IMG/VR virus record: IMGVR_UViG_2896607866_000004
Coordinates: 1-40,991 of that record
Length of the DNA stretch: 40,991 nucleotides
Origin: a virus
Lineage: Duplodnaviria; Heunggongvirae; Uroviricota; Caudoviricetes
Reading direction: 5' to 3' (one strand)
In this document: positions 1 to 40,991 of the stretch, piece after piece
How positions within the stretch are numbered: the first letter of the stretch is position 1
Layout of the letters: each line of letters starts with the position of its first letter
The notes under the pieces: model-generated
Told to the model about the DNA's origin: nothing
Seen by the model: the letters and a program-made list of their open reading frames with translations, nothing else
Databases searched by the model: none
Made by a program: the position numbers and the translations under genes

Positions 1-108
1 TTAGCCAGCACGCAAAATAAAGGTATAACCTGCGAGCATGACGCCACCAATTCCGCCTAACGCCATAAACAGGAACAGGGCGATGACCCCAATTTTAGCT
101 ATGCGCAT
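1..108 (-). CDS. yohO: small hydrophobic membrane peptide (YohO-like, 35 aa), chromosomal flank
   Basis: ATG at 108-106 on the complement with a GGAG Shine-Dalgarno 6 nt upstream, 35 mostly hydrophobic codons, stop at 3-1. Below the 60-aa cutoff of the ORF track. Name is from recollection of the peptide gene that neighbours mlrA in E. coli. Confidence 0.5.
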
Positions 109-167
109 AATGCACTCCTTATGTTAACGAAAGGATTGTACAGTAAAGCGCATTTGTTAACGAATCA

Positions 168-855
168 TTAAATACCGAGTGGGAAAATATCATGGCCTTG
201 TTCTTGCCAACTGGTGAGTTGCTGCTGTTGGGCGGAGGTTCGATTTTCACCGCACCACACCAGCAATGTACGGCCTTCGAATAGTTCAGGGCGTAGTTGA
301 TTGAGCGAGTGGGCGAGCGAGGACATCAATGCGCCATCCTTGTTGACTGGCAATCCAGCCCTCCAGCCACAGACGGGTGGTATCCTGAATATTCCAGCCA
401 ACCACCAGCGCATCTTTACCCTGTTTTTTACGTGCCGAAGCCAGACAAATGGCGATGTAGTTGATCAGTACGCCGTCGAGGATCGCCAGCAGCGCCTGGA
501 GAGTCGGTTGTTGGCACTGAAGCCGTCGGCGCAGAGGAATAAACAGATGTGTGGTGAGTGTCTGGGCGGGGTAATCCTGACCGAGCTCTTTGATCCACGT
601 TCGCAGGCTATGTAGATTGCCGCTTTGCAGGTAAGTCAGTAATGTTTCTTGCTGATCGCGCCAGACGTTCTGCACATCAACATTTTCATTACTGAGCAGT
701 ATTTTAACTTTGCTGACCTGCACGCCGTTGTCGATCCAGCGTTTGATCTCGCGGATCCGGTCAATATCGGCATCGTTGAACAGCCGATGACCGCCGTCTG
801 TCCGTTGCGGTTTCAGCAATCCGTAACGCCTCTGCCACGCGCGTAACGTGACAGG
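168..855 (-). pseudogene. mlrA: MerR-family regulator MlrA/YehV remnant, 5' end replaced by prophage and with an internal frameshift
   Basis: Two overlapping minus-strand frames (286..819 and 168..413) together encode one MerR-type HTH regulator (…PVTLRAWQRRYGLLKPQRTDGGHRLFNDADIDRIREIK… and …HSLNQLRPELFEGRTLLVWCGENRTS…). Upstream of 819 the frame stays open with no ATG/GTG/TTG until a stop at 889-891. The frame switch lies around 305-325 in a GCGAGC-repeat context. Confidence 0.55.
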
Positions 856-893
856 GATTAAAGGTAAACCAATTGATTTTGCAAGTTTTTATT
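847..893. other. prophage-chromosome junction (attL-side); exact core not resolvable
   Basis: MlrA-like coding similarity ends around 850-860 and the integrase stop codon is at 894-896. The other junction lies outside the window, so the core cannot be defined. Confidence 0.4.
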
Positions 894-2180
894 TTACCCC
901 GCTTTCTTATGGGGCATGCATGGGACACTTTCAGATAGTCTTCTGTTAAGAAGTTCTATCTGTTCGTGATTGTTGTCTTTCATCCATGCTCCGTAAACAT
1001 TGAATACCATTTGTGCGTTTGTGTGGCCCATCTGGCTTGCGATAAAACTAGGATTAGCTCCTGCGGCAAGTGACCAGCATGCATAGGTATGCCTGGATTG
1101 ATACGATTTTCTGTGTCTCAGACCTGCGCGTTTTAAGATACTTGTCCATGACTCCCTGATGGAGTCAACCTTATAGTGCGGTCCGGAAAACTGCCGCTGT
1201 TTTATTACCTGAGGACTAAAAACAAAAGTGCATTTATGCACAGCAGTTCTCCCATATTCCCTCTGCTTTACCTCTACAGAATGTTGCTTTCCAAGCATAG
1301 TCATTTCTGCCTGGCTTTTAAGAGCATCAATAGCTGGTTGAACCAGATGAATTGTCCTTCCGGTGCCAGCATCGGTTTTTGGTGGAGTGAATTCGCCAAG
1401 TTTTGTATAATTCCTACGGATGGTTATAGTCCTTGCTTTAAGGTCGATATCTTCCCATGCCAGCGATACCAACTCCCCGTGACGAATACCCGTGTATACA
1501 GCGAGAATCCACAGGTTTTTTGTTTGTTGATGACGGCAAGCCTCAATAAAACGAATAAATTCGTCACGGGTGAGTGGATCTGGTTTTACCTTGGACTTTT
1601 TTAAGGGGGCCAGACCGTTAAATGGGTTTCCTGAGGTATAACCATTATCTGTTGCAAATTGAAACATTCCAGCTATGGTTGTCATATAGTAGTTTACCGT
1701 GACCACTGAGCGCCCTTTTATGGAAGAAGTCTTTCCATTAGAAAGCTTTTGGTAACCGGTCAACAAATCTCTCCTTACGAAAAGTAAATCCTCTTTTGTT
1801 ATGGATGAAACCAGTTTTTTTTCACCTAACATTGGTAACATGTTTTTAATTACTGACTGGTAACGGTTAAGTGCATTCGCACAAATCTCAATTTTCTTAA
1901 GGTCCAACCATTTTTCCGAAAGTGCCTTAACGGTTATCTCTCTTTTTCCCAGACCAAAGTGTTTCAGGTTAGGGGAATTAGGGAACTGCGCGGCGTAGTC
2001 GAAACTCCCCATTCTGATTGCAAAACAAACGGAAGTGCGAAGTTCACCAGCGATCTTCCGGTTTTTGGCTGTGTCAGGAACACCGAGGTTTTCTCTGACA
2101 CGTTTGCCGTTATAGTGAAACCATATGCGTAGTGATCCGCCATGGTTTTCAACGCCTGTCGGGTATGATGCGTTACTCAT
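894..2180 (-). CDS. int: phage integrase, tyrosine recombinase (428 aa)
   Basis: Long ORF at the prophage edge facing the chromosome. C-terminal region has the tyrosine-recombinase pattern (…HGELVSLAWEDIDL…, …RHTYACWSLAAGANPSFIASQMGHT…). Confidence 0.9.
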   Translation of the reverse strand: MSNASYPTGVENHGGSLRIWFHYNGKRVRENLGVPDTAKNRKIAGELRTSVCFAIRMGSFDYAAQFPNSPNLKHFGLGKREITVKALSEKWLDLKKIEICANALNRYQSVIKNMLPMLGEKKLVSSITKEDLLFVRRDLLTGYQKLSNGKTSSIKGRSVVTVNYYMTTIAGMFQFATDNGYTSGNPFNGLAPLKKSKVKPDPLTRDEFIRFIEACRHQQTKNLWILAVYTGIRHGELVSLAWEDIDLKARTITIRRNYTKLGEFTPPKTDAGTGRTIHLVQPAIDALKSQAEMTMLGKQHSVEVKQREYGRTAVHKCTFVFSPQVIKQRQFSGPHYKVDSIRESWTSILKRAGLRHRKSYQSRHTYACWSLAAGANPSFIASQMGHTNAQMVFNVYGAWMKDNNHEQIELLNRRLSESVPCMPHKKAG

Positions 2181-2213
2181 TAAACCTCCCAGACGTCCAG
2201 GAGCATTAACAGG

Positions 2214-2468
2214 TTAACCGGAACTTGCATTTTTGGCACCTGGTTGTTTCTGGTTTTCGATCCATCGCATAATTTCTTCGATGTTGTACAGGCATTCACT
2301 GTAATGCCCTGGATCACCTTCTACAGCGTAATGACGGTATTCTTTTCCCTGCATCCATGACTTTCTTCTGGCCCGCTCGATGGTGCCAGGCTTTAGCCCT
2401 GTTGATGCAATGAGGACTCTCTCTGTACACCATTTGCTGGGGGTTATCTGATAGATGATTGTCTGCAT
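2214..2468 (-). CDS. xis: excisionase-like protein (84 aa)
   Basis: Small basic ORF immediately upstream of int in the same orientation; size and position typical of lambdoid Xis. Confidence 0.6.
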   Translation of the reverse strand: MQTIIYQITPSKWCTERVLIASTGLKPGTIERARRKSWMQGKEYRHYAVEGDPGHYSECLYNIEEIMRWIENQKQPGAKNASSG

Positions 2469-2487
2469 GCCAACCTCATAAAACTTT

Positions 2488-2621
2488 CATCCACGGCAGT
2501 GGCACCAGACCTCAAACATTCGTTTCACAATTTCACGACAGTAGAAACCGTCAACATCTCGCGTCAGGTCGTAGTGGTTGCCGTAACGCTGGTGGACCCA
2601 TAGCTCAAACGCTTTATTCAT
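2488..2621 (-). CDS. hypothetical small protein (44 aa)
   Basis: ATG at 2621 with AAGGAAG SD 7 nt upstream; MNKAFELWVHQRYGNHYDLTRDVDGFYCREIVKRMFEVWCHCRG. Not in ORF track (under 60 aa). Confidence 0.3.
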
Positions 2622-2624
2622 TTT

Positions 2625-2867
2625 TTACTTCCTTTGCATTGCGCGTAATTTCTTCAGGTGCTTTTCTTGTTCTGTTTCAGCCAGAATCTTGTGATATTCC
2701 AGGTGGTCAATATGCTCGAACAGGCTACTGAATTCACCGATGCGTACTCGCCCGGTACGTCCGTCCATCCTCCGAAAGAACACTGAGTGCTCAGTACTGC
2801 GAGTAATTTCTACTGGGTATCCGGCTCTGTCTGTGTATATCTGCCCGCGTTGAATCAAAGCGAACAT
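2625..2867 (-). CDS. hypothetical protein (about 80 aa from the internal ATG; ORF track calls 2625..2903)
   Basis: Open frame in the leftward operon. A tiny upstream ORF (2872..2955, GGAGGTG SD) overlaps the long form, so the internal start MFALIQRG… is more plausible. Confidence 0.35.
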   Translation of the reverse strand: MFALIQRGQIYTDRAGYPVEITRSTEHSVFFRRMDGRTGRVRIGEFSSLFEHIDHLEYHKILAETEQEKHLKKLRAMQRK

Positions 2868-2990
2868 GTGGTTATCCCCATCGACAAATCGAGTACACAA
2901 CAAACGCTACTGCGAATACCATCCCCAGAGTTACGATTGCATCAGGCCAGCTCATTGATTCACCTCCTGCGGCGTCCTGGTATTCGATTT

Positions 2991-3560
2991 TCATTCCGGA
3001 TGCTCCTGAGCCACGTTGAAATCGCCATGATCACGACAAGGCATCACAACAAATTCAGGATTGCCATACATTGAGTTGATGATGGAATCAAACTGAATTC
3101 TGACCGCTTGCCCGTCACCGGAGGGACGTAACTGGACGGGAATAAATTTACGCTCACGACCAAACATCTTCTCTGGATAACTCAGGTAACCCGCCTGGAG
3201 CACCGGGTGAGTACAGCGGTCAAACTTTTTCGGAATGATGCGATCCAAATCCGGAAAACAACCGTCCACCAGTTTAATGCCGGTAATGGACAGTCGTCGC
3301 TGAAACTGGTCGCGATGAACAGCGATCGGCTCTTTACTAAAAATCAGCTCTGTCGTTTCGGCTTTGGCCGGGACGCCCCCTTCGAACTGGACAATGATGT
3401 TTTTCTTCGTCCGGATGCCGTGAGCCATGCGCAGTGCCACGGAACCATTGGTTGCCTCAATATGTTTCGGCGTGATGTGAAGACCGTTCAGGTAATAACG
3501 AACGTCGTTTTTAGCAGCGCACACCAGAGCGGCGCGAATAAGTTTTGACTGGATGATCAT
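2991..3560 (-). CDS. hypothetical phage early protein (189 aa)
   Basis: ORF whose start overlaps the stop of the upstream antirepressor-like gene (ATGA at 3557-3560); no family recognised. Confidence 0.5.
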   Translation of the reverse strand: MIIQSKLIRAALVCAAKNDVRYYLNGLHITPKHIEATNGSVALRMAHGIRTKKNIIVQFEGGVPAKAETTELIFSKEPIAVHRDQFQRRLSITGIKLVDGCFPDLDRIIPKKFDRCTHPVLQAGYLSYPEKMFGRERKFIPVQLRPSGDGQAVRIQFDSIINSMYGNPEFVVMPCRDHGDFNVAQEHPE

Positions 3561-4306
3561 GCTTTATCCTCCCATCCGATCACCTGGAAAAGCCCCATCT
3601 TCGGGTGATACCAGCGTGTGCCGCGTGGTTCAGCCTCTGACATCATTTGGTGGAACGCCGCCATAAATGGCTCAAGCTCGACGATAGCCCTGCGAGACAA
3701 CAGACCGTCCGGAGTCATGAATTCGTGGGTGTCTGTAGGAATTTGATATGCGTTCACCAGATTCCGACACTTGGCGTCACTCATTCCACTTTTGGCTACC
3801 ACCTGGCGGTAACCGACATATCCGGCGCGCATTGTGCCGCGTTTGATGTTCTCCACAGCTTTGGTGACCGTTTCGATCTTCTTTTCAACATGACTCAGGC
3901 GCTTTTGCTGGCGAACGGCATCGGCGGCCATTGCAGCGATCATCTCCATTTCCGTCAGCGGCGCGTGAGTTCGGAAATAGCTGTTAACCAGTTCGCGCTG
4001 AACCTGCCAGGCCAGATCGTCGGTGAAGGATTTCACCAACATCAAATAACCGGATTCGACCAGTACAATTCCTGCTGCTGCAAATTTTGAGAAAGTACCG
4101 TCAGGGAGGTGTCGACGAATTTCGTCGGAACCTAATTCGAAGTAGTCTTCCCCTTCAATAAGACGAGACTTGTTTTCGCGGAAATTGCGTCCCGCTGTTC
4201 CGTCCGGGCGTTGGTGCACTTCATCAATCATCGCCAGCGTCACCACGCGCTGACCGCGATATTCGATTACCGGAAACTGTTTGTTGTTGATGGTTACAGT
4301 ATTCAT
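3557..4306 (-). CDS. antirepressor-like protein, ORF6N-type N-terminal domain plus KilAC (ANT) C-terminal domain
   Basis: Start MNTVTINNKQF at 4306 with GGAG SD 6 nt upstream (ORF track long form starts 4381). N-terminus matches the ORF6N/Bro-N pattern; the C-terminal 130 aa are about 75-80% identical to the C-terminus of the 10803..11516 product. Confidence 0.7.
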   Translation of the reverse strand: MNTVTINNKQFPVIEYRGQRVVTLAMIDEVHQRPDGTAGRNFRENKSRLIEGEDYFELGSDEIRRHLPDGTFSKFAAAGIVLVESGYLMLVKSFTDDLAWQVQRELVNSYFRTHAPLTEMEMIAAMAADAVRQQKRLSHVEKKIETVTKAVENIKRGTMRAGYVGYRQVVAKSGMSDAKCRNLVNAYQIPTDTHEFMTPDGLLSRRAIVELEPFMAAFHQMMSEAEPRGTRWYHPKMGLFQVIGWEDKA

Positions 4307-4349
4307 TTTTATCTCCAGACAGCCCGGCGTGTAATACCGGGCATATGTA

Positions 4350-5180
4350 TTACTTAACCTGAATAAATGGTGTGTTGGCACCGCTGGTCATGTACTGCAG
4401 CAGTGTGCCGTTCCATTTATTGATGGCTTCCAGCTCCATAACACCGGGGTTCTGGCGCAGAGCTTCACCGCGTAAACGAATTGCATCGGCTTCGGCCTGG
4501 GCTTTTGTGCGAATCGCATCAGCCTGTCCGGCAGCTTCTGCACGCAGCATGTTGGCTTCTGCTTCGCGTTGTTTAACTTCCTGCTCGCGTTGCAGTGTTT
4601 TCTGGTTTGCCGTGACTTTGGCGTTAATGCTGTCGATAACGGTTGGTGGGTACTCTGGCTTACCCACATATGAGAGGCTCATTACCTGAATACCGATGGG
4701 TGTCATTTCTTCCTGGATGTCTTTTAGAGCGGCATCCAGTAATTCAGATTTACCGCCGTCAATAAATTTGTCGGTGGTCATTTTGCTGGCCAGCCGATTG
4801 AGTGCGTCGGCGATCTTCTGGCGCAGGTCTGTATCGGTAATGTCATCCACGCCTTTGCGGTAGGTCTGAAATACCGTGGTAACTTTCGATGGATCAACCT
4901 TATAGGCCACGCCGATGTGATAACCGATGGTTGTGCCGTCGCTCATCTGGAAGCTGAATGGATCATCGTAGGTCTTCATTTGTTTGAAGGTCGGGAAAAT
5001 GTAAACTTCAGTATTCCAGCCAGTCCAGTAGCGACCAACACCGACCACCTCACCGACACCTTTGTCGTCGCCCAGTTTGTTGACTTTGATACCCACATTA
5101 CCTGGTTCAACGCGATCGCAACCTACAAGTCCGAAGACAGCCAGACTGACCGCGAAAACAAGCGCAATTGTTTTTTTCAT
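4350..5180 (-). CDS. SPFH/band-7 (prohibitin-like) domain lipoprotein (276 aa)
   Basis: N-terminal signal peptide with lipobox LVGC; central region resembles SPFH domains by eye; C-terminal coiled-coil-like Ala/Glu/Gln-rich tail; strong GGAGG SD; start overlaps upstream stop (ATGA). Confidence 0.65.
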   Translation of the reverse strand: MKKTIALVFAVSLAVFGLVGCDRVEPGNVGIKVNKLGDDKGVGEVVGVGRYWTGWNTEVYIFPTFKQMKTYDDPFSFQMSDGTTIGYHIGVAYKVDPSKVTTVFQTYRKGVDDITDTDLRQKIADALNRLASKMTTDKFIDGGKSELLDAALKDIQEEMTPIGIQVMSLSYVGKPEYPPTVIDSINAKVTANQKTLQREQEVKQREAEANMLRAEAAGQADAIRTKAQAEADAIRLRGEALRQNPGVMELEAINKWNGTLLQYMTSGANTPFIQVK

Positions 5181-5365
5181 TTTTCCCTCCCGGGGAAAGA
5201 AAGACCCTTATAAATGGCATAAATGCAGGGCGGGGTCAGACACGCCAGAGCAAAGCCAGAAATCACTGCTACCGTATCCTTCATTGATATGAGGGCCGGA
5301 ACAATTAATCCGTAAATACATGCGATAATTGCCAGTGATATAACTATTCTGAAATAAATGTTCAT
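5177..5365 (-). CDS. small integral membrane protein (62 aa), translationally coupled to the SPFH lipoprotein gene
   Basis: AGGAGG SD 3 nt before ATG 5365; two hydrophobic segments; stop overlaps the SPFH gene start. Confidence 0.5.
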   Translation of the reverse strand: MNIYFRIVISLAIIACIYGLIVPALISMKDTVAVISGFALACLTPPCIYAIYKGLSFPGREK

Positions 5366-5425
5366 GGTCCTCCTGATGTATTCGGCTTGCCTTATTTAAT
5401 TGCGTCATGGTTAATTTCGTTTACG

Positions 5426-5818
5426 TCAGAATGGTTTTGTTGCCATCAGTTCGTAATATCCGGCGCTCCATGTGTCATATTTTCTGAACCATTTTTCTGT
5501 ATACTGTTTCCTGGCGATGAGTCTGCGCAGTCGTCTGATTGTTCGCTGGTGTGCGCGGGTATACTCTGTGGTTGATTCTCCACGTTTCCATATCTCATTC
5601 CCGTTGAAGATAAAACGCTTGTCAGGATGGCGTTGTCGGAATCCTGAACGTTCAAAAGCGCGGGTGGTCATAAAGAATGCCAGGTAACGAATTGCCGTTT
5701 TTCGGGTGAGGCATTTTTTTGTTCTTCCGTGGCGTGTTACAAAAAATAACGGGCCGACGGGTGTATCATGTTTCTGTAATGCCTGGTCAATGGCGCTGGC
5801 GGTGCGGTTGTCGATCAT
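5426..5818 (-). CDS. hypothetical basic protein (130 aa)
   Basis: ORF in the leftward operon with start overlapping the upstream gene stop; Arg/Lys-rich. Confidence 0.4.
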   Translation of the reverse strand: MIDNRTASAIDQALQKHDTPVGPLFFVTRHGRTKKCLTRKTAIRYLAFFMTTRAFERSGFRQRHPDKRFIFNGNEIWKRGESTTEYTRAHQRTIRRLRRLIARKQYTEKWFRKYDTWSAGYYELMATKPF

Positions 5819-6033
5819 TTCTTTATTTCCCCCGAATAACGTTCATGACTCATTACTTCCCAGTTCCGGCCGTCGTCTTTCGATAACAGCCGCCAGCGAC
5901 GGTTAACCTTCAGACTGAGATATCCGTTGCGCTGTATCCGATGCGGGAATATACATCGGCATCTGTACCGCCGCAGGACCAGCAACGCCTGCTGGTGGAC
6001 CCACTCAGGAATTCGTGTTGCTGTTAATGTCAC
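5815..6033 (-). CDS. hypothetical protein (72 aa)
   Basis: ORF in operon context with overlapping stop/start to the next gene; no family recognised. Confidence 0.3.
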   Translation of the reverse strand: MTLTATRIPEWVHQQALLVLRRYRCRCIFPHRIQRNGYLSLKVNRRWRLLSKDDGRNWEVMSHERYSGEIKK

Positions 6034-6220
6034 TGGTTTCCTCCTGAGCAGGTGCTGTTATCTGATACCCCGCTCTTTCTGCCAGCCATATGAATGTATC
6101 CATGCTGGCAATCAGCTCTCCATCGCGGACTTTGCAGACACCTGTTACCTGGCCATTTTCAATAGTCATAACGATCTGCACTTTTTCGTGCACAACAGAT
6201 ACAGGGGATAAATTAGCCAT
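6005..6220 (-). CDS. hypothetical protein (71 aa)
   Basis: ORF in operon context; no family recognised. Confidence 0.3.
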   Translation of the reverse strand: MANLSPVSVVHEKVQIVMTIENGQVTGVCKVRDGELIASMDTFIWLAERAGYQITAPAQEETSDINSNTNS

Positions 6221-6579
6221 CAGTTAATTCCTCCGCTGATATATTTTTCTTTCGCGTAATCAATAACCTCTTGTAAAAGGTTGTCTATAATTAACTTTCC
6301 GGTTTCAGCCTGGTATTCAGTATGTTGATTAATCCCGATAGCATTCTGGTATGCAGTTCGGATTTCTGTTTCACCCTCCACTCGACCCAATTCACCACGG
6401 GTAATACCTTCAAAGCGCAACAGCAACTGGTTTATAAACTGTTCTGTTATTTCTATGGTCGTAATGTTCTCATCCAGAAGGTCAACAATAAGCAGATCAC
6501 CACCTGTTTTACGTTTTATTCGATGGAGTGCCGCAACAGCTATACGGCGACGATATGTATTAATGGGTTCATGTGTCAT
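6220..6579 (-). CDS. hypothetical protein (119 aa), first gene of the leftward early operon
   Basis: ATG at 6579 preceded by a 195-bp AT-rich intergenic region (6580-6774). Confidence 0.45.
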   Translation of the reverse strand: MTHEPINTYRRRIAVAALHRIKRKTGGDLLIVDLLDENITTIEITEQFINQLLLRFEGITRGELGRVEGETEIRTAYQNAIGINQHTEYQAETGKLIIDNLLQEVIDYAKEKYISGGIN

Positions 6580-7118
6580 TTGTTATTTCCCGTATGCTTT
6601 ACGCAGAAATAAGCAGGCAATATGCATGTAATTTTCACCGTATTGTGCAATAAGGCAGGCGGTCTTGTGTGATGCCATATTCTTTATTAAAGTCATAATA
6701 AAGCCTCCTGTGGATTAAGGTTGTAACAATCCCCGGTGATAAAACCGCAATAAACGTTCAGGGCATATTTGTTGTTATTGCGCTAATTCTTTTTCGGCAG
6801 CAGCTTTTGAATACTCACATGCAAAGTCCAGAATATCGCTGCCAAGTGCTTTCGTTACGAGGTTACTGGACATATGTAATACCTGTGTTGCATGCAATAA
6901 ATGATAAACATTTACCGCAAATGAATCAGGCTCCAGACAAATGCCTTCGTAATTATCTTGCTGTGAGGTTGTTTCTGTCATTGCTCCTGAAGTGCATGCG
7001 AGCCTGTTTTTGACAATTCTCTTTCCTCTAATCACTATATCGGCAACATCTATTTGAGGTAGCCTGAGTTTAACGGACACTCCTTCCTGAAATAGAATGG
7101 CATCAGAAGGAGCTAATA

Positions 7119-7421
7119 ATGAGCAGAAAAACCCAACGTTACTCTAAAGAGTTCAAAGCCGAAGCTGTCAGAACGGTTCTTGAAAATCAACTTTCGATCA
7201 GTGAAGGCGCTTCCCGATTATCTCTTCCTGAAGGCACTTTAGGACAATGGGTTACCGCCGCCAGAAAAGGGCTCGGTACTCCTGGTTCCCGCACGGTGGC
7301 TGAACTGGAATCTGAAATTCTGCAACTGCGTAAGGCGTTAAATGAAGCTCGCCTTGAGCGCGATATATTAAAAAAAGCAACAGCGTATTTTGCACAGGAG
7401 TCGCTGAAAAATACGCGTTAA
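7119..7421 (+). CDS. IS3-family transposase OrfA (100 aa)
   Basis: MSRKTQRYSKEFKAEAVR… HTH/leucine-zipper-type OrfA; slippery site near its 3' end. Confidence 0.85.
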   Translation: MSRKTQRYSKEFKAEAVRTVLENQLSISEGASRLSLPEGTLGQWVTAARKGLGTPGSRTVAELESEILQLRKALNEARLERDILKKATAYFAQESLKNTR

Positions 7422-7456
7422 TCGAACAATGGCGACAACAATTTCCCATTGAAGCG

Positions 7457-8275
7457 ATGTGTCAGGTATTTGGTGTATCCAGGAGCGGTTATTACAACTG
7501 GGTACAGCATGAACCCTCAGACAGAAAACAAAGTGATGAGCGGCTAAAACTGGAGATTAAGGTGGCACATATCCGCACTCGCGAAACATATGGAACCCGG
7601 CGGCTCCAGACGGAGCTGGCAGAGAATGGCATCATCGTTGGTCGTGACCGACTGGCACGTCTTCGTAAGGAGCTAAGGCTACGCTGTAAGCAGAAACGCA
7701 AGTTCAGAGCGACTACGAACCCGAACCACAATCTGCCAGTTGCGCCAAATCTGCTGAACCAGACGTTCGCTCCTACAGCACCAAATCAGGTCTGGGTGGC
7801 GGACCTGACGTATGTTGCCACACAGGAGGGATGGTTGTACCTCGCTGGCATCAAAGATGTTTATACGTGCGAAATTGTCGGCTACGCCATGGGAGAGCGC
7901 ATGACAAAAGAGCTGACAGGTAAAGCCCTGTTTATGGCGCTCAGGAGCCAGCGCCCACCTGCCGGGCTAATCCACCACTCTGATCGAGGTTCACAGTACT
8001 GCGCATACGATTACCGGGTCATACAGGAGCAGTTTGGTCTGAAAACATCAATGTCGCGTAAAGGTAACTGTTACGACAACGCTCCGATGGAAAGCTTCTG
8101 GGGAACGCTGAAAAATGAGAGCCTGAGCCATTATCGTTTTAATAACCGGGATGAAGCCATCTCAGTAATACGGGAATACATTGAGATTTTCTACAATCGT
8201 CAGCGTCGTCACTCTCGTCTGGGGAATATCTCCCCGGCAGCCTTCAGGGAAAAATATCATCAGATGGCTGCTTAA
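7457..8275 (+). CDS. IS3-family transposase OrfB (DDE catalytic domain), expressed as OrfAB by -1 frameshift
   Basis: 272-aa ORF in the -1 frame relative to OrfA; 100% identical to the OrfB of copy 2. Confidence 0.85.
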   Translation: MCQVFGVSRSGYYNWVQHEPSDRKQSDERLKLEIKVAHIRTRETYGTRRLQTELAENGIIVGRDRLARLRKELRLRCKQKRKFRATTNPNHNLPVAPNLLNQTFAPTAPNQVWVADLTYVATQEGWLYLAGIKDVYTCEIVGYAMGERMTKELTGKALFMALRSQRPPAGLIHHSDRGSQYCAYDYRVIQEQFGLKTSMSRKGNCYDNAPMESFWGTLKNESLSHYRFNNRDEAISVIREYIEIFYNRQRRHSRLGNISPAAFREKYHQMAA

Positions 8276-8534
8276 AAAAGAACAAATGGTAGTGTCCGCT
8301 ATTGCCAGTACACCTCAATTGCCTTTACAACCTCCGGGAGAAGTTCCTGGTTTGTATAATCAAAGTTATCAACATGGAGAACAGTTATGTTTTCGAACTT
8401 TTTCATGGCTTCCTCAGCTGACTTATATGTTCTGCTATATAGCGAGTCTCAGAAGTGTTTTCATATTGAGACTGTTTCCGCAATGATTGATAAAAATGTT
8501 CGCATGTACCTTGAGGGGCGAAGCGGCGATTTTG

Positions 8535-9083
8535 TCACCATTGGTATTGGTTCTTCCGTAGAAGAGCTTCGCGAGATAAGGAGCAAACTTGTTGAGATGC
8601 GTCATGGTGTTGCTGCTCCTCACTTTTTGGTTGCTCCGGAGGAGTAACCTCGCCAGTTAACAGCCACATCGGATCGCAGCCAAGAATATTTGTCAGTGGG
8701 ATAAGCATACTGATAGTTGGTTCATACTCTCCGCTCTCCCACTGGATGATGACTTCTTCATCCACATCGAGCAGCCTGGCGAGTTCGGCGGTTGTTAAGC
8801 CGCAGGCTTCGCGTTGGGTGCGAAGGTTAACCAGCCAGCTTTCAGGGAAGGATTGTTTTTGTTGTGCAGGAGAAGCCGCAGATAGAGCATATTCATGGAT
8901 AAATTCCATTACCTCAATGCCCAGTTCCTTTGAGCGAGCACAATCCAGAAGATGGAATGTGCGTACAGCACTTAGCAAATTTGCAATATTTAATGCAAAG
9001 GAATCAAGTTCTAAGCCCTTAAGCGTAACACAGCCGCAGTTGATAAAATTAGTTGTTTCTGGAGTTGCTTTTAGTGTCTTCAT
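8535..9083 (-). CDS. HTH (XRE-like) domain protein, 182 aa (or about 122 aa from internal ATG 8909)
   Basis: HTH motif …TQREACGLTTAELARLLDVDEEVIIQWESGEYEPTISMLIPL… in the middle of the ORF. Lies immediately downstream of cI, after the cI terminator. Confidence 0.5.
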   Translation of the reverse strand: MKTLKATPETTNFINCGCVTLKGLELDSFALNIANLLSAVRTFHLLDCARSKELGIEVMEFIHEYALSAASPAQQKQSFPESWLVNLRTQREACGLTTAELARLLDVDEEVIIQWESGEYEPTISMLIPLTNILGCDPMWLLTGEVTPPEQPKSEEQQHHDASQQVCSLSREALLRKNQYQW

Positions 9084-9193
9084 ATATCCGCCAACAATTT
9101 TAAATTGAACTTAATCAAGTTATAATTGATGGTGCGATATTATGCTTTGAGAAATAGGCTGTCAAGAAAAAATTGATATCGTGTGTTTTAGGC

Positions 9194-9217
9194 AAAAAAA
9201 AAACGGGCAAAGCCCGT
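9194..9217 (-). terminator. rho-independent terminator downstream of cI
   Basis: On the minus strand, hairpin ACGGGC-TTT-GCCCGT followed by a run of 10 T, 13 bp past the cI stop codon. Confidence 0.6.
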
Positions 9218-9229
9218 TAAAATCAAAGA

Positions 9230-9919
9230 CTAACCAAATCTGTTTATGTTGAATGGTACTGATGAGATCACTTTAGACTGGATATAAAGCAGAGCTAACC
9301 CCTCTTTTTCGATGCTCCATGGTTGATAATTGGGGTTATCAGATAACACCATGATTTTGCTTCCAATTTTTTGAAGCCTTTTCACGTAGCATTCTCCATC
9401 AAAACAAAATGCATAAATACCATCGCCATCAAAATAAGTTACTGTCTTATCAAGAAAAAGAAGGTCACCAGGTGAGATTGTGGGAGCCATACTGTCTCCT
9501 CTGGCGTTACCTATTTCTATATTTTTGAATGCCCGATTTCCAACAAGACGTCGGGCATATTCAGGATCAAGTTCTATTGAGCGCACTACATCTATCAAGT
9601 CACCACGGACATGAGTTCCATCACCGCAACTAAACTCAACATCAAGGACATTAAACACGACGCTATCTGTTCTTGTCTGGTGTTTCTCTTGCGAGGAAAA
9701 GGTTGGTGAGGAGTCTTCACCTAAGAACCAGGATTGTGGATAACCGCTAATCTCTGATAAATGCGCGAGCTTATCACTCCGTGGAAATGTTTTTCCTGTT
9801 GTCCAGTACTGCACTGATTGCGCACTCACACCTAACTTGCGGGCCAGTTGAGCCTGAGTCCATCCTTTTGCTTTCAGCATCGCGGCTATTCGATTTTCCG
9901 TGTTTTTGACGTTCTTCAT
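9230..9919 (-). CDS. cI: CI-type repressor (N-terminal HTH, C-terminal S24 LexA-like peptidase domain)
   Basis: HTH …GWTQAQLARKLGVSAQSVQYWTTGK…; C-terminal GDSMAPTI… with downstream Lys (…YVKRL…) typical of the Ser/Lys dyad. First ATG is at 9919 (ORF track extends to 9925 via TTG). Divergent from the cro-like gene. Confidence 0.85.
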   Translation of the reverse strand: MKNVKNTENRIAAMLKAKGWTQAQLARKLGVSAQSVQYWTTGKTFPRSDKLAHLSEISGYPQSWFLGEDSSPTFSSQEKHQTRTDSVVFNVLDVEFSCGDGTHVRGDLIDVVRSIELDPEYARRLVGNRAFKNIEIGNARGDSMAPTISPGDLLFLDKTVTYFDGDGIYAFCFDGECYVKRLQKIGSKIMVLSDNPNYQPWSIEKEGLALLYIQSKVISSVPFNINRFG

Positions 9920-10052
9920 GACCAAATCCTGTGGGTTTCTTTACAAGGATAAATCTTTACTTGATTTTAGTGTATTCGATCCTTTTGCAACTTGCATGTT
10001 AATTTAAACTTGATGTATTCTTGATTTATAAAGTTAATGTTGGTGCTTTGTT
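9920..10052. promoter_or_regulatory. divergent cI/cro promoter-operator region (OR-like)
   Basis: 133-bp AT-rich intergenic region between divergent cI and cro-like genes. Contains an 11-bp palindrome TGCAAcTTGCA (about 9986-9996) and three CTTGAT motifs (about 9958-10026). Individual operators not assigned. Confidence 0.5.
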
Positions 10053-10325
10053 ATGAAAGGAAATGATTACGACAAACTTCGTGCATTAATTGCGCAAAAT
10101 GCCATAGCGCGAAATCTGGGTGTGACACCGCAAGCGGTGAATCAGTGGTTTTCAAAAAGCACAATTCCTGCCCGTTTCGTTTTACGCGTATGTGAAGTAG
10201 TTGCATGTAAGGTCACGCCGCATGGCTTAAGGCCAGATCTTTATCCTCACCCTGAAGATGGAATTCCTGATTCGTTACGCAAAATTTCAAATCCAAGCTT
10301 AGCGCACACAGAGGATGAGAAGTGA
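10053..10325 (+). CDS. cro: Cro-like HTH protein (90 aa)
   Basis: Small ORF divergent from cI; motif …LGVTPQAVNQWFSKSTIPARFVLRV… resembles Cro/YdaS-type HTH. Confidence 0.6.
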   Translation: MKGNDYDKLRALIAQNAIARNLGVTPQAVNQWFSKSTIPARFVLRVCEVVACKVTPHGLRPDLYPHPEDGIPDSLRKISNPSLAHTEDEK

Positions 10326-10395
10326 TGGTGGTGATATGAGCGAAAAAATAACTATTAAATACGATGGGGCAACCATTTCGATTGCCCCAATCACA

Positions 10396-10689
10396 TTAGC
10401 GTTCGCTGAGAAGTTGTTGGTAAGCCTTAAAGGATGCGAACTGCATTCTACCTTTGGCATTGAGTCCAATGCCTTCGCTTGTACACCAGGTGATGAACTC
10501 GGTTGTATCCGCTTCAACTTTAATAACTCGTTGCCCGCTTCTTTCGACACGCTTAATCAATTTTTCAGCGTCGTGTTTCCACTCGGTGTAACTGTCGGAG
10601 AGCACATCTGCATCAGTAAAAATCTTTTTGAACTCATGATACTGAATAGCATCGCGAAACCAGAATAAACCAACGGCCTGAACTTTCAT
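10396..10689 (-). CDS. hypothetical protein (97 aa), opposite in orientation to the surrounding rightward operon
   Basis: ATG 10689 preceded by a near-perfect SD (AAGGAGGT, 6-nt spacer); balanced charged composition. Overlapping plus-strand ORF 10315..10668 is the less likely alternative. Confidence 0.5.
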   Translation of the reverse strand: MKVQAVGLFWFRDAIQYHEFKKIFTDADVLSDSYTEWKHDAEKLIKRVERSGQRVIKVEADTTEFITWCTSEGIGLNAKGRMQFASFKAYQQLLSER

Positions 10690-10802
10690 GTCGAACCTCC
10701 TTTGGTTCTTTTGTTTATAGGGATCAAAAGGATAACTGAAGGATGGTTCGGCACCAACAAGTACGAATGTGCGGAATCTTAAAAGAATTTATCCGTAAGG
10801 AG

Positions 10803-11516
10803 ATGGCAGTGAACACCGCAATTTTTAACGACAAAGTATCCATGACCAGCGTTGAAATCGCAGAGCTGGTTGGAAGTCAACACGGCAATGTCAGAATATC
10901 AATAGAGCGTCTGGCAAAACGCGGGGTGATTCAACTTCCTGCAATGCAAAAAGTTGAGAACGAACAATCATTTAGCCAAAACAAATTCACAAACGCATAT
11001 ATTTTCGAAGGCGAACAAGGCAAACGCGACAGCATCATTGTCGTCGCACAACTTTGCCCGGAATTCACTGCCCGCCTGGTAGATCGTTGGCGCGAACTGG
11101 AAGAGCAGGTGCGCAAACCAATGAGCGAAATCGAAATGGTTGCCGCGATGGCTCTTGAAGCCGTTCGTCAGCAAAAACGCCTCGACAAGATGGAAGAAAA
11201 AGTCAGTCACGTTACTGAAACTGTCGAACAAATCAAAAGAGGCACCATCCGCGATGGTTATGCAGGCTACCGTCAGCTGGTGGCGGAAACGGGTATGTCA
11301 GATGCGAAATGCCGCAATCTGGTGAACATCTATCAAATTCCAACTGATACTCACGAATTTCTTACTCCGGACGGATTGTTGTCACGCCGCGCAATTGTTG
11401 CAGTGGAACCGTTTATGGCTGCTTTCCATCGTATGATGAGCGAAGCGGAACCGAGAGGAACTCGTTGGTATCACCCGAAAATGGGGCTGTTCCAGGCGCT
11501 GGGCTGGCAGGGGTGA
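10803..11516 (+). CDS. antirepressor-like protein, Rha/AntA-type N-terminal domain plus KilAC (ANT) C-terminal domain
   Basis: N-terminus …SMTSVEIAELVGSQHGNVRISIERLAKRG…; C-terminus near-identical to that of 3557..4306. Start ambiguous (ATG 10803 abuts the SD; GTG 10809 has better spacing). Confidence 0.7.
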   Translation: MAVNTAIFNDKVSMTSVEIAELVGSQHGNVRISIERLAKRGVIQLPAMQKVENEQSFSQNKFTNAYIFEGEQGKRDSIIVVAQLCPEFTARLVDRWRELEEQVRKPMSEIEMVAAMALEAVRQQKRLDKMEEKVSHVTETVEQIKRGTIRDGYAGYRQLVAETGMSDAKCRNLVNIYQIPTDTHEFLTPDGLLSRRAIVAVEPFMAAFHRMMSEAEPRGTRWYHPKMGLFQALGWQG

Positions 11517-11536
11517 CGATGTTTACGGGTAATTTA

Positions 11537-11710
11537 TGCAAGTCCTCAATCGCTGGTTCCGTGACGGAAGGGGGCGTCGTGTTCACGTTATACGCTGGGA
11601 GCCTGAAACACAGCGGGTTATTTATCTGCGTGATGGTTATCCATATGAATGTTTCAGCCCGTTGTGGTTGTTCAGGCGTGATTTTGTTGAGTGCGAAGCG
11701 CCGCCATAAT
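11537..11710 (+). CDS. hypothetical small protein (57 aa)
   Basis: ATG 21 bp after the upstream stop; MQVLNRWFRDGRGRRVHVIRWEPETQRVIYLRDGYPYECFSPLWLFRRDFVECEAPP. Weak SD; under the ORF-track cutoff. Confidence 0.25.
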
Positions 11711-11730
11711 AACGGCGCGATAATGGAAAT

Positions 11731-12039
11731 TTACACGAAGCGGATCTGGAGTTTTTTCCCTGTTGCGCGTGCAAATTTTTTCAGTGTGGCAAATGATGGT
11801 CCGCTGACACCTGAGGCAAGATTGCTTTCCATTCTGGTGATGGCGGTTGCTTTGGTACCCATGCGTTCAGCAACTTCAGCCTGGGTGAGACCAGCTTCTT
11901 TGCGTGCGGCCAGCATTTCATCAAGCAGTGCGAACTCGTCGGCGATGGCGTCGTATTCTGCTTTAAAAGCCGGGTCATCCATCCATTTAGCTGCCATTTC
12001 ATCGTGTGTCATGATTGGTGGGTTACGTTTACCAGTCAT
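11731..12039 (-). CDS. HigA-like antitoxin (XRE-family HTH, 102 aa)
   Basis: HTH …LTQAEVAERMGTKATAITRMESNLASG…; AGGAGGT SD; start overlaps the 3' end of the upstream toxin gene by 11 nt. Confidence 0.7.
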   Translation of the reverse strand: MTGKRNPPIMTHDEMAAKWMDDPAFKAEYDAIADEFALLDEMLAARKEAGLTQAEVAERMGTKATAITRMESNLASGVSGPSFATLKKFARATGKKLQIRFV

Positions 12040-12358
12040 GCTTAACCTCCTTCATTCTGGTTTCAGCTTTTTTACGCTCAGCTGGTGGAGTTTTTTGAGT
12101 TTTCTTGATGAAGCTGTGCAGCATGATGATGCGCTTCCCTGTCAGTGTGCAGTAAAAAACGCGGGCAATGCCATCGCTGCCTTTAATCCGAAGCTCAAAA
12201 AGCCCATCACCAAAGGCGCTGGTGTGAGGTTCTCCGAGATTGCTGCCGTATACCTTCATGCGTTCAACAAGATGCTGGTATCTGGCACGCATACTCAATG
12301 GAAGCTGATCGACCTCCAGTCGGACCTCTTCACTGTAGTATTCGATAGTGTAGTTCAT
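12029..12358 (-). CDS. HigB-like toxin (RelE/ParE superfamily, Gp49-type), about 109 aa
   Basis: …YYSEEVRLEVDQLPLSMRARYQHLVERMKVYGSNLGEPHTSAFGDGLFELRIKGSDGIARVFYCTLTGKRIIMLHSFIKKTQKTP… resembles phage Gp49/HigB-type toxins; toxin precedes antitoxin. Start placed at internal ATG 12358 (ORF track uses TTG 12394). Confidence 0.6.
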   Translation of the reverse strand: MNYTIEYYSEEVRLEVDQLPLSMRARYQHLVERMKVYGSNLGEPHTSAFGDGLFELRIKGSDGIARVFYCTLTGKRIIMLHSFIKKTQKTPPAERKKAETRMKEVKHDW

Positions 12359-12395
12359 ACAGCAAAACATAACAAAATCGTTATATCTGCACAAT

Positions 12396-12460
12396 ATATT
12401 GATTCTGCAATTTCGGGACGTTACACTGTCTCTGCACCTTATAAAGCGGGTGCCGGGATT
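12396..12460 (+). repeat. 65-bp direct repeat, copy 1 (leader/5' region of Rha-like gene 1)
   Basis: ATATTGATTCTGCAATTTCGGGACGTTACACTGTCTCTGCACCTTATAAAGCGGGTGCCGGGATT; 64/65 identical to 13052..13116. Confidence 0.8.
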
Positions 12461-12676
12461 TGCACCCCGGAATTGTCAACGGCGATATACGACGCGCCAG
12501 CGTCTTTTTTATCGTCCGCGCTCACGCACGCCAGAATTATGGTGGGCTGGGCAGGGGAGCCGAAAGGCTCGCCGGTCTCCGTTGACGCCGGTAGTGCAAA
12601 CCCTGTTCAGTCCGCCACCAGCGAGATTTGCACCTCCGGTGGTGGAAGTTTTCCACAGTCAACGGAGGCTGCCATC

Positions 12677-13039
12677 ATGGCTACAGTCCCAACCCACTCA
12701 TTCCTCAAAATTGAGACCGTCAACGGCAAGGCCGTTATTTTCTCTTTGCATGTGGCCTGCCACTTTAAGCGCATGCACCAGAACATCGTAGACAAAATCG
12801 AGTATCTGAACTGCTCGCGCGAATTTTTTACCCGCAATTTCATACCGGGTACTTACCACATCTATGACGACTCTCTGCGTGGTTATTACATCACCCTTGA
12901 TGGTCTGATGCTGCTTCAGCTTGGGTTAAGTCTGCGCACAATGCGGTACTACGAGAGTTGCATTGAAGCGTTCCATGAGGCTGAAACCGTCCAGGTGCAT
13001 TCCGCTTTCCGTCGTCATCAACGGGAGGTGCACCTATGA
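12677..13039 (+). CDS. Rha-like phage regulatory protein 1 (120 aa from ATG 12677; may extend upstream)
   Basis: GGAGG SD 8 nt before ATG 12677; MATVPTHSFLKIETVNGKAVIFSLHVACHFKRMHQNIVDKIEYLNCSREFF… resembles the Rha N-terminal domain. The frame is open far upstream (artefactual 524-aa ORF) but has no canonical start near the conserved leader. Confidence 0.5.
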   Translation: MATVPTHSFLKIETVNGKAVIFSLHVACHFKRMHQNIVDKIEYLNCSREFFTRNFIPGTYHIYDDSLRGYYITLDGLMLLQLGLSLRTMRYYESCIEAFHEAETVQVHSAFRRHQREVHL

Positions 13040-13896
13040 TCCGCTACCTGAATATTGATTCTGCAATTTCGGGACGTTACACTGTCTCCGCACCTTATAA
13101 AGCGGGTGCCGGGATTGGCGTCCTGAAATTCAATATAGAGCATAACCGCGCTCATGCGGTTTTTTCGTGTCATGAGCATTGCTACGCCCAAATTATGGTG
13201 GGGCGTGCAGGGGCATCGCAAGATGCGCCGGGTTCTATGTTGACCGGTTACGCCAACCCTGTACGTCTCACCACCTCTGTGATTGGCGTCCCATGTGATG
13301 AGTTCTTTGAATTCAACATAGGGGCTGTCACCATGACTACTCTCCCAACCCTCTCTCAACCTGAAATTGCCATCGTTGATGGTCAGGCTGTTACTTCATC
13401 CCTGGCTGTTGCTAACTTCTTCTCTAAACGTCATGACGATGTTCTGAAAAAGATCCGCATTTTGGATTGTTCTCCAGAGTTTTGTGCCCGCAATTTTGCG
13501 GAGACATCAATTTTGGTACGCCAGCCCAACGGCGGTACTCGCAAACTTCCCTGCTACCAAATCACCCGCGACGGCTTCGCCTTCCTTGCTATGGGCTTCA
13601 CTGGTAAACGTGCCGCCCGGTTCAGAGAGGCATACATCAATGCCTTTAACCAGATGGAGAGGAGCTTATCAGGAGCTGGTGCGGCTGACATGTCATCTGT
13701 CGCACAAAACGCCAGAGGCGTATACCTGCATTTGCGTGAAATCCATCAAATCTGGACAAGCCAGCTTTACCCAATGCTTAAGGCCGTTGAATCTCCGCTG
13801 GCTGGCAAACTGTACGACCGTGTAGGTGATGCTGTTTTTGGTGCTGCACTTGTTGATTCCAGGCTGAATGGTTCTGACAAGGAGGTGCGCCCATGA
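13036..13896 (+). CDS. Rha-like phage regulatory protein 2 (286 aa from ATG 13036; alternative start ATG 13333 giving 187 aa)
   Basis: GGAGGTG SD 5 nt before ATG 13036, which overlaps the upstream TGA. Rha motif …AIVDGQAVTSSLAVANFFSKRHDDVLKKIRILDCSPEFCARNF…YQITRDGFAFLAMGFTGKRAARFREAYINAFNQME… begins at residue 100. Confidence 0.6.
   Translation: MIRYLNIDSAISGRYTVSAPYKAGAGIGVLKFNIEHNRAHAVFSCHEHCYAQIMVGRAGASQDAPGSMLTGYANPVRLTTSVIGVPCDEFFEFNIGAVTMTTLPTLSQPEIAIVDGQAVTSSLAVANFFSKRHDDVLKKIRILDCSPEFCARNFAETSILVRQPNGGTRKLPCYQITRDGFAFLAMGFTGKRAARFREAYINAFNQMERSLSGAGAADMSSVAQNARGVYLHLREIHQIWTSQLYPMLKAVESPLAGKLYDRVGDAVFGAALVDSRLNGSDKEVRP
13052..13116 (+). repeat. 65-bp direct repeat, copy 2 (5' region of Rha-like gene 2)
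   Basis: 64/65 identical to 12396..12460; the single difference (TCT/TCC) is synonymous in the open frame. Confidence 0.8.
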
Positions 13897-14126
13897 TCCG
13901 CCACATCGTTAATTTCCTGTATCACCGATACAACCATTGCCCCCGTGTGGGGCAGTGGTTCACCACCAGCAACGGCTACGTTCTGCGGGTTTGCCTGGTC
14001 AGTACCGAAAGCCAGAAGGTTGTCTGCCAGGTTCAGGGACGTACTCATACCCTGAGTTATCCGCTGGTGGCGTTTCAGTCCGGAAAAATGTTTAAACGCC
14101 TGGGAGGTGGCTATGCGTCCGTCTGA
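13893..14126 (+). CDS. hypothetical protein (77 aa)
   Basis: AAGGAGGTG SD and ATG overlapping the upstream stop in the same ATGATCCGC context as the Rha-like gene 2 start. Confidence 0.4.
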   Translation: MIRHIVNFLYHRYNHCPRVGQWFTTSNGYVLRVCLVSTESQKVVCQVQGRTHTLSYPLVAFQSGKMFKRLGGGYASV

Positions 14127-15033
14127 TCTTCTGCTCGATTTTGGACATCCGGTTGCTTATTACCCTGGGCTCGTTAAATACATGGGAAGTCCGCACGCTG
14201 TTATTTTCTTTGGTCAGATTTTTTACTGGCAGGATAAAGCACATGCAGCGGAAGGCGTACATAAAACGCGTGAAGAGATACAACACGAAACCGGACTTAC
14301 ATTTGAACAACAGGCTGTAGCGCGTAAGCATCTTGTGTCCAGAGGCATTTTGGTTGAAACCAACAAGCGTCTTGAGCACAAAATGTTCTACCGTATAGAT
14401 TGTGAGCGCCTTAATGAAATTATCAATGAAAACAATCAGTTTTCCCGAAATGGGGAAACCCGTTTTCGGGAAACTGTAAAACCCAATTTCGCGGAGGAGG
14501 GAAAGCCTTCACCGCGGACACGGGAAACCCCTCGCCGCGGAGAAGGGAAAACCAATTTCGATCTTACAGAGAATACAACAGAGAATACAACAGAGATTAC
14601 TTCAGAGAATACTACAGAGAGTAAAAACACTATTGGCGCATCCGCTGACGCGTCTGCACCAGCGCGTTCTTCCCGACAGGAATATTCACCGGAATTTGAA
14701 CAGGCCTGGCAGGAATATCCAAAACGTGCTGGTGGTAACTCAAAATCCGCAGCCTTCAAAGCCTGGAAAGCCCGGCTCAGGGAGGGAATAAAACCTGAAG
14801 CCATGCTTGATGGCGTGAAACGCTATGCCGCCTGGGTACGTGCCACAGGAAATACCGGCACACAGTTCGTGAAGCAGGCTGCGACGTTCTTTGGACCCGA
14901 TCGTCACTTCGAAGACTTCTGGCAACAGCCAGCCGCTCCCGGAGGTGGGCGACAGCGACAGGTCGATGTCCTGGCTGGCCTGGGAGCCATGTCTGACAAA
15001 TTCGGTAAATCCAGTGACAAACTGACATTCTGA
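14113..15033 (+). CDS. replication initiation protein (lambda O-like replisome organiser) containing internal iterons
   Basis: GGAGG SD 5 nt before ATG 14113; first gene of a replication module followed by DnaC-like and DnaB-like genes; internal TENTTENTTEITSENTTE peptide encoded by tandem 12-bp DNA repeats. Confidence 0.6.
   Translation: MRPSDLLLDFGHPVAYYPGLVKYMGSPHAVIFFGQIFYWQDKAHAAEGVHKTREEIQHETGLTFEQQAVARKHLVSRGILVETNKRLEHKMFYRIDCERLNEIINENNQFSRNGETRFRETVKPNFAEEGKPSPRTRETPRRGEGKTNFDLTENTTENTTEITSENTTESKNTIGASADASAPARSSRQEYSPEFEQAWQEYPKRAGGNSKSAAFKAWKARLREGIKPEAMLDGVKRYAAWVRATGNTGTQFVKQAATFFGPDRHFEDFWQQPAAPGGGRQRQVDVLAGLGAMSDKFGKSSDKLTF
14566..14625 (+). repeat. five tandem 12-bp iteron-like repeats (ACAGAGAATACA), putative phage replication origin
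   Basis: ACAGAGAATACA ACAGAGAATACA ACAGAGATTACT TCAGAGAATACT ACAGAGAGTAAA inside the initiator gene, analogous to ori-lambda inside O. Confidence 0.55.
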
Positions 15034-15043
15034 GGTGACAGCG

Positions 15044-15922
15044 ATGATGACGTTTAACCTGCGTGAACAACAAAAAAGACTACAGGCGCGAATGGATGAG
15101 TTACGGGCAGAGATTGCATTTGCTCAGAAGGGCGAAAAGCCATGGCCTTATCGTTCCTGCCTGATGCGTGAAGGTCGCGGATATTGCGAAAAACATGGCG
15201 AATATCACACGCATATACTGGTGTGGAGCGATCGTAATGGCGAGGACAGAGAAAAAATTTCATGCTGCCCTGACTGCTTAATCGCTGAGGCCAACGATTT
15301 GACCATGGAGCTGTCGTCCATCAAGGCGGAAGAGCTGACTGATAACGCCGGAATTGCCCTGCGTTTTCGGGACTGCGAGTTTGATAATTATCTGGAGGTT
15401 AATCCTGACGCAGCCAGAAATCTTGCGGCCTGTCGCCGCTATGCGGAGAACTGGCCAGATATGCTGGAGAACGGTACCAGTCTTGTTATGACCGGCAGTT
15501 GTGGTACCGGAAAAAATCATCTGGCTGTGGCTATGGCAAAACACATCATCCGTAACTATCTGGCCAGTGTGGAGATCACCGACGTGATGCGCCTTACCCG
15601 TGCTGTGAAAAATTGCTGGCGGAATGACAGCGAAAAAACAGCGGATGAAGTTATTGAGCGTTATGCGTCAATGGATTTGCTGATCATCGACGAAGTTGGC
15701 GTTCAGTTTGGCAGCGCGGCTGAAATGGCTATTTTGCAGGAAATTATCAACGCCAGGTACGAAAGTATCTTGCCCACCATTCTGATCAGTAACCTCTCAC
15801 CGGAAGAGTTGTGGGCGTTCATCAGTCCCCGAATTGCCGACAGGATCACAGACGGGGGACGCAACTGGTTGTCGTTTAACTGGCCCAGTTACCGTTCTCG
15901 TATCAGAGGTGTGGCTGCATGA
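15044..15922 (+). CDS. DnaC-like helicase loader (AAA+ ATPase, IstB-like)
   Basis: Walker A GSCGTGKNHLA and Walker B LLIIDEVG; position after the initiator. ATG 15044 (ORF track uses GTG 15035). Confidence 0.8.
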   Translation: MMTFNLREQQKRLQARMDELRAEIAFAQKGEKPWPYRSCLMREGRGYCEKHGEYHTHILVWSDRNGEDREKISCCPDCLIAEANDLTMELSSIKAEELTDNAGIALRFRDCEFDNYLEVNPDAARNLAACRRYAENWPDMLENGTSLVMTGSCGTGKNHLAVAMAKHIIRNYLASVEITDVMRLTRAVKNCWRNDSEKTADEVIERYASMDLLIIDEVGVQFGSAAEMAILQEIINARYESILPTILISNLSPEELWAFISPRIADRITDGGRNWLSFNWPSYRSRIRGVAA

Positions 15923-25549: not shown

Positions 25550-25936
25550 ATGTTTCTGAAACAGGATACGTTTAATTATGAAAAACAGTCCGTGGTGCTC
25601 AGTGAGCTGTCCGGGCTGCAGAGAATTGAATATCTGACGTTTGTTCAGCAGCGAACGGCAAAGTTTGATGCACAGGAGGGAGAACTGCCGGAGGCTGAAC
25701 GACAGATTGCTTTTCTGCGTATGGGAATGGATATCAATGCCTGGCTGGTTTCCCGCTCACTGTGGAATGCTGAGCAGTCTCAGGATGTTGAGACGCTTTG
25801 CGCATCCATTATGACAACATGGTCGTATGATGCGCTGGGCGCGGGGGCAGAGAGGGTTCTGTCGCTGAGCGGTATGGGGACCATTGAGAATGCCGGGGAT
25901 GATGATCATGAGGCGCTGACGCCGGAAAAGTCCTGA
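25550..25936 (+). CDS. G: tail assembly chaperone G
   Basis: MFLKQDTFNYEKQSVVLSELSGLQRIEYL… parallels lambda gpG; GGAG SD. Confidence 0.8.
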   Translation: MFLKQDTFNYEKQSVVLSELSGLQRIEYLTFVQQRTAKFDAQEGELPEAERQIAFLRMGMDINAWLVSRSLWNAEQSQDVETLCASIMTTWSYDALGAGAERVLSLSGMGTIENAGDDDHEALTPEKS

Positions 25937-25944
25937 CGCGGGAA

Positions 25945-26274
25945 ATGCAGTTTGTCATGCGGCTTGCCCGGGAGTTCCGGCGGGCAGACTGGCGGCGGAT
26001 GCTGTCGGAAATGTCGGCCACTGAGCTTGGTGAGTGGGGCGATTATTTCCGGATGCAGAGCTTCAGTGATGTGTGGATGGATGCGCAGTTTGCCTCGCTG
26101 AAGGCATTGATCGTGAGAATGGTGTCCGGCAGCAGTGATGCTGCGGTGGCTGATTTCAGCCTTTTACCGGAAGAGAACGGGATACCGGAGCGAACGGACG
26201 AAGAACTGATGCATCTTGGGGAAGGTATTTCCGGAGGTGTGCGTTATGGACCAGATAGCCAACCTGGTCATTGA
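25945..26274 (+). CDS. T: tail assembly chaperone T segment, expected to be made as a G-T fusion by -1 frameshifting
   Basis: ORF in the -1 frame overlapping the 3' end of G; the -1 frame opens after a stop at 25909-25911, so the shift must occur within 25912-25933 (GGAAAAG at 25924-25930). Confidence 0.65.
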   Translation: MQFVMRLAREFRRADWRRMLSEMSATELGEWGDYFRMQSFSDVWMDAQFASLKALIVRMVSGSSDAAVADFSLLPEENGIPERTDEELMHLGEGISGGVRYGPDSQPGH

Positions 26275-29200
26275 TTTGGGGATTGATGCGGCAGAGTTTA
26301 AAAATGAAATTCCCCGTATCAAAAACCTTCTGAATGGTGCAGCCGGTGATGCAGAACGGTCTTCTGCCCGTATGCAGCGTTTTATGGAGCGTCAGACTCA
26401 GGCGGCCCGGCAGACAATGCAGGCGGCTTCTTCGGCTGCAACAGCAGCATCAGCCCATGCGCAGACGGTGGAGAAGAATGCACGGGCTCATGAACGCATG
26501 GCCCGTGAGGTGGAACAAACCCGTCTGCGCGTGGATGCCCTGAATCAGAAAATGCGCGAGGAACAGGCGCAGGCCAGGGCACTGGCGGAGGCGCAGGATA
26601 AAGCGGCTGCCGCCTTTTATCGCCAGATTGACAGTGTGAAACAGGCCGGTGCGGGGCTTCAGGAATTACAGCGTATTCAGCAGCAGATCCGACAGGCCAG
26701 AAACAGTGGCGGGGTTGGTCAGCAGGATTATCTGGCGCTGATTTCGGAGATCACGGCGAAAACCCGTGCCCTGACGCAGGCAGAGGAACAGGCCACCCGG
26801 CAGAAAGCGGCGTTTATCCGCCAGCTTAAAGAGCAGGCAACCCGCCAGAATCTGTCGTCTTCTGAGTTGCTTCGCGCCAGGGCGGCTCAGCTGGGGGTAA
26901 GCAGTGCTGCAGAAGTGTATATCCGCAAAATGGAGCGGGCAGGAAAAGCCACACATTCGCTGGGGCTGAAAAGTGCGGCAGCCCGGCGGGAGCTGGGGGT
27001 GTTAATCAGTCAGATGGCGCGCGGCAATTTTGGTGCGCTGAGGGGATCCGGGATAACGCTGGCTAACCGTGCCGGATGGACAGGCGCACTGATGTCGCCG
27101 AAAGGCATGATGACTGGCGGCGTTATTGGCGGACTTGTCGCGGCGGTCCTGGGTCTGGGTAAAGCCTGGCATGACGGCCGGAAGGAGGGCGAGGAATTTA
27201 ACCGTCAGCTGGCGCTGACGGGACATTATGCCGGTGTCACTGTCGGGCAGTTGTGGAAACTCAGCCGGGCCATATCCGGGAATGGTATCACGCAACATGC
27301 GGCAGCCGGTGCGCTGGCACAGGTGGTGGGCAGTGGGGCATTTCATGGAAACGATATTGGTATGGTGGCGAAAGCTGCCGCACAGATGGAGCGATCGGTT
27401 GGCCAGTCGGTCAGCGATACCATAAATCAGTTTAAGCGGCTGAAGGATGATCCTGTAAATGCCGCGAAGGCGCTGGACAATGCGCTGCATTTTTTGACTG
27501 CCACTCAGCTTGAGCAGATACGCGTCCTTGGGGAGCAGGGGCGGTCCAGTGATGCGGCCCGGATCGCCATGTCTGCGCTGGCAGAGGAAACCGGTAAACG
27601 CACATCTGATATTGATAATAATCTCAATGCGCTGGGTAGTACGCTGCAAACCTTGTCTGACTGGTGGAAGCAGTTCTGGGATGCGGCCATGAATATTGGT
27701 CGTGAAGACTCGCTGGATGCGCAGATTGATGCGTTACAGGAAAAAATTCAGCGCGCGAAAAAATATCCGTGGACAAACGCCTCCACACAGGTGGAGTACG
27801 ATCAGCAGCGTCTTAACGATCTTCAGGAGAAAAAACGCCGGAAGGATTTGCAGGATGCAAAAGCGCAGGCAGAACGGAATTACCAGGAGCAACAGAAACG
27901 CCGGAATGCTGAAAATGCCGCGCTGAACCGGATGAATGAAACGGGAGCTGCACGACATCAGCGGGAAATTGCGCGTATTAATGCCATGCAGTACGCCGAC
28001 CAGGCTGTCAGGGATGCGGCGATACAGCGTGAAAATGAACGTTACGAAAAAGCCATTAAGAAAAATACACGGGCAACCCGTAATGATGAGGCCACCCGGT
28101 TATTGCTGCAGTACAGTCAGCAGCAGGCACAGGTGGAAGGGCAGATTGCTGCTGCCAGACAGTCAGCAGGCATTGCCACTGAAAGGATGACTGAAGCGCA
28201 TAAACAGCTTCTGGCCCTGCAGCAGCGCATCAGCGACCTGGACGGGAAAAAGCTGACGGCAGATGAAAAGAGTGTGCTGGCCCGTAAGAATGAGCTGATT
28301 CAGGCGCTGACGCTGCTGGATGTGAAACAGCAGGAGCTGCAGAAACAGACAGCGCTTAACGACCTGAGAAAAAAAACGGTTCAGCTGACCAGCCAGCTGG
28401 CAGACAAAGAACGTGCACTGCGTGAGCAGCACAATCTGGATATTGTCACTGCAGGTATGGGGGATAAGCAGCGGCAGCGCTACCAGGCACAGTTGCGCAT
28501 CCGGCAGGAATACCGGCAACAGTTGCAACAGCTTGAGAATGACAGTCGCCAGAAAGGCACTTACGGGACGGAGGACTACCAGAGGGCTGAGGAGGTGCTG
28601 AAGGGGAGCCTGAAGCGACAACTGAATGAAAACAAACGCTACTGGCAGGAACTGGAAGTGGCGCAGGGTGACTGGAAAAACGGTGCCATGCGGGCGTTTC
28701 AGAATTTTACGGCGGATGCGGATAATGCGGCGGGAACGGCAGAACAGATGTTTACAGTGGCATTCAGCAGTGCCGGTAATGCACTGGCGACATTCTGTAC
28801 CACCGGTAAGCTGAATTTTAAATCCTTCACCTCTTCCCTGTTGTCAGATATGGCCAGAATTATGGCACAGATGGCCATGATGCAGGCGGTAAAGGGCGTC
28901 GGTTCTTTATTCGGCTTCACGACTAATGCTGATGGCGGTGTTTACCAGTCTGCTGATTTGAGTCGCTACAGTGGCACGGTGGTTAACCGTCCGACGTTTT
29001 TTGCTTTTGCAAAAGGCGCGGGTGTGATGGGGGAAGCGGGACCTGAAGCCATTCTGCCACTGCGTCGCGGTGCTGATGGTAAGCTGGGGGTTGTGGCGGA
29101 TACTGGTGGTTCAGGCATGGTGATGTTTGCCCCGCAGTACAACATTGAGATCAATAACGACGGCACGAACGGGCAGATAGGTCCGGCTGCCCTGAAGGTG

Positions 29201-29287
29201 GTTTATGACCTCGGGAAAAAAGCGGCCGCGGACTTTATGCAACAGCAGGCCCGTGATGGTGGCCGGTTAAGTGGAGCATACCGGTAA
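26246..29287 (+). CDS. H: tail tape measure protein (lambda H-like)
   Basis: 1013-aa coiled-coil-rich protein from ATG 26246 (GGAGG SD); C-terminus …NNDGTNGQIGPAALKVVYDLGKKAA… parallels lambda gpH. Confidence 0.9.
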   Translation: MDQIANLVIDLGIDAAEFKNEIPRIKNLLNGAAGDAERSSARMQRFMERQTQAARQTMQAASSAATAASAHAQTVEKNARAHERMAREVEQTRLRVDALNQKMREEQAQARALAEAQDKAAAAFYRQIDSVKQAGAGLQELQRIQQQIRQARNSGGVGQQDYLALISEITAKTRALTQAEEQATRQKAAFIRQLKEQATRQNLSSSELLRARAAQLGVSSAAEVYIRKMERAGKATHSLGLKSAAARRELGVLISQMARGNFGALRGSGITLANRAGWTGALMSPKGMMTGGVIGGLVAAVLGLGKAWHDGRKEGEEFNRQLALTGHYAGVTVGQLWKLSRAISGNGITQHAAAGALAQVVGSGAFHGNDIGMVAKAAAQMERSVGQSVSDTINQFKRLKDDPVNAAKALDNALHFLTATQLEQIRVLGEQGRSSDAARIAMSALAEETGKRTSDIDNNLNALGSTLQTLSDWWKQFWDAAMNIGREDSLDAQIDALQEKIQRAKKYPWTNASTQVEYDQQRLNDLQEKKRRKDLQDAKAQAERNYQEQQKRRNAENAALNRMNETGAARHQREIARINAMQYADQAVRDAAIQRENERYEKAIKKNTRATRNDEATRLLLQYSQQQAQVEGQIAAARQSAGIATERMTEAHKQLLALQQRISDLDGKKLTADEKSVLARKNELIQALTLLDVKQQELQKQTALNDLRKKTVQLTSQLADKERALREQHNLDIVTAGMGDKQRQRYQAQLRIRQEYRQQLQQLENDSRQKGTYGTEDYQRAEEVLKGSLKRQLNENKRYWQELEVAQGDWKNGAMRAFQNFTADADNAAGTAEQMFTVAFSSAGNALATFCTTGKLNFKSFTSSLLSDMARIMAQMAMMQAVKGVGSLFGFTTNADGGVYQSADLSRYSGTVVNRPTFFAFAKGAGVMGEAGPEAILPLRRGADGKLGVVADTGGSGMVMFAPQYNIEINNDGTNGQIGPAALKVVYDLGKKAAADFMQQQARDGGRLSGAYR

Positions 29288-29616
29288 TGGAGACGTTTCA
29301 CTGGAAAGTGCGCCCGGATATGAATGTGGTATCAGAGCCGAAAGTGGTGACAGTGAAGCTGGGCGATGGTTATGAACAGCGTCGTGCGGCGGGACTGAAT
29401 AACCAGTTGTCGACTTACAGCGTGACGATACGTGTTCGTAAAGGTGAACACCCATCTTTAAAAGCCTTTCTGGAACGGCACGGTGGCGTCCGCGCATTTC
29501 AGTGGACGCCACCTTATGACTGGAAACCGATCAGGGTGGTTTGTCGTAAATGGTCGGCAAGCGTGGGGGCGTTATGGGTGACTGTAACGGCCGATTTTGA
29601 ACAGGTGGTGAACTGA
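29287..29616 (+). CDS. M: minor tail protein M
   Basis: METFHWKVRPDMNVVSEPKVVTVKLGDGYEQRRAAGLN…FEQVVN parallels lambda gpM. Confidence 0.85.
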   Translation: METFHWKVRPDMNVVSEPKVVTVKLGDGYEQRRAAGLNNQLSTYSVTIRVRKGEHPSLKAFLERHGGVRAFQWTPPYDWKPIRVVCRKWSASVGALWVTVTADFEQVVN

Positions 29617-30313
29617 TGCAGGATATCCGCAGGAAACACTGAATGAATGCACCCGTGCGGAGCAGTCAGCCCGGGTGGAGCTCTGGGAAATCGATCTGAC
29701 AGAGGTCGGTGGTGAGCGTTATTTTTTCTGTAATGAGCAGAACGAAAAAGGTGAGCCGGTCACCTGGCAGGGGCGGCAGTATCAGGCATACCCCATTCAG
29801 GGGTCGGGGTTTGAACTGAACGGCAGGGGCTGTGCTGCCCGTCCGACACTGACGGTCTCTAACCTGCACGGCATGGTCACCGGTATGGCGGAAGATCTGC
29901 AGAGTCTGGTCGGCGGAACGGTGGTCAGGCGTAAGGTTTACGCCCGTTTTCTGGATGCGGTGAACTTCGTCAACGGAAACAGCGACGCCGATCCGGAACA
30001 GGAGGTGATCAGCCGCTGGCGCATCGAGCAGTGCAGCGAACTGAGCGCGGTCAGTGCCTCTTTTGTGCTGGCCACACCAACGGAGACGGATGGCGCGGTT
30101 TTCCCGGGGCGTATCATGCTGGCGAATACCTGTATGTGGACTTACCGTTCTGATGAGTGTGGTTACACGGGCAGGGCAGTGGCTGACGAGTTCGACAAAC
30201 CAACGACGGATATCCGGAAGGACAAATGCAGCAAGTGTATGCGCGGGTGTGAGTTGCGCAACAATACCGGTAATTTCGGCGGTTTCCTTTCCATCAATAA
30301 ACTTTCTCAGTAA
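29616..30313 (+). pseudogene. L: minor tail protein L with a 1-bp frameshift after codon 5
   Basis: ATG 29616 overlaps the M stop and reads MQDIRRKH-stop (29640-29642). The +1 frame continues as …QETLNECTRAEQSARVELWEIDLTEV… through a complete L-like body (NTCMWTYRSDECGYTG…FGGFLSINKLSQ). GTG 29675 could give an N-terminally shortened product. Confidence 0.6.
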
Positions 30314-30317
30314 ATCC

Positions 30318-31061
30318 ATGACACAGACAGAATCAGCGATTCTGGCGCACGCCCGGCGATGTGCGCCAGCGGAGTCGTGTGGCTTCGTGGTGAGAACGCC
30401 GGAGGGAGACAGGTATCTTCCCAGCGAGAATATCTCCGGTGAGCCGGAGGAACGGTTCCGGATGGCTCCGGAGGACTGGCTGCGGGCACAAATGCTGGGT
30501 GAGATTGTGGCGCTGGTCCACAGTCATCCCGGTGGTCTGCCCTGGCTGAGTGAGGCTGACCGGCGGCTGCAGGTGCAGAGTAATTTGCCTTGGTGGCTGG
30601 TCTGCCGGGGTGAGATTCATAAATTCCGCTGTGTGCCGCATCTCACCGGGCGGCGCTTTGAGCACGGGGTGACGGACTGTTACACGCTGTTCCGGGATGC
30701 TTATCATCTGGCGGGGATTGAGATGCCGGATTTTCATCGCGGGGATGACTGGTGGCGTAACGGTCAGAATCTCTATCTTGACAATATGGAGGTGACGGGT
30801 TTTTACCGTGTCGCACTGACAGAGGCGCAGCCGGGCGATGTGCTGCTGTGCTGTTTTGGTTCATCGGTGCCGAATCATGCCGCCATTTACTGCGGTGACG
30901 GCGGGCTGCTGCACCATATTCCTGAACAACTGAGCAAACGAGAGAGGTACACCGACAAATGGCAGCGACGCACACACTCCCTCTGGCGTCACCGGGCATG
31001 GCGCGCATCTGCCTTTACGGGGATTTACAACGATTTGGTCGCCGCATCGACCTTCGTGTGA
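30318..31061 (+). CDS. K: tail assembly protein K (NlpC/P60-type peptidase plus MPN/JAB-like domain)
   Basis: ATG 30318; HSHPGG motif (JAB/MPN-like) and Cys/His peptidase-like region; position between L and I. Confidence 0.85.
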   Translation: MTQTESAILAHARRCAPAESCGFVVRTPEGDRYLPSENISGEPEERFRMAPEDWLRAQMLGEIVALVHSHPGGLPWLSEADRRLQVQSNLPWWLVCRGEIHKFRCVPHLTGRRFEHGVTDCYTLFRDAYHLAGIEMPDFHRGDDWWRNGQNLYLDNMEVTGFYRVALTEAQPGDVLLCCFGSSVPNHAAIYCGDGGLLHHIPEQLSKRERYTDKWQRRTHSLWRHRAWRASAFTGIYNDLVAASTFV

Positions 31062-31600
31062 AAACGGGGGCTGAAGCCATCCGGGCACTGGCCACACAGC
31101 TCCCGGCGTTTCGTCAGAAACTGAGTGACGGCTGGTATCAGGTGCGCATTGCCGGGCGTGATGCAGGTGAAACCGAATTGTCTGCCCGTCTTAATGAGCC
31201 GCTGGCAAATGGTGCAGTGATCCACATAGTACCGCGTCTGGTGGGAGCTAAAAGTGGCGGTGTGTTTCAGGCGGTGCTGGGGGCGGCTGTTATGGCGGTT
31301 GCTATATGGATGCCGGGGGTAGGAATTATGGCGAGTAATCTGCTGTTTTCTCTCGGTGCCAGTATGACGCTTGGCGGTGTTGCACAGATGCTGGCACCGA
31401 AAGCCAGAACTCCCCGTACACAGACAACGGATAACGGTAAGCAGAACACGTATTTCTCGTCACTGGATAACATGGTTGCCCAGGGCAATGTTCTGCCCGT
31501 TCTGTACGGTGAAATGCGCGTGGGGTCACGTGTGGTTTCTCAGGAGATCAGCACGGCAGACGAAGGGGATGGTGGTCAGGTTGTGGTGATTGGTCGCTGA
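30959..31600 (+). CDS. I: tail assembly protein I
   Basis: Overlaps the 3' end of K as in lambda; C-terminus …TDNGKQNTYFSSLDNMVAQGNVLPVLYGEMRVGSRVVSQEISTADEGDGGQVVVIGR. Confidence 0.85.
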   Translation: MAATHTLPLASPGMARICLYGDLQRFGRRIDLRVKTGAEAIRALATQLPAFRQKLSDGWYQVRIAGRDAGETELSARLNEPLANGAVIHIVPRLVGAKSGGVFQAVLGAAVMAVAIWMPGVGIMASNLLFSLGASMTLGGVAQMLAPKARTPRTQTTDNGKQNTYFSSLDNMVAQGNVLPVLYGEMRVGSRVVSQEISTADEGDGGQVVVIGR

Positions 31601-31660
31601 TGCAAAATGTTTTATGTGAAACCGCCTGCGGGCGGTTTTGTCGTTTATGGAGCGTGAGGA

Positions 31661-34600
31661 ATGGGTAAAGGCAGCAGTAAGGGGCATACCCCGCGCGAAG
31701 CGAAGGACAACCTGAAATCCACGCAGTTGCTGAGTGTGATTGATGCCATCAGCGAAGGGCCGGTTGACGGTCCGGTGGATGGATTAAAAAGCGTGCTGCT
31801 GAACGGTACGCCGGTCCTGGACAGCGAGGGGAAGACAAACTTTTCCGGTGTTACGGTAGTGTTCCGCGCCGGCGAGCAGGAGCAGACACCGCCGGAGGGG
31901 GTTGAATCTTCCGGCTCCGAGACGGTGCTGGGTACGGAAGTGAAATACGACACGCCGATCACCCGGACCATCACGTCGGCAAACATTGATCGTCTGCGCC
32001 TGACCTTCGGTGTGCAGGCACTGGTGGAAACCACCTCAAAGGGGGACCGGAATCCGTCGGAAGTCCGCCTGCTGGTTCAGATACAGCGTAACGGTGGCTG
32101 GGTGACGGAAAAAGACATCACCATTAAGGGCAAAACCACTTCGCAGTATCTGGCCTCGGTGGTGGTGGGTAACCTGCCGCCGCGCCCGTTTAATATCCGG
32201 ATGTGCAGGATGACACCGGACAGCACCACAGACCAGCTGCAGAACAAAACGCTCTGGTCGTCGTACACCGAAATCATCGATGTGAAACAGTGCTACCCGA
32301 ACACGGCGCTGGTCGGCGTGCAGGTGGATTCAGAGCAGTTCGGTAACCAGCAGGTGAGTCGCAATTATCATCTTCGCGGGCGCATTCTGCAGGTGCCGTC
32401 GAACTATAACCCGCAGACGCGGCAATACAGCGGTATCTGGGACGGAACGCTTAAGCCAGCATACAGCAACAACATGGCCTGGTGTCTGTGGGACATGCTC
32501 ACTCATCCGCGCTACGGCATGGGGAAACGTCTTGGTGCGGCAGATGTGGACAAATGGGCGCTGTATGTCATCGGCCAGTACTGCGACCAGTCAGTGCCGG
32601 ACGGATTTGGCGGCACGGAGCCGCGCATCACCTGTAACGCTTACCTGACCACACAGCGTAAGGCGTGGGATGTTCTCAGTGATTTCTGCTCGGCGATGCG
32701 CTGTATGCCGGTATGGAACGGGCAGATGCTGACGTTCGTGCAGGACCGACCGTCGGATAAAGTGTGGACCTATAACCGCAGTAATGTGGTGATGCCGGAT
32801 GATGGCGCGCCGTTCCGCTACAGCTTCAGCGCCCTGAAGGACCGCCATAATGTCGTTGAGGTGAACTGGATTGATCCGGACAACGGTCATGAGACGGCGA
32901 CAGAGCTTGTGGAGGACACGCAGGCCATTCTCCGTTACGGTCGTAACGTCACGAAGATGGATGCCTTTGGCTGTACCAGCCGGGGACAGGCGCACCGCGC
33001 CGGGCTGTGGCTGATTAAAACGGAACTGCTGGAAACGCAGACCGTGGACTTCAGCGTCGGCGCAGAAGGGCTTCGCCATGTACCGGGTGATGTCATTGAA
33101 ATCTGCGATGATGATTATGCCGGTATCAGCACCGGTGGTCGCGTACTGGCGGTGAACAGCCAGACCCGGACGCTGACGCTCGACCGTGAAATCACGCTGC
33201 CGTCCTCCGGCACCACGCTGATAAGCCTGGTTGACGGAAGTGGCAATCCGGTCAGCGTGGAGGTCCAGTCCGTCACCGACGGCGTGAAGGTGAAAGTGAG
33301 CCGGGTTCCTGACGGCGTTGCCGGATACAGCGTGTGGGGGCTGAAGCTGCCGACGCTGCGCCAGCGCCTGTTCCGCTGCGTGAGTATCCGTGAGAACGAC
33401 GACGGCACGTATGCCATCACCGCCGTGCAGCATGTGCCGGAAAAAGAGGCCATCGTGGATAACGGGGCACACTTTGACGGTGACCGGCGCGGCACGGTGA
33501 ATGGTGTCACGCCGCCAGCGGTGCAGCATCTGACCGCCGAAGTCACCGCAGACAGCGGGGAATATCAGGTGCTGGCGCGATGGGACACGCCGAAGGTGGT
33601 GAAGGGAGTGAGCTTCCTGCTTCGCCTGACCGTGGCAGCGGACGACGGCAGTGAGCGGCTGGTCAGCACAGCCCGGACGACGGAAACCACATACCGCTTC
33701 AGGCAGCTGGCGCTGGGGAATTACAGTCTGACAGTCCGGGAGGTAAATGCCCGGGGGCAGCAGGGCGATCCGGCGTCGGTATCGTTCCGGATTGCGGCAC
33801 CGGCAGCGCCTGTCACTATTGAACTGATACCGGGGTATTTTCAGATAACGGCGGTCCCGAAACTGGCTGTATATGACCCGACGGTGCAGTTTGAGTTCTG
33901 GTTTTCGGAAAAGCGGATTGCGGATATCAGGCAGGTTGAAACCAGCGCCCGCTATCTTGGCACGGCGCTGTACTGGATAGCCGCCAGTATCAATATCAGG
34001 CCGGGCCATGATTATTATTTTTACGTTCGCAGTGTGAACACCGTTGGCAAATCGGCATTTGTGGAGGCCGTCGGTCGGGCGAGCGATGATGCGGAAGGTT
34101 ATCTGAGTTTTTATAAAGGGTTGATCAATAAAACGCATCTCGGCAAGGAGTTGTGGACGCAGATTGATAACGGTCAGCTTGCGCCGGACCTGACTGAAAT
34201 CAGGACGTCCATTACGAATGTCAGCAATGAAATCACGCAGACCGTCAATAAAAAACTGGAAAATCAGAGTGCTGCAATCCAGCAGATACAGAAAGTTCAG
34301 GTTGATACAAATAATAACCTGAACAGCATGTGGGCTGTGAAGCTGCAACAGATGAAGGACGGACGCCTTTATATTGCGGGTATCGGTGCCGGTATTGAGA
34401 ATACGCCAGCAGGAATGCAGAGTCAGGTGCTGCTGGCGGCAGACAGGATTGCGATGATTAATCCTGCGAATGGCAACACAAAGCCGATGTTTGTTGGTCA
34501 GGGCGATCAGATATTCATGAACGACGTGTTCCTGAAACGCCTGACGGCTCCGACCATTACCAGCGGCGGTAATCCTCCGGCATTTTCCCTGACACCTGGC

Positions 34601-35140
34601 GGACGGCTGACGGCGAAAAATGCCGATATCAGCGGTAACGTGAACGCGAACTCCGGGACGCTCAACAACGTCACGATTAATAAGAACTGTCGGGTTCTGG
34701 GAAAATTGTCCGCGAACCAGATTGAAGGCGATCTCGTTAAAACAGTGGGCAAACCTTTCCCACGGGACTCCCGGGCACCGGAGAGGTGGCCATCAGGGAC
34801 CATTACCGTCAGGGTTTATGACGATCAGCCGTTTGATCGGCAAATTGTTATTCCCGCGGTGGCGTTTCGCGGTGCTAAACATGAGCGGAAGAATAACAAT
34901 ATTTATTCGTCATGCTGCCTGATAGTGAAGAAAAACGGTGCTGAAATTTATAACCGAACGACCCTGGATAATACGCTGATATATACGGGTGTTATTGATA
35001 TGCCTGCCGGTCACGGTCACATGACGCTGGAGTTTTCTGTATCGGCATGGCTGGTAAATGGCTGGTATCCCACAGCAAGTATCAGCGATTTGCTGGTTGT
35101 TGTGATGAAGAAATCCACAGCAGGTATCAGTATCAGCTGA
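31661..35140 (+). CDS. J: tail tip host-specificity protein J (1159 aa)
   Basis: Size, position and N-terminus [26 protein letters not shown]… parallel lambda gpJ. Confidence 0.9.
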
Positions 35141-35207
35141 ATTTTATAACCCAGATACGGGCACCAGAAATGGTGCCTTTTTTATTGCAGAAAAGCGAGA
35201 GGTAATT

Positions 35208-35807
35208 ATGCGTAAAGTTTGTGCAGCCATTTTGTCCGCAGCCATCTGTCTGGCCGTATCCGGTGCGCCTGCATGGGCGTCTGAACATCAGTCCACGCTG
35301 AGCGCCGGGTATCTTCAGACCCATACTGATATGCCAGGCAGCGATGACCTGAAGGGCATTAACGTGAAATACCGTTATGAGTTTACGGACACGCTGGGGC
35401 TGGTGACGTCATTCAGCTATGCCAACGCTGAAGATGAGCAAAAAACGCATTACAGCGATACCCGCTGGCATGAGGATTCCGTGCGTAACCGCTGGTTCAG
35501 CGTGATGGCGGGGCCGTCTGTGCGCGTGAATGAATGGTTCAGCGCGTATGCGATGGCGGGCGTGGCTTACAGCCGTGTGTCGACCTTCTCCGGGGATTAT
35601 CTCCGCGTAACTGACAACAAGGGGAAAACGCACGATGTGCTGACCGGGAGTGATGACAACCGCCACAGCAACACGTCTCTGGCGTGGGGGGCTGGCGTGC
35701 AGTTTAACCCGACCGAATCCGTGGCCATTGACCTTGCTTATGAAGGTTCCGGCAGTGGCGACTGGCGCACTGACGGTTTCATCGTGGGTGTCGGTTATAA
35801 GTTCTGA
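35208..35807 (+). CDS. lom: Lom/Ail-family outer-membrane protein
   Basis: Signal peptide, beta-barrel-type alternating pattern, C-terminal …GVGYKF; position after J. Confidence 0.85.
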   Translation: MRKVCAAILSAAICLAVSGAPAWASEHQSTLSAGYLQTHTDMPGSDDLKGINVKYRYEFTDTLGLVTSFSYANAEDEQKTHYSDTRWHEDSVRNRWFSVMAGPSVRVNEWFSAYAMAGVAYSRVSTFSGDYLRVTDNKGKTHDVLTGSDDNRHSNTSLAWGAGVQFNPTESVAIDLAYEGSGSGDWRTDGFIVGVGYKF

Positions 35808-35833
35808 TTAGCCAGGTAACACAGTGTTATGAC

Positions 35834-35859
35834 AGCCCGCTGGTTCAGGCGGGCTTTTT
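35834..35859 (+). terminator. rho-independent terminator after lom
   Basis: AGCCCGC-TGGTTCAG-GCGGGCT hairpin followed by TTTTT. Confidence 0.55.
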
Positions 35860-35870
35860 GTGGGGTGAAT

Positions 35871-40991: not shown

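What the first reader, a model, noticed from the sequence alone, without database searches (positions are those of the whole stretch)
3557..11516. Two antirepressor-like proteins in opposite arms share a KilAC C-terminal domain behind different N-terminal domains
The C-terminal 130 aa of the leftward ORF6N-type protein (3557..4306) and of the rightward Rha/AntA-type protein (10803..11516) are about 75-80% identical, while the N-terminal domains are unrelated. This is domain shuffling among antirepressor-like proteins. The inverted roughly 400-bp homologous DNA segments (about 3557-3960 and 11120-11516) are also potential substrates for inversion of the immunity region.
Basis: seen in the sequence. 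Interest (0 to 1): 0.4.

Follow-up and report, generated by a model that had tools for sequence, protein, structure and literature searches.

The report
Two phage regulators sharing one C-terminal module
Two early regulator genes on opposite arms of a lambda-like prophage end in the same protein module behind different DNA-binding heads; this is ordinary module swapping among phage regulators, the module is not the KilAC domain, and its DNA is too diverged to flip the region.

Summary
The ORF6N protein (3557-4306, minus strand) and the Rha protein (10803-11516, plus strand) share a C-terminal 131 aa at 77% identity (BLASTP 2e-80). Their N-terminal domains belong to different Pfam families.

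Two parts of the interpretation fail:
- The shared module is not KilAC/ANT. Pfam PF03374 does not match either copy or any of 29 diverse family members. Profile comparison with the ANT domains of P1 KilA and Ant1 gives under 1% probability.
- The DNA copies are a poor inversion substrate. They are 70% identical, third codon positions are 42% identical, synonymous sites are saturated, and the longest exact run is 14 bp. Neither predicted inversion junction occurs in 5,426 complete E. coli genomes.

Each gene also occurs without the other in related prophages. This is a new member of the known "Bro network" of domain-swapping phage regulators. Its biochemical role is unproven.

The parts
3557..4306 (-). 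Gene A: ORF6N-domain protein plus the shared C-terminal module (249 aa). It lies in the leftward early operon, between the SPFH gene and a clamp-like ORF, on the xis/int side.
   Evidence: ORF list. Identical RefSeq CDS WP_001099207.1 in E. coli VL40 and FDAARGOS_944. Pfam ORF6N. PHROGs phrog_1726 'anti-repressor', 4.8e-67.
4028..4270 (-). ORF6N domain of gene A (residues 13-93).
   Evidence: Pfam PF10543, E = 2.5e-15, 57 bits. In the full-length AF2 model it is a separate alpha/beta domain, residues 14-111.
3569..3961 (-). Shared C-terminal module, copy A (residues 116-246). It has a linker helix (about 119-156) and a globular winged-helix-like domain (about 163-240).
   Evidence: BLASTP. AF2 model m561a25a11abe, pLDDT 84.7. 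Full-length model. phrog_6610, 3.6e-23.
10803..11516 (+). Gene B: Rha-domain protein plus the shared C-terminal module (237 aa; alternative start at 10809 gives 235 aa). It lies in the rightward early operon, downstream of cro.
   Evidence: ORF list. RefSeq 'Rha family transcriptional regulator' in relatives. 78% identical to phiP27 L14. The homolog in phage PhiR49_2 is annotated 'Roi' and directly follows cro.
10842..11105 (+). Phage_pRha winged-helix domain of gene B (residues 14-101).
   Evidence: Pfam PF09669, 31.8 bits against a cutoff of 29.9.
11118..11510 (+). Shared C-terminal module, copy B (residues 106-236).
   Evidence: BLASTP, 77% over 131 aa. phrog_6610, 3e-24.
9230..9925 (-). 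CI-type repressor (HTH plus S24 self-cleaving peptidase). It is the centre of the immunity region between the two genes.
   Evidence: Pfam Peptidase_S24 and HTH_3.
10053..10325 (+). Cro-like regulator, first gene of the rightward operon.
   Evidence: Pfam YdaS_toxin / P22_Cro.

Best explanation
Shown: both genes encode modular early regulators of the "Bro network" in a phiP27-like lambdoid prophage. Each protein has three parts:
- an N-terminal DNA-binding head (ORF6N in the left arm, Rha winged helix in the right arm);
- a helix of about 40 residues;
- a compact C-terminal alpha/beta domain of about 90 residues whose core (beta-alpha-alpha-beta-beta) resembles the Xis/MerR type of winged helix.

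Shown: the helix plus C-domain is one self-contained evolutionary module. It exists alone. It also follows Rha, ORF6N, Bro-N, KilA-N, AntA and P1-Ant1-type heads. It sits exactly where P1 KilA and P1 Ant1 carry the ANT/KilAC domain, but it is not detectably homologous to ANT.

Shown: the two copies in this phage are old, independently inherited versions kept similar by purifying selection on the protein. They do not come from a recent duplication. Their DNA is too diverged to act as a recombination substrate.

Inferred: the helix mediates oligomerisation. The winged-helix part supplies a common output, either a second DNA contact or binding to a common protein partner. The head determines where or when each protein acts. 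Each protein works on its own, because each occurs without the other in related prophages.
For: Similarity and boundary. Different heads.

Module autonomy and promiscuity:
- The family has 45 representatives at 50% identity among 1.84 billion proteins.
- Among 29 members, the heads are Phage_pRha 12, ORF6N 3, Bro-N 2, KilA-N 2 and AntA 1.
- P0012 (131 aa) is a stand-alone version.
- P0184 is a Bro-N version at 82% identity.
- The head of P0138 is 73% identical to P1 Ant1 residues 111-205, while its tail is this module rather than ANT.

Not ANT.

Structure:
- AF2 gives pLDDT 84.7, above 90 in the globular part, with helix 4-41 followed by beta-alpha-alpha-beta-beta-alpha-beta3.
- The full-length model is a two-domain dumbbell with a low-confidence hinge.

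Old divergence: third codon positions are 42% identical, dN = 0.18, and dS is not computable because it is saturated.

Independence of the two genes:
- phiP27, PhiR49_2 and many E. coli prophages carry the Rha version only.
- Six Enterobacter-type contexts carry the ORF6N version with no Rha gene in the right arm.

Domain swapping among these families is established in the literature: PMC10111431, which cites Iyer, Koonin and Aravind 2002.
Against: - Foldseek finds nothing significant in PDB (best E = 0.14). Its best viral hit is E = 2e-3.
- A very remote relationship to ANT cannot be excluded, because no ANT structure could be compared.
- The Rha Pfam score is only just above its cutoff.
Confidence: 0.8

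Rival explanations
1. The shared module is a real but highly diverged KilAC/ANT domain.
For: - It occupies the same position after a similar linker helix as ANT does in P1 KilA and Ant1.
- Both contain an HTH-like stretch.
- BFVD lists weak matches to proteins named 'Antirepressor protein KilAC domain' (E = 0.47, TM 0.30) and a better match to a KilA-N protein of Ralstonia phage Eline (E = 2e-3, TMq 0.53).
Against: - PF03374 gives no hit at E up to 10 on either copy and none on 29 members, while P1 KilA and Ant1 score 1e-30 to 2e-32.
- hhalign probability is 0.4-0.65%, and only the linker or a short stretch aligns.
Confidence: 0.12
2. The two inverted copies of about 400 bp serve as substrates for homologous recombination that inverts the immunity region (about 3.8-11.3 kb).
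For: Inverted homologous arms do exist. An inversion would regenerate two intact hybrid ORFs.
Against: - Identity is 70% and the longest exact run is 14 bp. From general knowledge, RecA-dependent recombination in E. coli needs roughly 20-30 bp of perfect homology, and mismatch repair suppresses it at this level of divergence.
- Synonymous sites are saturated.
- Neither predicted junction is found in 5,426 complete E. coli genomes; 0 places reach 80% coverage.
- All six listed genomes with both genes are colinear with the window.
- RefSeq annotation of relatives lists no invertase in the interval.
- The window holds a much better inverted repeat, two IS600 copies with 1225 nt at 100% identity.
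Confidence: 0.02
3. The two proteins hetero-oligomerise through the shared helix and module. This would couple the leftward and rightward early operons, for example by bridging two different DNA sites.
For: - The module begins with a long helix that gives weak matches to coiled-coil peptides.
- The two copies are 77% identical, so their interfaces could be compatible.
- A Limnobaculum contig also encodes two versions, KilA-N (P0239) and ORF6N (P0240).
Against: - Each gene commonly occurs without the other, so the pairing is not required.
- No oligomer prediction could be run.
Confidence: 0.1
4. The module is the repressor-binding part of true antirepressors. Both proteins would inactivate a CI-type repressor, their own or that of a co-resident prophage.
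For: - PHROGs families that contain it are labelled 'anti-repressor'.
- It replaces ANT in a P1 Ant1-like architecture, and P1 Ant1/Ant2 are annotated as binding the C1 repressor.
Against: - The labels are annotation transfer, not experiment.
- The CI here has an S24 self-cleavage domain, so it needs no antirepressor.
- Both genes sit in operons that CI itself represses, which does not suit an inducer.
- The prophage has a separate isrK/C4 RNA-controlled Ash-Rha locus that looks more like an antirepressor-type switch.
Confidence: 0.15
5. The similarity reflects a recent duplication or gene conversion within this prophage.
For: Two copies lie in one 8-kb region.
Against: - Third-position identity is 42% and dS is saturated.
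- Each copy has closer relatives elsewhere. ORF6N-linked tails in Enterobacter and Citrobacter are 90-96% identical to copy A, and 105 Rha-linked tails average 92% identity to copy B.
Confidence: 0.02

Closest known systems
"Bro network" of domain-swapping phage and satellite regulators (Iyer, Koonin and Aravind 2002; PMC10111431)
   Same: - The heads belong to the listed families (ORF6N, Phage_pRha).
- The tail is combined with many different heads.
- The genes lie in early regions.
- Neighbouring Ash-Rha genes carry embedded C4/isrK RNAs, as described for P4 eta and PICIs.
   Different: The tail module is not one of the ten Pfam families listed for the network and has no Pfam or NCBIfam model.
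Phage P1 KilA and Ant1/Ant2 (KilA-N or Ant1 head, linker helix, ANT/KilAC tail)
   Same: - The three-part architecture is the same, with a similar linker helix.
- Family member P0138 has a head 73% identical to the central domain of P1 Ant1.
   Different: The tail is a different module with no detectable homology to ANT.
phiP27 L14, and 'Roi' of Escherichia phage PhiR49_2
   Same: Both are orthologs of gene B. phiP27 L14 is 78% identical over its full length and sits downstream of cro, and the PhiR49_2 gene directly follows cro.
   Different: Those phages lack the ORF6N partner. The names 'Ant' and 'Roi' are annotation labels only.
Xis / MerR / TorI-type winged-helix domains
   Different: - There is no sequence similarity.
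- The module adds a preceding long helix, a following helix, and a three-stranded sheet carrying the invariant W-x-H-P-x-x-G-x-F motif.
BstA (KilA-N abortive-infection protein; PMC8585504)
   Same: It is also a prophage-encoded protein with a Bro-network head and an uncharacterised tail.
   Different: PADLOC finds no match for either protein. Whether that library holds a BstA model was not checked.

Membership tests
KilAC / ANT domain (Pfam PF03374) | Significant match to the PF03374 profile. | tested here: not met
   No hit at E up to 10 on either C-terminal segment or at E up to 0.001 on 29 family members. Positive controls P1 KilA and Ant1 score 2e-32 and 1.2e-30.
KilAC / ANT domain (Pfam PF03374) | Remote homology to bona fide ANT domains by profile comparison. 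| tested here: not met
   hhalign of family profile A3 against P1 KilA gives probability 0.65%. Against the KilA plus Ant1 ANT alignment it gives 0.40%.
KilAC / ANT domain (Pfam PF03374) | Shared three-dimensional fold with ANT. | not testable with these tools
   Structure prediction is restricted to window sequences and search-returned sequences, and the afdb50 library was unavailable. BFVD gives only weak hits to ANT-named proteins (E = 0.47).
Bro network of domain-swapping regulators | Contains a head domain from the recognised set (Bro-N, KilA-N, ORF6N, Phage_pRha, AntA and others). | tested here: met
   ORF6N scores 57 bits and Phage_pRha 31.8 bits, both above their cutoffs.
Bro network of domain-swapping regulators | The same tail is found combined with several different heads. 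| tested here: met
   Rha 12, ORF6N 3, Bro-N 2, KilA-N 2, AntA 1, P1-Ant1-type heads, and stand-alone forms.
Functional antirepressor (P22 Ant, P1 Ant1/2 type) | Binds and inactivates a phage repressor. | not testable with these tools
   Only annotation labels are available. The genomic context argues weakly against it.
Recombination-driven invertible segment | Inverted repeats with enough uninterrupted identity for homologous recombination. | tested here: not met
   70% identity, longest exact run 14 bp.
Recombination-driven invertible segment | Both orientations observed among genomes. | tested here: not met
   Junctions JL and JR are absent from 5,426 complete E. coli genomes. Within-population heterogeneity was not testable because no reads were available.
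Recombination-driven invertible segment | A dedicated invertase gene next to the segment. | tested here: not met
   RefSeq annotation of colinear relatives lists only the tyrosine integrase and the IS600 transposase. The Pfam scan of the window's ORFs in this interval found no invertase.
Xis/MerR-type winged helix fold | A beta-alpha-alpha-beta-beta core that superposes on known members. | tested here: inconclusive
Known anti-phage defence proteins (PADLOC) | Match to a defence-system profile. | tested here: not met
   No PADLOC family at E up to 0.01 for either protein.

The most novel reading that the evidence does not exclude
The shared tail is an uncharacterised output domain made of a coiled coil plus a winged helix; only Enterobacterales names were seen among its homologs. 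It functionally replaces ANT/KilAC. When two versions sit in one phage, they hetero-oligomerise and physically couple regulators expressed from the leftward and rightward early operons, for example by bridging two DNA sites or competing for one partner.
Probability: 0.1. Interest if true: 0.5.

Novelty: new member of a known kind. Interest (0 to 1): 0.22.

Why it matters
- It corrects a likely mis-annotation: KilAC / 'antirepressor' for a module that is neither ANT nor shown to be an antirepressor.
- It defines the boundaries, conserved motif (G-x-I-P-x-G ... W-x-H-P-K-x-G-x-F) and predicted fold of a tail module that lacks a Pfam model. That could seed a new domain family for annotating enterobacterial prophages, including Stx-phage relatives.
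- It removes a speculative genome-rearrangement mechanism.
- It opens no new biological question beyond the long-standing one of what Bro-network proteins do.

Tried and rejected
- The afdb50 fold library was unavailable.
- Iyer et al. 2002 and Clerget and Boccard 1996 are not held in the paper library.
- A PDB sequence search with the family profile gave only coiled-coil noise and a weak AsnC HTH match at E = 0.14.
- Foldseek against PDB gave nothing below E = 0.14.
- NCBIfam and PADLOC gave no hits.
- A profile search of the 5.8-billion-protein set returned mostly near-identical E. coli proteins, because only the best 120 are listed. A second search with only divergent members returned just 14 proteins, which were still useful for the AF2 alignment.
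- Nei-Gojobori dS could not be computed because synonymous differences are saturated.
- The phiP27 L15 Bro-N protein does not carry the module.
- I considered whether the IS600 pair had already inverted the region. Copy 1 has an intact 3-bp duplication (ATT/ATT) and its flanks are colinear with IS-free relatives, so it had not.
Full report
**Observation.** The window carries a lambdoid prophage. The integrase is at 894-2180 and xis-side genes follow. A leftward early operon ends in a CI-type repressor at 9230-9925, which has an HTH plus an S24 peptidase domain. A divergent Cro-like gene lies at 10053-10325, followed by a rightward early operon leading to DnaC-like and DnaB-like replication genes.

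Gene A (3557-4306, minus strand, 249 aa) lies in the left arm between an SPFH gene and a clamp-like ORF. Gene B (10803-11516, plus strand, 237 aa; RefSeq relatives start at window 10809) lies in the right arm downstream of cro.

BLASTP aligns A 116-246 with B 106-236 at 101/131 identities (77%), no gaps, E = 2e-80, and nothing aligns upstream. Pfam assigns ORF6N to A 13-93 and Phage_pRha to B 14-101. The inverted DNA homology is detected as arms 3568-3868 and 11211-11511, 73% over 301 nt.

**The shared module is not KilAC.** Pfam finds no ANT/KilAC (PF03374) match on either C-terminal segment, even at E up to 10. It finds none on 29 diverse family members. NCBIfam has nothing either. As a positive control I fetched phage P1, where KilA 152-254 and Ant1 234-336 match ANT at 2e-32 and 1.2e-30. 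Profile comparison of the family alignment against P1 KilA gives 0.65% probability, and against the two ANT domains 0.40%. PHROGs does know the module, as stand-alone phrog_6610 (unknown function) and as the tails of phrog_1726 and phrog_63, both labelled anti-repressor.

**What the module is.** An exhaustive HMMER scan of 1.84 billion cluster representatives finds only 45 relatives at E up to 1e-3, so the family is small. Source names seen are all Enterobacterales: Escherichia, Salmonella, Klebsiella, Enterobacter, Citrobacter, Pluralibacter, Serratia, Budvicia, Limnobaculum and Xenorhabdus.

The alignment shows a sharp N-terminal boundary at a P-x-[ST]-x-x-E motif. It also shows invariant or near-invariant residues, including G-x-I-P-x-G, G-[LM]-[ST], K-x-R-x-L, P-x-G and W-x-H-P-x-x-G-x-F.

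AlphaFold2, run on 25 sequences spanning 25-90% identity, gives pLDDT 84.7, above 90 across the globular part. The model has a helix at residues 4-41, then beta-alpha-alpha-beta-beta, a helix, and three short strands. The full-length model of gene A is a two-domain dumbbell with a low-confidence hinge at residues 111-120.

**Domain shuffling.** Among 29 representatives the module follows Phage_pRha (12), ORF6N (3), Bro-N (2), KilA-N (2), AntA (1) and several heads without a Pfam model. It also occurs alone, as in P0012 from Budvicia, 131 aa. One of the unannotated heads (P0138 and relatives) is 73% identical to the central domain of P1 Ant1, residues 111-205. P1 Ant1 continues with a linker and ANT, whereas P0138 continues with a linker and this module. 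This is a direct tail swap in an otherwise near-identical context.

Such swapping is established knowledge. [quoted passage not shown] Stx-phage comparisons likewise note that Roi proteins share only their N-terminal halves with HK022 Roi.

**Age of the two copies.** Codon-aligned identity is 70%. By codon position it is 80%, 89% and 42%. Of 131 codons, 55 differ synonymously and 30 non-synonymously. dN is 0.18 and dS is saturated. The two copies have GC3 of 0.63 and 0.50.

Each copy has much closer relatives elsewhere. ORF6N-linked tails in Enterobacter and Citrobacter are 90-96% identical to copy A. Most E. coli Rha-linked tails are about 92% identical to copy B. Klebsiella and Salmonella Rha proteins carry a third variant. 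The similarity therefore reflects old, separately inherited modules under purifying selection, not a recent duplication or gene conversion.

**Inversion hypothesis.** The longest perfect match between the arms is 14 bp. From general knowledge, RecA-dependent recombination in E. coli needs roughly 20-30 bp of perfect identity, and mismatch repair strongly suppresses it at 30% divergence.

I built both junctions expected from a crossover inside the module; both would keep intact hybrid ORFs. I searched them against 5,426 complete E. coli genomes. About 600 genomes match one parental half, and none has a place covering at least 80% of either junction. The six listed genomes that contain both genes are colinear with the window. 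No invertase is annotated in the interval.

The window does contain a far better inverted repeat: two IS600 copies with 1225 nt at 100% identity. Copy 1 has an intact ATT/ATT target duplication and colinear flanks, so no IS-mediated inversion has happened either.

**Independence of the two genes.** phiP27 carries only the Rha version (L14, 78% identical to gene B); its L15 Bro-N protein lacks the module. PhiR49_2 and many E. coli prophages have the Rha version without the ORF6N gene. Six prophage contexts of the Enterobacter-type ORF6N version (P0219), one of them a different insertion site, have cro followed by DUF4222 and a primase-helicase, with no Rha-tail gene. An obligate two-protein system is therefore unlikely.

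**Mechanism.** Shown:
- the architecture;
- the autonomy and promiscuity of the tail;
- strong purifying selection;
- early-operon location on both arms.

Inferred:
- The helix oligomerises.
- The winged-helix tail gives a common output, either a second DNA contact or a protein contact. Some proteins with this fold are named as protein binders in their PDB entry titles (TorI, CbpM).
- The heads give distinct targeting.

A true antirepressor role is possible but not favoured, for three reasons. CI here is self-cleaving. Both genes lie in operons that CI would itself repress. The prophage also carries a separate Ash-Rha locus with embedded isrK/C4 RNAs, which looks more like an RNA-controlled antirepressor-type switch. 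PADLOC finds no defence-system match.

**Verdict.** Interest is low to moderate.

Noticed in passing
window 7055-8318 (+) and 20170-21433 (-): Two IS600 copies lie in inverted orientation. They are 100% identical over 1225 nt and then differ by a 1-nt indel in a poly-A run. Copy 1 has a 3-bp target duplication (ATT/ATT); copy 2 has imperfect flanks (CAG/CAT). They bracket cI, cro, gene B, the replication genes and the tRNA cluster, and they are a far better inversion substrate than the finding's arms. In E. coli VL40 the IS600 sits at a different place in the same prophage.
   Followed up: partly
window 12347-13039 and 13036-13896 (+); RNAs at 12434-12510, 12535-12622, 13090-13166, 13191-13278: Two Ash+Rha domain ORFs lie in tandem, with a 79-nt direct repeat at 92% identity. 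Each has an embedded isrK sRNA and C4 antisense RNA hit in Rfam, well above gathering scores. This resembles the RNA-controlled antirepressor and immunity loci of P1, P4 and Gifsy-1. The related prophage in VL40 has only one copy.
   Followed up: partly
window 2991-3560 (-): A 189-aa ORF starts at 3560, so its start overlaps the stop of gene A by 4 nt (3557-3560). RefSeq names it 'beta clamp domain-containing protein' in one genome and hypothetical in another. It has no Pfam or PADLOC hit. A phage-encoded clamp-like protein coupled to a Bro-network regulator is unexplained.
   Followed up: no
window 11731-12394 (-): A Gp49/HigB-like toxin (12029-12394) and an HTH antitoxin (11731-12039) lie on the opposite strand, between gene B/DUF4222 and the Ash-Rha genes. 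In phiP27 and E. coli FDAARGOS_944 this position holds a Bro-N gene instead.
   Followed up: partly
window 10396-10689 (-): A 97-aa ORF with no Pfam hit lies antisense between cro and gene B, followed by a strong terminator-like hairpin at 10389-10365. It is annotated as hypothetical in relatives and is absent in phage PhiR49_2, where the Rha gene directly follows cro.
   Followed up: no
window 18432-18739 (+): A cluster of four tRNA genes lies inside the prophage.
   Followed up: no
window 39809-39988 and 40745-40948 (+): Rfam hits to CssrB (chromosome-encoded Shigella sRNA B, 230 bits) and IS009 RNA. Together with the two IS600 copies, these suggest a Shigella or close E. coli host.
   Followed up: no
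L004 (phage P1) 689-1732; protein P0138: The central domain of P1 Ant1 (residues 111-205) has no Pfam model. It is reused at 73% identity as the head of proteins that carry the tail studied here instead of ANT. This is an undescribed head domain of the Bro network.
   Followed up: partly
proteins P0239 and P0240 (Limnobaculum xujianqingii, both listed with the same longest-contig length, 3.03 Mb): A second genome encodes two proteins with this tail behind different heads (KilA-N and ORF6N). Whether they lie on the same contig or in one prophage was not checked.
   Followed up: no

Follow-up and report, generated by a model that had tools for sequence, protein, structure and literature searches.

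What purpose is served by two overlapping phage genes, one for a tiny membrane protein and the other for a lipoprotein with a prohibitin-like domain? SPFH proteins (prohibitin, HflK/C, stomatin and flotillin) are universal membrane-compartmentalizing cages whose functions in bacteria are debated, and phage carriers offer a genetically simple read-out of them (burst, exclusion and lysogeny frequency). The pair considered here lies in a Shigella/E. coli-type prophage, of which we analyzed the whole 40,991-nt stretch (IMG/VR record IMGVR_UViG_2896607866_000004), called the window below; an ipaH-like effector gene is also aboard.

Both proteins already fall into PHROG families, the lipoprotein into phrog_200 (E = 2.3e-113) and the membrane protein into phrog_1130 (E = 1.9e-23), and phage genome papers and records frequently name the SPFH gene or mislabel it a ‘serine protease’. 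A search of the full-text literature returned no functional study of the phage SPFH family; it yielded remarks in genome annotations and a single study of an SPFH protein from a Pasteurella prophage. The original prediction that this is not a described phage function therefore stands in that literature.

Gene arrangement and transcription of the pair

Both genes are read from the minus strand, a detail to be added to the original prediction. The 62-aa hairpin gene occupies positions 5365..5177 (ATG at 5365-5363), and the 276-aa SPFH/Band_7 lipoprotein gene occupies positions 5180..4350 (ATG at 5180-5178). By reading of the sequence, an AGGAGG Shine-Dalgarno element (5369..5374, minus strand; CCTCCT on the plus strand) lies 3 nt 5′ of the first ATG, while a GGGAGGG element (5185..5191, minus strand) lies 4 nt 5′ of the second, within the 3′ end of the hairpin gene. 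The stop codon of the hairpin gene and the start codon of the SPFH gene overlap as ATGA (5177..5180, minus strand), a sign of translational coupling, and the identical 4-nt overlap recurs in P88, Pylas, phiE125 and Ostro and at loci L241, L314 and L328. The letters thus bear out what had been predicted of a two-helix protein and a lipoprotein joined by an ATGA overlap, each with a strong ribosome-binding site.

Downstream of the pair is an ORF6N/anti-repressor-family gene (3557..4381, or beginning at an ATG at 4306), and upstream are small early-left ORFs followed by a cI-like S24 repressor gene at 9230-9925, which confirms the predicted placement in a leftward early operon beside an anti-repressor-family gene. 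A consensus scan, which is crude and leaves room for an internal or non-sigma-70 promoter, found no sigma-70-like promoter in the 60-nt gap upstream of the pair; no terminator-like site was found after it. Together, these two results argue against a classic moron expressed from the prophage, and since the scan turned up neither element, we rejected a self-standing moron flanked by a promoter and a terminator of its own. Among virulent phages, the pair is located within early or middle DNA-metabolism genes with no annotated lysis gene adjoining it; crAss cr126 has a peptidoglycan hydrolase two genes 3′ of the pair.

The description of the locus also has to be amended for an IS600 copy at 7055-8279, which separates the pair from the candidate pL in this prophage. 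Consequently, the pair may be poorly expressed here. We considered whether the immunity region had been turned around by the two IS600 copies, which are in inverted orientation, and rejected this because the gene order is that of an IS-free E. coli relative; the change is a simple insertion.

The SPFH lipoprotein and its hairpin partner

The 276-aa product matches the Pfam family PF01145 (Band_7) with an E-value of 8.1e-31 and a score of 107.9 bits, compared to a gathering cut-off of 23.6, and the match extends over residues 23-209 and model positions 2-176 of 176. The SPFH domain so delimited (residues 23-209; 4554..5114, minus strand) is supported by the Pfam envelope, AlphaFold2 and Foldseek, and consists of a beta-rich SPFH1 part (residues ~21-95) and an alpha/beta SPFH2 part (residues ~97-176). 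In the secondary structure of the model, it is followed by a 65-residue helix rich in Ala, Glu and Gln (residues 179-243; 4452..4646, minus strand), the counterpart of the wall helix (CC1) of SPFH cages, which lines up with helical stretches of HflK and prohibitin. The C-terminal segment (residues 244-276; 4353..4451, minus strand) carries K-W-N/D-G-x-L-P ... P-F, the family's most conserved motif, in which W256 is invariant and G258 and P261 are kept in at least 90% of 110 family sequences.

An AlphaFold2 model of the protein reached a pLDDT of 91 and a pTM of 0.73 when built with the 110-sequence alignment (a single-sequence run gave an unusable pLDDT of 48). Foldseek aligned the model to prohibitin, HflK/C, erlin, stomatin, QmcA and flotillin with a probability of 1.00 over ~240-300 columns; the full-length matches (~280 columns) had E-values of 1e-14 to 1e-8 for prohibitin (8rrh), HflK/HflC (7vhq, 9cz2 and 7wi3), erlin, stomatin and QmcA. 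A profile search of the PDB ranked prohibitin-1 (1.4e-11) ahead of HflK (1.6e-7), QmcA (1.3e-6) and HflC. NCBIfam gave sub-threshold HflK, HflC and FloT matches only, and the sequence is 99% identical to an NCBI entry named ‘SPFH/Band 7/PHB domain protein [Shigella boydii]’. Pfam, AlphaFold2 and Foldseek therefore agree with the predicted SPFH domain and coiled-coil tail, and on the predicted structure the architecture is that of a cage-type SPFH protomer (anchor, SPFH1, SPFH2, wall helix and cap segment).

The anchor appears to be a lipid. A lipoprotein signal peptide (residues 1-20) precedes a lipobox cysteine, Cys21 (L-V-G-C), and then Asp22 (5118..5180, minus strand). The N-terminus reads MKKTIALVFAVSLAVFGLVG followed by C21-D-R, and the pattern MKK-TIALVFAVSLAVFG-LVG-C21 fits a basic n-region, a hydrophobic h-region and a lipobox of the form [LVI][ASTVI][GAS]C. 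Cys21 is kept in at least 90% of 110 diverse SPFH family members, 113 of the 142 full-length family representatives fit a loosely defined lipobox-like pattern, and CDRVEPG is present in every copy at 85 related phage, prophage and phage-plasmid loci. Asp22 is accordingly shared by the window and all of those copies, with Arg at position +3. In enterobacteria, Asp at position +2 is the Lol-avoidance signal; it is not kept outside Enterobacteria and Burkholderia, and the non-enteric relatives have S, T, E or G at this position.

The 62-aa product is a hydrophobic hairpin (GRAVY 1.17) with two predicted transmembrane helices in an N-in/C-in orientation and a conserved turn, P23-A-L-I-S27-M-K-D. 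A close homolog in phage Pylas carries the annotation ‘2 TMDs N in C in’. Across an alignment of 26 hairpin homologs, the turn is P-x-(L/M)-(I/V)-S, with S27 invariant and P23 present in at least 90%, and 22 of the 26 diverse hairpins match phrog_1130. We ruled out a chance ORF: the hairpin frame is kept across 20 alleles with a dN/dS of 0.24-0.5, compared to 0.7-1.05 in the shifted frames, and homologs exist in very distant phages. An alternative 66-aa ORF in another frame (5208..5408) was also rejected, as its product is not hydrophobic and the lower dN/dS belongs to the hairpin frame.

The hairpin has no Pfam match at E <= 0.1 and no holin match in PHROG or Pfam, and its 26 homologs have chance-level transmembrane matches only in Pfam at E <= 1. 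When a hairpin profile was run against a database of 5.8 billion proteins, whose word index limits short hydrophobic queries, nearly all matches were enterobacterial ‘hypothetical proteins’ that added no new contexts or names.

Spread of the cassette and rival explanations

By sequence comparison, the hairpin and SPFH genes are a conserved two-gene module (phrog_1130 plus phrog_200). Its temperate carriers are lambdoid, P2-like, P1-like and SSU5-like phages, and its other carriers include N4-like, PVP-SE1-like, Pseudomonas, Burkholderia, Vibrio and crAss-like phages. The hairpin ORF abuts or overlaps the SPFH start at 83 of the 85 close loci, and the hairpin partner is also found in Pylas, PVP-SE1, phiE125, Ostro, CKB-S1, Pokken and crAss cr126 and at loci L091 and L092. 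When SPFH proteins were clustered at 70% identity (n = 40), a hairpin-HMM match was located immediately upstream in 28 clusters, downstream in 1 and one gene off in 2, while 6 further clusters have either a hairpin that the HMM missed or fused extra transmembrane helices. Combining the HMM with inspection, about 36 of the 40 clusters have the partner next to the SPFH gene, one gene off or fused to it; the partner is not recognizable in some clades (DL54, phiEa104, phiCbK and L170). The proposal to look for conservation of the pair across prophages is thereby answered, as it is kept in many unrelated phages of Gram-negative bacteria. The same prediction had allowed for a ubiquitous core gene set with a known function; instead, the pair, though widespread, occurs sporadically as an accessory, and has no function on record.

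In distant relatives, the two proteins occur as a single ORF. The hairpin is fused to the SPFH protein in 19 of 150 family representatives and, in those that were inspected, the hairpin comes first, then a basic linker, the lipobox signal peptide and the SPFH domain. The phrog_200 profile (379 positions) was matched only from position 80 on, leaving space for an N-terminal extension such as a fused hairpin. Viral contigs were scanned with four single proteins from different clades; a separate scan with the fusion protein P0159 returned 3 loci only.

The DNA similarity to phiP27/Stx-type prophages stops within a few bases of both genes, and the comparison of sequences indicates that the pair is a self-contained cassette that moves between many unrelated phages, both temperate and virulent. 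The mature SPFH protein is 95-98% identical among lambdoid, P2-like and P1-like carriers, compared to 16-79% for the hairpin, and the hosts of the SPFH family's phages range from Enterobacteria to Bacteroides. The cassette is present in 716 of 5426 complete E. coli genomes (~13%), on prophages or phage-plasmids. In P1-like phage-plasmids of the RCS47 type, it fills the ban-to-plp/upl locus, which in canonical P1, P7, SJ46 and D6 holds tciABC/TerB, annotated as tellurite or colicin resistance. SPFH genes of this type, which phages have acquired repeatedly, maintain under strong purifying selection and swap among lambdoid, P1-, P2-, SSU5- and N4-like and further phages, are probably useful in infection.

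What that use may be is the point on which the rival explanations differ. The main rival is superinfection exclusion or envelope protection, whereby an early complex would alter the inner membrane or periplasm against secondary genomes, colicins or envelope toxins, with a likeness to T4 Imm/Sp, HK97 gp15 and P22 SieA in logic and not in sequence; we regard it as a serious but unlikely explanation. It fits an envelope-located pair that is predicted to be expressed early and that forms a sporadic accessory cassette in virulent and temperate phages alike, and PHROGs classes the hairpin under ‘moron, auxiliary metabolic gene and host takeover’. The exchange with tciABC/TerB at the P1-like locus points the same way; ter determinants give phage inhibition and colicin resistance. 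However, exclusion proteins are usually receptor- or phage-specific and fast-evolving, while the near-identity of the mature SPFH protein is maintained across carriers with different tails and receptors, and the family's host span is wide. Moreover, lambdoid and P2-like carriers keep the pair in an early lytic operon and not where a prophage would express it, no PADLOC-DB v2 model of anti-phage defense matched either protein at E <= 0.1, and no PHROG superinfection-exclusion family did so at E <= 0.01. A less specific benefit, general stabilization of the inner membrane or lysis timing, would keep the membrane energized and intact during virion production with no specific client, protecting it for instance from holins that trigger too soon, from lysis from without or from abortive-infection effectors that target membranes. 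SPFH proteins in general are tied to membrane integrity and stress tolerance (for example PMC10434171, PMC12005517), numerous large-burst virulent phages carry the pair, and a small N-in/C-in protein with two transmembrane helices has the topology of class II holins or antiholins. We nevertheless find this explanation improbable, since the very strong conservation of the soluble domain suggests specific contacts, the hairpin matches no holin family, and no annotated holin, endolysin or spanin adjoins the pair in the contexts inspected (the hydrolase of crAss cr126 is the nearest). The related identity of a class II holin, pinholin or antiholin was rejected for the early-left location, the missing PHROG and Pfam holin matches and the invariable SPFH neighbor.

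A third explanation is lysogenic conversion, in which the prophage would express a surface or vesicle lipoprotein that acts as a TLR2 agonist and virulence factor, as for PM0222 of Pasteurella multocida. This HflK/C-like prophage SPFH protein of 25-35 kDa was found in lysogen cells and outer membrane vesicles, triggered TLR1/2 signaling, and attenuated virulence when deleted (PMC9872710). PM0222 is possibly related to the SPFH protein described here, and its detection in lysogens and vesicles counts against an infection-phase role at the inner membrane; the ipaH-like effector gene of the Shigella-type window would also suit a virulence role. Yet triacylated lipoproteins activate TLR2 generically, and a role in mammalian virulence cannot account for a module that strictly virulent phages commonly carry, as do phages that infect environmental and plant bacteria. 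With no promoter detected immediately upstream of the pair and an Asp+2 that predicts inner-membrane retention in enterics, we hold this explanation to be very improbable. The probability that the product is a serine protease or ‘membrane protease subunit’ is close to nil. It is annotated as such (‘putative serine protease’ or ‘serine protease’) in phiP27, in many Stx2-phage records, in AJ298298 and the LC5678xx records, in phage Pastis and in Kosakonia proteins, and the label probably stems from the old COG name ‘membrane protease subunits, stomatin/prohibitin homologs’. The protein has no protease domain: Band_7 is its sole Pfam domain, the SPFH fold and helices account for the whole chain, and a phrog_11227 ‘protease’ match is weak (E = 0.0016) and limited to the coiled-coil region. 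The identity is effectively refuted, and the label needs correction in many database records.

Proposed mechanism and comparison with known systems

We propose that the two genes encode a phage-borne SPFH scaffold that faces the periplasm and controls a host inner-membrane machine, a mechanism for and against which we see about equal weight. Its structural part, a two-subunit scaffold facing the periplasm, is quite probable, while a role during infection rather than in the lysogen is an evenly balanced matter. Sec export and Lgt/LspA processing would hold the SPFH domain on the outer leaflet of the inner membrane, where the protein would form a ring or cage of the kind known from prohibitin and HflK/C. 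The hairpin, whose synthesis is coupled 1:1 to that of the SPFH protein, would keep both termini cytoplasmic and expose its P-x-L-I-S turn at the periplasmic face of the membrane, directly beneath SPFH1. It would supply a bilayer-spanning ‘palisade’, for which single-gene SPFH proteins use their N-terminal helices. Produced soon after infection or induction, the complex would fence off patches of inner membrane and thereby control a conserved host machine in lytic development, either for host takeover or for membrane quality control.

The foremost candidate for the client is FtsH, since the two closest structural relatives of the SPFH protein both cage FtsH-family proteases on the non-cytoplasmic face. 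The HflK and HflC equivalog scores are far under their cut-offs (25.4 and 23.4 bits for TIGR01933 and TIGR01932, compared to 134.4 and 159.4; 20.2 and 18.6 bits for PRK10930 and PRK11029, compared to 660 and 427), so that the link to FtsH draws only on general SPFH relatedness, and the cytoplasm-facing QmcA, which is also a fold match, counts against it. By this analogy FtsH is a tentative and rather doubtful client. The fullest version of the proposal is likewise speculative, and we would sooner doubt than assert it: many Gram-negative phages would carry an unrecognized two-part device, a periplasmic prohibitin-like cage and a hairpin ‘fence’, that captures or walls off an inner-membrane machine, with FtsH as the leading candidate. 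In some lineages, the device would be made as one polyprotein and split by the lipoprotein signal peptidase, and its outcome would be reprogrammed membrane proteostasis or blocked entry of competitors. If true, phage host takeover or exclusion would gain a new class of mechanism, and SPFH proteins their first type of partner other than NfeD. The hairpin, whether separate or fused, provides a testable model of a transmembrane fence for a lipid-anchored SPFH ring.

Compared to existing descriptions, what is new is the recognition of the pair as a conserved module, separate or fused, with a non-NfeD hairpin partner. The two proteins are direct members of phrog_200 (‘lipoprotein’) and phrog_1130 (‘membrane protein’), families with no assigned function, and the obligate pairing or fusion of hairpin and SPFH protein is not recorded in PHROGs or in any paper that we found. 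The tciA-tciB-tciC genes of P1 and TerB of P7 share the ban-to-plp/upl locus with the pair and are also accessory, envelope- or stress-related cargo, but their proteins are unrelated to it and the function of tciABC is inferred from annotation only. T4 Imm/Sp, HK97 gp15 and T5 Llp, phage-made inner-membrane proteins and/or lipoproteins that shut out superinfecting phages at the envelope, either early in infection or from the prophage, resemble the pair in logic only; we found no sequence or family relation, and they are small and fast-evolving and are not SPFH scaffolds.

The SPFH-NfeD pairs (QmcA-YbbJ, 8z5g; YqiK-YqiJ; FloT-YuaF; PH1511-PH1510) likewise couple an SPFH gene to the gene of a small membrane protein. 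The NfeD-like partner that had been suggested for this locus was nevertheless ruled out, as the hairpin lacks an NfeD/OB-fold domain and any Pfam match, and its two transmembrane helices, with their P-x-L-I-S turn, account for the whole 62-aa protein. In addition, the partner gene precedes the SPFH gene, and the SPFH domain is predicted to be periplasmic rather than cytoplasmic. The hairpin would be a second kind of SPFH partner besides NfeD.

The prohibitins (PHB1/PHB2, the ‘SPFH4 p-prohibitins’ of Hinderhofer) are the closest solved relatives, both by profile and by Foldseek, at an identity of ~15-18%. They have the non-cytoplasmic orientation that is predicted for the pair, and they share with it the lack of an NfeD partner, which is described for the SPFH3 and SPFH4 groups in a 2009 survey by Hinderhofer that makes no mention of phage or lipoprotein SPFH proteins (PMC2636767). 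They differ in having an N-terminal transmembrane helix and in forming heteromers around m-AAA proteases, with no hairpin partner or lipidation described. HflK/HflC (PDB 7vhp, 7wi3 and 9cz2) are among the best fold matches and the best E. coli sequence match of the SPFH protein. They have the same succession of SPFH1, SPFH2, long helix and C-terminal segment, a periplasm-facing orientation that is predicted for the pair, and two co-expressed polypeptides. Unlike HflK/HflC, however, the phage-borne pair has one SPFH gene in place of a K/C heteropair, its neighbor is a 62-aa hairpin, and a lipid on Cys21 together with that separate hairpin takes the place of the N-terminal transmembrane helix of HflK and HflC.

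The SPFH lipoprotein and its overlapping upstream gene

The pair is encoded on the minus strand. Its upstream member is a 62-aa ORF (5365..5177; MNIYFRIVISLAIIACIYGLIVPALISMKDTVAVISGFALACLTPPCIYAIYKGLSFPGREK) with the Shine-Dalgarno sequence AGGAGG located 3 nt 5′ of its ATG, and its TGA shares bases with the ATG of the 276-aa SPFH ORF (5180..4350; GGGAGGG 4 nt 5′ of ATG) in an ATGA overlap. In phiP27-type alleles, the frame of the upstream ORF has a dN/dS of 0.24-0.5, compared to 0.7-1.05 in shifted frames. The N-terminus of the SPFH protein has the typical features of a lipoprotein signal: MKK, then a hydrophobic core and LVG ahead of Cys21, which is followed by Asp22.

Pfam Band_7 covers residues 23-209 of the SPFH protein (E = 8.1e-31), and PHROGs assigns it to phrog_200, 'lipoprotein' (E = 2.3e-113). 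Its AlphaFold model, built from an alignment of 110 diverse homologues (pLDDT 91, pTM 0.73), consists of a signal helix, a beta-rich SPFH1 (~21-95) and an alpha/beta SPFH2 (~97-176) followed by a single helix of 65 residues (179-243), and ends in a short helix (245-255) plus tail. Foldseek comparison to the PDB yielded full-length matches (240-300 columns, probability 1.00) to solved SPFH cage subunits, including prohibitin, HflK, HflC, erlin1/2, stomatin, QmcA and flotillin, and also to major vault protein, while profile searches ranked prohibitin-1 highest (1.4e-11), followed by prohibitin-2, HflK (1.6e-7), QmcA (1.3e-6) and HflC. Across the 110 homologues, G49 and W256 are invariant, and Cys21 and a C-terminal K-W-N/D-G-x-L-P are also among the most conserved positions; in solved SPFH cages, the C-terminal region closes the assembly. 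Membership in the SPFH superfamily is established, and the structural model identifies the protein as a protomer of the cage-forming type. The structural reading in the original prediction, an SPFH lipoprotein with a membrane partner, is upheld: both ORFs are real, and the SPFH domain is supported by Pfam, AlphaFold and Foldseek. Orthology to HflK or HflC is ruled out (23-25 bits versus cut-offs of 134-159), and the protein does not belong to the SPFH-NfeD type.

Conservation of the hairpin partner

Our main new result is that the 62-aa protein, a two-helix hairpin, is, on comparative sequence evidence, a conserved and dedicated partner of the SPFH protein. In 83 of the 85 close loci with upstream DNA, the SPFH start is directly preceded or overlapped by a hydrophobic two-TM ORF. 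The hairpin has 62 aa and an ATGA overlap in phiP27-type phages, 78 aa in P1-like RCS47-type phages and 66 aa in the SSU5-like Cyrano; it overlaps by 4 nt both in the P2-like P88, where it is annotated as 'membrane protein', and in the N4-like Klebsiella phage Pylas (gp28, '2 TMDs N in C in'). It is gp44 in Burkholderia phiE125, an unannotated ORF in Stenotrophomonas phage Pokken, and gp116 in PVP-SE1, where one small gene separates it from the SPFH gene. The same arrangement is found in Pseudomonas phage Ostro, Vibrio phage CKB-S1, one crAss-like phage and metagenomic viral contigs. All of these hairpins have a common turn motif, G-x-x-(V/L)-P-x-(L/M)-(I/V)-S-(A/S)-x-(S/D), and among 26 hairpin sequences the turn Ser is invariant and the turn Pro is at least 90% conserved. 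Of these sequences, 22 match phrog_1130, and Pfam yields no credible match for any of the 26.

We surveyed 332 loci, clustering their SPFH proteins at 70% identity into 40 evaluable clusters. A hairpin-HMM match was located directly upstream on the same strand in 28 clusters, downstream in one and one gene away in two, and was absent in nine. In four of these nine, a two-TM ORF of 54-84 aa that the HMM missed lies at the SPFH start, overlapping it by 4 nt in three clusters and abutting it in the fourth, and has a P-x-(L/M/V)-(L/F)-(N/S) turn; in another two, the SPFH N-terminus carries fused extra TM helices. In 19 of 150 representatives of the family, chosen by clustering at 50% identity, the hairpin is itself fused to the SPFH protein, in the order hairpin, basic linker, lipobox signal peptide and SPFH where inspected, with one C-terminal hairpin fusion among them.

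Several variant loci were observed. At P0160 and L090, the hairpin comes after SPFH, either as a separate downstream gene or as a C-terminal fusion, and at the P0323-type loci (L323 and L327) extra N-terminal TM helices are fused straight to an SPFH domain without a lipobox. In PVP-SE1, gp117 (L087, 2341-2505) is a 54-aa soluble charged ORF between the gp116 hairpin and gp118 SPFH genes, and gp119 and gp120 are further small membrane-protein genes after gp118; this lineage may carry a larger membrane-protein cluster. In the published genomes of P1-like RCS47 (L003, 4775-5011, minus), Pokken (L095, about 1290-1485, plus) and phiP27 (L001, 3304-3492, minus), the hairpin gene is left unannotated in spite of being a conserved 62-78-aa ORF directly upstream of the SPFH gene.

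Both proteins were already in PHROG families without function, and several genome papers remark on the SPFH gene as puzzling (e.g. PMC13239085). We found no description in the literature of the obligate hairpin partner, the fusion forms or the conserved turn. The module is widespread, strongly conserved and easy to test, and it bears on the still debated role of SPFH cages in bacteria.

Prophage setting and mobility

The window is a lambdoid prophage with an integrase (894-2180, minus), a cI-like S24 repressor (9230-9925, minus) and a Cro/YdaS-like gene (10053-10325, plus); ORF sizes, the sole basis, suggest lambda-like tail genes. At its far end, an ipaH-type gene (38038-39681, minus) encodes a 547-aa IpaH-type type III secretion effector with LRR and NEL (novel E3 ligase) domains. 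Together with IS600, this gene indicates a Shigella or enteroinvasive E. coli origin; the best protein match to the SPFH protein is labelled Shigella boydii (99%).

The pair sits within the leftward early operon, with small ORFs upstream and an ORF6N/anti-repressor-family gene downstream. The sole good leftward promoter-like site is a candidate pL (9165-9137); there is none in the 60-nt gap 5′ of the hairpin gene, and no terminator-like site was found after the SPFH gene. The ORF6N gene (ATG at 4306) is separated from the SPFH stop by a 43-nt spacer (4307-4349). Just past the stop, this spacer contains a short inverted repeat without a T-run (CCCGG-N9-CCGGG, minus strand), which belongs to the segment that moves with the pair in phiP27-type prophages (similarity from ~4321). 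Two identical IS600 copies (IS3-family; 7055-8279 and 20209-21433; 1225 nt each, 100% identity) are inverted to each other, 11.9 kb apart. The left copy is inside the leftward early operon and separates the candidate pL/HTH gene from the pair, which may be poorly expressed in this degraded prophage. The same gene order is seen in the closest E. coli relative with a complete genome (98.6% identity, without IS, integrated beside mlrA), indicating that no inversion occurred between the copies.

Elsewhere in the early-left operon, a 72-aa ParE-like toxin (5815-6033, minus; PF24732, E = 1.5e-17), two genes upstream of the hairpin gene, and an overlapping 71-aa ORF upstream of it without a family match (6005-6220, minus) are probably a toxin-antitoxin pair. 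A 189-aa protein (2991-3560, minus) matches phrog_3007, 'RusA-like Holliday junction resolvase', but this label conflicts with its weak matches (Pfam E = 0.007; phrog_947 E = 2e-4), which are to the DNA polymerase III beta / processivity-factor fold.

The SPFH protein was found by tblastn in 374 phage records. Temperate carriers include phiP27 and Stx2 phages, P88, P1-like and SSU5-like phages and Burkholderia phiE125, while carriers generally held to be virulent include Schitoviridae, Vequintavirinae, Ounavirinae, Bruynoghevirus, phiCbK-like phages, jumbo phage Munch, Lak megaphages and one crAss-like phage. The gene is also carried by 716 of 5426 complete E. coli genomes, with about half of its places on plasmids. 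Between the window and phiP27/Stx-type prophages, DNA similarity ends within a few bases of the pair (window ~4321-5369), and since the flanks differ, the pair moves as a cassette. Across lambdoid, P2-like and P1-like carriers, the mature SPFH protein is 95-98% identical (87-90% in DNA), compared to 35-53% for the signal peptide and 16-79% for the hairpin. Consequently, the soluble part is much more constrained than the membrane part.

Candidate functions and proposed architecture

The main alternative to the mechanism proposed below is that the pair acts in superinfection exclusion or envelope protection, exclusion being among the roles raised in the original prediction. Such a role suits its early, envelope-located and accessory character, and also its position in P1-like phage-plasmids, where the pair occupies the ban-to-plp/upl locus that in P1, P7, SJ46 and D6 holds tciA-tciB-tciC/TerB instead. 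However, PHROG and PADLOC searches give it no family support, and it fits poorly with the strong conservation of the SPFH protein. Generic membrane stabilisation or control of lysis timing is possible, but no annotated holin, endolysin or spanin gene lies beside the pair in the contexts inspected; the nearest lysis-type neighbour is a peptidoglycan hydrolase two genes downstream in crAss cr126. Pasteurella PM0222, a candidate family member, reportedly has a virulence or TLR2-agonist role (PMC9872710); a role of this kind cannot account for the pair in virulent and environmental phages. A role in favouring lysogeny, on which one genome paper speculated for a phage HflC-like gene (PMC10269572), cannot apply generally, given the many virulent carriers. 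Records of phiP27, of many Stx2 phages and of some bacterial proteins (e.g. AJ298298, LC567830, LC567840) label the lipoprotein 'serine protease' or 'putative serine protease'. These labels are rejected, as the protein has no protease domain; they look like a propagated annotation error.

Starting from the observed fold, lipobox, coupling, fusion forms, cassette behaviour and operon position, we propose a mechanism whose steps draw on what is established for SPFH cages and for the sorting of lipoproteins. Judging by its position, the pair would be expressed as part of the early operon, both in this prophage (pL) and in P88; its neighbours in virulent phages are early/middle DNA-metabolism genes. 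The SPFH protein would be exported, lipidated at Cys21 and, in enterics, held in the inner membrane by Asp+2. Because SPFH1 begins two residues past the lipid, it would lie flat on the outer leaflet of the inner membrane. By the positive-inside rule, both hairpin ends should be cytoplasmic (R6 at the N-terminus; K53, R60 and K62 in the C-terminal tail), consistent with the Pylas annotation and with the fusion forms, whose basic linker and signal-peptide n-region must be cytoplasmic. The P-x-L-I-S turn would thus be placed at the periplasmic surface, beneath SPFH1.

As the client, we favour a conserved target in the host inner membrane; FtsH is the leading candidate, a hypothesis that we consider rather unlikely to be correct as it stands. 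Three observations favour this choice: the closest relatives are the two cages enclosing FtsH-family proteases on the same membrane face, conservation of the mature domain is extreme among phages that use different receptors, and the family occurs in very different hosts. By analogy with HflK/C and prohibitin, the protomers may assemble into a ring or cage, with the hairpins supplying a bilayer-spanning palisade at an expected 1:1 stoichiometry, given the translational coupling and the fusions. Whereas HflK/C builds this palisade from its own TM helices, the phage pair would build it from separate hairpins.

Follow-up and report, generated by a model that had tools for sequence, protein, structure and literature searches.

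What do the genes immediately downstream of the cI repressor gene of a lambdoid prophage do? In the 40,991-nucleotide stretch analysed here (positions 1 to 40,991 of IMG/VR virus record IMGVR_UViG_2896607866_000004; hereafter, the window), cI is followed on the same strand by a gene for a 182-amino-acid helix–turn–helix (HTH) protein and by a small gene, orfS, that is split by an insertion sequence. A sequence-only reading of this DNA had taken the pair for lysogen-expressed cargo in the place of lambda rexAB—an uncharacterised two-gene module of a regulator or antitoxin plus an effector, now inactivated. We confirm what it observed in the sequence and can support its interpretation in part. 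In this window the locus belongs to a defective prophage and has been damaged by an IS; it is no candidate defence system. Taken as a whole, the explanation that we favour, and to which we give about an even chance, is that the region represents the first, promoter-proximal part of a CI-repressed early-left (pL-type) operon in a Rac-integrase/phiP27-like lambdoid prophage, and that it holds an early regulatory module composed of an HTH adaptor and an HTH-less paralogue. The anatomy, conservation, operator sharing, cassette co-variation and acidity described below are direct observations.

Table 1 Features of the locus, in window coordinates
Feature	Position	Strand	Description or basis
Next leftward-operon genes (phrog_1737, phrog_340, phrog_1886)	5426..6579	-	ORF calls and PHROG matches
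orfS, 3′ fragment	6775..7054	-	Rest of alpha/beta module, disordered linker, C-terminal hairpin (aa 74-120)
IS600 (IS3 family)	7055..8317	+	1263 bp; orfA 7119-7421, orfB 7457-8275
orfS, 5′ fragment	8321..8406	-	Codons 1-28 and part of codon 29; in silico restoration
orfX (86 aa, phrog_6104)	8387..8647	+	Lies between and overlaps two minus-strand genes
HTH gene, whole (182 aa)	8535-9083	-	ORF; PF01381 HTH_3 at residues 87-141
HTH gene, C-terminal tail (aa 146-182)	8535..8648	-	Predicted disordered; overlaps orfX on opposite strand
HTH gene, XRE/434-Cro-like fold (aa 79-145)	8649..8849	-	Domain search, structure comparison
HTH gene, N-terminal module (aa 1-78)	8850..9083	-	AF2 hairpin at residues 23-69; cI co-variation; orfS homology
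oL-like operator cluster	9094..9176	.	TCAAG-N5-ATTGA palindromes (15 bp)
pL-like sigma-70 promoter into HTH gene	9137..9165	-	TTGACA 9165-9160, 17-nt spacer, TAATAT 9142-9137
cI intrinsic terminator	9193..9218	-	7-bp stem (5 GC pairs), 3-nt loop, ten-T run
cI-type repressor gene	9230..9919	-	HTH + Peptidase_S24 by domain search; sets immunity type; WP_000800136-like, 690 bp
oR-like operator cluster, cI–cro spacer	9950..10024	.	Same TCAAG-N5-ATTGA motif

Signals between cI and the HTH gene

RexAB and paaR2–paaA2–parE2 follow cI directly and in the same orientation, as the pair does here, and are co-transcribed with the repressor (PMC8630535). Here, in contrast, the pair is set apart from cI by a strong terminator and by a promoter of its own under operator control, and it shows no Rex, ParE or PaaA2 homology. 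Because of the terminator at 9218-9193, cI transcripts should end before the HTH gene; the signals differ from those of co-transcription from pRM, in which no terminator or separate promoter would intervene. The promoter matches 10 of 12 consensus positions, and analogous promoters are readable in the cI–HTH spacers of five other immunity types.

Exact copies of the palindrome lie at 9162-9176, overlapping the −35 element, and at 9115-9129, just 3′ of the −10 element, with a third copy (2 mismatches) at 9094-9108. The motif recurs between cI and cro at 9950-9964 and 9999-10013 (1 mismatch each) and at 10010-10024 (2 mismatches). With at most one mismatch allowed it occurs six times in the 41-kb window, four of them in the two cI-flanking spacers, which are 146 bp (cI–HTH) and 127 bp (cI–cro) in length. 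Both spacers also carry type-specific palindromes in phiP27 and in loci L010 (ATAG-N6-CTAT), L011 (TAGCA-N3-TGCTA) and L022, the cognate spacer pairs of which rank top in a 12-mer comparison. In the same comparison, the window type cross-matches its close relative L005, and L019 has no palindrome common to both spacers.

Because it is flanked by the palindromes of the cI–cro spacer, the HTH-gene promoter looks pL/oL-like, and its repression in the lysogen would be expected; motif sharing is what suggests that CI represses the promoter of the HTH gene and orfS. A pL/oL equivalent upstream of the HTH gene would place the pair at the position of lambda N and not at that of rex. The order of elements—cI, terminator, operator-flanked leftward promoter, first early gene—is common to the lambda pL–oL/N region and this locus, and in both the operators are shared with the cI–cro spacer. 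Three genes (the HTH gene, orfX and orfS) occupy the N-equivalent position, and beyond the next leftward genes (Table 1) the operon runs on to SPFH, ORF6N, xis and int. The HTH protein differs from lambda N in having an acidic XRE fold, no arginine-rich motif and no nut-like leader. Operator repeats take up the roughly 50-nt leader, and an Rfam search of 5000-10500 gave matches at chance level only; by these features the protein is not an N-type antiterminator.

These signals bear on the proposal that the pair is rex-position cargo, that is, a lysogen-expressed defence, exclusion or toxin–antitoxin unit in which an XRE antitoxin or regulator accompanies an effector inactivated by the IS. The pair does adjoin cI, and the co-transcription of paaR2–paaA2–parE2 with a cI-like gene (PMC8630535) is a precedent, but the terminator and the operator-flanked promoter stand between cI and the pair. 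With the evidence presented in the following sections, we regard this proposal as very unlikely.

Linkage, distribution and immunity types

A lack of conserved linkage in other prophages, together with the lack of a phenotype of the restored pair, had been named in advance as grounds for rejecting a two-gene module. At all 79 informative IMG/VR loci (79/79), orfS is immediately preceded by an HTH gene of this family, and the linkage is also kept in Salmonella and Citrobacter relatives. At some loci the HTH stop codon overlaps the orfS start codon; in distant relatives, the HTH gene comes directly after an S24 cI gene and is followed by genes for HTH-less small proteins.

Matches to the module occur in 277 of 5426 complete E. 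coli genomes, in phiP27, in many Stx1 and Stx2 phages, and in Salmonella and Citrobacter prophages, and a 230-aa relative is found on at least 1000 contigs. Direct homologues of the window genes are L10, L09 and L08 of phiP27 and PHROGs 4836, 4739, 5451, 4587 and 6104, which are annotated merely as ‘hypothetical’ or ‘CII-like’. The HTH core of phiP27 L10 is 74% identical to the window HTH protein, whereas phiP27 has a different N-terminal module that fits its different repressor, and a diverged spacer with a truncated orfX frame. Literature searches on phiP27 L10 and PhiR49 found nothing, and a pattern scan of genome contigs (P0121) gave 117 matches, none of which was confirmed. This common module, whose three genes are all functionally uncharacterised, sits at the first early-left position.

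The type of the N-terminal module of the HTH protein corresponds 1:1 to the cI type, with no exception among 84 loci (6 by 6 types). On this pattern, the module appears to belong to the exchangeable immunity cassette; the pairing could reflect mere physical linkage within a non-homologous cassette. In the lambda immunity cassettes imm434 and imm21 the cassette boundary falls in or beside the first early gene, as it does here, and in imm21 N and the nut sites travel with the cassette. Because the boundary falls in or beside that gene, its specificity part travels with cI. A SinI-like relation, in which the N-terminal module would be paralogous to a portion of the cI with which it is paired, was rejected, as a 7 × 7 BLASTP comparison found no similarity. 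The diversity of N-terminal modules and tails among relatives would suit cargo, but the pair is a near-universal first early-left unit across six immunity types and not a variable cargo slot.

Interruption of orfS by IS600

The inserted element is IS600. It is 99.7% identical to annotated IS600 over 1263 bp, encodes orfA (HTH_Tnp_1) and orfB (rve) by domain search, has imperfect terminal inverted repeats (TGAGGT.../...ACCTCA) and has the same 3 bp, ATT, on either side (7052-7054 and 8318-8320), a target-site duplication. It runs counter to the early-left operon and enters orfS at codon 29/30. Excision of the element and one ATT copy restores a 121-aa minus-strand ORF (ATG at 8406, stop at 6775) that aligns with phrog_5451 from end to end (1-121/121; E = 4.7e-80) and is 92% identical to phiP27 L08. 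The sequence-only reading was right on each of these points: a gene of about 121 aa is cut by an IS600-like element, its frame is restorable and it has been inactivated. It was right, too, that the preceding 182-aa protein contains an internal XRE-type HTH and follows a strong cI terminator.

IS600 has inactivated orfS and, by polarity, probably also blocks transcription of the downstream early-left genes. The disruption of the gene in the effector position beside an intact HTH gene would fit cargo, but insertions are recurrent here: other genomes (L065 and L091) carry independent IS insertions within the same small region, which we take as a sign that it is dispensable in the prophage. An inversion in which two oppositely oriented IS600 copies flipped the intervening 12 kb was ruled out by the perfect duplication around copy 1 and by the restorable ORF. 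The prophage is truncated by IS600 elsewhere as well.

The HTH protein is acidic

By score (PF01381 HTH_3, 42.2 bits against a gathering cutoff of 23) and by its five-helix fold, the central domain is an XRE/Cro–C1 HTH. Its model is nearest in structure to P22 c2 and to the 434 repressor and Cro (Foldseek target-normalised TM-score 0.89–0.92 and rmsd 0.9 for P22 c2); the fold search matched the generic HTH domain and nothing else. The domain has a pI of 4.05 and a net charge of −9. In 28 of 28 family members the pI of this first HTH is 4.05–4.86, in comparison with about 10 in 434 Cro, P22 c2 and the window's own cI. Residues D108-E109-E110 occupy recognition-helix positions that align with S31-N32-V33 of P22 c2, and D108 and E109 are invariant in the family; the basic or polar DNA-contact surface that the recognition helix has in 434 Cro and P22 c2 was not found. 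The N-terminal module is closer to neutral (pI 6.0, net charge −1). The C-terminal tail is apparently without protein-level selection; near-identical relatives are annotated at 153–215 aa, and two of these (164 and 215 aa) have tails unlike that of the 182-aa form.

Could the protein nevertheless be a conventional early transcription factor that binds DNA, either CII-like or acting as a secondary repressor, with orfS and orfX as unrelated small early genes? We consider this possible, if doubtful. The match to phrog_4836 (7.2e-78) carries the label ‘CII-like regulator’, which is an annotation only. The HTH_3 score and the nearest structures suit a DNA binder, as would a DNA target shared across immunity types, given the conservation of the first HTH; the charge of that domain and the invariant acidic residues of its recognition helix do not. 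Most relatives carry a second, less acidic HTH, and because this domain may bind DNA, DNA binding may belong to the function of the family, but the window protein lacks it. A search of two local intergenic stretches for conserved palindromes that might be HTH targets returned trivial 8-mers only. The homology and shared modules of the HTH protein and orfS, described next, also argue against this alternative.

orfS as an HTH-less relative of the HTH protein

We judge the 121-aa reading of orfS to be the real one, in place of the 68-aa PGAP form annotated in IS-free E. coli; protein-level conservation of the N-terminal 47 residues extends to homologues with as little as 45% identity. The protein consists of two modules, each of which elsewhere precedes HTH domains of the same family within one fused protein, and the modules occur alone, together or joined to 1–3 HTH domains. 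Residues 69-115 of orfS are 40% identical to residues 24-70 of the HTH protein (47 aa; E = 2e-9), so that the C-terminal helical hairpin of orfS is paralogous to the N-terminal module of its neighbour. Because of this homology and the sharing of modules, the two proteins are probably functionally related. AF2 predicts helical hairpins in both with moderate confidence (mean pLDDT 64 and 69). At that confidence, fold searches found no informative structural neighbours for the accessory modules, and the orfS model had nothing below E 0.1 in PDB or BFVD.

As had been stated, orfS is of unrecognised family: it has no match in Pfam, NCBIfam or PADLOC, nor in a PDB profile search, and belongs to no toxin family recognised there. 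It is acidic (pI 5.1), soluble-looking and non-hydrophobic, lacks a catalytic motif and is built of modules common to regulators. PADLOC returned only generic HTH matches for the 182-aa protein (RmrA, HTH_VI and the capH N-terminal HTH), all below family cut-offs, and none for orfS or orfX; homology to Rex or to catalogued defence systems was not found. Many toxin–antitoxin loci pair an XRE HTH gene with a small gene behind it, but orfS does not look like a toxin. A two-gene module is supported by the linkage at all informative loci and by the related sequences; the proposed antitoxin and effector roles, the defence or toxin–antitoxin character and the rex-like lysogenic expression are not supported.

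A closer likeness is to SinR/SinI of Bacillus subtilis and AimC/AimX of arbitrium phages (bioRxiv 10.1101/2025.11.23.689978), in which an XRE regulator with a helical oligomerisation module is adjacent to an HTH-less helical homologue. A small HTH-less homologue of the regulator's helical module is what we find here. In this locus, however, the hairpin is N-terminal to the HTH, orfS has an additional alpha/beta module, the HTH is acidic, a heteromer is only putative and the hairpin types are unmatched across phages. One orfS type (at least 93% identical) accompanies six N-module types, and phiP27 and L006 share an N-terminal module yet have different orfS hairpins. Matching of orfS hairpin type to N-module type is thereby ruled out, and because the hairpin does not co-vary with the N-terminal module, a strictly cognate SinI-like heterodimer is disfavoured.

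The opposite-strand gene orfX

The sequence-only reading overlooked orfX, which begins in a 20-nt overlap with the start of orfS and ends within the HTH tail. GGAG lies 7–10 nt before its ATG and a perfect TATAAT lies at 8353-8358; we found no −35 element and no terminator 3′ of the gene. Its substitutions (21 synonymous and 22 nonsynonymous; 21 of 41 variable sites at third codon positions) suit the orfX frame better than that of the HTH tail. Homologues in Salmonella and Citrobacter are 57–64% identical and retain the three-gene geometry, and core residues are invariant down to 57% identity. The gene is missing from L013-type and Stx2d-type loci, which is the behaviour of an indel module, and is present at about 95% identity with all six cI types. 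Pfam, NCBIfam, PADLOC and PDB profile searches gave no match.

Morons typically have the opposite orientation within an early operon. On another reading, orfX might itself be the cargo: a moron-like gene with its own lysogen promoter and an antisense or collision effect on pL, or a lysogen phenotype, beside which the flanking ORF extensions would be incidental. Its orientation, conserved protein, substitution pattern, presence and absence among loci and upstream TATAAT and GGAG would all suit this, but the missing −35 element and terminator, and the lack of any family or structural match, would not; we hold it to be quite unlikely.

Induction modules of the TF-smORF kind in temperate phages (Silpe et al. 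2023, PMC10432266) are similar in that an XRE-type factor lies beside a counter-oriented small ORF without homologues, near the repressor gene. Theirs are divergent and the smORF is specific to its own cI, whereas the HTH gene and orfX are convergent, the same orfX occurs across six cI types, and the HTH gene is seemingly CI-repressed rather than an independent sensory input. Because it is about 95% identical across the six types, orfX is not of the TF-smORF type, in which the antirepressor is specific to one immunity (PMC10432266), and this also weighs against orfX as cargo.

A proposed early regulatory module

In the explanation that we favour, the HTH protein, with an acidic fold that lacks the usual DNA-contact residues, would act mainly through protein–protein contacts. 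As an adaptor or anti-repressor-like factor acting early, it would tune the CI/Cro switch, and it would not be a classical operator-binding repressor. The HTH-less paralogue orfS may modulate it or compete for its partner, on the model of SinI/SinR or AimX/AimC, and the third gene would be orfX, small, conserved, read from the other strand and provided with a −10 element of its own. In this window, the insertion has inactivated orfS and probably silences the early-left genes beyond it.

A more specific proposal, which we consider unlikely when taken jointly, is that the acidic HTH protein is an unrecognised component of the lysis–lysogeny switch—an immunity-specific commitment factor or anti-repressor—of a large group of N-less lambdoid phages, Stx-converting phages included. 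The cassette-encoded N-terminal hairpin would then recognise the cognate CI (or Cro), the DNA-mimicking acidic HTH would block or redirect it, and the orfS paralogue and orfX antisense transcription would be the antagonists. An action of the acidic HTH protein and orfS on the CI/Cro switch, if real, would influence the commitment of these prophages to induction, that of Shiga-toxin phages included.

Separately, a canonical toxin–antitoxin-like pair (Gp49/HigB-like and XRE) is present elsewhere in the window, at 11731-12394.

An early-left position next to cI

The sequence-only reading placed the HTH gene and orfS, the small gene that follows it, at a position equivalent to rex in lambda. The strong terminator that it described after cI is present (Table), but the HTH gene also has its own promoter, and palindromes resembling operators are shared by the spacers on both sides of cI, a layout that points to the position of N rather than that of rex. 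Six matches to TCAAG-N5-ATTGA with one mismatch or fewer occur in the 41-kb window, four of them within the two cI-flanking spacers (273 bp combined). In phiP27, TGATAC/GTATCA-type repeats occur both in the repressor–cro spacer and in the one preceding L10, its HTH-gene homologue; the compared loci L010, L011 and L022 share ATAG-N6-CTAT, TAGCA-N3-TGCTA and a TCAAGTATACTTGA-like site, respectively, between both spacers flanking cI. In a 12-mer comparison of spacers, cognate pairs scored highest for phiP27, L010, L011 and L022, and the window type and L005, a close relative, cross-matched each other. Locus L019 had no 12-mer common to its two spacers, although short CGATA repeats were recognized in both by eye. 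Every cI–HTH spacer compared has a readable −35/−10 pair pointing at the HTH gene. At the level of sequence, the recurring promoter and type-specific shared palindromes are a pL/oL signature, which would make the HTH gene the first gene of an early-left operon that is presumably repressed by CI. After orfS, the operon continues with phrog_1737, phrog_340, phrog_1886, SPFH and ORF6N genes, and then xis and int. A 62-aa hydrophobic ORF lies upstream of the SPFH gene and overlaps it; the SPFH gene is conserved in L001, L006 and L007, which are related prophages.

Features of the window and of compared loci
Feature	Position	Strand	Details
SPFH/Band_7 gene and preceding ORF	4350–5365	−	276 aa and 62 aa; early-left operon
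IS600 copy 1	7055–8317		1,263 bp; imperfect terminal inverted repeats
orfX	8387–8647	+	86 aa; phrog_6104; antisense to early-left operon, overlaps both minus-strand genes
HTH protein ORF	8535–9083	−	182 aa; HTH_3 at residues 87–141
TCAAG-N5-ATTGA, weaker copies	9094–9108; 10010–10024
TCAAG-N5-ATTGA, exact	9115–9129		just 3′ of −10
TCAAG-N5-ATTGA, exact (15 bp)	9162–9176		overlaps −35
Sigma-70 promoter	9165–9137	−	TTGACA-17-TAATAT; directly after cI terminator
Strong intrinsic terminator	9218–9193		ends cI
cI	9230–9919		HTH + Peptidase_S24
TCAAG-N5-ATTGA, one mismatch	9950–9964; 9999–10013		cI–cro spacer
Toxin–antitoxin-like pair	11731–12394	−	Gp49/HigB-like protein (PF05973, 8.9e-26), then 102-aa XRE HTH protein
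IS600 copy 2	20170–21433	−	1,264 bp; inverted relative to copy 1; non-matching 3-bp flanks ATG, CTG
Flanks of IS600 copy 2	19254–19883; 21512–23068
HTH-gene length variants (164, 182, 215 aa)	L001 5269–5763; L002 5215–5763; P0003 (relative protein)
IS3-family element, L065	2619–4000		between HTH gene and orfS; orfX removed
IS600, L091 (E. coli FDAARGOS_943)	1565–2721		further downstream in operon; associated deletion reaching xis
Three tandem family genes, L092 (metagenomic phage)	1983–3687		after cI; 191 aa: helical module + acidic HTH; 205 aa: orfS alpha/beta module + two HTH; 116 aa: orfS alpha/beta module + hairpin

The proposed linkage of the two genes was upheld: an HTH gene of the same family lies directly upstream of orfS, on the same strand, in 79 of 79 informative loci (80 IMG/VR loci were retrieved using the small protein, 79 with enough upstream sequence). 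Two loci only seem to be exceptions: in L030 the HTH ORF is truncated, and in L065 an IS3-type insertion separates the genes. Separate IS insertions in other genomes fall within the same few hundred bases, and such recurrence is consistent with genes that stay silent during lysogeny.

An acidic HTH protein tied to immunity type

The HTH protein has the internal XRE-type domain expected of it. AF2 predicts a helical hairpin (residues 23–69, pLDDT of about 80), then a five-helix fold of the classical XRE kind (81–143) and a disordered tail; the nearest structural matches are P22 c2, 434 repressor and 434 Cro. The HTH domain is acidic (pI 4.05, net charge −9), as it is across 28/28 aligned family members (pI 4.05–4.86) and in distant relatives (about 4.1–4.2), compared with a pI of about 10 for 434 Cro, P22 c2 and the N-domain of the prophage’s own cI. 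Residues D108-E109-E110, the first two invariant, align with S31-N32-V33 at the start of the P22 c2 recognition helix.

The family is mosaic, with a core that is about 90% identical everywhere, at least six types of N-module (the N-terminal helical-hairpin part) and a second, less acidic HTH that may be present or absent. The protein in the window is a one-HTH form; the commonest relative is a 230-aa two-HTH form. Near-identical relatives are annotated at 153 to 215 aa; those of 164 and 215 aa depart from the 182-aa form within the C-terminal tail, the part overlapping orfX.

N-module type pairs 1:1 with upstream cI type (six types, 84 loci, no exception), and the N-module therefore belongs to the immunity cassette. 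No sequence similarity was found between N-modules and their cI. The pairing may stem from functional specificity for CI, Cro or operators, or from plain linkage within a non-homologous block.

A split paralogue without an HTH

That an IS600-like element cleanly interrupts orfS is borne out by 99.7% identity to annotated IS600, genes orfA (HTH_Tnp_1) and orfB (rve), and an identical 3-bp ATT target duplication (7052–7054 and 8318–8320). Deleting the IS and one ATT copy in silico restores the frame, as had been claimed, giving a 121-aa minus-strand ORF (ATG 8406, stop 6775) that matches phrog_5451 over its entire length (E = 4.7e-80) and shares about 92% identity with phiP27 L08. In IS-free E. 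coli, PGAP annotates only a 68-aa version, which lies outside the IS hit and would not be disrupted by it. Homologues with as little as 45% overall identity still conserve the first 47 residues at the protein level, and these residues are an independent module also present in other proteins. Judged by sequence, the true reading is the longer, 121-aa one. IS600 is oriented against the early-left operon and should be polar on its downstream genes.

AF2 models orfS as an N-terminal alpha/beta module (6–47) joined through a disordered linker to a C-terminal helical hairpin (74–120) that is 40% identical to the N-module of the HTH protein (E = 2e-9). An exhaustive profile search of 1.84 billion proteins returned only 44 representatives. 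The two orfS modules are found apart, together or N-terminal to one to three same-family HTH domains; distant relatives, too, directly follow an S24 repressor, and after them come HTH-less proteins assembled from the same module repertoire. Given the shared hairpin and repertoire, the pair resembles a regulator accompanied by an HTH-less paralogue, the same logic as SinR/SinI and AimC/AimX (bioRxiv 10.1101/2025.11.23.689978). What speaks against a strictly cognate heterodimer is that each of the six N-module types can be found with the same orfS, and that one N-module accompanies different orfS hairpins.

An antisense third gene

The sequence-only reading had overlooked orfX, which is intact in IS-free relatives. 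Among 18 distinct sequences, variable sites are concentrated at third codon positions (21/41), with 21 synonymous and 22 nonsynonymous changes; where the HTH ORF encodes the overlapping C-terminal tail, half of its changes are at second codon positions. Homologues in Salmonella and Citrobacter (57–64% identity) keep the length, invariant core and three-gene geometry. From the codon-position pattern, these homologues, the variable tail lengths and the AF2-predicted disorder, we conclude that orfX is a real gene and the tail largely incidental. The orfX gene is an indel module, missing from Stx2d-type phages and from the L013 type, in which the stop codon of the HTH gene overlaps the start codon of orfS. 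It is tempting to compare the HTH gene and orfX with TF-smORF induction modules (PMC10432266); unlike in those modules, the geometry is convergent and orfX does not differ between cI types. The IS600 end lies only 69 bp upstream of the orfX ATG, and the element reads towards orfX.

Probable regulation rather than defence

An uncharacterised two-gene module, inactivated here, stands; its suggested defence or antitoxin–effector nature is not supported. PADLOC gave only generic HTH matches for the HTH protein and none for orfS or orfX, which also had no match in Pfam, NCBIfam, PDB or BFVD, in keeping with the unrecognised family first reported for orfS. The orfS protein is acidic and soluble-looking, and the gene pair heads the early operon almost without exception, rather than filling a slot for variable cargo. 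The earlier observation is thus confirmed and its interpretation only partly supported: the locus is a widespread early regulatory module, unusual in its acidic HTH, cassette-specific N-module, HTH-less paralogue and antisense gene; its mechanism we infer. A canonical toxin–antitoxin-like pair does occur in the early-right region, encoded on the opposite strand, and is also present in L007.

State of the prophage

The prohead protease/major capsid gene abutting IS600 copy 2 has lost its first ~156 codons. Together with the non-matching flanks, this implies that an IS-associated deletion took out the late regulator, lysis, terminase and portal genes, which would be expected between the replication genes and the capsid gene; lacking them, the prophage is defective. 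The two IS600 copies are identical over 1,225 nt and differ by one A in an A-run just after the orfB stop (A6 versus A7; 8275–8282 versus 20206–20213).

What the first reader, a model, noticed from the sequence alone, without database searches (positions are those of the whole stretch)
10396..10689. Antisense-oriented gene with near-perfect Shine-Dalgarno wedged between cro and the antirepressor gene
A 97-aa ORF on the minus strand, with AAGGAGGT 6 nt upstream of its ATG, interrupts an otherwise rightward operon directly after the cro-like gene. Such oppositely oriented single genes in phage operons are typical morons with their own promoter. The product has no family I recognise.
Basis: seen in the sequence. 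Interest (0 to 1): 0.4.

Follow-up and report, generated by a model that had tools for sequence, protein, structure and literature searches.

The report
Backward-facing prophage accessory gene cassette
A real, conserved small gene of unknown function sits backwards between the cro and Rha genes of an E. coli-type prophage as a swappable accessory ('moron') cassette. It is ordinary in kind, but the opposite strand across it is also kept readable, which was not expected.

Summary

It is a moron by the classical test. Phage PhiR49_2 has the same cI/cro, but there cro is directly coupled to the Rha/Roi gene. Other E. coli prophages carry the identical 74-nt leader, joined exactly at the ATG to different cargo (a BssS-family gene, or another ORF). 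Closer relatives (28-59% identity) lie in phage immunity regions, antisense to lytic genes.

A 3' hairpin shows compensatory and G.U changes that fit only the leftward RNA. The promoter is only a weak consensus match. The SD-pairing inverted repeat fits the rightward RNA better.

The overlapping plus ORF has an unconstrained sequence (dN/dS about 1). Even so, it is kept stop-free in 15 of 16 lineages, usually with its own SD and start. Biochemical function remains unknown.

The parts
10396..10689 (-). The 97-aa gene ('X97'), PHROG 4753 family; the protein-coding frame that is under selection
   Evidence: ORF. PHROG 4753 E=1e-48 over 1-97/97. Variable columns by codon position 45/22/82. dN/dS 0.03-0.2. 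AF2 pLDDT 95.1.
10695..10702 (-). Shine-Dalgarno AAGGAGGT, 5 nt before the ATG
   Evidence: Sequence. Conserved as (A/G)GGAG in all relatives.
10729..10757 (-). Putative weak sigma-70 promoter: -35 TTGGTG (10757..10752), 17-nt spacer, -10 TATCCT (10734..10729); predicted start near 10722
   Evidence: Read from the sequence. The position is conserved in relatives as TTGG(T/A)G-17-TAyyCT. It falls below the scan's 9/12 threshold, and the scan found no site. Inferred, not shown.
10688..10754 (.). Leader inverted repeat: arm 10754..10737 pairs with arm 10704..10688 (SD plus start codon); the loop is C/A-rich on the minus strand
   Evidence: RNA fold -22.4 kcal/mol, z=-3.45. Equivalent pairing in lineages with unrelated sequence. 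On the 16 core pairs, 79.5% of cells pair on the minus-strand RNA and 92% on the plus-strand RNA (derived). No Rfam match.
10358..10397 (-). 3' hairpin starting in the stop codon (inner stem 10389..10365) with a U-rich tail; probable terminator or 3' stabiliser of the leftward transcript
   Evidence: Terminator-like site. -19.9 kcal/mol on the minus strand against -14.2 on the plus strand. Inner 9 pairs are paired in 106 of 108 cells, with GC/GU/AU/UA exchanges that form pairs only on the minus strand.
10336..10668 (+). Plus-strand ORF in the codon-aligned antisense frame (ATG 10336, or 10315). It starts 10 nt after the cro stop and ends 19 nt before the leader hairpin. Candidate 'bridge ORF' of the rightward operon
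   Evidence: ORF. dN/dS 0.6-2.3, so the product is unconstrained. It is nevertheless stop-free over X97 codons 28-97 in 15 of 16 lineages, and 12 of 15 lineages have an SD-like motif plus an in-frame start.
10053..10325 (+). cro-like gene; left boundary of the insertion (homology to PhiR49_2 ends at about 10313)
10809..11516 (+). Rha/Roi-family gene; right neighbour, 78% identical to Roi of PhiR49_2

Best explanation
The 97-aa minus-strand ORF is a functional gene carried on a self-contained, exchangeable accessory ('moron') cassette of about 495 bp (roughly 10314..10808). The cassette is inserted between cro and the Rha/Roi gene of a lambdoid prophage.

Shown:
- The protein frame is under strong purifying selection.
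- It folds as a compact beta-alpha-alpha-beta-alpha-alpha domain.
- A related phage lacks the cassette.
- The same leader drives other cargo genes in the same slot.
- An RNA hairpin follows the stop codon on the leftward transcript.

Inferred:
- The gene is transcribed leftward from a weak promoter (TTGGTG-17-TATCCT, start near 10722). This would occur while pR is repressed, that is, in the lysogen.
- Translation is efficient, from a C/A-rich leader with a consensus SD, and the transcript ends at the 3' hairpin.
- During lytic growth, rightward pR transcription and translation run across the cassette and should silence it.

The product has no DNA-binding motif, no membrane segment and no catalytic signature. 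My best guess, at about 0.3 within this explanation, is that it acts as a small dimeric protein-binding module. Its target could be either the immunity/lysis-lysogeny circuitry or incoming phages, to the benefit of the lysogen.
For: Real gene:
- PHROG 4753 E=1e-48.
- 1125 cluster representatives at E<=1e-3.
- Codon-position variation 45/22/82.
- dN/dS 0.03-0.2.
- AF2 pLDDT 95.1, pTM 0.85 with a 74-sequence alignment.

Insertion:
- PhiR49_2 shares cI/cro at 94.7% identity up to window position 10313.
- Its cro stop overlaps the start (ATGA) of Roi, which is 78% identical to the window's Rha.

Exchangeable slot:
- 13 of 88 E. coli genomes have only the 74-nt leader (96-97% identity).
- There it is fused at the ATG to a BssS-family gene (Pfam BssS 4e-15) or to another ORF.

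Mobility across immunity types: one cassette occurs with several different cI/cro pairs.

Position of relatives at 28-59% identity:
- Next to cro, CII (Phage_CP76) or cI, and opposite to the lytic operon: L038, L041, L092, L093, L002.
- Divergent from cro and upstream of a cI-like gene: L091.
- Divergent from CII: L039.
- Left of cI: L001.

3' hairpin: covariation and G.U pairs fit only the leftward RNA.

General knowledge: genes antisense to prophage lytic genes, with their own promoter, are characteristic accessory loci (PMC7067206).
Against: - No promoter reached the scan's threshold. The proposed one matches only 7 of 12 consensus positions.
- The U-tract after the 3' hairpin is interrupted and poorly conserved.
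- G+C content (0.42-0.45) does not differ from the neighbours.
- There is no expression data.
- There is no functional homologue. PADLOC, NCBIfam and Pfam are all negative.
- Two public copies carry premature stops.
- More distant family members occur outside prophages, for example in a chromosomal context in L103. The immunity-region association therefore holds only for the closer clade.
Confidence: 0.6

Rival explanations
1. Both strands are translated. X97 is read leftward in the lysogen. The plus ORF (10336..10668) is read rightward as part of the pR operon. Its product is irrelevant: its translation keeps ribosomes on the roughly 480-nt reverse-oriented insert. This prevents Rho-dependent polarity and/or couples translation from cro to the next gene. 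This reading is compatible with the best explanation and extends it.
For: - 0 of 122 Leu/Ser codons at X codons 28 to the end are TTA/CTA/TCA (which would be antisense stops), against 10 of 35 in codons 1-27.
- Per-lineage chance of no stop is 0.05-0.8. The product is 4e-9 over 15 lineages, or about 1e-6 for the 7 most independent.
- The other frames carry 0-9 stops each, almost always at least one.
- 12 of 15 lineages have an SD-like motif 4-9 nt before an in-frame ATG/GTG just outside X's 3' end, for example AAGGAGG-6-ATG in L039 and GGAGG-6-ATG in L033 and L093.
- In L004, L033, L034 and L035 the ORF ends overlapping the next gene's start (TGAATG, ATGA, ATGAGTGA).
- In the cassette-free phage, cro and roi are coupled by ATGA.
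- The leader hairpin pairs better on the rightward RNA.
- A second reverse cassette in the same operon (HigBA-like, 11731..12394) is also spanned by a stop-free plus frame: 312 codons, against 13 and 20 stops in the other frames.
Against: - dN/dS is about 1 in that frame.
- In the window the SD is only GGTGAT.
- The BssS-cargo cassette in the same slot has no such ORF.
- L094 has 4 antisense stops.
- The codon-aligned antisense frame is intrinsically stop-poor.
- Lineages are not fully independent.
- A HigBA homologue in another context has internal stops, but another in a different context is nearly open, so that control is ambiguous.
Confidence: 0.35
2. The plus-strand ORF 10315..10668 is the only real gene, and the 97-aa ORF is its shadow.
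For: - The plus ORF follows cro in the operon direction and is open in nearly all relatives.
- The depositors of phage EKP1 annotated that strand.
Against: - The substitution pattern fits the minus frame: variable columns 45/22/82 by codon position.
- dN/dS is 0.03-0.2 in the minus frame against 0.6-2.3 in the plus frame.
- PHROG, AF2 and family evidence all belong to the minus-strand product.
- The plus product has no family hit.
Confidence: 0.03
3. X97 is the first gene of a CII-activated establishment transcript, analogous to lambda pRE or 186 pE. The transcript would run leftward from the cro/cII interval, antisense through cro into cI. X97 would then be a lysogeny-establishment factor rather than a constitutive moron.
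For: - In L004, L034, L035, L041 and L092 the gene lies directly beside a Phage_CP76 (CII) gene, pointing towards cro and cI.
- The promoter is weak, as activator-dependent promoters are.
- In L091 the gene sits directly upstream of the cI-like gene on the same strand.
Against: - The window and about 30 related loci have Rha, not CII, as the neighbour, with the same leader.
- The leader also serves unrelated cargo.
- The conserved hairpin after the stop would hinder read-through to cI.
- No CII-type repeat was recognised by eye in the leader.
Confidence: 0.12
4. X97 is a regulator of the Aca2/SO3848 type, or a decoy of one. As a stand-alone copy of the C-terminal dimerisation domain, it would titrate or poison an HTH partner.
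For: - Foldseek also ranks 2OX6 first.
- SO3848 is described as HTH plus a C-terminal beta-alpha-alpha-alpha-beta domain with two extra helices (PMC8434428). That topology matches X97.
Against: - X97 has no HTH.
- Sequence identity is 8-13%, and the Foldseek E-value is only 0.45.
- Which residues of 2OX6 align was not reported.
- No partner with this domain was found in the window.
- The leader repeat cannot be an X97 operator, because the leader also serves other cargo.
Confidence: 0.1

Closest known systems
Lambdoid-phage morons (accessory cassettes such as lambda bor/lom/rexAB, HK97 gp15; definition of Hendrix and colleagues; transcriptomic examples in PMC7067206)
   Same: It is inserted between genes that are adjacent in a related phage and is oriented against the lytic operon. 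It has its own translation signals and a 3' hairpin. It shows presence/absence and cargo polymorphism at one slot.
   Different: There is no compositional difference from the flanks, and the promoter is weak and unproven. The slot (between cro and the next early gene) lies inside the pR operon rather than at the classic late-region or cI-N sites. The opposite strand is kept open.
SO3848 of Shewanella oneidensis (PDB 2OX6), an Aca2/YdiL-like HTH regulator
   Different: X97 lacks the HTH half, and sequence similarity is undetectable. Neither protein has a known function.
IS10 'fold-back inhibition' and RNA-IN/RNA-OUT (recalled from established literature; not tested here)
   Same: An upstream segment complementary to the SD and start lies between the -35 and -10 of the element's own promoter. 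Transcripts from that promoter would lack it, whereas read-through or opposite-strand RNAs contain both arms.
   Different: Here the pairing is better on the opposite-strand (rightward) RNA. No antisense promoter is evident, and the element is a phage cassette, not a transposase gene.
Lambda cro-cII interval (nutR/tR1, pRE, oop)
   Same: Same genomic position. Leftward transcription converges with pR between cro and cII.
   Different: This cassette carries a protein-coding gene with its own SD and terminator. No nut, put or oop-like RNA family matched.
BssS-family prophage genes
   Same: They occupy the same cro|Rha slot behind the identical 74-nt leader in other E. coli prophages.
   Different: The protein is unrelated. 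That cassette has a symmetric A-tract/stem/T-tract terminator and no spanning plus ORF.

Membership tests
PHROG 4753 (phage protein family, unknown function) | Full-length profile match | tested here: met
   E=1e-48, 164 bits, residues 1-97 on profile positions 1-97 of 97.
Moron / prophage accessory cassette | Absent between the same flanking genes in a closely related phage | tested here: met
   In PhiR49_2, cI/cro are 94.7% identical. The cro stop overlaps the start of Roi, which is 78% identical to the window's Rha.
Moron / prophage accessory cassette | Own promoter | tested here: inconclusive
   The consensus scan found none. A positionally conserved TTGGTG-17-TATCCT is present. There is no expression data.
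Moron / prophage accessory cassette | Own terminator | tested here: inconclusive
   The hairpin is conserved, with covariation on the correct strand and -19.9 kcal/mol. The U-tract is interrupted and variable.
Moron / prophage accessory cassette | Nucleotide composition different from the flanks | tested here: not met
   GC is 0.42-0.45 across the cassette, against 0.37-0.47 in cI/cro/Rha. This is a frequent feature of morons, not an obligatory one.
Moron / prophage accessory cassette | Expressed from the repressed prophage | not testable with these tools
   Needs RNA-seq or a reporter in a lysogen.
Aca2/YdiL/SO3848-like HTH regulators | [quoted passage not shown] | tested here: not met
   No HTH family hit in X97 or in any of 74 relatives. 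The model has no three-helix HTH unit.
Aca2/YdiL/SO3848-like HTH regulators | C-terminal beta-alpha...beta dimerisation domain | tested here: inconclusive
Type II toxin-antitoxin pair | Conserved adjacent partner gene in an operon | tested here: not met
   X97 is solitary in the window. The small upstream ORFs seen in four distant loci are not alike.
Known anti-phage defence systems (PADLOC 2.0) | Profile match to a component | tested here: not met
   0 families for X97, P0047 and P0021.
Rfam RNA families (leader and hairpins) | Covariance-model match | tested here: not met
   No match at E<=1 in 9900..11000.

The most novel reading that the evidence does not exclude
The cassette is read in both directions as a design principle. 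A structured protein (X97) is made leftward in the lysogen. A sequence-unconstrained 'bridge ORF' on the exact antisense frame is kept open, with its own SD/start and coupling to the next gene. Ribosomes can thereby carry the lytic pR operon across a reverse-oriented insert. The same operon's HigBA-like reverse cassette shows the same feature. This would suggest a general rule for how antisense morons are tolerated inside essential phage operons.
Probability: 0.3. Interest if true: 0.7.

Novelty: new member of a known kind. Interest (0 to 1): 0.42.

Why it matters
The gene belongs to a large, unnamed protein family (over a thousand 50%-identity clusters) with an almost unprecedented fold. Its closer members sit beside the cro/cII/cI switch of temperate phages from several bacterial groups. 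That makes it a good candidate for an unrecognised lysogen-expressed factor in immunity, exclusion or switch stabilisation.

The cassette also offers a clean natural system of one leader with several cargos. It could test a simple and, as far as I could find, undescribed idea: that reverse-oriented inserts in phage operons are kept translatable on the operon strand to avoid polarity.

Tried and rejected
Searches that found nothing:
- Pfam, NCBIfam and PADLOC on X97, and Pfam on 74 relatives.
- Sequence search of PDB with two profiles.
- Rfam on the region.
- The AlphaFold-database fold libraries were unavailable.
- BFVD gave only two uncharacterised viral proteins.
- The search for related loci failed with the diverse alignments. 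Genome and metagenome scans added few new lineages.
- A literature search for the accession and the PHROG number gave no papers.
- The Gifsy defence protein GiPD474 is an ATPase and is unrelated.

Ideas dropped:
- X97 as an autoregulator binding the leader repeat. Rejected because the identical leader drives BssS-like and other cargo.
- A conserved small upstream partner ORF (TA-like). The four candidates are not homologous.
- A CsrA-type GGA hairpin. Only one GGA site is present.
- A plasmid-borne family. There are only 2 plasmid hits.
- The leader repeat as a simple SD-sequestering riboregulator of X97. This is weakened because pairing is systematically better on the opposite strand, and because the proposed -10 lies between the two arms.
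- The plus-strand hairpin 10693..10708 with a T-run flagged as terminator-like. It is just the complement of the SD region and is not conserved as a terminator.

Full report
**Observation.** The minus-strand ORF 10396..10689 (ATG, 97 codons, TAA) is present.
- an S24/HTH cI-like repressor at 9230..9925 (-);
- a cro/YdaS-type gene at 10053..10325 (+);
- a Rha-family, Ant-like gene whose likely start is GTG 10809 (+).

A plus-strand ORF, 10315..10668, overlaps the gene in the exactly codon-aligned antisense frame.

**Which strand codes.**
- The 97-aa product matches PHROG 4753 (unknown function) end to end at E=1e-48. The plus product matches nothing.
- NCBI's pipeline annotates the minus ORF (WP_000867908.1) in a 100% identical E. 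coli chromosome.
- Among 19 distinct full-length copies, variable columns by X97 codon position are 45/22/82.
- Pairwise dN/dS is 0.03-0.2 in the X97 frame, against 0.6-2.3 in the antisense frame.

The minus frame therefore carries the constrained protein. Two public copies have premature stops (L010, L031).

**Family and fold.**
- A word-indexed search found only 18 close clusters, all 'hypothetical'.
- An exhaustive profile search found 1125 representatives at E<=1e-3 and 96 at E<=1e-10. Most are about 95-105 aa. A few carry two or three tandem copies (P0026, P0039, P0021).
- Nearly invariant positions are W10, D26, W37, G52, F65, W68, C69 and R81.
- None of 74 members has a Pfam signal.
- AlphaFold with a shallow alignment was poor (pLDDT 63.6). 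With 74 diverse sequences it gave pLDDT 95.1 and pTM 0.85. The topology is beta(5-10), alpha(14-23), alpha(34-50), beta(54-59), alpha(62-72), alpha(78-96).
- Foldseek also ranked 2OX6 first, but weakly (E=0.45).
- BFVD returned two uncharacterised viral proteins.
- SO3848 is described as an Aca2-like regulator. It has an N-terminal HTH and a C-terminal dimerisation domain of beta1-alpha5-(extra helix)-alpha6-beta2, plus two extra helices (PMC8434428).

That topology equals X97's. I therefore infer that X97 resembles the non-DNA-binding half of SO3848. The tools did not report residue ranges. X97 has no HTH.

**Genomic context.**
- The cassette is in 75 of 5426 complete E. coli genomes, always chromosomal.
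- It is rare in isolated phages (2 distant hits) and in plasmids (2 hits).
- In about 30 IMG/VR prophage contigs it is always divergent from a Rha gene, about 120 bp away. The cI/cro side changes between several immunity types.
- Phage PhiR49_2 has the same cI/cro (94.7% identity, ending at window position 10313). Its cro stop overlaps the start (ATGA) of Roi, which is 78% identical to the window's Rha. Relative to it, about 495 bp (10314..10808) are an insertion.
- In 13 of the 88 E. coli genomes with any match, only the 74-nt leader (window 10687..10760) is present, at 96-97% identity.
- In the two such loci I read, the leader is joined exactly at the ATG to other genes in the same cro|Rha slot. 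One is a BssS-family protein (Pfam 4e-15). The other is an ORF beginning MNLMNVYEK.

The slot is therefore an exchangeable accessory position, and the leader is not specific to X97.

**Relatives elsewhere.**

| Locus | Identity or query protein | Arrangement |
|---|---|---|
| L004, L034, L035 | 79-80% | cro, then X reversed, then CII (Phage_CP76, confirmed for L004) |
| L033, L036 | 75-77% | cro, then X reversed, then another small gene |
| L038 | 59% | cro, a CII-like ORF (not Pfam-checked), then X |
| L002 (deposited as Elizabethkingia phage EKP1) | 36% | cI, cro, then X; the depositors annotated the opposite strand |
| L041 | 34% | cro, X, CP76 |
| L092 | 32% | cI, cro, X, CP76 |
| L093 | 30% | cI, cro, two genes, then X |
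| L091 | 39% | X divergent from cro and directly upstream of a cI-like gene |
| L039 (Comamonas) | 28% | X divergent from CP76 |
| L001 (Klebsiella phage Kp4865-4) | 34% | X left of cI, antisense to the leftward operon |
| L094 | 43% | X next to int/xis |

More distant members are not all phage-borne:
- L103 is in an ordinary chromosomal neighbourhood.
- L101 lies directly after a NucC-like PD-(D/E)xK nuclease, DUF6602.
- The three-copy protein P0021 lies next to an AbiEi gene.

These are hints only.

**Expression signals, leftward.**
- The consensus scan found no promoter.
- By eye, TTGGTG (10757..10752), a 17-nt spacer and TATCCT (10734..10729) are conserved in position in all alignable relatives as TTGG(T/A)G-17-TAyyCT. 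Analogous -10-like hexamers appear at the same place in unrelated leaders.
- Right after the stop, a hairpin (10397..10358; inner stem 10389..10365) folds at -19.9 kcal/mol on the minus strand and -14.2 on the plus strand.
- Across 12 distinct sequences, down to 51% protein identity, the nine inner pairs are paired in 106 of 108 cells. The exchanges (GC/GU, CG/UG/UA, AU/GU/GC, UG/UA) keep pairing only on the minus-strand RNA.
- The U-rich tail is interrupted and variable.

I read this hairpin as a terminator or 3' stabiliser of moderate strength.

**The leader repeat.**
- An upstream arm (10754..10737) is complementary to the SD/start arm (10704..10688). The fold is -22.4 kcal/mol with z=-3.45.
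- The same architecture recurs in lineages with unrelated sequence (L041, L039, L040, L093, L076, L001): an upstream C/U-rich arm, a C/A-rich loop, then the SD arm. Duplex z-scores are mostly -1.2 to -4.2; most of the distant ones lie at -1.2 to -2.6.
- However, the complementary RNA pairs better almost everywhere. Duplex energies are typically 5-10 kcal/mol lower. There are 43 G.U in 279 pairs, against 16 in 238.
- On the aligned enterobacterial set, 80.7% of cells pair on the X97-sense strand and 86.6% on the rightward strand. Without the outermost pair this is 79.5% against 92% (derived).
- The proposed -10 lies between the two arms, so the gene's own transcripts would lack the upstream arm.

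I conclude that the repeat is selected. It more probably acts in the rightward pR transcript, or on read-through RNAs, than as a riboregulator of X97. Its role is unresolved. No Rfam family matches.

**The plus ORF.** Its sequence is unconstrained, yet it is kept open.
- In 17 lineages, 0 of 122 Leu/Ser codons at X codons 28 to the end are TTA, CTA or TCA (the only codons that make antisense stops). In codons 1-27 the count is 10 of 35. Local usage of these codons is 5-26%.
- The per-lineage chance of no stop is 0.05-0.8. The product is 4e-9 for 15 lineages, or about 1e-6 for the 7 most independent ones. The other frames carry 0-9 stops each, almost always at least one.
- Twelve of 15 lineages have an SD-like motif 4-9 nt before an in-frame start, 9-117 nt beyond X's stop.
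- The ORF ends 6-78 nt before the complement of X's ATG. In four lineages it instead runs on and overlaps the next gene's start.
- In the window the start is ATG 10336, 10 nt after the cro stop, preceded by GGTGAT.
- Exceptions: L094 has 4 stops, and the BssS cassette has no such ORF.
- A second reverse cassette in the same operon is spanned by a plus frame with no stop in 312 codons, against 13 and 20 stops in the other frames. It consists of a Gp49/HigB-like gene (12029..12394) plus an HTH antitoxin-like gene (11731..12039). That frame runs into the next Ash/Rha gene. Homologous cassettes give mixed support.

My reading, which is inference, is that translation across the reverse insert is what is selected. 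Rho is known to terminate untranslated transcripts (see the abstract of PMC11551753 listed).

**Mechanism.** The part that is shown is the cassette logic: an accessory gene under purifying selection, inserted in reverse in the early-right operon, with a strong SD and a strand-specific 3' hairpin. Leftward expression in the lysogen, and silencing by pR transcription and translation during lytic growth, are inferred. The biochemical role is unknown. The fold, the tandem-copy relatives and the lack of catalytic or DNA-binding signatures point to a small oligomeric binding module. Its persistent position at the cro/cII/cI switch and the loose defence-gene neighbours of distant members leave two candidates: switch stabilisation and protection of the lysogen.

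**Novelty and score.** As a gene it is a new, uncharacterised member of a known kind (a moron). The family's size, fold and position, and the open opposite strand, lift it above routine. I score interest at 0.42. The bidirectional-reading idea would merit about 0.7 if confirmed, and I give it a probability of about 0.3.

Noticed in passing
window 11731..12394 (-) and 11465..13039 (+): A second reverse-oriented cassette lies between Rha and an Ash/Rha gene. It consists of a Gp49/HigB-like toxin (12029..12394, Pfam Gp49 9e-26) and an HTH_3 antitoxin-like gene (11731..12039). A plus-strand frame is stop-free for 312 codons across it, against 13 and 20 stops in the other frames. That frame continues in frame into the Ash/Rha coding region and ends with an ATGA overlap on the next gene at 13036. 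Homologous cassettes are fully open in the same context (L100), nearly open in another (L099), and have 3 stops in a third (L098).
   Followed up: partly
L095 2252..2574 and L096 2050..2576 (E. coli ETEC1738 / ETEC1732); window 10687..10760: The 74-nt leader (putative promoter, 5' UTR, SD, ATG) is reused at 96-97% identity with other cargo in the same cro|Rha slot. One cargo is an 83-aa BssS-family protein with a symmetric A-tract/stem/T-tract terminator. The other is an unannotated ORF of about 151 aa beginning MNLMNVYEK, which overlaps a plus-strand gene called by PGAP.
   Followed up: partly
window 10743..10808: The stretch between the leader and the Rha start holds a remnant of another gene's 5' end. 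It reads 'KEFIRKE', compared with 'MNPADFIRKHI' at the start of the right-hand neighbour in L033 and L036. This marks an old recombination joint.
   Followed up: no
L002 4001..4285 (phage deposited as Elizabethkingia phage EKP1, OM284015): The depositors annotated the opposite-strand ORF ('hypothetical protein 21') instead of the X97 homologue. The early region of this phage looks like that of enterobacterial lambdoid phages.
   Followed up: no
L010 and L031 (IMG/VR copies): Two otherwise near-identical copies of the gene carry premature stop codons (E36* and W37*). The gene is therefore dispensable in some hosts.
   Followed up: no
L101 414..1512; L104 279..2572: Distant family members have defence-type neighbours. 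P0047 lies 58 nt downstream of a NucC-like PD-(D/E)xK nuclease (DUF6602; PADLOC NucC effector 1e-14). The three-copy protein P0021 lies beside an AbiEi antitoxin gene. There are only two such cases.
   Followed up: partly
window 7119..8275; L003 (E. coli FDAARGOS_943): An IS3-family element (annotated as IS600 in the identical E. coli record) sits left of the immunity region. In that record the prophage lies next to mlrA, has a frameshifted integrase and is riddled with IS66-family copies, so the prophage is probably defective. X97 is nevertheless intact.
   Followed up: no
window 12400..13039 and 13036..13896: Two consecutive Ash+Rha-type coding regions share the motif IDSAISGRYTVSAPYKAGAGI. 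They look like tandem paralogues downstream of the first Rha gene.
   Followed up: no
window 10693..10708 (+): The scan flags a small plus-strand hairpin (GAACCTCCTTTGGTTC) followed by TTTTGTTTAT as terminator-like. It lies 25 nt after the plus ORF's stop and is the complement of X97's SD region. The U-run is not conserved in relatives.
   Followed up: partly

Follow-up and report, generated by a model that had tools for sequence, protein, structure and literature searches.

The window, here the whole 40,991-nucleotide stretch of DNA that was analysed, is by its gene content a 41-kb lambdoid prophage with terminase, portal and tail genes to the right of the replication genes, and IMG/VR contig L087 matches it at 99.94% identity over 7 kb. 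The toxin-antitoxin (TA) module and the landmarks of the prophage lie at the following positions.

894-2180, minus strand: integrase
9230-9925, minus strand: CI-like S24 repressor
10053-10325: Cro/YdaS-like gene
11536-11709, plus strand: DUF4222 gene, between an Ant/Rha-like gene and the TA module
11731-12039, minus strand: antitoxin gene, ATG at 12039 and stop at 11731, 102 aa
12029-12358, minus strand: toxin gene, ATG at 12358 and stop at 12029, 109 aa, Gp49/HigB-like
14107-17310: replication genes

The two minus-strand open reading frames (ORFs) overlap by 11 nt (12029-12039), exactly at the coordinates given in the original prediction. That prediction had also put the neighbouring genes on the opposite strand; the flanking genes are indeed on the plus strand here, and the module is likewise antisense in 49 related phage contigs. 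The DUF4222 gene to the left of the module had gone unmentioned. The 109-aa start of the toxin is typical of its family, the 3193 relatives returned by a database search being mostly 107-111 aa long and opening with M-N/S/K-Y-T-I. A 121-aa toxin beginning at TTG 12394 was considered and rejected, since relatives start at ATG and the added codons overlap the conserved promoter described below. On the plus strand, a 524-aa frame (11465-13039) runs stop-free through the whole module; it is not supported as a real gene.

The toxin and antitoxin proteins

Judged by its sequence, the predicted toxin is a member of the Gp49/Tad branch of the RelE/ParE superfamily. It matches PF05973 (Gp49) with an E value of 6.4e-26 across profile positions 2-90 of 90, and this is the only Pfam family matched at E <= 0.01; it also matches phrog_2523 (E 1.5e-45). 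The antitoxin consists of an N-terminal extension followed by an XRE-type helix-turn-helix (HTH) at about residues 44-98, which matches HTH_3 with an E value of 4.9e-11. With 90.7 bits against a gathering cut-off of 23.9 for the toxin and 42.9 bits against 23 for the antitoxin, both assignments are far beyond chance, bearing out the Gp49/HigB-type toxin and XRE-HTH antitoxin first read from the ORFs. No match to the canonical HigB families PF05015 and PF09907 was found for the toxin at E <= 0.01, the NCBIfam upstrm_HI1419 toxin model scored it at 21.8 bits, below the cut-off of 62.85, and all matches of the antitoxin to the NCBIfam HipB, MqsA and Y4mF models were far below their cut-offs. Hig systems take their name from the 'reverse' order in which the toxin gene comes first. 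The label 'Hig-like' therefore stands for the architecture of the module, with the toxin first and an HTH antitoxin, but describes architecture only, because the toxin belongs to the Gp49/Tad branch and not to the families of Rts1 HigB.

Most relatives of the toxin share 60-70% identity with it, those from Betaproteobacteria and Nitrospirae included, many being named 'type II toxin-antitoxin system RelE/ParE family toxin'. An antitoxin homologue lies directly downstream of the toxin, on the same strand, at 79 of 80 loci drawn from a one-genome-per-species collection that spans Gammaproteobacteria, Betaproteobacteria, Nitrospirae and others; the sole exception is cut by a contig end. Among the close phage copies the antitoxin is found at +319 in 49 of 49. 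The toxin-first order with overlapping genes is thus a feature of the window and of the family at large. Furthermore, among solved structures both proteins find their best relatives in a single HigBA complex (6AF3/6AF4), as chains A and B, the antitoxin matching the HigA chain 6AF3_B with an E value of 4e-4, which suggests that the toxin may inhibit growth and be neutralised by direct binding of the antitoxin.

An AlphaFold (AF2) model of the toxin, built on an alignment of 57 relatives (61-98% identity, 24 invariant columns), reached a pLDDT of 91.9 and a pTM of 0.85. It contains a short N-terminal strand, two helices, four main strands and a long helix at residues 92-108, that is, a RelE/BECR fold with the long helix at the C-terminus that characterises Gp49-like toxins. 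Foldseek searches of the PDB with this model placed HigB (6AF4) and HigB1 (7AWK, and 7NBU, which is ribosome-bound) first, followed by YafQ, RelE and YoeB, with TM scores of 0.74-0.77 to HigB 6AF3/6AF4 and HigB1 7AWK/7NBU. The RelE/ParE fold on which the original prediction had staked the toxin assignment is therefore recovered in the predicted structure, which resembles HigB and HigB1. The pocket residues of Mycobacterium tuberculosis HigB1, taken from PMC9098466, were mapped onto the toxin by profile alignment.

Toxin E55: HigB1 E66
Toxin R57: HigB1 R68
Toxin R66: HigB1 R77
Toxin F83: HigB1 F93
Toxin K85: HigB1 K95
Toxin Q88: HigB1 Q98
Toxin K89: HigB1 K99

Five of these toxin residues (E55, R57, R66, K85 and K89) are invariant in the 57 relatives, F83 almost so, and Q88 no more than the majority residue. 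Mutation of R68, R77, K95 or K99 abolishes HigB1 toxicity (PMC9098466). PF05973 is described as a family of ribosome-dependent mRNases with toxin-antitoxin gene order (PMC11980606). On the strength of the fold, the pocket residues and this family description, we infer that the toxin would act as a ribosome-dependent mRNase.

The HigB1 residues K58 and N73 align with S47 and D62 of the toxin, both non-conserved, and toxicity is absent from M. tuberculosis HigB2 and HigB3, in which several pocket residues are missing (PMC9098466). In addition, the toxin start has been lost (ATG to ATA) in three close copies, PhiR5_2 (L084), L132 and L133. Such observations could be taken to mean that the pair is decaying or has been domesticated and survives as a remnant, the toxin being an inactive RNase and the HTH protein just a transcription factor. 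This reading is very improbable given that the ORFs, start codons, Shine-Dalgarno (SD) sequence and promoter are all intact in the window, that the invariant columns of the toxin include the five catalytic residues, and that the gene pair is kept at nearly all of the loci surveyed.

Among characterised systems, HigBA of Streptococcus pneumoniae (6AF3/6AF4) is the best match in sequence and structure for both proteins. Its HigB aligns with the toxin at E 1.5e-5, or 1.1e-8 with a profile, and the two systems agree in having the toxin gene first, an antitoxin of the HTH type and a long helix at the C-terminus of the toxin; they differ in that identity is about 20% in structural alignments, the S. 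pneumoniae toxin chain has 141 aa and its host belongs to another phylum. M. tuberculosis HigB1 (7AWK; TM 0.77, rmsd 2.2 A, about 23% identity) shares the long basic C-terminal helix, however the M. tuberculosis TAC system needs a SecB-like chaperone as third gene and the window has no such gene. The Rts1 HigBA system of Proteus vulgaris has the same reverse order and an XRE-HTH antitoxin, but Rts1 HigB, a ribosome-dependent RNase of RelE fold, belongs to another Pfam family and is only a weak structural match to the toxin (Foldseek E 0.26-0.34).

A further related system is phage N15 gp49/gp48, which we take to be one of the validated Tad-type modules and which, with the Tad-Ata modules, is a founder of PF05973. 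Both modules are toxin-first and borne by temperate phages, and N15 gp49, a PF05973 protein, is 45% identical to the toxin over residues 15-105 (tblastn). N15 is a linear plasmid prophage, for which a stabilising role is obvious, whereas the prophage in the window is integrated, and the subfamily in the window is unlike that of N15 in its 109-aa length and conserved MNYTI..YY N-terminus. HigBA2 of Acinetobacter baumannii (plasmid pAB120) likewise combines a Gp49-domain toxin, toxin-first order and an HTH antitoxin; its toxin is an active RNase, and the promoter in front of the toxin gene is repressed by the antitoxin, the toxin acting as co-repressor (PMC5906591). For validated TA modules whose 'Tad' toxins contain a GP49 domain, the same paper refers to Dziewit et al. 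2007. HigBA2 differs from the module in being plasmid-borne and in its gene lengths (357 and 303 bp), and on these sizes it was rejected as a member of the same subfamily. A 109-aa homologue on an Acinetobacter plasmid, at 63% identity, does belong to the window's subfamily and is another pair.

Promoter, operator and translation signals

The expression signals predicted for the module are all on the minus strand.

12366-12394: predicted promoter/operator, from a conserved upstream pattern
12394-12389: -35 box TTGTGC
12384-12369: palindrome ATAAC-N6-GTTAT, within the 17-nt spacer
12371-12366: -10 box TATGTT, 7 nt before the toxin ATG at 12358
12045-12052: SD sequence AAGGAGGT, 5 nt before the antitoxin ATG
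11698-11718: GC-rich hairpin, immediately past the antitoxin stop

An alignment of the 60 nt that precede the toxin start at the 80 loci gave the consensus ttg-N8-aaTAACAtATTTGTTAttaT, with ATG or GTG after a further 6-7 nt. The exact core TAAC-N6-GTTA is present upstream of the toxin at 73 of the 80 loci and in 66 of these 73 ends 10-11 nt before the start codon; elsewhere it occurs about 5 times in 542 kb of flanking sequence, and in the window it is found once, at 12370. The geometry is the same in all listed lambdoid copies, and as judged from these alignments the predicted promoter pattern is conserved across phyla. A scan for consensus promoters at a threshold of 9 of 12 positions did not list the toxin promoter, in which TTGTGC and TATGTT together match 7 of 12. 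Two alternative -10 boxes, TATAAC (12385-12380) and TATATT (12398-12393), were rejected, neither having a usable -35 or being conserved in relatives. The position of the palindrome between the -35 and -10 boxes makes it a predicted operator for autoregulation, and in A. baumannii HigBA2, a Gp49-type system, autorepression by the HTH antitoxin has been demonstrated (PMC5906591).

The strong SD claimed for the antitoxin can be read directly from the sequence as AAGGAGGT, with its GGAGG core 6 nt before the ATG, and is encoded by conserved K-E-V codons at the C-terminus of the toxin. Across the relatives, an SD-like 4-mer precedes 34 of 38 antitoxin starts as against 0 of 78 toxin starts. With the -10 box 7 nt before the ATG, the transcript should start at the toxin start codon or within about one base of it, and because across the family 6-7 nt separate the -10 box from the start codon and none of the toxin starts has an SD, the toxin mRNA is probably leaderless and weakly translated. 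Many toxin relatives start with GTG, a poor start codon for leaderless translation in E. coli. Nothing specific on leaderless Hig toxins was found in the literature searched, and how the toxin:antitoxin ratio is set in reverse TA operons has been described as an open question (PMC5906591).

At the other end of the operon, the hairpin at 11698-11718 has a 9-bp stem, a centroid energy of -14.4 kcal/mol and a z score of -1.5, and is kept in the copy of Shigella phage POCJ13 in a different context. As an intrinsic terminator it is unconvincing on account of this z score and the missing U-tract; it may, rather weakly, be put forward as a 3' end or transcript stabiliser.

A mobile cassette beside an isrK/C4 antirepressor unit

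The extent of the module is delimited by an empty site. In the Stx2a phage Stx2_14040 (L003), which is otherwise collinear, the sequences corresponding to window positions 10791-11706 and 12396-13044 are contiguous, and because this phage joins both flanks without the intervening DNA, 11707-12395 is a discrete block, the TA cassette, of 689 bp. The block carries a new stop codon for the DUF4222 gene, the 3' hairpin, both TA genes and the promoter as far as the -35 box. POCJ13 shares only window positions 11696-12386 in a different neighbourhood, the shared segment lying in the nin region of this phage and of Shigella phage 75/02 Stx. In all, the 49 close copies in IMG/VR occupy at least four neighbourhoods.

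DUF4222, TA, isrK-C4-Rha
NinE, TA, P22AR-type antirepressor
Ren-gp20-gp21, TA, others
NinB-NinE, TA, replication genes

In these 49 copies the adjoining genes recognised by probes are antisense to the TA genes, with the exception of POCJ13 gp20, which is itself reversed; in contigs L104 and L107, ORFs upstream of the toxin are co-directional with it. No repeats that would point to transposition, direct or inverted, were found on either side of the cassette, and at the left junction about 10 nt are shared, GCGCC(G/A)CCA. The module is taken to be a moron-like cassette with its own predicted promoter.

Temperate phages carry the module as an accessory cassette at several positions, and it is scarce and patchily distributed: of 5426 complete E. 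coli genomes 40 contain a match, none of them on plasmids. Both observations would fit anti-phage defence by abortive infection as the main selected function, in which a superinfecting phage would stop host transcription, the labile antitoxin would decay and the RNase would halt translation, a course compatible with the same molecular mechanism as that favoured below. RelE/ParE toxins have been discussed as defence toxins (PMC11980606), and a Gp49-like domain is present in the PADLOC candidate NsnC, whose C-terminus gives a partial match to toxin residues 49-99 (E 2.8e-9), found together with generic HTH matches. However, no defence-system model in PADLOC-DB 2.0 was matched by the TA pair, and most relatives reside in the chromosomes of free-living Beta- and Gammaproteobacteria, with no phage context apparent in this analysis, leaving defence as a possible but rather doubtful primary function.

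Just beyond the cassette, and outside the TA module, lies a divergent unit whose features are all on the plus strand except where no strand is given.

12399-12622, plus strand: divergent neighbour unit
12399-12404 (TTGATT) and 12422-12427 (TACACT), plus strand: isrK-type promoter with 17-nt spacing
12434-12510, plus strand: isrK-like small RNA (Rfam 61.8 bits, gathering 50)
12491-12510, plus strand: isrK-like terminator
12535-12622, plus strand: C4-like antisense RNA (Rfam 80.1 bits, gathering 45)
12678-13039, plus strand: Rha antirepressor ORF with its own GGAGG-ATG at 12678
13090-13166: second isrK-like RNA, with a terminator at 13144-13161
13191-13278: second C4-like RNA

TACACT ends 6 nt before the first base of the isrK-like RNA, and the downstream isrK-C4-Rha unit very probably has its own promoter. 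The isrK/C4 RNA genes coincide with the 'Ash' halves (PF10554) of two 'Ash-Rha' ORFs; these RNAs inside the 5' parts of the 'Rha-like genes', and their promoter, were absent from the original prediction. The placement of the module inside the rightward early operon is accordingly only partly accurate, as the downstream Rha units begin with their own isrK/C4 genes and isrK-type promoter, and because this promoter, 4 bp past the cassette, starts those units, the cassette lies between two transcription units. Splitting of a DUF4222-Ash-Rha fusion gene by the cassette was also considered and ruled out, the GenBank CDS of Stx2_14040 being in a frame other than that of DUF4222, the 'Ash' part corresponding to isrK/C4 RNA genes and the Rha ORF having its own ribosome-binding site and ATG. 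Transcripts from the rightward early promoter would cross the cassette antisense, with the IsrK terminators just beyond.

In Gifsy-1, the isrK promoter drives isrK-orf45-anrP, which includes the antirepressor, and IsrK activates translation in trans (PMC4825925), while C4 represses ant in phages P1 and P7 (PMC12197685). The literature searched held nothing specific on a link between TA modules and IsrK. It is conceivable that the antitoxin also regulates the IsrK/C4-controlled antirepressor unit and so influences prophage induction, the two forming one functional unit: 49 of 55 enterobacterial copies have the 5' end of isrK at a distance of 76-83 nt from the toxin start, regardless of where they sit in the phage genome, and in the window 4 bp separate the -35 boxes of the TA and isrK-type promoters and the centre of the palindrome is about 57 bp upstream of the isrK start. 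The spacing is variable, however, at 76, 80 or 82-83 nt, so that helical phasing is not kept, which argues against strict face-of-helix coupling. Moreover, Stx2_14040 has isrK-C4-Rha at the same place without the cassette, the POCJ13-type copies and all distant relatives have no isrK, and simple co-transfer could explain the linkage. Regulation of the antirepressor by the antitoxin is thus unlikely, and co-transfer is a likelier source of the TA-isrK linkage than functional coupling.

A related arrangement, in which the cassette and the IsrK/C4 antirepressor unit would form one switch coupling toxin activity to the lysis-lysogeny decision, is comparably improbable. Here antitoxin bound to the palindrome would tune antirepressor expression from its position upstream of isrK, and, alternatively or in addition, antisense rightward lytic transcription would shut off the antitoxin supply at induction.

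Proposed function and significance

The reading preferred here, and held with good confidence, is that of an intact, toxin-first type II TA operon of the Gp49 (PF05973) branch of RelE/ParE. The cassette would be active while the prophage is repressed, its transcription running opposite to that of the lytic genes. Inefficient translation from a leaderless mRNA would probably limit toxin output, while the near-perfect SD would keep the antitoxin in excess. The N-terminal part of the antitoxin would neutralise the toxin, and its HTH would bind ATAAC-N6-GTTAT between the -35 and -10 boxes, repressing the operon. The toxin would enter the ribosomal A site and cleave mRNA there, as M. tuberculosis HigB1 does. 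The most likely main effect of such an operon would be addiction, stabilising the prophage or its accessory region, with abortive-infection defence as a possible additional effect. A literature search found no experiment on the toxin's subfamily.

The pair is a real but ordinary TA module of a well-known family. Close copies are already listed in RefSeq and GenBank, either as HigB/HigA or as a RelE/ParE toxin next to an HTH protein, the annotated toxin often being truncated at its N-terminus. About 22,000 entries are assigned to PF05973 in Pfam, and validated homologues are known from phage N15, Acinetobacter, Streptococcus and Mycobacterium. To this knowledge the layout of the promoter and the link with isrK, of which no description was found in the literature searched, are modest additions.

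As a 689-bp TA 'moron' found in several insertion contexts and with an empty site for comparison, the cassette is a clean example from nature. Its recurrent physical link to an RNA-regulated antirepressor, in Stx-type and related prophages, could bear on induction. The combination of a leaderless toxin and a strong-SD antitoxin provides a testable answer to the question of the toxin:antitoxin ratio raised in PMC5906591 and, if true, this combination together with the TAAC-N6-GTTA operator would be a general and undescribed way to keep the antitoxin in excess.

Linkage of the toxin-antitoxin cassette to the isrK/C4 antirepressor unit

Of the 55 enterobacterial copies of the HigB-like toxin and XRE-HTH antitoxin cassette, 49 adjoin an isrK/C4 antirepressor unit in a back-to-back arrangement, as surveyed across window positions 12358-12434 and loci L001 and L084-L135. 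The distance from the toxin ATG to the isrK 5′ end is 76-83 nt in the linked copies, independent of the position of the pair in the phage genome, and a literature search found no paper on this linkage. In the window, the RNA genes to the right of the cassette occur in tandem:

12434-12622, plus strand: isrK-like sRNA then C4-like antisense RNA, copy 1 (Rfam, both above gathering scores)
13090-13278, plus strand: isrK-like sRNA then C4-like antisense RNA, copy 2 (Rfam, both above gathering scores)

Each of the two copies is followed downstream by an ORF with a Rha antirepressor domain, the first of which has its own GGAGG-ATG, at 12678. The Pfam "Ash" match (PF10554) in the long window ORFs coincides with the isrK/C4 RNA genes, and "Ash family protein" labels in this region may therefore be translations of RNA genes.

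On the left side of the cassette, the ends of the neighboring DUF4222 gene were compared between the window (11698-11709) and the empty site of Stx2a phage Stx2_14040 (L003, 3290-3315). The stop codon TAA of the window gene (11707-11709) comes from the cassette, whereas the empty-site gene is two codons longer and its end falls within the -35 box of an isrK-type promoter.

Toxin start codons and the antisense reading frame

In public annotations the toxin is cut to 76-87 aa through the choice of internal Met codons as starts; the annotated regions are 4630-4860 in phage A8 (L001), 4334-4597 in POCJ13 (L002), 3630-3893 in EC11 (L086) and 3834-4064 in PhiR5_2 (L084). The 109-aa toxin ORF is intact at full length in A8 and POCJ13, and in EC11 an "ash family protein" CDS reaches antisense into the toxin gene. 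ATA replaces ATG at the toxin start in PhiR5_2 and two further loci (L132 and L133) in which the antitoxin is intact, suggesting that the toxin may have been inactivated to leave an orphan antitoxin.

One antisense frame crosses the entire window cassette without a stop codon:

11465-13039, especially 11731-12358, plus strand: 524-aa ORF including this frame

All copies that adjoin DUF4222 likewise have no stop in this frame, and neither do those of the L117-L122 group, one member of which matches the Edwardsiella toxin variant. These stop-free copies represent four to six lineages with 78-94% identity; the cassette copies of the nin region carry one to three stops in the same frame. The probability of no stop is approximately 5% under random synonymous codons, and the open frame may reflect either ancestry or selection against untranslated RNA.

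Other features of the window

10396-10689, minus strand: a further antisense gene within the early right region, encoding 97 aa and matching phrog_4753 (E 1e-48)
18432-18739, 39809-39988 and 40745-40948, all three intervals together: four tRNA genes, and CssrB and IS009 RNA matches

The phrog_4753 gene is followed by a strong hairpin (10389-10365) and overlaps a 117-aa plus-strand ORF, without a family match, at the expected place of a cII-like gene. Four tRNA genes are present in the prophage, and the matches to IS009 and to CssrB, a Shigella chromosomal sRNA family, are close to the right end of the window.

Relatives on plasmids and in a candidate defense protein

Within the plasmid collection, 141 Salmonella plasmids have a gene that shares approximately 71% nucleotide identity with the antitoxin half of the cassette, and there are matches on 19 plasmids of Acinetobacter as well. 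A plasmid of Acinetobacter pittii (L167) encodes a toxin of 109 aa with 63% identity. Most of the 160 matching plasmid records, all matches together, are typed as conjugative. Residues 49-99 of the toxin partly match the C-terminus of the PADLOC model NsnC (positions 233-283 of 293, E 2.8e-9), and this partial match indicates that NsnC, a candidate defense protein, contains a fused Gp49-like domain.

Follow-up and report, generated by a model that had tools for sequence, protein, structure and literature searches.

Two adjacent Rha-type genes in the early-right operon of a lambdoid E. coli prophage are each preceded by a leader that is very probably an RNA immunity cassette of the P4/P1 type; the two cassettes lie in tandem, differ in specificity and would each gate their own Rha-family (Bro-network) regulator gene. 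The window (the whole stretch of DNA that was analysed, 40,991 nucleotides) carries the pair between a cro-like gene and the replication genes. As judged from the sequence, the switch in each leader appears to combine a decoy RNA of the IsrK/seqA kind with an antisense RNA of the C4/CI kind and to be tuned to the Rha gene that it precedes. The computational evidence comprises RNA family matches, complementarity and covariation of loops and targets, lack of protein-level selection and avoidance of stop codons. Modules of this type are already known from the RNA immunity of P4 (seqA-CI-seqC), P1 immI and Gifsy-1 IsrK; the modest novelty here lies in tandem arrays of differing specificity, which consist of two to three units and were found in 13 sources.

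Organization of the tandem cassettes

The features of the two cassettes are as follows:

12399..12427, + strand: cassette 1 promoter-like element (TTGATT 12399-12404, 17 nt, TACACT 12422-12427)
12434..12510, + strand: isrK-1, an IsrK / P4 seqA / a1b1-type RNA (Rfam RF01394)
12535..12622, + strand: C4-1 antisense RNA of the P4 CI / P1 c4 type (Rfam RF01695)
12627..12671, + strand: C4-1 downstream targets a2 and b2 (complementarity to C4-1 loops)
12677..13039, + strand: rha1, 120 aa, divergent Rha-like (Pfam PF09669)
13023..13047, + strand: array junction, Shine-Dalgarno (SD) and ATG overlapping the rha1 stop (ATGA) (repeat D4, ORF list)
13055..13083, + strand: cassette 2 promoter-like element (TTGATT 13055-13060, 17 nt, TACACT 13078-13083; inside the 79-nt repeat)
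13090..13166, + strand: isrK-2 (Rfam RF01394)
13191..13278, + strand: C4-2 antisense RNA (Rfam RF01695)
13283..13323, + strand: C4-2 downstream targets a2 and b2 (complementarity to C4-2 loops)
13333..13896, + strand: rha2, 187 aa, Rha family (Pfam PF09669)

The starts of the two Rha genes, placed at 12678 and 13335 in the initial annotation, were corrected to 12677 and 13333. The rha2 product matched PF09669 at 93 bits (E 1.8e-26), and that of rha1, which is divergent, gave a borderline match just under the cut-off of 29.9 (29.3 bits, E 1.3e-6). The first residues and the translation-initiation region of rha1 are homologous to P4 kil, with GGAGGCTGCCATCATGGCTACA common to both starts.

The near-identical 65-bp blocks described earlier were recovered, as the first 65 nt of the two leaders differ by one base (64/65). 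The direct repeat spans 79 nt (12396-12474 versus 13052-13130; 92% identity; spacing of 656 bp), and the whole leaders, at 284 nt each, are ~71% identical (208/293 alignment columns). The promoter-like TTGATT-17-TACACT proposed before was likewise found in both cassettes. It agrees with the consensus at 8/12 positions and ends 7 nt 5′ of isrK model position 1; as this is below the 9/12 threshold of the simple sigma-70 scan, which did not list it, the element is retained as a candidate on the strength of its conserved position. Conservation across 74 homologous loci begins at the −35 hexamer, and the DNA further upstream varies by locus.

The strong ribosome-binding site and ATG previously noticed over the upstream stop were also verified: an SD (GGGAGG, 13023-13028) precedes the ATG at 13036, which overlaps the rha1 stop as ATGA and is followed by ATCCGCTAC. 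This junction duplicates that between rha2 and orf77 (13881-13904; 88% identity), and the same junction was found at the array joints of other loci. The ATG at 13036 opens a long, eta-like Ash-Rha2 frame (13036-13896; 286 aa), and such frames are labelled 'ash family protein' or Rha fusion CDSs by PGAP.

An array with the same two cassettes, at 87-99% identity, is present in 86 of 5,426 complete E. coli genomes, and an E. coli O121 prophage (99.5% identical) has three such cassettes. A toxin-antitoxin-like insertion here replaces the upstream cassette found in the O121 relative. An IS element is also present in the window.

IsrK and C4 RNAs in both leaders

Both leaders matched the Rfam isrK model RF01394 above its gathering score of 50 (isrK-1: 61.8 bits, E 5e-11; isrK-2: 61.9 bits). 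In isrK-1, the segments a1 (12459-12465) and b1 (12474-12482) are followed by a terminator hairpin (12491-12504) and a T-run (12505-12510); in isrK-2, a1 (13115-13121) and b1 (13130-13141) are followed by a hairpin at 13144-13161 plus T-run. The c4-a1b1 model RF03163, which covers the same element as the isrK model, matched cassette 2 only (13077-13129), at 23.9 bits against a gathering score of 46.7, and was therefore left out of the membership assignment; P4 itself falls just under that score as well, at 44.1 bits.

The main element of each leader, an 88-nt C4 RNA between the terminator and the Rha start, had been overlooked in the initial annotation, whose hairpin sites were located correctly. 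Both copies matched RF01695 over the full length of the model (positions 1-87) with 80.1 bits, against a gathering score of 45 (E 3e-14 for C4-1). C4-1 harbours the b′ loop at 12573-12586, the a′ junction at 12594-12600 and, near its 5′ end, an AUG (12539-12541) in frame with rha1; the corresponding positions in C4-2 are 13232-13243, 13250-13256 and 13195-13197, the last in frame with rha2. C4-1 is predicted to adopt the family fold of a long closing stem and two hairpins (minimum free energy (MFE) −50.7 kcal/mol; −46.0 kcal/mol for C4-2), and the 3′ end of cassette 1, CCACCA, resembles an RNase P substrate. Matches of the C4 and isrK models inside Bro-network genes have been reported (PMC10111431), and IsrK has been equated with seqA, and C4 with CI (PMC3632133).

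The covariation analysis proposed earlier supported the C4 fold: across 34 distinct homologues, 99.7% of the cells were paired, and both sides of the helix had changed in 13 of 27 pairs, helix 3 being uninformative since it was fixed by the search pattern. In controls with one strand slid, pairing was 31-49%.

Complementarity between C4 loops and their own targets

In each cassette, b′ and a′ are complementary to the cassette's own isrK sites a1 and b1 and to its own pre-Rha sites a2 and b2. For cassette 1, the targets are a2 (12627-12633; 7 bp with a′) and b2 (12658-12671; 14 bp with b′), the latter including the rha1 Shine-Dalgarno GGAGG (12664-12668), 8 nt 5′ of the ATG at 12677. For cassette 2, a2 is at 13283-13289, and b2 (13313-13323) ends 9 nt 5′ of the rha2 AUG at 13333, over an SD-like stretch, AGGGG.

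The loop and target sequences differ between the cassettes, and thus so do the specificities. Summed RNAduplex energies on the downstream target of cassette 1 were −32.2 kcal/mol for the cognate C4-1 versus −22.0 kcal/mol for C4-2, and on that of cassette 2, −26.4 kcal/mol for the cognate C4-2 versus −20.2 kcal/mol for C4-1; over the two-by-two comparison the cognate pairs were better by 4-12 kcal/mol. The specificities are not wholly separate, as the GUUGAC core is common to both b′ loops and duplexes of non-cognate partners still have energies of −16 to −22 kcal/mol. Among 98 distinct units with 41 loop combinations, Watson-Crick runs averaged 6.8-9.0 nt for cognate versus 4.3-4.8 nt for non-cognate pairs.

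Evolution of the open frame

Both leaders are, as stated in the initial annotation, free of stops in the frame of the downstream Rha gene. The leader might thus be read as a functional N-terminal protein domain (Pfam 'Ash', Bro network) fused to Rha, with the RNA matches secondary or coincidental, a reading that we consider very unlikely. It draws on the PGAP labels of the fused frames, on the strong SD and ATG that open the cassette 2 frame over the rha1 stop, and on the leader translations, which exceed the cut-off of 26 for PF10554 (Phage_ASH) at 49.0 and 41.4 bits. It also draws on stop avoidance: frame 0 contained no stop in any of 63 distinct Rha-associated leaders, versus a mean of ~60 in column shuffles, a comparison among related sequences in ungapped register in which the events are not independent. 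Stop counts in frames +1 and +2 were as in their own shuffles, so the avoidance is confined to the Rha frame.

In the codon-level test suggested by the initial annotation, substitution patterns were those of non-coding sequence, an outcome that the protein-domain reading does not survive. Differences among leaders were spread evenly over codon positions and were mostly non-synonymous, whereas the adjoining Rha CDS showed the usual excess at third positions and synonymous sites: the third-position share was 0.30-0.35 in the leader versus 0.56-0.81 in the Rha CDS, and the synonymous share 0.20-0.27 versus 0.54-0.82, in an ungapped alignment anchored on the Rha ATG in which some upstream columns are possibly out of register in a minority of sequences. 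The leader pattern was of the non-coding type at every divergence band. A MAFFT alternative placed gaps in 98 of 334 columns; the outcome was the same when the codon test was restricted to closely related pairs and when the stop test was run on sub-segments.

Several further observations argue against a protein domain. Conservation tracks the RNA stems, in which changes are compensatory, and the variable parts change in step with the antisense targets; homology between the cassettes begins at the −35 hexamer rather than at a start codon. PF10554 also matches the obsolete 137-aa 'cI gene product' ORF of P4, which overlies the CI RNA. Moreover, more distant C4 loci have in-frame stops 8-36 codons past the C4 AUG, and the open frame is therefore not universal in the C4 family. 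Thus, at the level of sequence evolution, these comparisons refute the protein-domain reading. Of the two readings that the initial annotation had left side by side, the structured regulatory RNA leader is supported, on stronger grounds than were first offered, and the conserved N-terminal domain is not, although the open-frame evidence behind the latter is real.

In the Rha-associated leaders the frame stays open, yet its sequence does not change as that of a protein-coding region would. By analogy with P4 eta and Gifsy-1 orf45, this fits translation through the leader for regulation and not a functional domain. On the sequence comparisons, the 'Ash domain' is best read as the conceptual translation of an IsrK-C4 leader in the eta frame. 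Equating 'Ash' with P4 epsilon (as in PMC8628076) was ruled out, as Pfam puts epsilon in PF25738.

Terminator hairpins and the attenuator reading

The hairpin and T-tract previously seen in both leaders were recovered (12491-12504, then TTTTTT; 13144-13161, then TTTT), and both sites fall where the Rfam isrK model has its 3′ terminator hairpin. The hairpin is kept in position and not in sequence, as had been claimed: at least 4 bp of hairpin lie directly before the T-run in 37 of 38 distinct homologous isrK variants, among which there are at least four different stem sequences. The number of terminator-like sites in the region (4, versus 2.4 ± 1.6 in shuffles) was not significant by itself, and the case for terminators thus rests on the homologous positions and the isrK model.

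These terminator-like hairpins, ~60-75 nt past the putative start in both leaders and conserved in place with variable sequence, are also what a plain cis-acting attenuator (promoter, hairpin with T-tract, gene) would present, with no trans-acting antisense RNA and with copy 2 as a recent duplication only. Such an arrangement is highly improbable, as it leaves unexplained the strongly covarying 88-nt C4 structure 3′ of the terminator and the complementary sites upstream and downstream that co-vary with the C4 loops. Recent passive duplication is further opposed by the low identity of the two copies (~71% over the leaders), whose loops have changed in concert with all four targets, and by the arrays from 13 sources, in none of which a specificity is repeated. 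The 'structural RNA or attenuator' of the initial annotation is therefore right as to a structured RNA and too narrow as to a simple cis attenuator, because this is very probably an antisense system whose regulator and targets would share one transcript.

That the cassettes are decayed, unused remnants of P4-like or lambdoid immunity modules, as the IS element, the toxin-antitoxin-like insertion in place of an upstream cassette and the lost coupling partner upstream of cassette 1 might suggest, is scarcely credible, given that both cassettes have full-length, high-scoring isrK and C4 matches and undamaged terminators, that their loops match their targets perfectly, over the SD too, that the downstream genes are intact and that the array is retained in the 86 E. 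coli genomes.

Proposed mechanism

For the tandem antisense cassettes, we infer transcript ends, C4 processing, repression, a decoy role and a ribosome override by analogy with the known systems. The candidate promoter TTGATT-17-TACACT, presumed constitutive, would start a transcript at ~12434 (cassette 2: ~13090). The majority of transcripts would end at the intrinsic terminator, yielding a short IsrK/seqA-type RNA bearing a1 and b1, and those reading through would carry the 88-nt C4/CI RNA, which would be excised and stable. In the P1 and P4 type of module, C4/CI is released from the primary transcript, by RNase P among others, as a stable, immunity-conferring RNA of about 70-80 nt; the CCACCA of cassette 1 and the processing of STnc1160 in Gifsy-1 (PMC4825925) lend indirect support to such excision here. 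The exposed C4 segments b′ and a′ would then pair with b2 and a2 just 5′ of the Rha start. Because b2 covers the Shine-Dalgarno, Rha is proposed to remain untranslated, and the untranslated RNA would be liable to premature termination, as in P4 and P1. The a1/b1 copy on IsrK may act as a competitor for these C4 loops, whether in cis or in trans, and thereby set the switch point.

The open frame that spans candidate promoter, isrK and C4 begins at an ATG overlapping the stop of the gene before it (ATGA), and ribosomes on transcripts started upstream could therefore translate straight through the cassette. Their transit would unwind terminator hairpin, C4 fold and target duplex alike, giving immunity-insensitive expression. 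This is the role of eta in P4, where, according to the summary of Forti et al. (1999) in PMC10111431, translation of the long frame prevents termination and allows immunity-insensitive expression. Cassette 1 here has no upstream gene on the same strand, the toxin-antitoxin-like pair in that position lying on the opposite strand; lacking an upstream coupling partner, it could not use an eta-like override as in P4.

Tandem arrays and their possible significance

The 41 loop combinations are shuffled modularly among loci. No description of tandem or arrayed C4/IsrK cassettes was found in the literature searched. One possible interpretation, which we put forward tentatively, is that a tandem array acts as a multi-lock RNA gate, each cassette requiring its own a′/b′ 'key', with ATGA-chained frames before the replication genes; once one lock is open, ribosomes could be passed on through the next. 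Another possibility is that the locks provide RNA immunity, or decoys, each against a different element with the same key, whether a co-resident phage, a superinfecting phage or a P4-like satellite.

If this is true, diversifying selection on a code of RNA heteroimmunity in lambdoid and Stx-type prophages would lie behind the 41 combinations and the unrepeated specificities. As the cassettes are directly 5′ of the replication genes and would gate antirepressor-type regulators, they are likely to influence induction, an effect that would likely extend to toxin release in Stx phages. The RNA reading of the leaders also settles an annotation problem, in that hundreds of 'ash family protein' and Ash-domain Rha genes of E. 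coli and Stx phages are IsrK/seqA plus C4/CI read as protein. Furthermore, the arrays of differing specificity, along with an open frame that is free of protein-level selection, offer a compact natural system for studying how orthogonal antisense RNA specificities evolve and how ribosome transit overrides RNA-based repression.

Comparison with known systems

The leader translations resemble PF10554 'Phage_ASH' (NCBI 'ash family protein') in scoring above its cut-off and in bearing the same name in public annotation, but in the Rha-associated subfamily studied here the region does not evolve as a protein.

The Rfam C4 family was founded on P1/P7 immI (c4 antisense RNA, icd, ant). Its antisense RNA and targets are on one transcript, as is proposed here. 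There, too, a′ and b′ have two sets of partners, a1 and b1 upstream and a2 and b2 downstream, with the downstream set over a ribosome-binding site (RBS). Work by Citron & Schuster in 1990 and Hartmann et al. in 1995 is said to have traced P1/P7 heteroimmunity to differences in the specificity of these elements, and 5′ maturation of C4 is reportedly carried out by RNase P. The masked site in P1 is that of icd, coupled to ant, whereas b2 here would mask the Rha RBS directly; the regulated protein family also differs, and the intrinsic terminator inside the a1b1 segment is a feature of the present cassettes.

Gifsy-1 isrK-orf45-anrP is the founding member of Rfam isrK, and IsrK controls orf45/anrP translation there (PMC4825925). 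Gifsy-1 makes both a short terminated IsrK RNA and a read-through mRNA (PMC4825925), as is proposed here, and an ~80-nt RNA, STnc1160, is processed from the read-through transcript (PMC4825925). Its downstream gene is likewise an antirepressor-type regulator, whose expression requires translation of the leader (orf45, from the C4 5′ AUG; PMC4825925). The Gifsy-1 layout recurs in locus L040, where a 45-codon ORF ends in ATGA on a 185-aa Rha-like gene. In the present cassettes, by contrast, the orf45-equivalent frame is stop-free into Rha and also extends upstream through isrK and the promoter-like element. In the Gifsy-1-like layout, the promoter is near-consensus and lies in intergenic DNA that is rich in AT and in stops. 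The published Gifsy-1 model stresses activation by IsrK, without the C4 antisense framework (PMC4825925).

The order of elements is that of P4, in which the promoter (a candidate here) is followed by a1b1/seqA with its terminator, by C4/CI and by a target that covers the RBS of the first gene. Both Rfam models also match in P4, at seqA (8615-8692) and CI (8420-8507); the terminator stem is almost the same, and GGAGGCTGCCATCATGGCTACA in the initiation region is shared exactly with cassette 1. The start codon of P4 eta (ATG 8767) overlaps the end of the preceding gene as ATGA, and the eta frame continues in register across promoter and RNAs into kil (ATG 8365), as verified on the P4 sequence; PLE, seqA, CI RNA, seqC and kil are all nested in eta. 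The frame 13036-13896, with its SD and ATG on the ATGA overlap with rha1 and in frame with rha2, is a nested gene of this eta/kil type. The gated gene is kil in P4 but a Rha-family gene here, although their first residues are homologous, and P4 has ~87 extra nt between seqA and CI. Unlike in P4, the cassettes here are carried by a lambdoid prophage, which has a cI/cro-type repressor of its own, and the cassette occurs two or three times in tandem, with differing specificities.

Both Rha leaders carry isrK and C4 RNA elements

An Rfam scan of the window at gathering thresholds found two families, isrK and C4 antisense RNA, in the leader of each of the tandem genes rha1 and rha2, all four matches being full-length and on the + strand. 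Together with a promoter-like motif and the C4 target sites, they form two tandem cassettes:

12434-12510, +, isrK (RF01394), cassette 1; 62 bits, gathering score 50
12535-12622, +, C4 antisense RNA (RF01695), cassette 1; 80 bits, gathering score 45
12677 (ATG)-13039, +, rha1, 120 aa; corrected start codon
13090-13166, +, isrK (RF01394), cassette 2; 62 bits, gathering score 50
13191-13278, +, C4 antisense RNA (RF01695), cassette 2; 80 bits, gathering score 45
13333 (ATG)-13896, +, rha2, 187 aa; corrected start codon

The rha2 product clearly belongs to the Rha family (PF09669, 93 bits), and that of rha1 is a divergent member (29.3 bits, cut-off 29.9, E 1.3e-6). The near-identical 65-bp blocks, promoter-like motifs and hairpins with T-runs described in the initial annotation were all recovered: the first 65 nt of the two copies differ at one base, within a 79-nt direct repeat (12396-12474 and 13052-13130; 92% identity, 656 bp spacing); TTGATT (12399-12404) and TACACT (12422-12427) are 17 nt apart, with a second copy 656 bp downstream; and the hairpins lie at 12491-12510 and 13144-13166. 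The isrK match starts 7 nt after TACACT, and the hairpin with its T-tract is the predicted 3′ terminator of the isrK model; the C4 element was absent from that description.

The fold of each C4 element is that of the family, a long closing stem enclosing two hairpins (−50.7 kcal/mol in cassette 1 and −46.0 kcal/mol in cassette 2). Of 38 distinct isrK variants, 37 have the terminator, and its stem occurs in at least four sequence versions. Across 34 distinct C4 sequences, 99.7% of cells are paired as in the family fold, and 13 of 27 pairs show compensatory changes; pairing falls to 31-49% in a control in which one C4 strand was slid.

C4 loops match their own cassette's targets

C4 RNAs work via two exposed segments: the second hairpin's loop (b′) and the junction following that hairpin (a′). 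Their complementary sites lie within isrK (a1, b1) and before the Rha start (a2, b2):

12459-12465 and 12627-12633, a1 and a2, cassette 1, both UUUGCAC
12474-12482, b1 within isrK, cassette 1
12573-12586, b′ in C4, cassette 1
12594-12600, a′ in C4, cassette 1, GUGCAAA
12658-12671, b2, cassette 1, downstream target; 14 bp, Shine-Dalgarno (SD) GGAGG 12664-12668 inside
13115-13121 and 13283-13289, a1 and a2, cassette 2, both UUGGCGU
13130-13141, b1 within isrK, cassette 2
13232-13243, b′ in C4, cassette 2
13250-13256, a′ in C4, cassette 2, ACGCCAA
13313-13323, b2, cassette 2, downstream target; rha2 AUG 9 nt past its end

Based on these pairings, the two cassettes differ co-ordinately in the loops and all four targets. 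RNAduplex sums were −26 to −32 kcal/mol for cognate and −16 to −22 kcal/mol for non-cognate combinations; the two specificities thus differ but separate imperfectly, as a GUUGAC core is common to both b′ loops. Among 98 distinct units, the mean Watson-Crick run was 6.8-9.0 nt for loops against their own flanks and 4.3-4.8 nt for loops of other specificities against the same flanks.

Arrays combine different specificities

One pattern scan of IMG/VR yielded 119 loci; adding the window and a single E. coli chromosome gives 137 C4 cores representing 41 different (b′, a′) combinations. Arrays of two or three units were present in 13 sources, and none of these arrays repeats a loop pair. Spacing in such IsrK-C4-Rha arrays (locus L001, 2329-4501; L007; L047; ten other loci) is mostly 653-656 or 847-865 bp, and a′ and b′ sequences are shuffled modularly between loci. 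Among 5,426 complete E. coli genomes, 86 carry the same two-cassette array (87-99% identity) and 1,470 carry parts of it, while a 99.5% identical prophage of E. coli O121 harbours three cassettes in tandem. The literature searched yielded no description of such arrays, in which lambdoid and Stx-type prophages carry cassettes of differing specificity in tandem.

Genomic surroundings

The element hosting the cassettes is a lambdoid E. coli prophage, in which the order is cI-like gene, cro-like gene, Rha-family gene, toxin-antitoxin-like pair, two cassettes and replication genes, the last including a DnaC-like ATPase and a DnaB-type helicase:

9230-9925, −, cI-like gene
10053-10325, +, cro-like gene
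10743-11516, third Rha-family gene just downstream of the cro-like gene; 257-aa ORF, PF09669 31 bits
11731-12394, −, Gp49/HTH toxin-antitoxin-like pair

The Rha-family gene at 10743-11516 is not preceded by an IsrK or C4 element. At 11731-12394, a 121-aa Gp49-like ORF (PF05973, RelE/HigB-type) overlaps a 102-aa HTH_3 ORF; together they resemble a toxin-antitoxin pair, transcribed divergently from cassette 1. In its place the O121 relative has a BRO-N gene and its third IsrK-C4 cassette, and homology with the window breaks exactly at the cassette 1 −35.

Several other features were noted. A terminator-like hairpin (AACGGCAAGGCCGTT then ATTTTCTCTT) lies 45 nt inside rha1 (12722-12746), and could be due to chance or be a termination site when rha1 is untranslated. 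Close to the immunity region, consecutive ORFs of 100 and 272 aa (7119-8275) resemble by eye IS3-family OrfA/OrfB. Downstream of the replication genes is a four-tRNA cluster (18432-18739, +; Rfam tRNA, 56-70 bits), and near the right end of the window the Shigella sRNA CssrB is matched over its full length (RF02799; 39809-39988, 230 bits) and IS009 is matched as well (RF02111; 40745-40948, 129 bits).

The leader is an open frame but not a conserved protein domain

Both leaders lack a stop in the downstream gene's frame, as first reported, and on translation they give hits to Pfam PF10554 ‘Phage_ASH' above its cut-off of 26 (49 and 41 bits); RefSeq labels the fused frames ‘ash family protein' or long Rha proteins. 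The Rha/Ash proteins of Stx ‘Eru' phages have been treated as carrying domains of unknown function (PMC8951638). The proposal of a conserved N-terminal domain did not survive the coding test that the initial annotation had suggested, for which 63 distinct leaders from the Rha-associated subfamily were compared. Differences were spread evenly over codon positions (15447 : 15398 : 14384) and only 17.5% of differing codons were synonymous, with the other two frames not lower, whereas the first 300 nt of the Rha CDS gave 4634 : 3369 : 13548 and 63%. The third-position share was 0.30-0.35 in leaders and 0.56-0.81 in Rha CDS in every divergence band. Moreover, inter-cassette homology starts at the −35 hexamer rather than a start codon, and the DNA upstream varies by locus. 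Therefore, the leader is not a conserved protein domain.

Nevertheless, frame 0 is free of stops in 63 of 63 leaders, while column-wise letter shuffles gave a mean of 60 stops, and in every shuffle at least 30 sequences contained one; frames +1 (120 versus 113 in shuffles) and +2 (291 versus 273) show no such deficit. Avoidance is the same in the promoter-isrK and C4-to-start halves, each taken separately. More distant C4 loci do contain in-frame stops, some of them only 8-36 codons past the C4 5′ AUG, thus the open frame is a trait of the Rha-associated subfamily, not of C4 RNAs generally.

The SD and ATG overlapping the rha1 stop (13023-13038), counted as coding evidence in the initial annotation, form a junction that duplicates the rha2/orf77 junction at 13881-13904 (repeat D4). 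It is the boundary of the repeated unit and a coupled start for the long cassette 2 frame, which resembles P4 eta; overlapping stop/start signals join rha1, this frame, orf77 (13893-14126) and the next gene. PF10554, or NCBI ‘ash family protein', appears to be a conceptual translation of the IsrK-C4 RNA leader (window 12396-13332), a finding useful for annotation correction; a quantitative case for the ‘Ash domain' as non-coding with an enforced open frame was not found in the literature searched.

Proposed mechanism

Element identity, complementarity with covariation, lack of protein-level selection and stop avoidance are established by the computational data, while transcript ends, processing, repression, decoy role and override we infer from P4, P1 and Gifsy-1. 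By this analogy, the most likely mechanism is C4-masked Rha translation with IsrK competition and ribosome override. From its own promoter each cassette would yield a short RNA of the IsrK type and, when transcription reads through, the C4 RNA, which would pair with a2/b2 and mask the Rha ribosome-binding site; the untranslated RNA would then be prone to early termination, as in P4 and P1, also restricting transcription into the replication genes. The IsrK a1/b1 sites may compete for the C4 loops, and upstream ribosomes entering along the open frame could override the block.

Comparison with P4 and Gifsy-1

Systems of this kind are well known, and their location inside ‘Bro-network' genes has already been noted: IsrK equals seqA and C4 equals CI, with such systems in lambdoid Salmonella prophages (PMC3632133), and hits of the C4 and isrK models to CI and seqA fall within Bro-network genes (PMC10111431). 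In the P4 immunity leader, the same models match at seqA (8615-8692) and CI RNA (8420-8507), and the terminator stem and initiation region GGAGGCTGCCATCATGGCTACA are common to P4 and cassette 1. PF10554 matches the superseded 137-aa ‘cI gene product' ORF of P4 over CI RNA (L121, that is, P4, 8168-8584); it has been used as an epsilon marker in one paper (PMC8628076), and P4 epsilon belongs to a different family, PF25738.

The P4 frame from ATG 8767, positioned on an ATGA overlap with the upstream gene, is in frame with kil (ATG 8365, 65 codons), which it reaches through the promoter, seqA and CI; these are the eta/kil nested pair. The constitutive-promoter transcript inside eta ends early via CI/seqA interactions (PMC10111431, citing Forti et al. 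1999) and gives rise to stable CI RNA, while full-length Eta is made only from an upstream promoter, with translation coupled to the preceding gene; this translation blocks termination (PMC10111431). This precedent would explain both sides of the leader, no protein-level selection yet an open frame.

In Gifsy-1, the read-through mRNA is the target of the short IsrK RNA, whose action lets orf45 be translated; coupled to orf45 is anrP, an antirepressor-like gene, and an ~80-nt RNA (STnc1160) is processed out of the read-through transcript (PMC4825925). A Gifsy-1-like layout is found at one compared locus (L040, 590-1050; its promoter is near-consensus, TTGACA-17-TATATT, in AT-rich DNA), where the stop of a 45-codon ORF from the C4 5′ AUG overlaps, as ATGA, the start of a Rha-like gene of 185 aa, whereas in the window the corresponding frame has no stop and continues into Rha. 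From this layout, the orf45 described in PMC4825925 seems to correspond to the 3′ half of the ‘Ash' frame.

Follow-up and report, generated by a model that had tools for sequence, protein, structure and literature searches.

The window, which is the whole 40,991-nt stretch of DNA that was analysed, contains a lambda-type tail operon in the order Z-U-V-G-T-H-M-L-K-I-J, of which the M-L-K-I-J part is conserved. Gene L lies between M and K, and its reading frame is broken close to the start codon. The features around the M–L junction are as follows.

29287 to 29616, plus strand: tail gene M, 109 aa, intact (98% identity to M of phage mEp460 over residues 1–108; PF05939, E = 6.8e-40).
29616 to 29642, plus strand: stub ORF composed of L codons 1–5 (MQDIR), three out-of-frame codons (RKH) and TGA; its sequence is ATGCAGGATATCCGCAGGAAACACTGA, which encodes MQDIRRKH followed by the stop.
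29629, plus strand: site of the 1-nt deletion, namely the surviving G of the ancestral GG pair (alignment with relatives).
29630 to 30313, plus strand: remainder of L, codons 6–232 and the TAA stop, read in the −1 frame with respect to the ATG (tblastn, residues 5–232 in another frame).
29675 to 30313, plus strand: 212-aa ORF beginning with GTG, the first start codon in that frame, with the whole PF05100 domain inside.
30318 to 31061, plus strand: tail gene K, 247 aa, with JAB and NlpC/P60 domains, intact (protein comparison and domain search).

The stop codon of M (TGA, 29614–29616) overlaps the ATG of L (29616–29618) in an ATGA coupling. In codon 5 of L, one G of a GG pair was lost, which changed CCGGCAGG to CCGCAGG (CCGC of the window is 29627–29630). 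The frame from 29630 begins QETLNECTRAEQSARVELWE and is open until the TAA at 30311–30313. An earlier note on this DNA had proposed a frameshift at codon 5/6 of an L homologue, caused by a single base missing in a CCGC context, with the ATG that overlaps the M stop giving only MQDIRRKH. The sequence at 29616–29642 reads exactly in this way, the alignments place the lost G at that point, and full-length L is indeed no longer encoded. Gene K was called as 199 aa at some loci and 247 aa at others, and we considered whether this was a further lesion; the idea was rejected, as the DNA is identical and the difference comes from the gene callers.

When the G was conceptually re-inserted, residues 1–232 of the resulting 232-aa protein aligned with residues 1–232 of the lambda tail tip protein L (PDB 8IYK, 8iyk_L; E = 2.9e-144), and the protein matched PF05100 (Phage_tail_L) over profile positions 1–206 of 206 (E = 1.6e-96, 322 bits). 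The repaired L differs by one residue from the intact S. flexneri allele P0030. The cysteines that coordinate the [4Fe-4S] cluster in lambda gpL have been described (PMC10721106); all four are kept in the repaired protein (C173, C182, C205, and C212 in repaired numbering) and are conserved in homologues. The uninterrupted ORF from the conserved N-terminal Met that a functional gene would have is absent in L, as the stop comes after 8 codons. On these sequence features, L of the window is a pseudogene member of the lambda gpL/PF05100 family. In public databases, the 212-aa GTG ORF is entered as an ordinary "minor tail protein L" (UniRef A0A380AGE1_SHIFL, EIQ07898.1, and others), and this 212-aa entry is best read as a pseudogene fragment.

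Alignment of the junction with the three closest E. coli prophages was followed by alignment of the M–L segment with eight relatives (L001, L002, L003, L012, L016, which is the viable phage mEp460, L017, L018, and L019). The form with the extra G was present in every relative compared, and CCGCAGG was found only in the window among these. The closest relative was L001, a prophage in "E. coli" FDAARGOS_944, in which 2 of 1,027 positions differed, one of them being the indel in L. In complete E. coli records, a 70-mer spanning the site had 3,582 matches at 98.6% (one gap) and not a single one at 99% or above, which means that the deleted form is absent there. The deleted junction, searched as an exact 44-mer and then as a 23-mer, had no match in species-representative genomes, where Shigella is probably folded into E. 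coli, and an exact-pattern scan of metagenome contigs also gave no match. Because the relatives keep GG and no complete E. coli record matches at 99% or above, the deletion in L is a specific, derived, and rare lesion rather than a chance pattern.

The exact 212-aa product was looked up in public assemblies and was found in four independent NCBI assemblies (GCA_002741395.1, GCA_900457175.1, GCA_900457165.1, and GCA_000268085.1; S. flexneri). The deleted junction was present in 8 of 8 loci (L004–L011), two in each of these assemblies, which were produced with differing technologies. One of the loci (L007, CP024470.1, S. flexneri serotype 3a strain 71-2783) was 100% identical to window positions 19675–40313 (20.6 kb), and this assembly was made from PacBio reads corrected by Illumina/Pilon (PMC5754485; also PMC9455713). 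It could be asked whether the true genome has GG with an intact L, and whether the missing base is a sequencing or assembly error. The lesion is a single-base indel, the best-matching assembly, that of 71-2783, was built on PacBio reads and has draft status because of a collapsed repeat, and the locus lies within a 12.6-kb repeat that is hard to polish. However, the identical deletion was found at 8 loci in four independent assemblies, one of which was Pilon-corrected; the strains differ at other SNPs and therefore represent separate data sets; the draft assembly with L010 and L011 has the two copies on separate contigs that differ elsewhere; and a GG dinucleotide is not an error-prone homopolymer. 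An error of this kind is very unlikely in our judgement. The earlier note had left it to resequencing to show whether a further base restores the frame, and the same deletion in eight copies from four independent assemblies effectively answers this in the negative. A scan of viral contigs gave one match, L014, which we did not accept as evidence of a virion, as L014 and the S. flexneri isolate contig AKMV01000007 (L010) are both 33,182 bp and L014 is a predicted prophage.

In each of the four genomes, the lesion occurs twice, in two ipaH-linked remnants that lie 301–337 kb apart in the same orientation. The window-type remnant has a Gifsy/HK97-like head module and a 547-aa ipaH, and in the sister remnant there are FI/FII genes of the lambda type, a 583-aa ipaH, an IS110-family element (DEDD_Tnp_IS110 transposase), and a tape-measure gene with an IS4-family insertion (DDE_Tnp_1 transposase) and one nucleotide deleted. 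In another assembly, L017 is an intact counterpart of the sister prophage, with an uninterrupted tape-measure gene and an intact L. The two remnants share the following tract, inside which the L deletion lies and which ends in the conserved 3′ part of ipaH.

26348 to 38965, plus strand: near-identical tract of about 12.6 kb with the 3′ part of H, M, L, K, I, J, lom, stf, DUF4376, and the 3′ end of ipaH (window compared with L004, L006, L009, and L011).

In strain 71-2783, the two remnants had 34 differences over 24187–27793, which lay mostly before 24400 and ended, as far as SNPs are concerned, at 26345 and 26347. From 26348 to 27895, the remnants were alike except for the IS4 insertion and an indel of 1 nt at 27178, and from 27896 to 38965 there were two SNPs only. 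Over 28020–36460, all five strain-specific SNPs (28581, 31045, 32204, 33976, and 34916) were present in both copies of the strain that has them. The SNP at 33976 coincides with a split of J into products of 771 aa and 368 aa in both copies of GCA_900457165.1. This pattern suggests gene conversion or concerted evolution between resident prophages, as read from the aligned copies, and polishing of the 12.6-kb repeat could contribute. Homogenisation of the repeat during assembly polishing could partly account for the identity of the copies, given that the 71-2783 assembly is flagged as draft with a collapsed repeat; however, SNPs that distinguish the copies persist in 71-2783 and in the AKMV draft, where the copies are on separate contigs, which argues against a pure artefact.

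The state of the rest of the prophage was then assessed from the following features.

894 to 2180, minus strand: integrase of the prophage, at its left end (in L001/L015, the equivalent prophage sits between mlrA and btsS).
7055 to 8320, plus strand: second IS600 copy, simply inserted into the early region, with 3 bp (ATT) duplicated at its junctions.
20170 to 21433, minus strand: IS600 copy with no target-site duplication, replacing about 6.8 kb (junction comparison with L001).
36918 to 37354, plus strand: side tail fibre/DUF4376 region, which compared with L001 has lost 4 nt near 36918 and gained 2 nt at 37354.
38038 to 39681, minus strand: ipaH, 547 aa, with LRR and NEL E3 ligase domains, the cargo gene at the right end of the prophage (domain search).

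The IS600 copy at 20170–21433 marks a deletion, because it has no target-site duplication; the missing 6.8 kb corresponds to L001 5415–12235, and the two IS600 copies of the window differ from each other at 8 positions. The genes lost with this segment are the distal part of the endolysin gene, of which a 79-aa fragment is left, Rz, KilA-N, terS, terL, the adaptor, the portal, and codons 1–119 of the protease-capsid gene. Structural proteins from the viable phage mEp460 served as tblastn queries against the window. There was no match in the window for terS, terL, the head-tail adaptor, or the portal, and the protease-capsid fusion was matched only from residue 120 on. Single full-length matches were obtained with the decoration protein, gp07, Z, U, G, T, H, M, K, I, J, and Lom; V matched over residues 1–235 of 247, and L matched from residue 5 on in a frame other than that of the L ATG. 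H (1013 aa) and J (1159 aa) are open, and among Z to J all genes except L are open in the window copy. The integrase, a CI-like S24 repressor, and helicase/loader homologues are predicted in the window. Because the genes for lysis, terminase, adaptor, and portal are deleted together with part of the capsid gene, no particle can be packaged or released, and the prophage is unable to form particles with or without an intact L. The suggestion that loss of L probably makes the tail module non-functional was reasonable in itself, but it was too narrow and is moot in a prophage that already has no packaging, portal, or lysis genes.

Several further observations were made along the prophage. The side tail fibre and DUF4376 genes (36758–37894) have 3-nt, 4-nt, 2-nt, and 7-nt differences from L001, and stf is 367 aa in the window and 470 aa in L001. 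L001 itself (NZ_CP065613.1, labelled E. coli FDAARGOS_944) has ipaHe adjoining the prophage, and among its phage genes 8 are marked as frameshifted and 1 as containing an internal stop; L001 could come from an EIEC/Shigella-like strain, or its assembly could be rich in indel errors. Beyond ipaH, towards the right end of the window, a SAM-methyltransferase gene (39997–40665, minus strand) is flanked by Rfam matches to CssrB (chromosome-encoded Shigella sRNA B, 230 bits) at 39809–39988 and to IS009 at 40745–40948. The presence of ipaH, CssrB, and IS600 in the window fits a Shigella origin. Matches to isrK and C4-antisense RNA occur twice, at 12434–12622 and 13090–13278, 656 bp apart, and the adjacent ORFs 11465–13039 and 13036–13896 both have Ash and Rha domains, which suggests a tandem duplication of the antirepressor region. 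A tRNA cluster lies downstream of Q at 18432–18742 and contains a tRNA with a CAT anticodon, Arg-TCT, Thr-TGT, and Gly-TCC; the CAT-anticodon tRNA is assigned to Met by ARAGORN and to Ile in the L001 annotation. In the G/T tail chaperone arrangement (25920–25945), the stop of G is at 25934–25936 and the T ORF, which is in the −1 frame, runs from 25945; CGGAAAAG is the candidate slippery run, compared with GGGAAAG in lambda, and GGGAAAG is absent here.

We then considered whether L could still be made from the interrupted gene. Programmed −1 ribosomal frameshifting is used at G/T in lambdoid tail operons, and the shift that would restore full-length L is also −1, so such frameshifting or another form of recoding was weighed. 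Of the nine heptamers in the stub, not one matches the pattern X XXY YYZ, and runs of 4 or more identical bases are absent from it. No stimulatory structure was predicted, and the fold of 29600–29720 had z = −0.56, with 59 of 200 shuffles equally stable. The two-frame arrangement occurs in no relative, as all of them have L in a single frame. Programmed frameshifting was therefore rejected on the absence of a slippery heptamer, of a stimulatory structure, and of conservation, and we regard its probability as next to nothing.

A second route would be a restart of translation at GTG 29675 (or CTG 29639), giving an N-terminally truncated L that functions in tail-tip assembly, and the GTG restart was the caveat attached to the earlier note. 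The 212-codon ORF is open, the PF05100 domain lies completely inside it and scores as before (322 bits), none of the four Fe-S cysteines is lost, and GGAG is present upstream of GTG 29675. However, this GGAG is a weak Shine–Dalgarno sequence (−5.8 kcal/mol, spacing 11) compared with that of the native ATG (−10.2 kcal/mol, spacing 4), and a local hairpin is predicted in which this GGAG and the GTG are base-paired. The out-of-frame ATGs at 29643 and 29647 come directly after the stop of the stub and would capture reinitiating ribosomes. No promoter-like site was found upstream, and a promoter and terminator scan around L gave nothing above chance.

The conservation of the N-terminus also speaks against a functional truncated L. 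Residues 1–20 of L are conserved across Escherichia, Salmonella, Citrobacter, Yersinia, and Edwardsiella. In 28 aligned full-length homologues from these five genera, M1, I4, and E11 were invariant, Q2 and Q17 were at least 90% conserved, and position 21 was variable. The Met was shared by 28 of 28 homologues, and P0139 alone had four extra residues before it. The large clusters of L homologues consisted of full-length proteins of 231–232 aa, and the shorter forms were mostly single-member. In the lambda virion, residues 1–166 of gpL form the HDI beta-sandwich, which builds the last tail ring with gpJ beneath gpM (PMC10721106). AlphaFold2 was run on the 28-sequence alignment and gave a mean pLDDT of 54.8, which is too poor to judge residues 1–19; in this poor model, residues 1–15 had pLDDT below 50, which would favour a restart, and the first strand was placed at residues 20–27, which would speak against one. 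Even a working L would be no rescue for a prophage without terminase and portal. The ORF behind the restart caveat is open and carries the whole Pfam domain, but with a weak Shine–Dalgarno sequence, out-of-frame ATGs, and the conserved N-terminus lost, we consider a functional restart very unlikely. Some residual product with the whole Pfam domain and the Fe-S cysteines may be translated from the 212-aa ORF, judging from its sequence.

An independent nonsense mutation was found in a related prophage contig, L012 (4964–5662, Logan ERR5951554; 98.8% identical), in which GG is intact and CAG has become TAG at codon 17 of L, corresponding to window position 29663. Codon 17 is intact in L018 (SRR27723125), an otherwise matching contig of 11,561 bp. 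We asked whether the Z–J module could be under selection in both ipaH remnants, with L made as a 212-aa protein from GTG 29675, for example for an F-type tailocin-like particle or another role beneficial to the host. If this were true, the same early lesion in both copies and the codon-17 nonsense of L012 would reflect selection for a short L instead of drift. However, L012 was retrieved by searching for the 212-aa product, and because of this ascertainment bias, we rejected its nonsense mutation as a sign of recurrent selection for the 212-aa form. In our view, such selection is highly improbable.

We believe that the most convincing explanation, and a very probable one, is a genuine, derived 1-base deletion that made L a pseudogene in a defective ipaH lambdoid prophage, through neutral decay, and that came to lie in both remnants by gene conversion or recombination. 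The host lineage is S. flexneri, represented by the serotype 3a strain 71-2783. The change from GG to G in codon 5 turns the lambda-type tail-tip hub gene L into a pseudogene; translation from the M-coupled ATG, as read from the sequence, ends after 8 codons and yields no full-length L. The IS600-associated deletion has already removed lysis, terminase, adaptor, portal, and part of the capsid gene. Because the prophage cannot form particles anyway, the lesion in L probably represents neutral decay, in a "grounded" prophage that persists with ipaH as its cargo. The tail genes Z to J are otherwise open, which could be read as retention of the module, although low divergence from intact relatives could explain this equally well. 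The deletion probably arose a single time and is now in both ipaH remnants of each genome, and gene conversion or recombination between the two resident remnants is the most likely route.

The biological weight of this finding is small, as it adds one more inactivating lesion to a Shigella remnant that persists with an ipaH effector. Nothing here departs from known prophage decay, and L is an ordinary pseudogene. If reads confirm it, the presence in both remnants of the L lesion, and of the J nonsense in another strain, would make a neat, small-scale case of inactivating mutations being spread by concerted evolution. For complementation among the defective prophages of this lineage, neither of these two remnants would supply L.

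Compared with lambda gpL (PDB 8IYK/8IYL/8K35/8XCG; PF05100), L of the window is alike in its 232 aa after repair, its gene order, and its four Fe-S cysteines. It differs in about 24 substitutions and in the frame broken at codon 5/6, with the native start yielding only an 8-residue stub. The ATGA overlap of M with L is common to the window and the closest E. coli prophages, whereas M and L are 9 nt apart in mEp460. The viable phages mEp460 and cdtI have the same type of head-tail module and are colinear with the window from protease-capsid to lom, with 81–100% protein identity, but the window has no terS, terL, adaptor, portal, or N-terminus of protease-capsid, and its L is frameshifted. The stf frameshift of "wild-type" lambda (PaPa) is similar in that both are single-base changes that inactivate a tail gene and are carried stably in a lineage. 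L is required for assembly of the tail initiator in lambda, and stf is dispensable for plaque formation, unlike L. The prophage is typical of the defective ("grounded") lambdoid prophages of Shigella and EIEC that carry chromosomal ipaH, with an E3-ligase gene at the right end, IS insertions, deletions, and multiple pseudogenes. There is no essential difference from these prophages, and what is specific to the window is the codon-5 deletion in L and its presence in two remnants.
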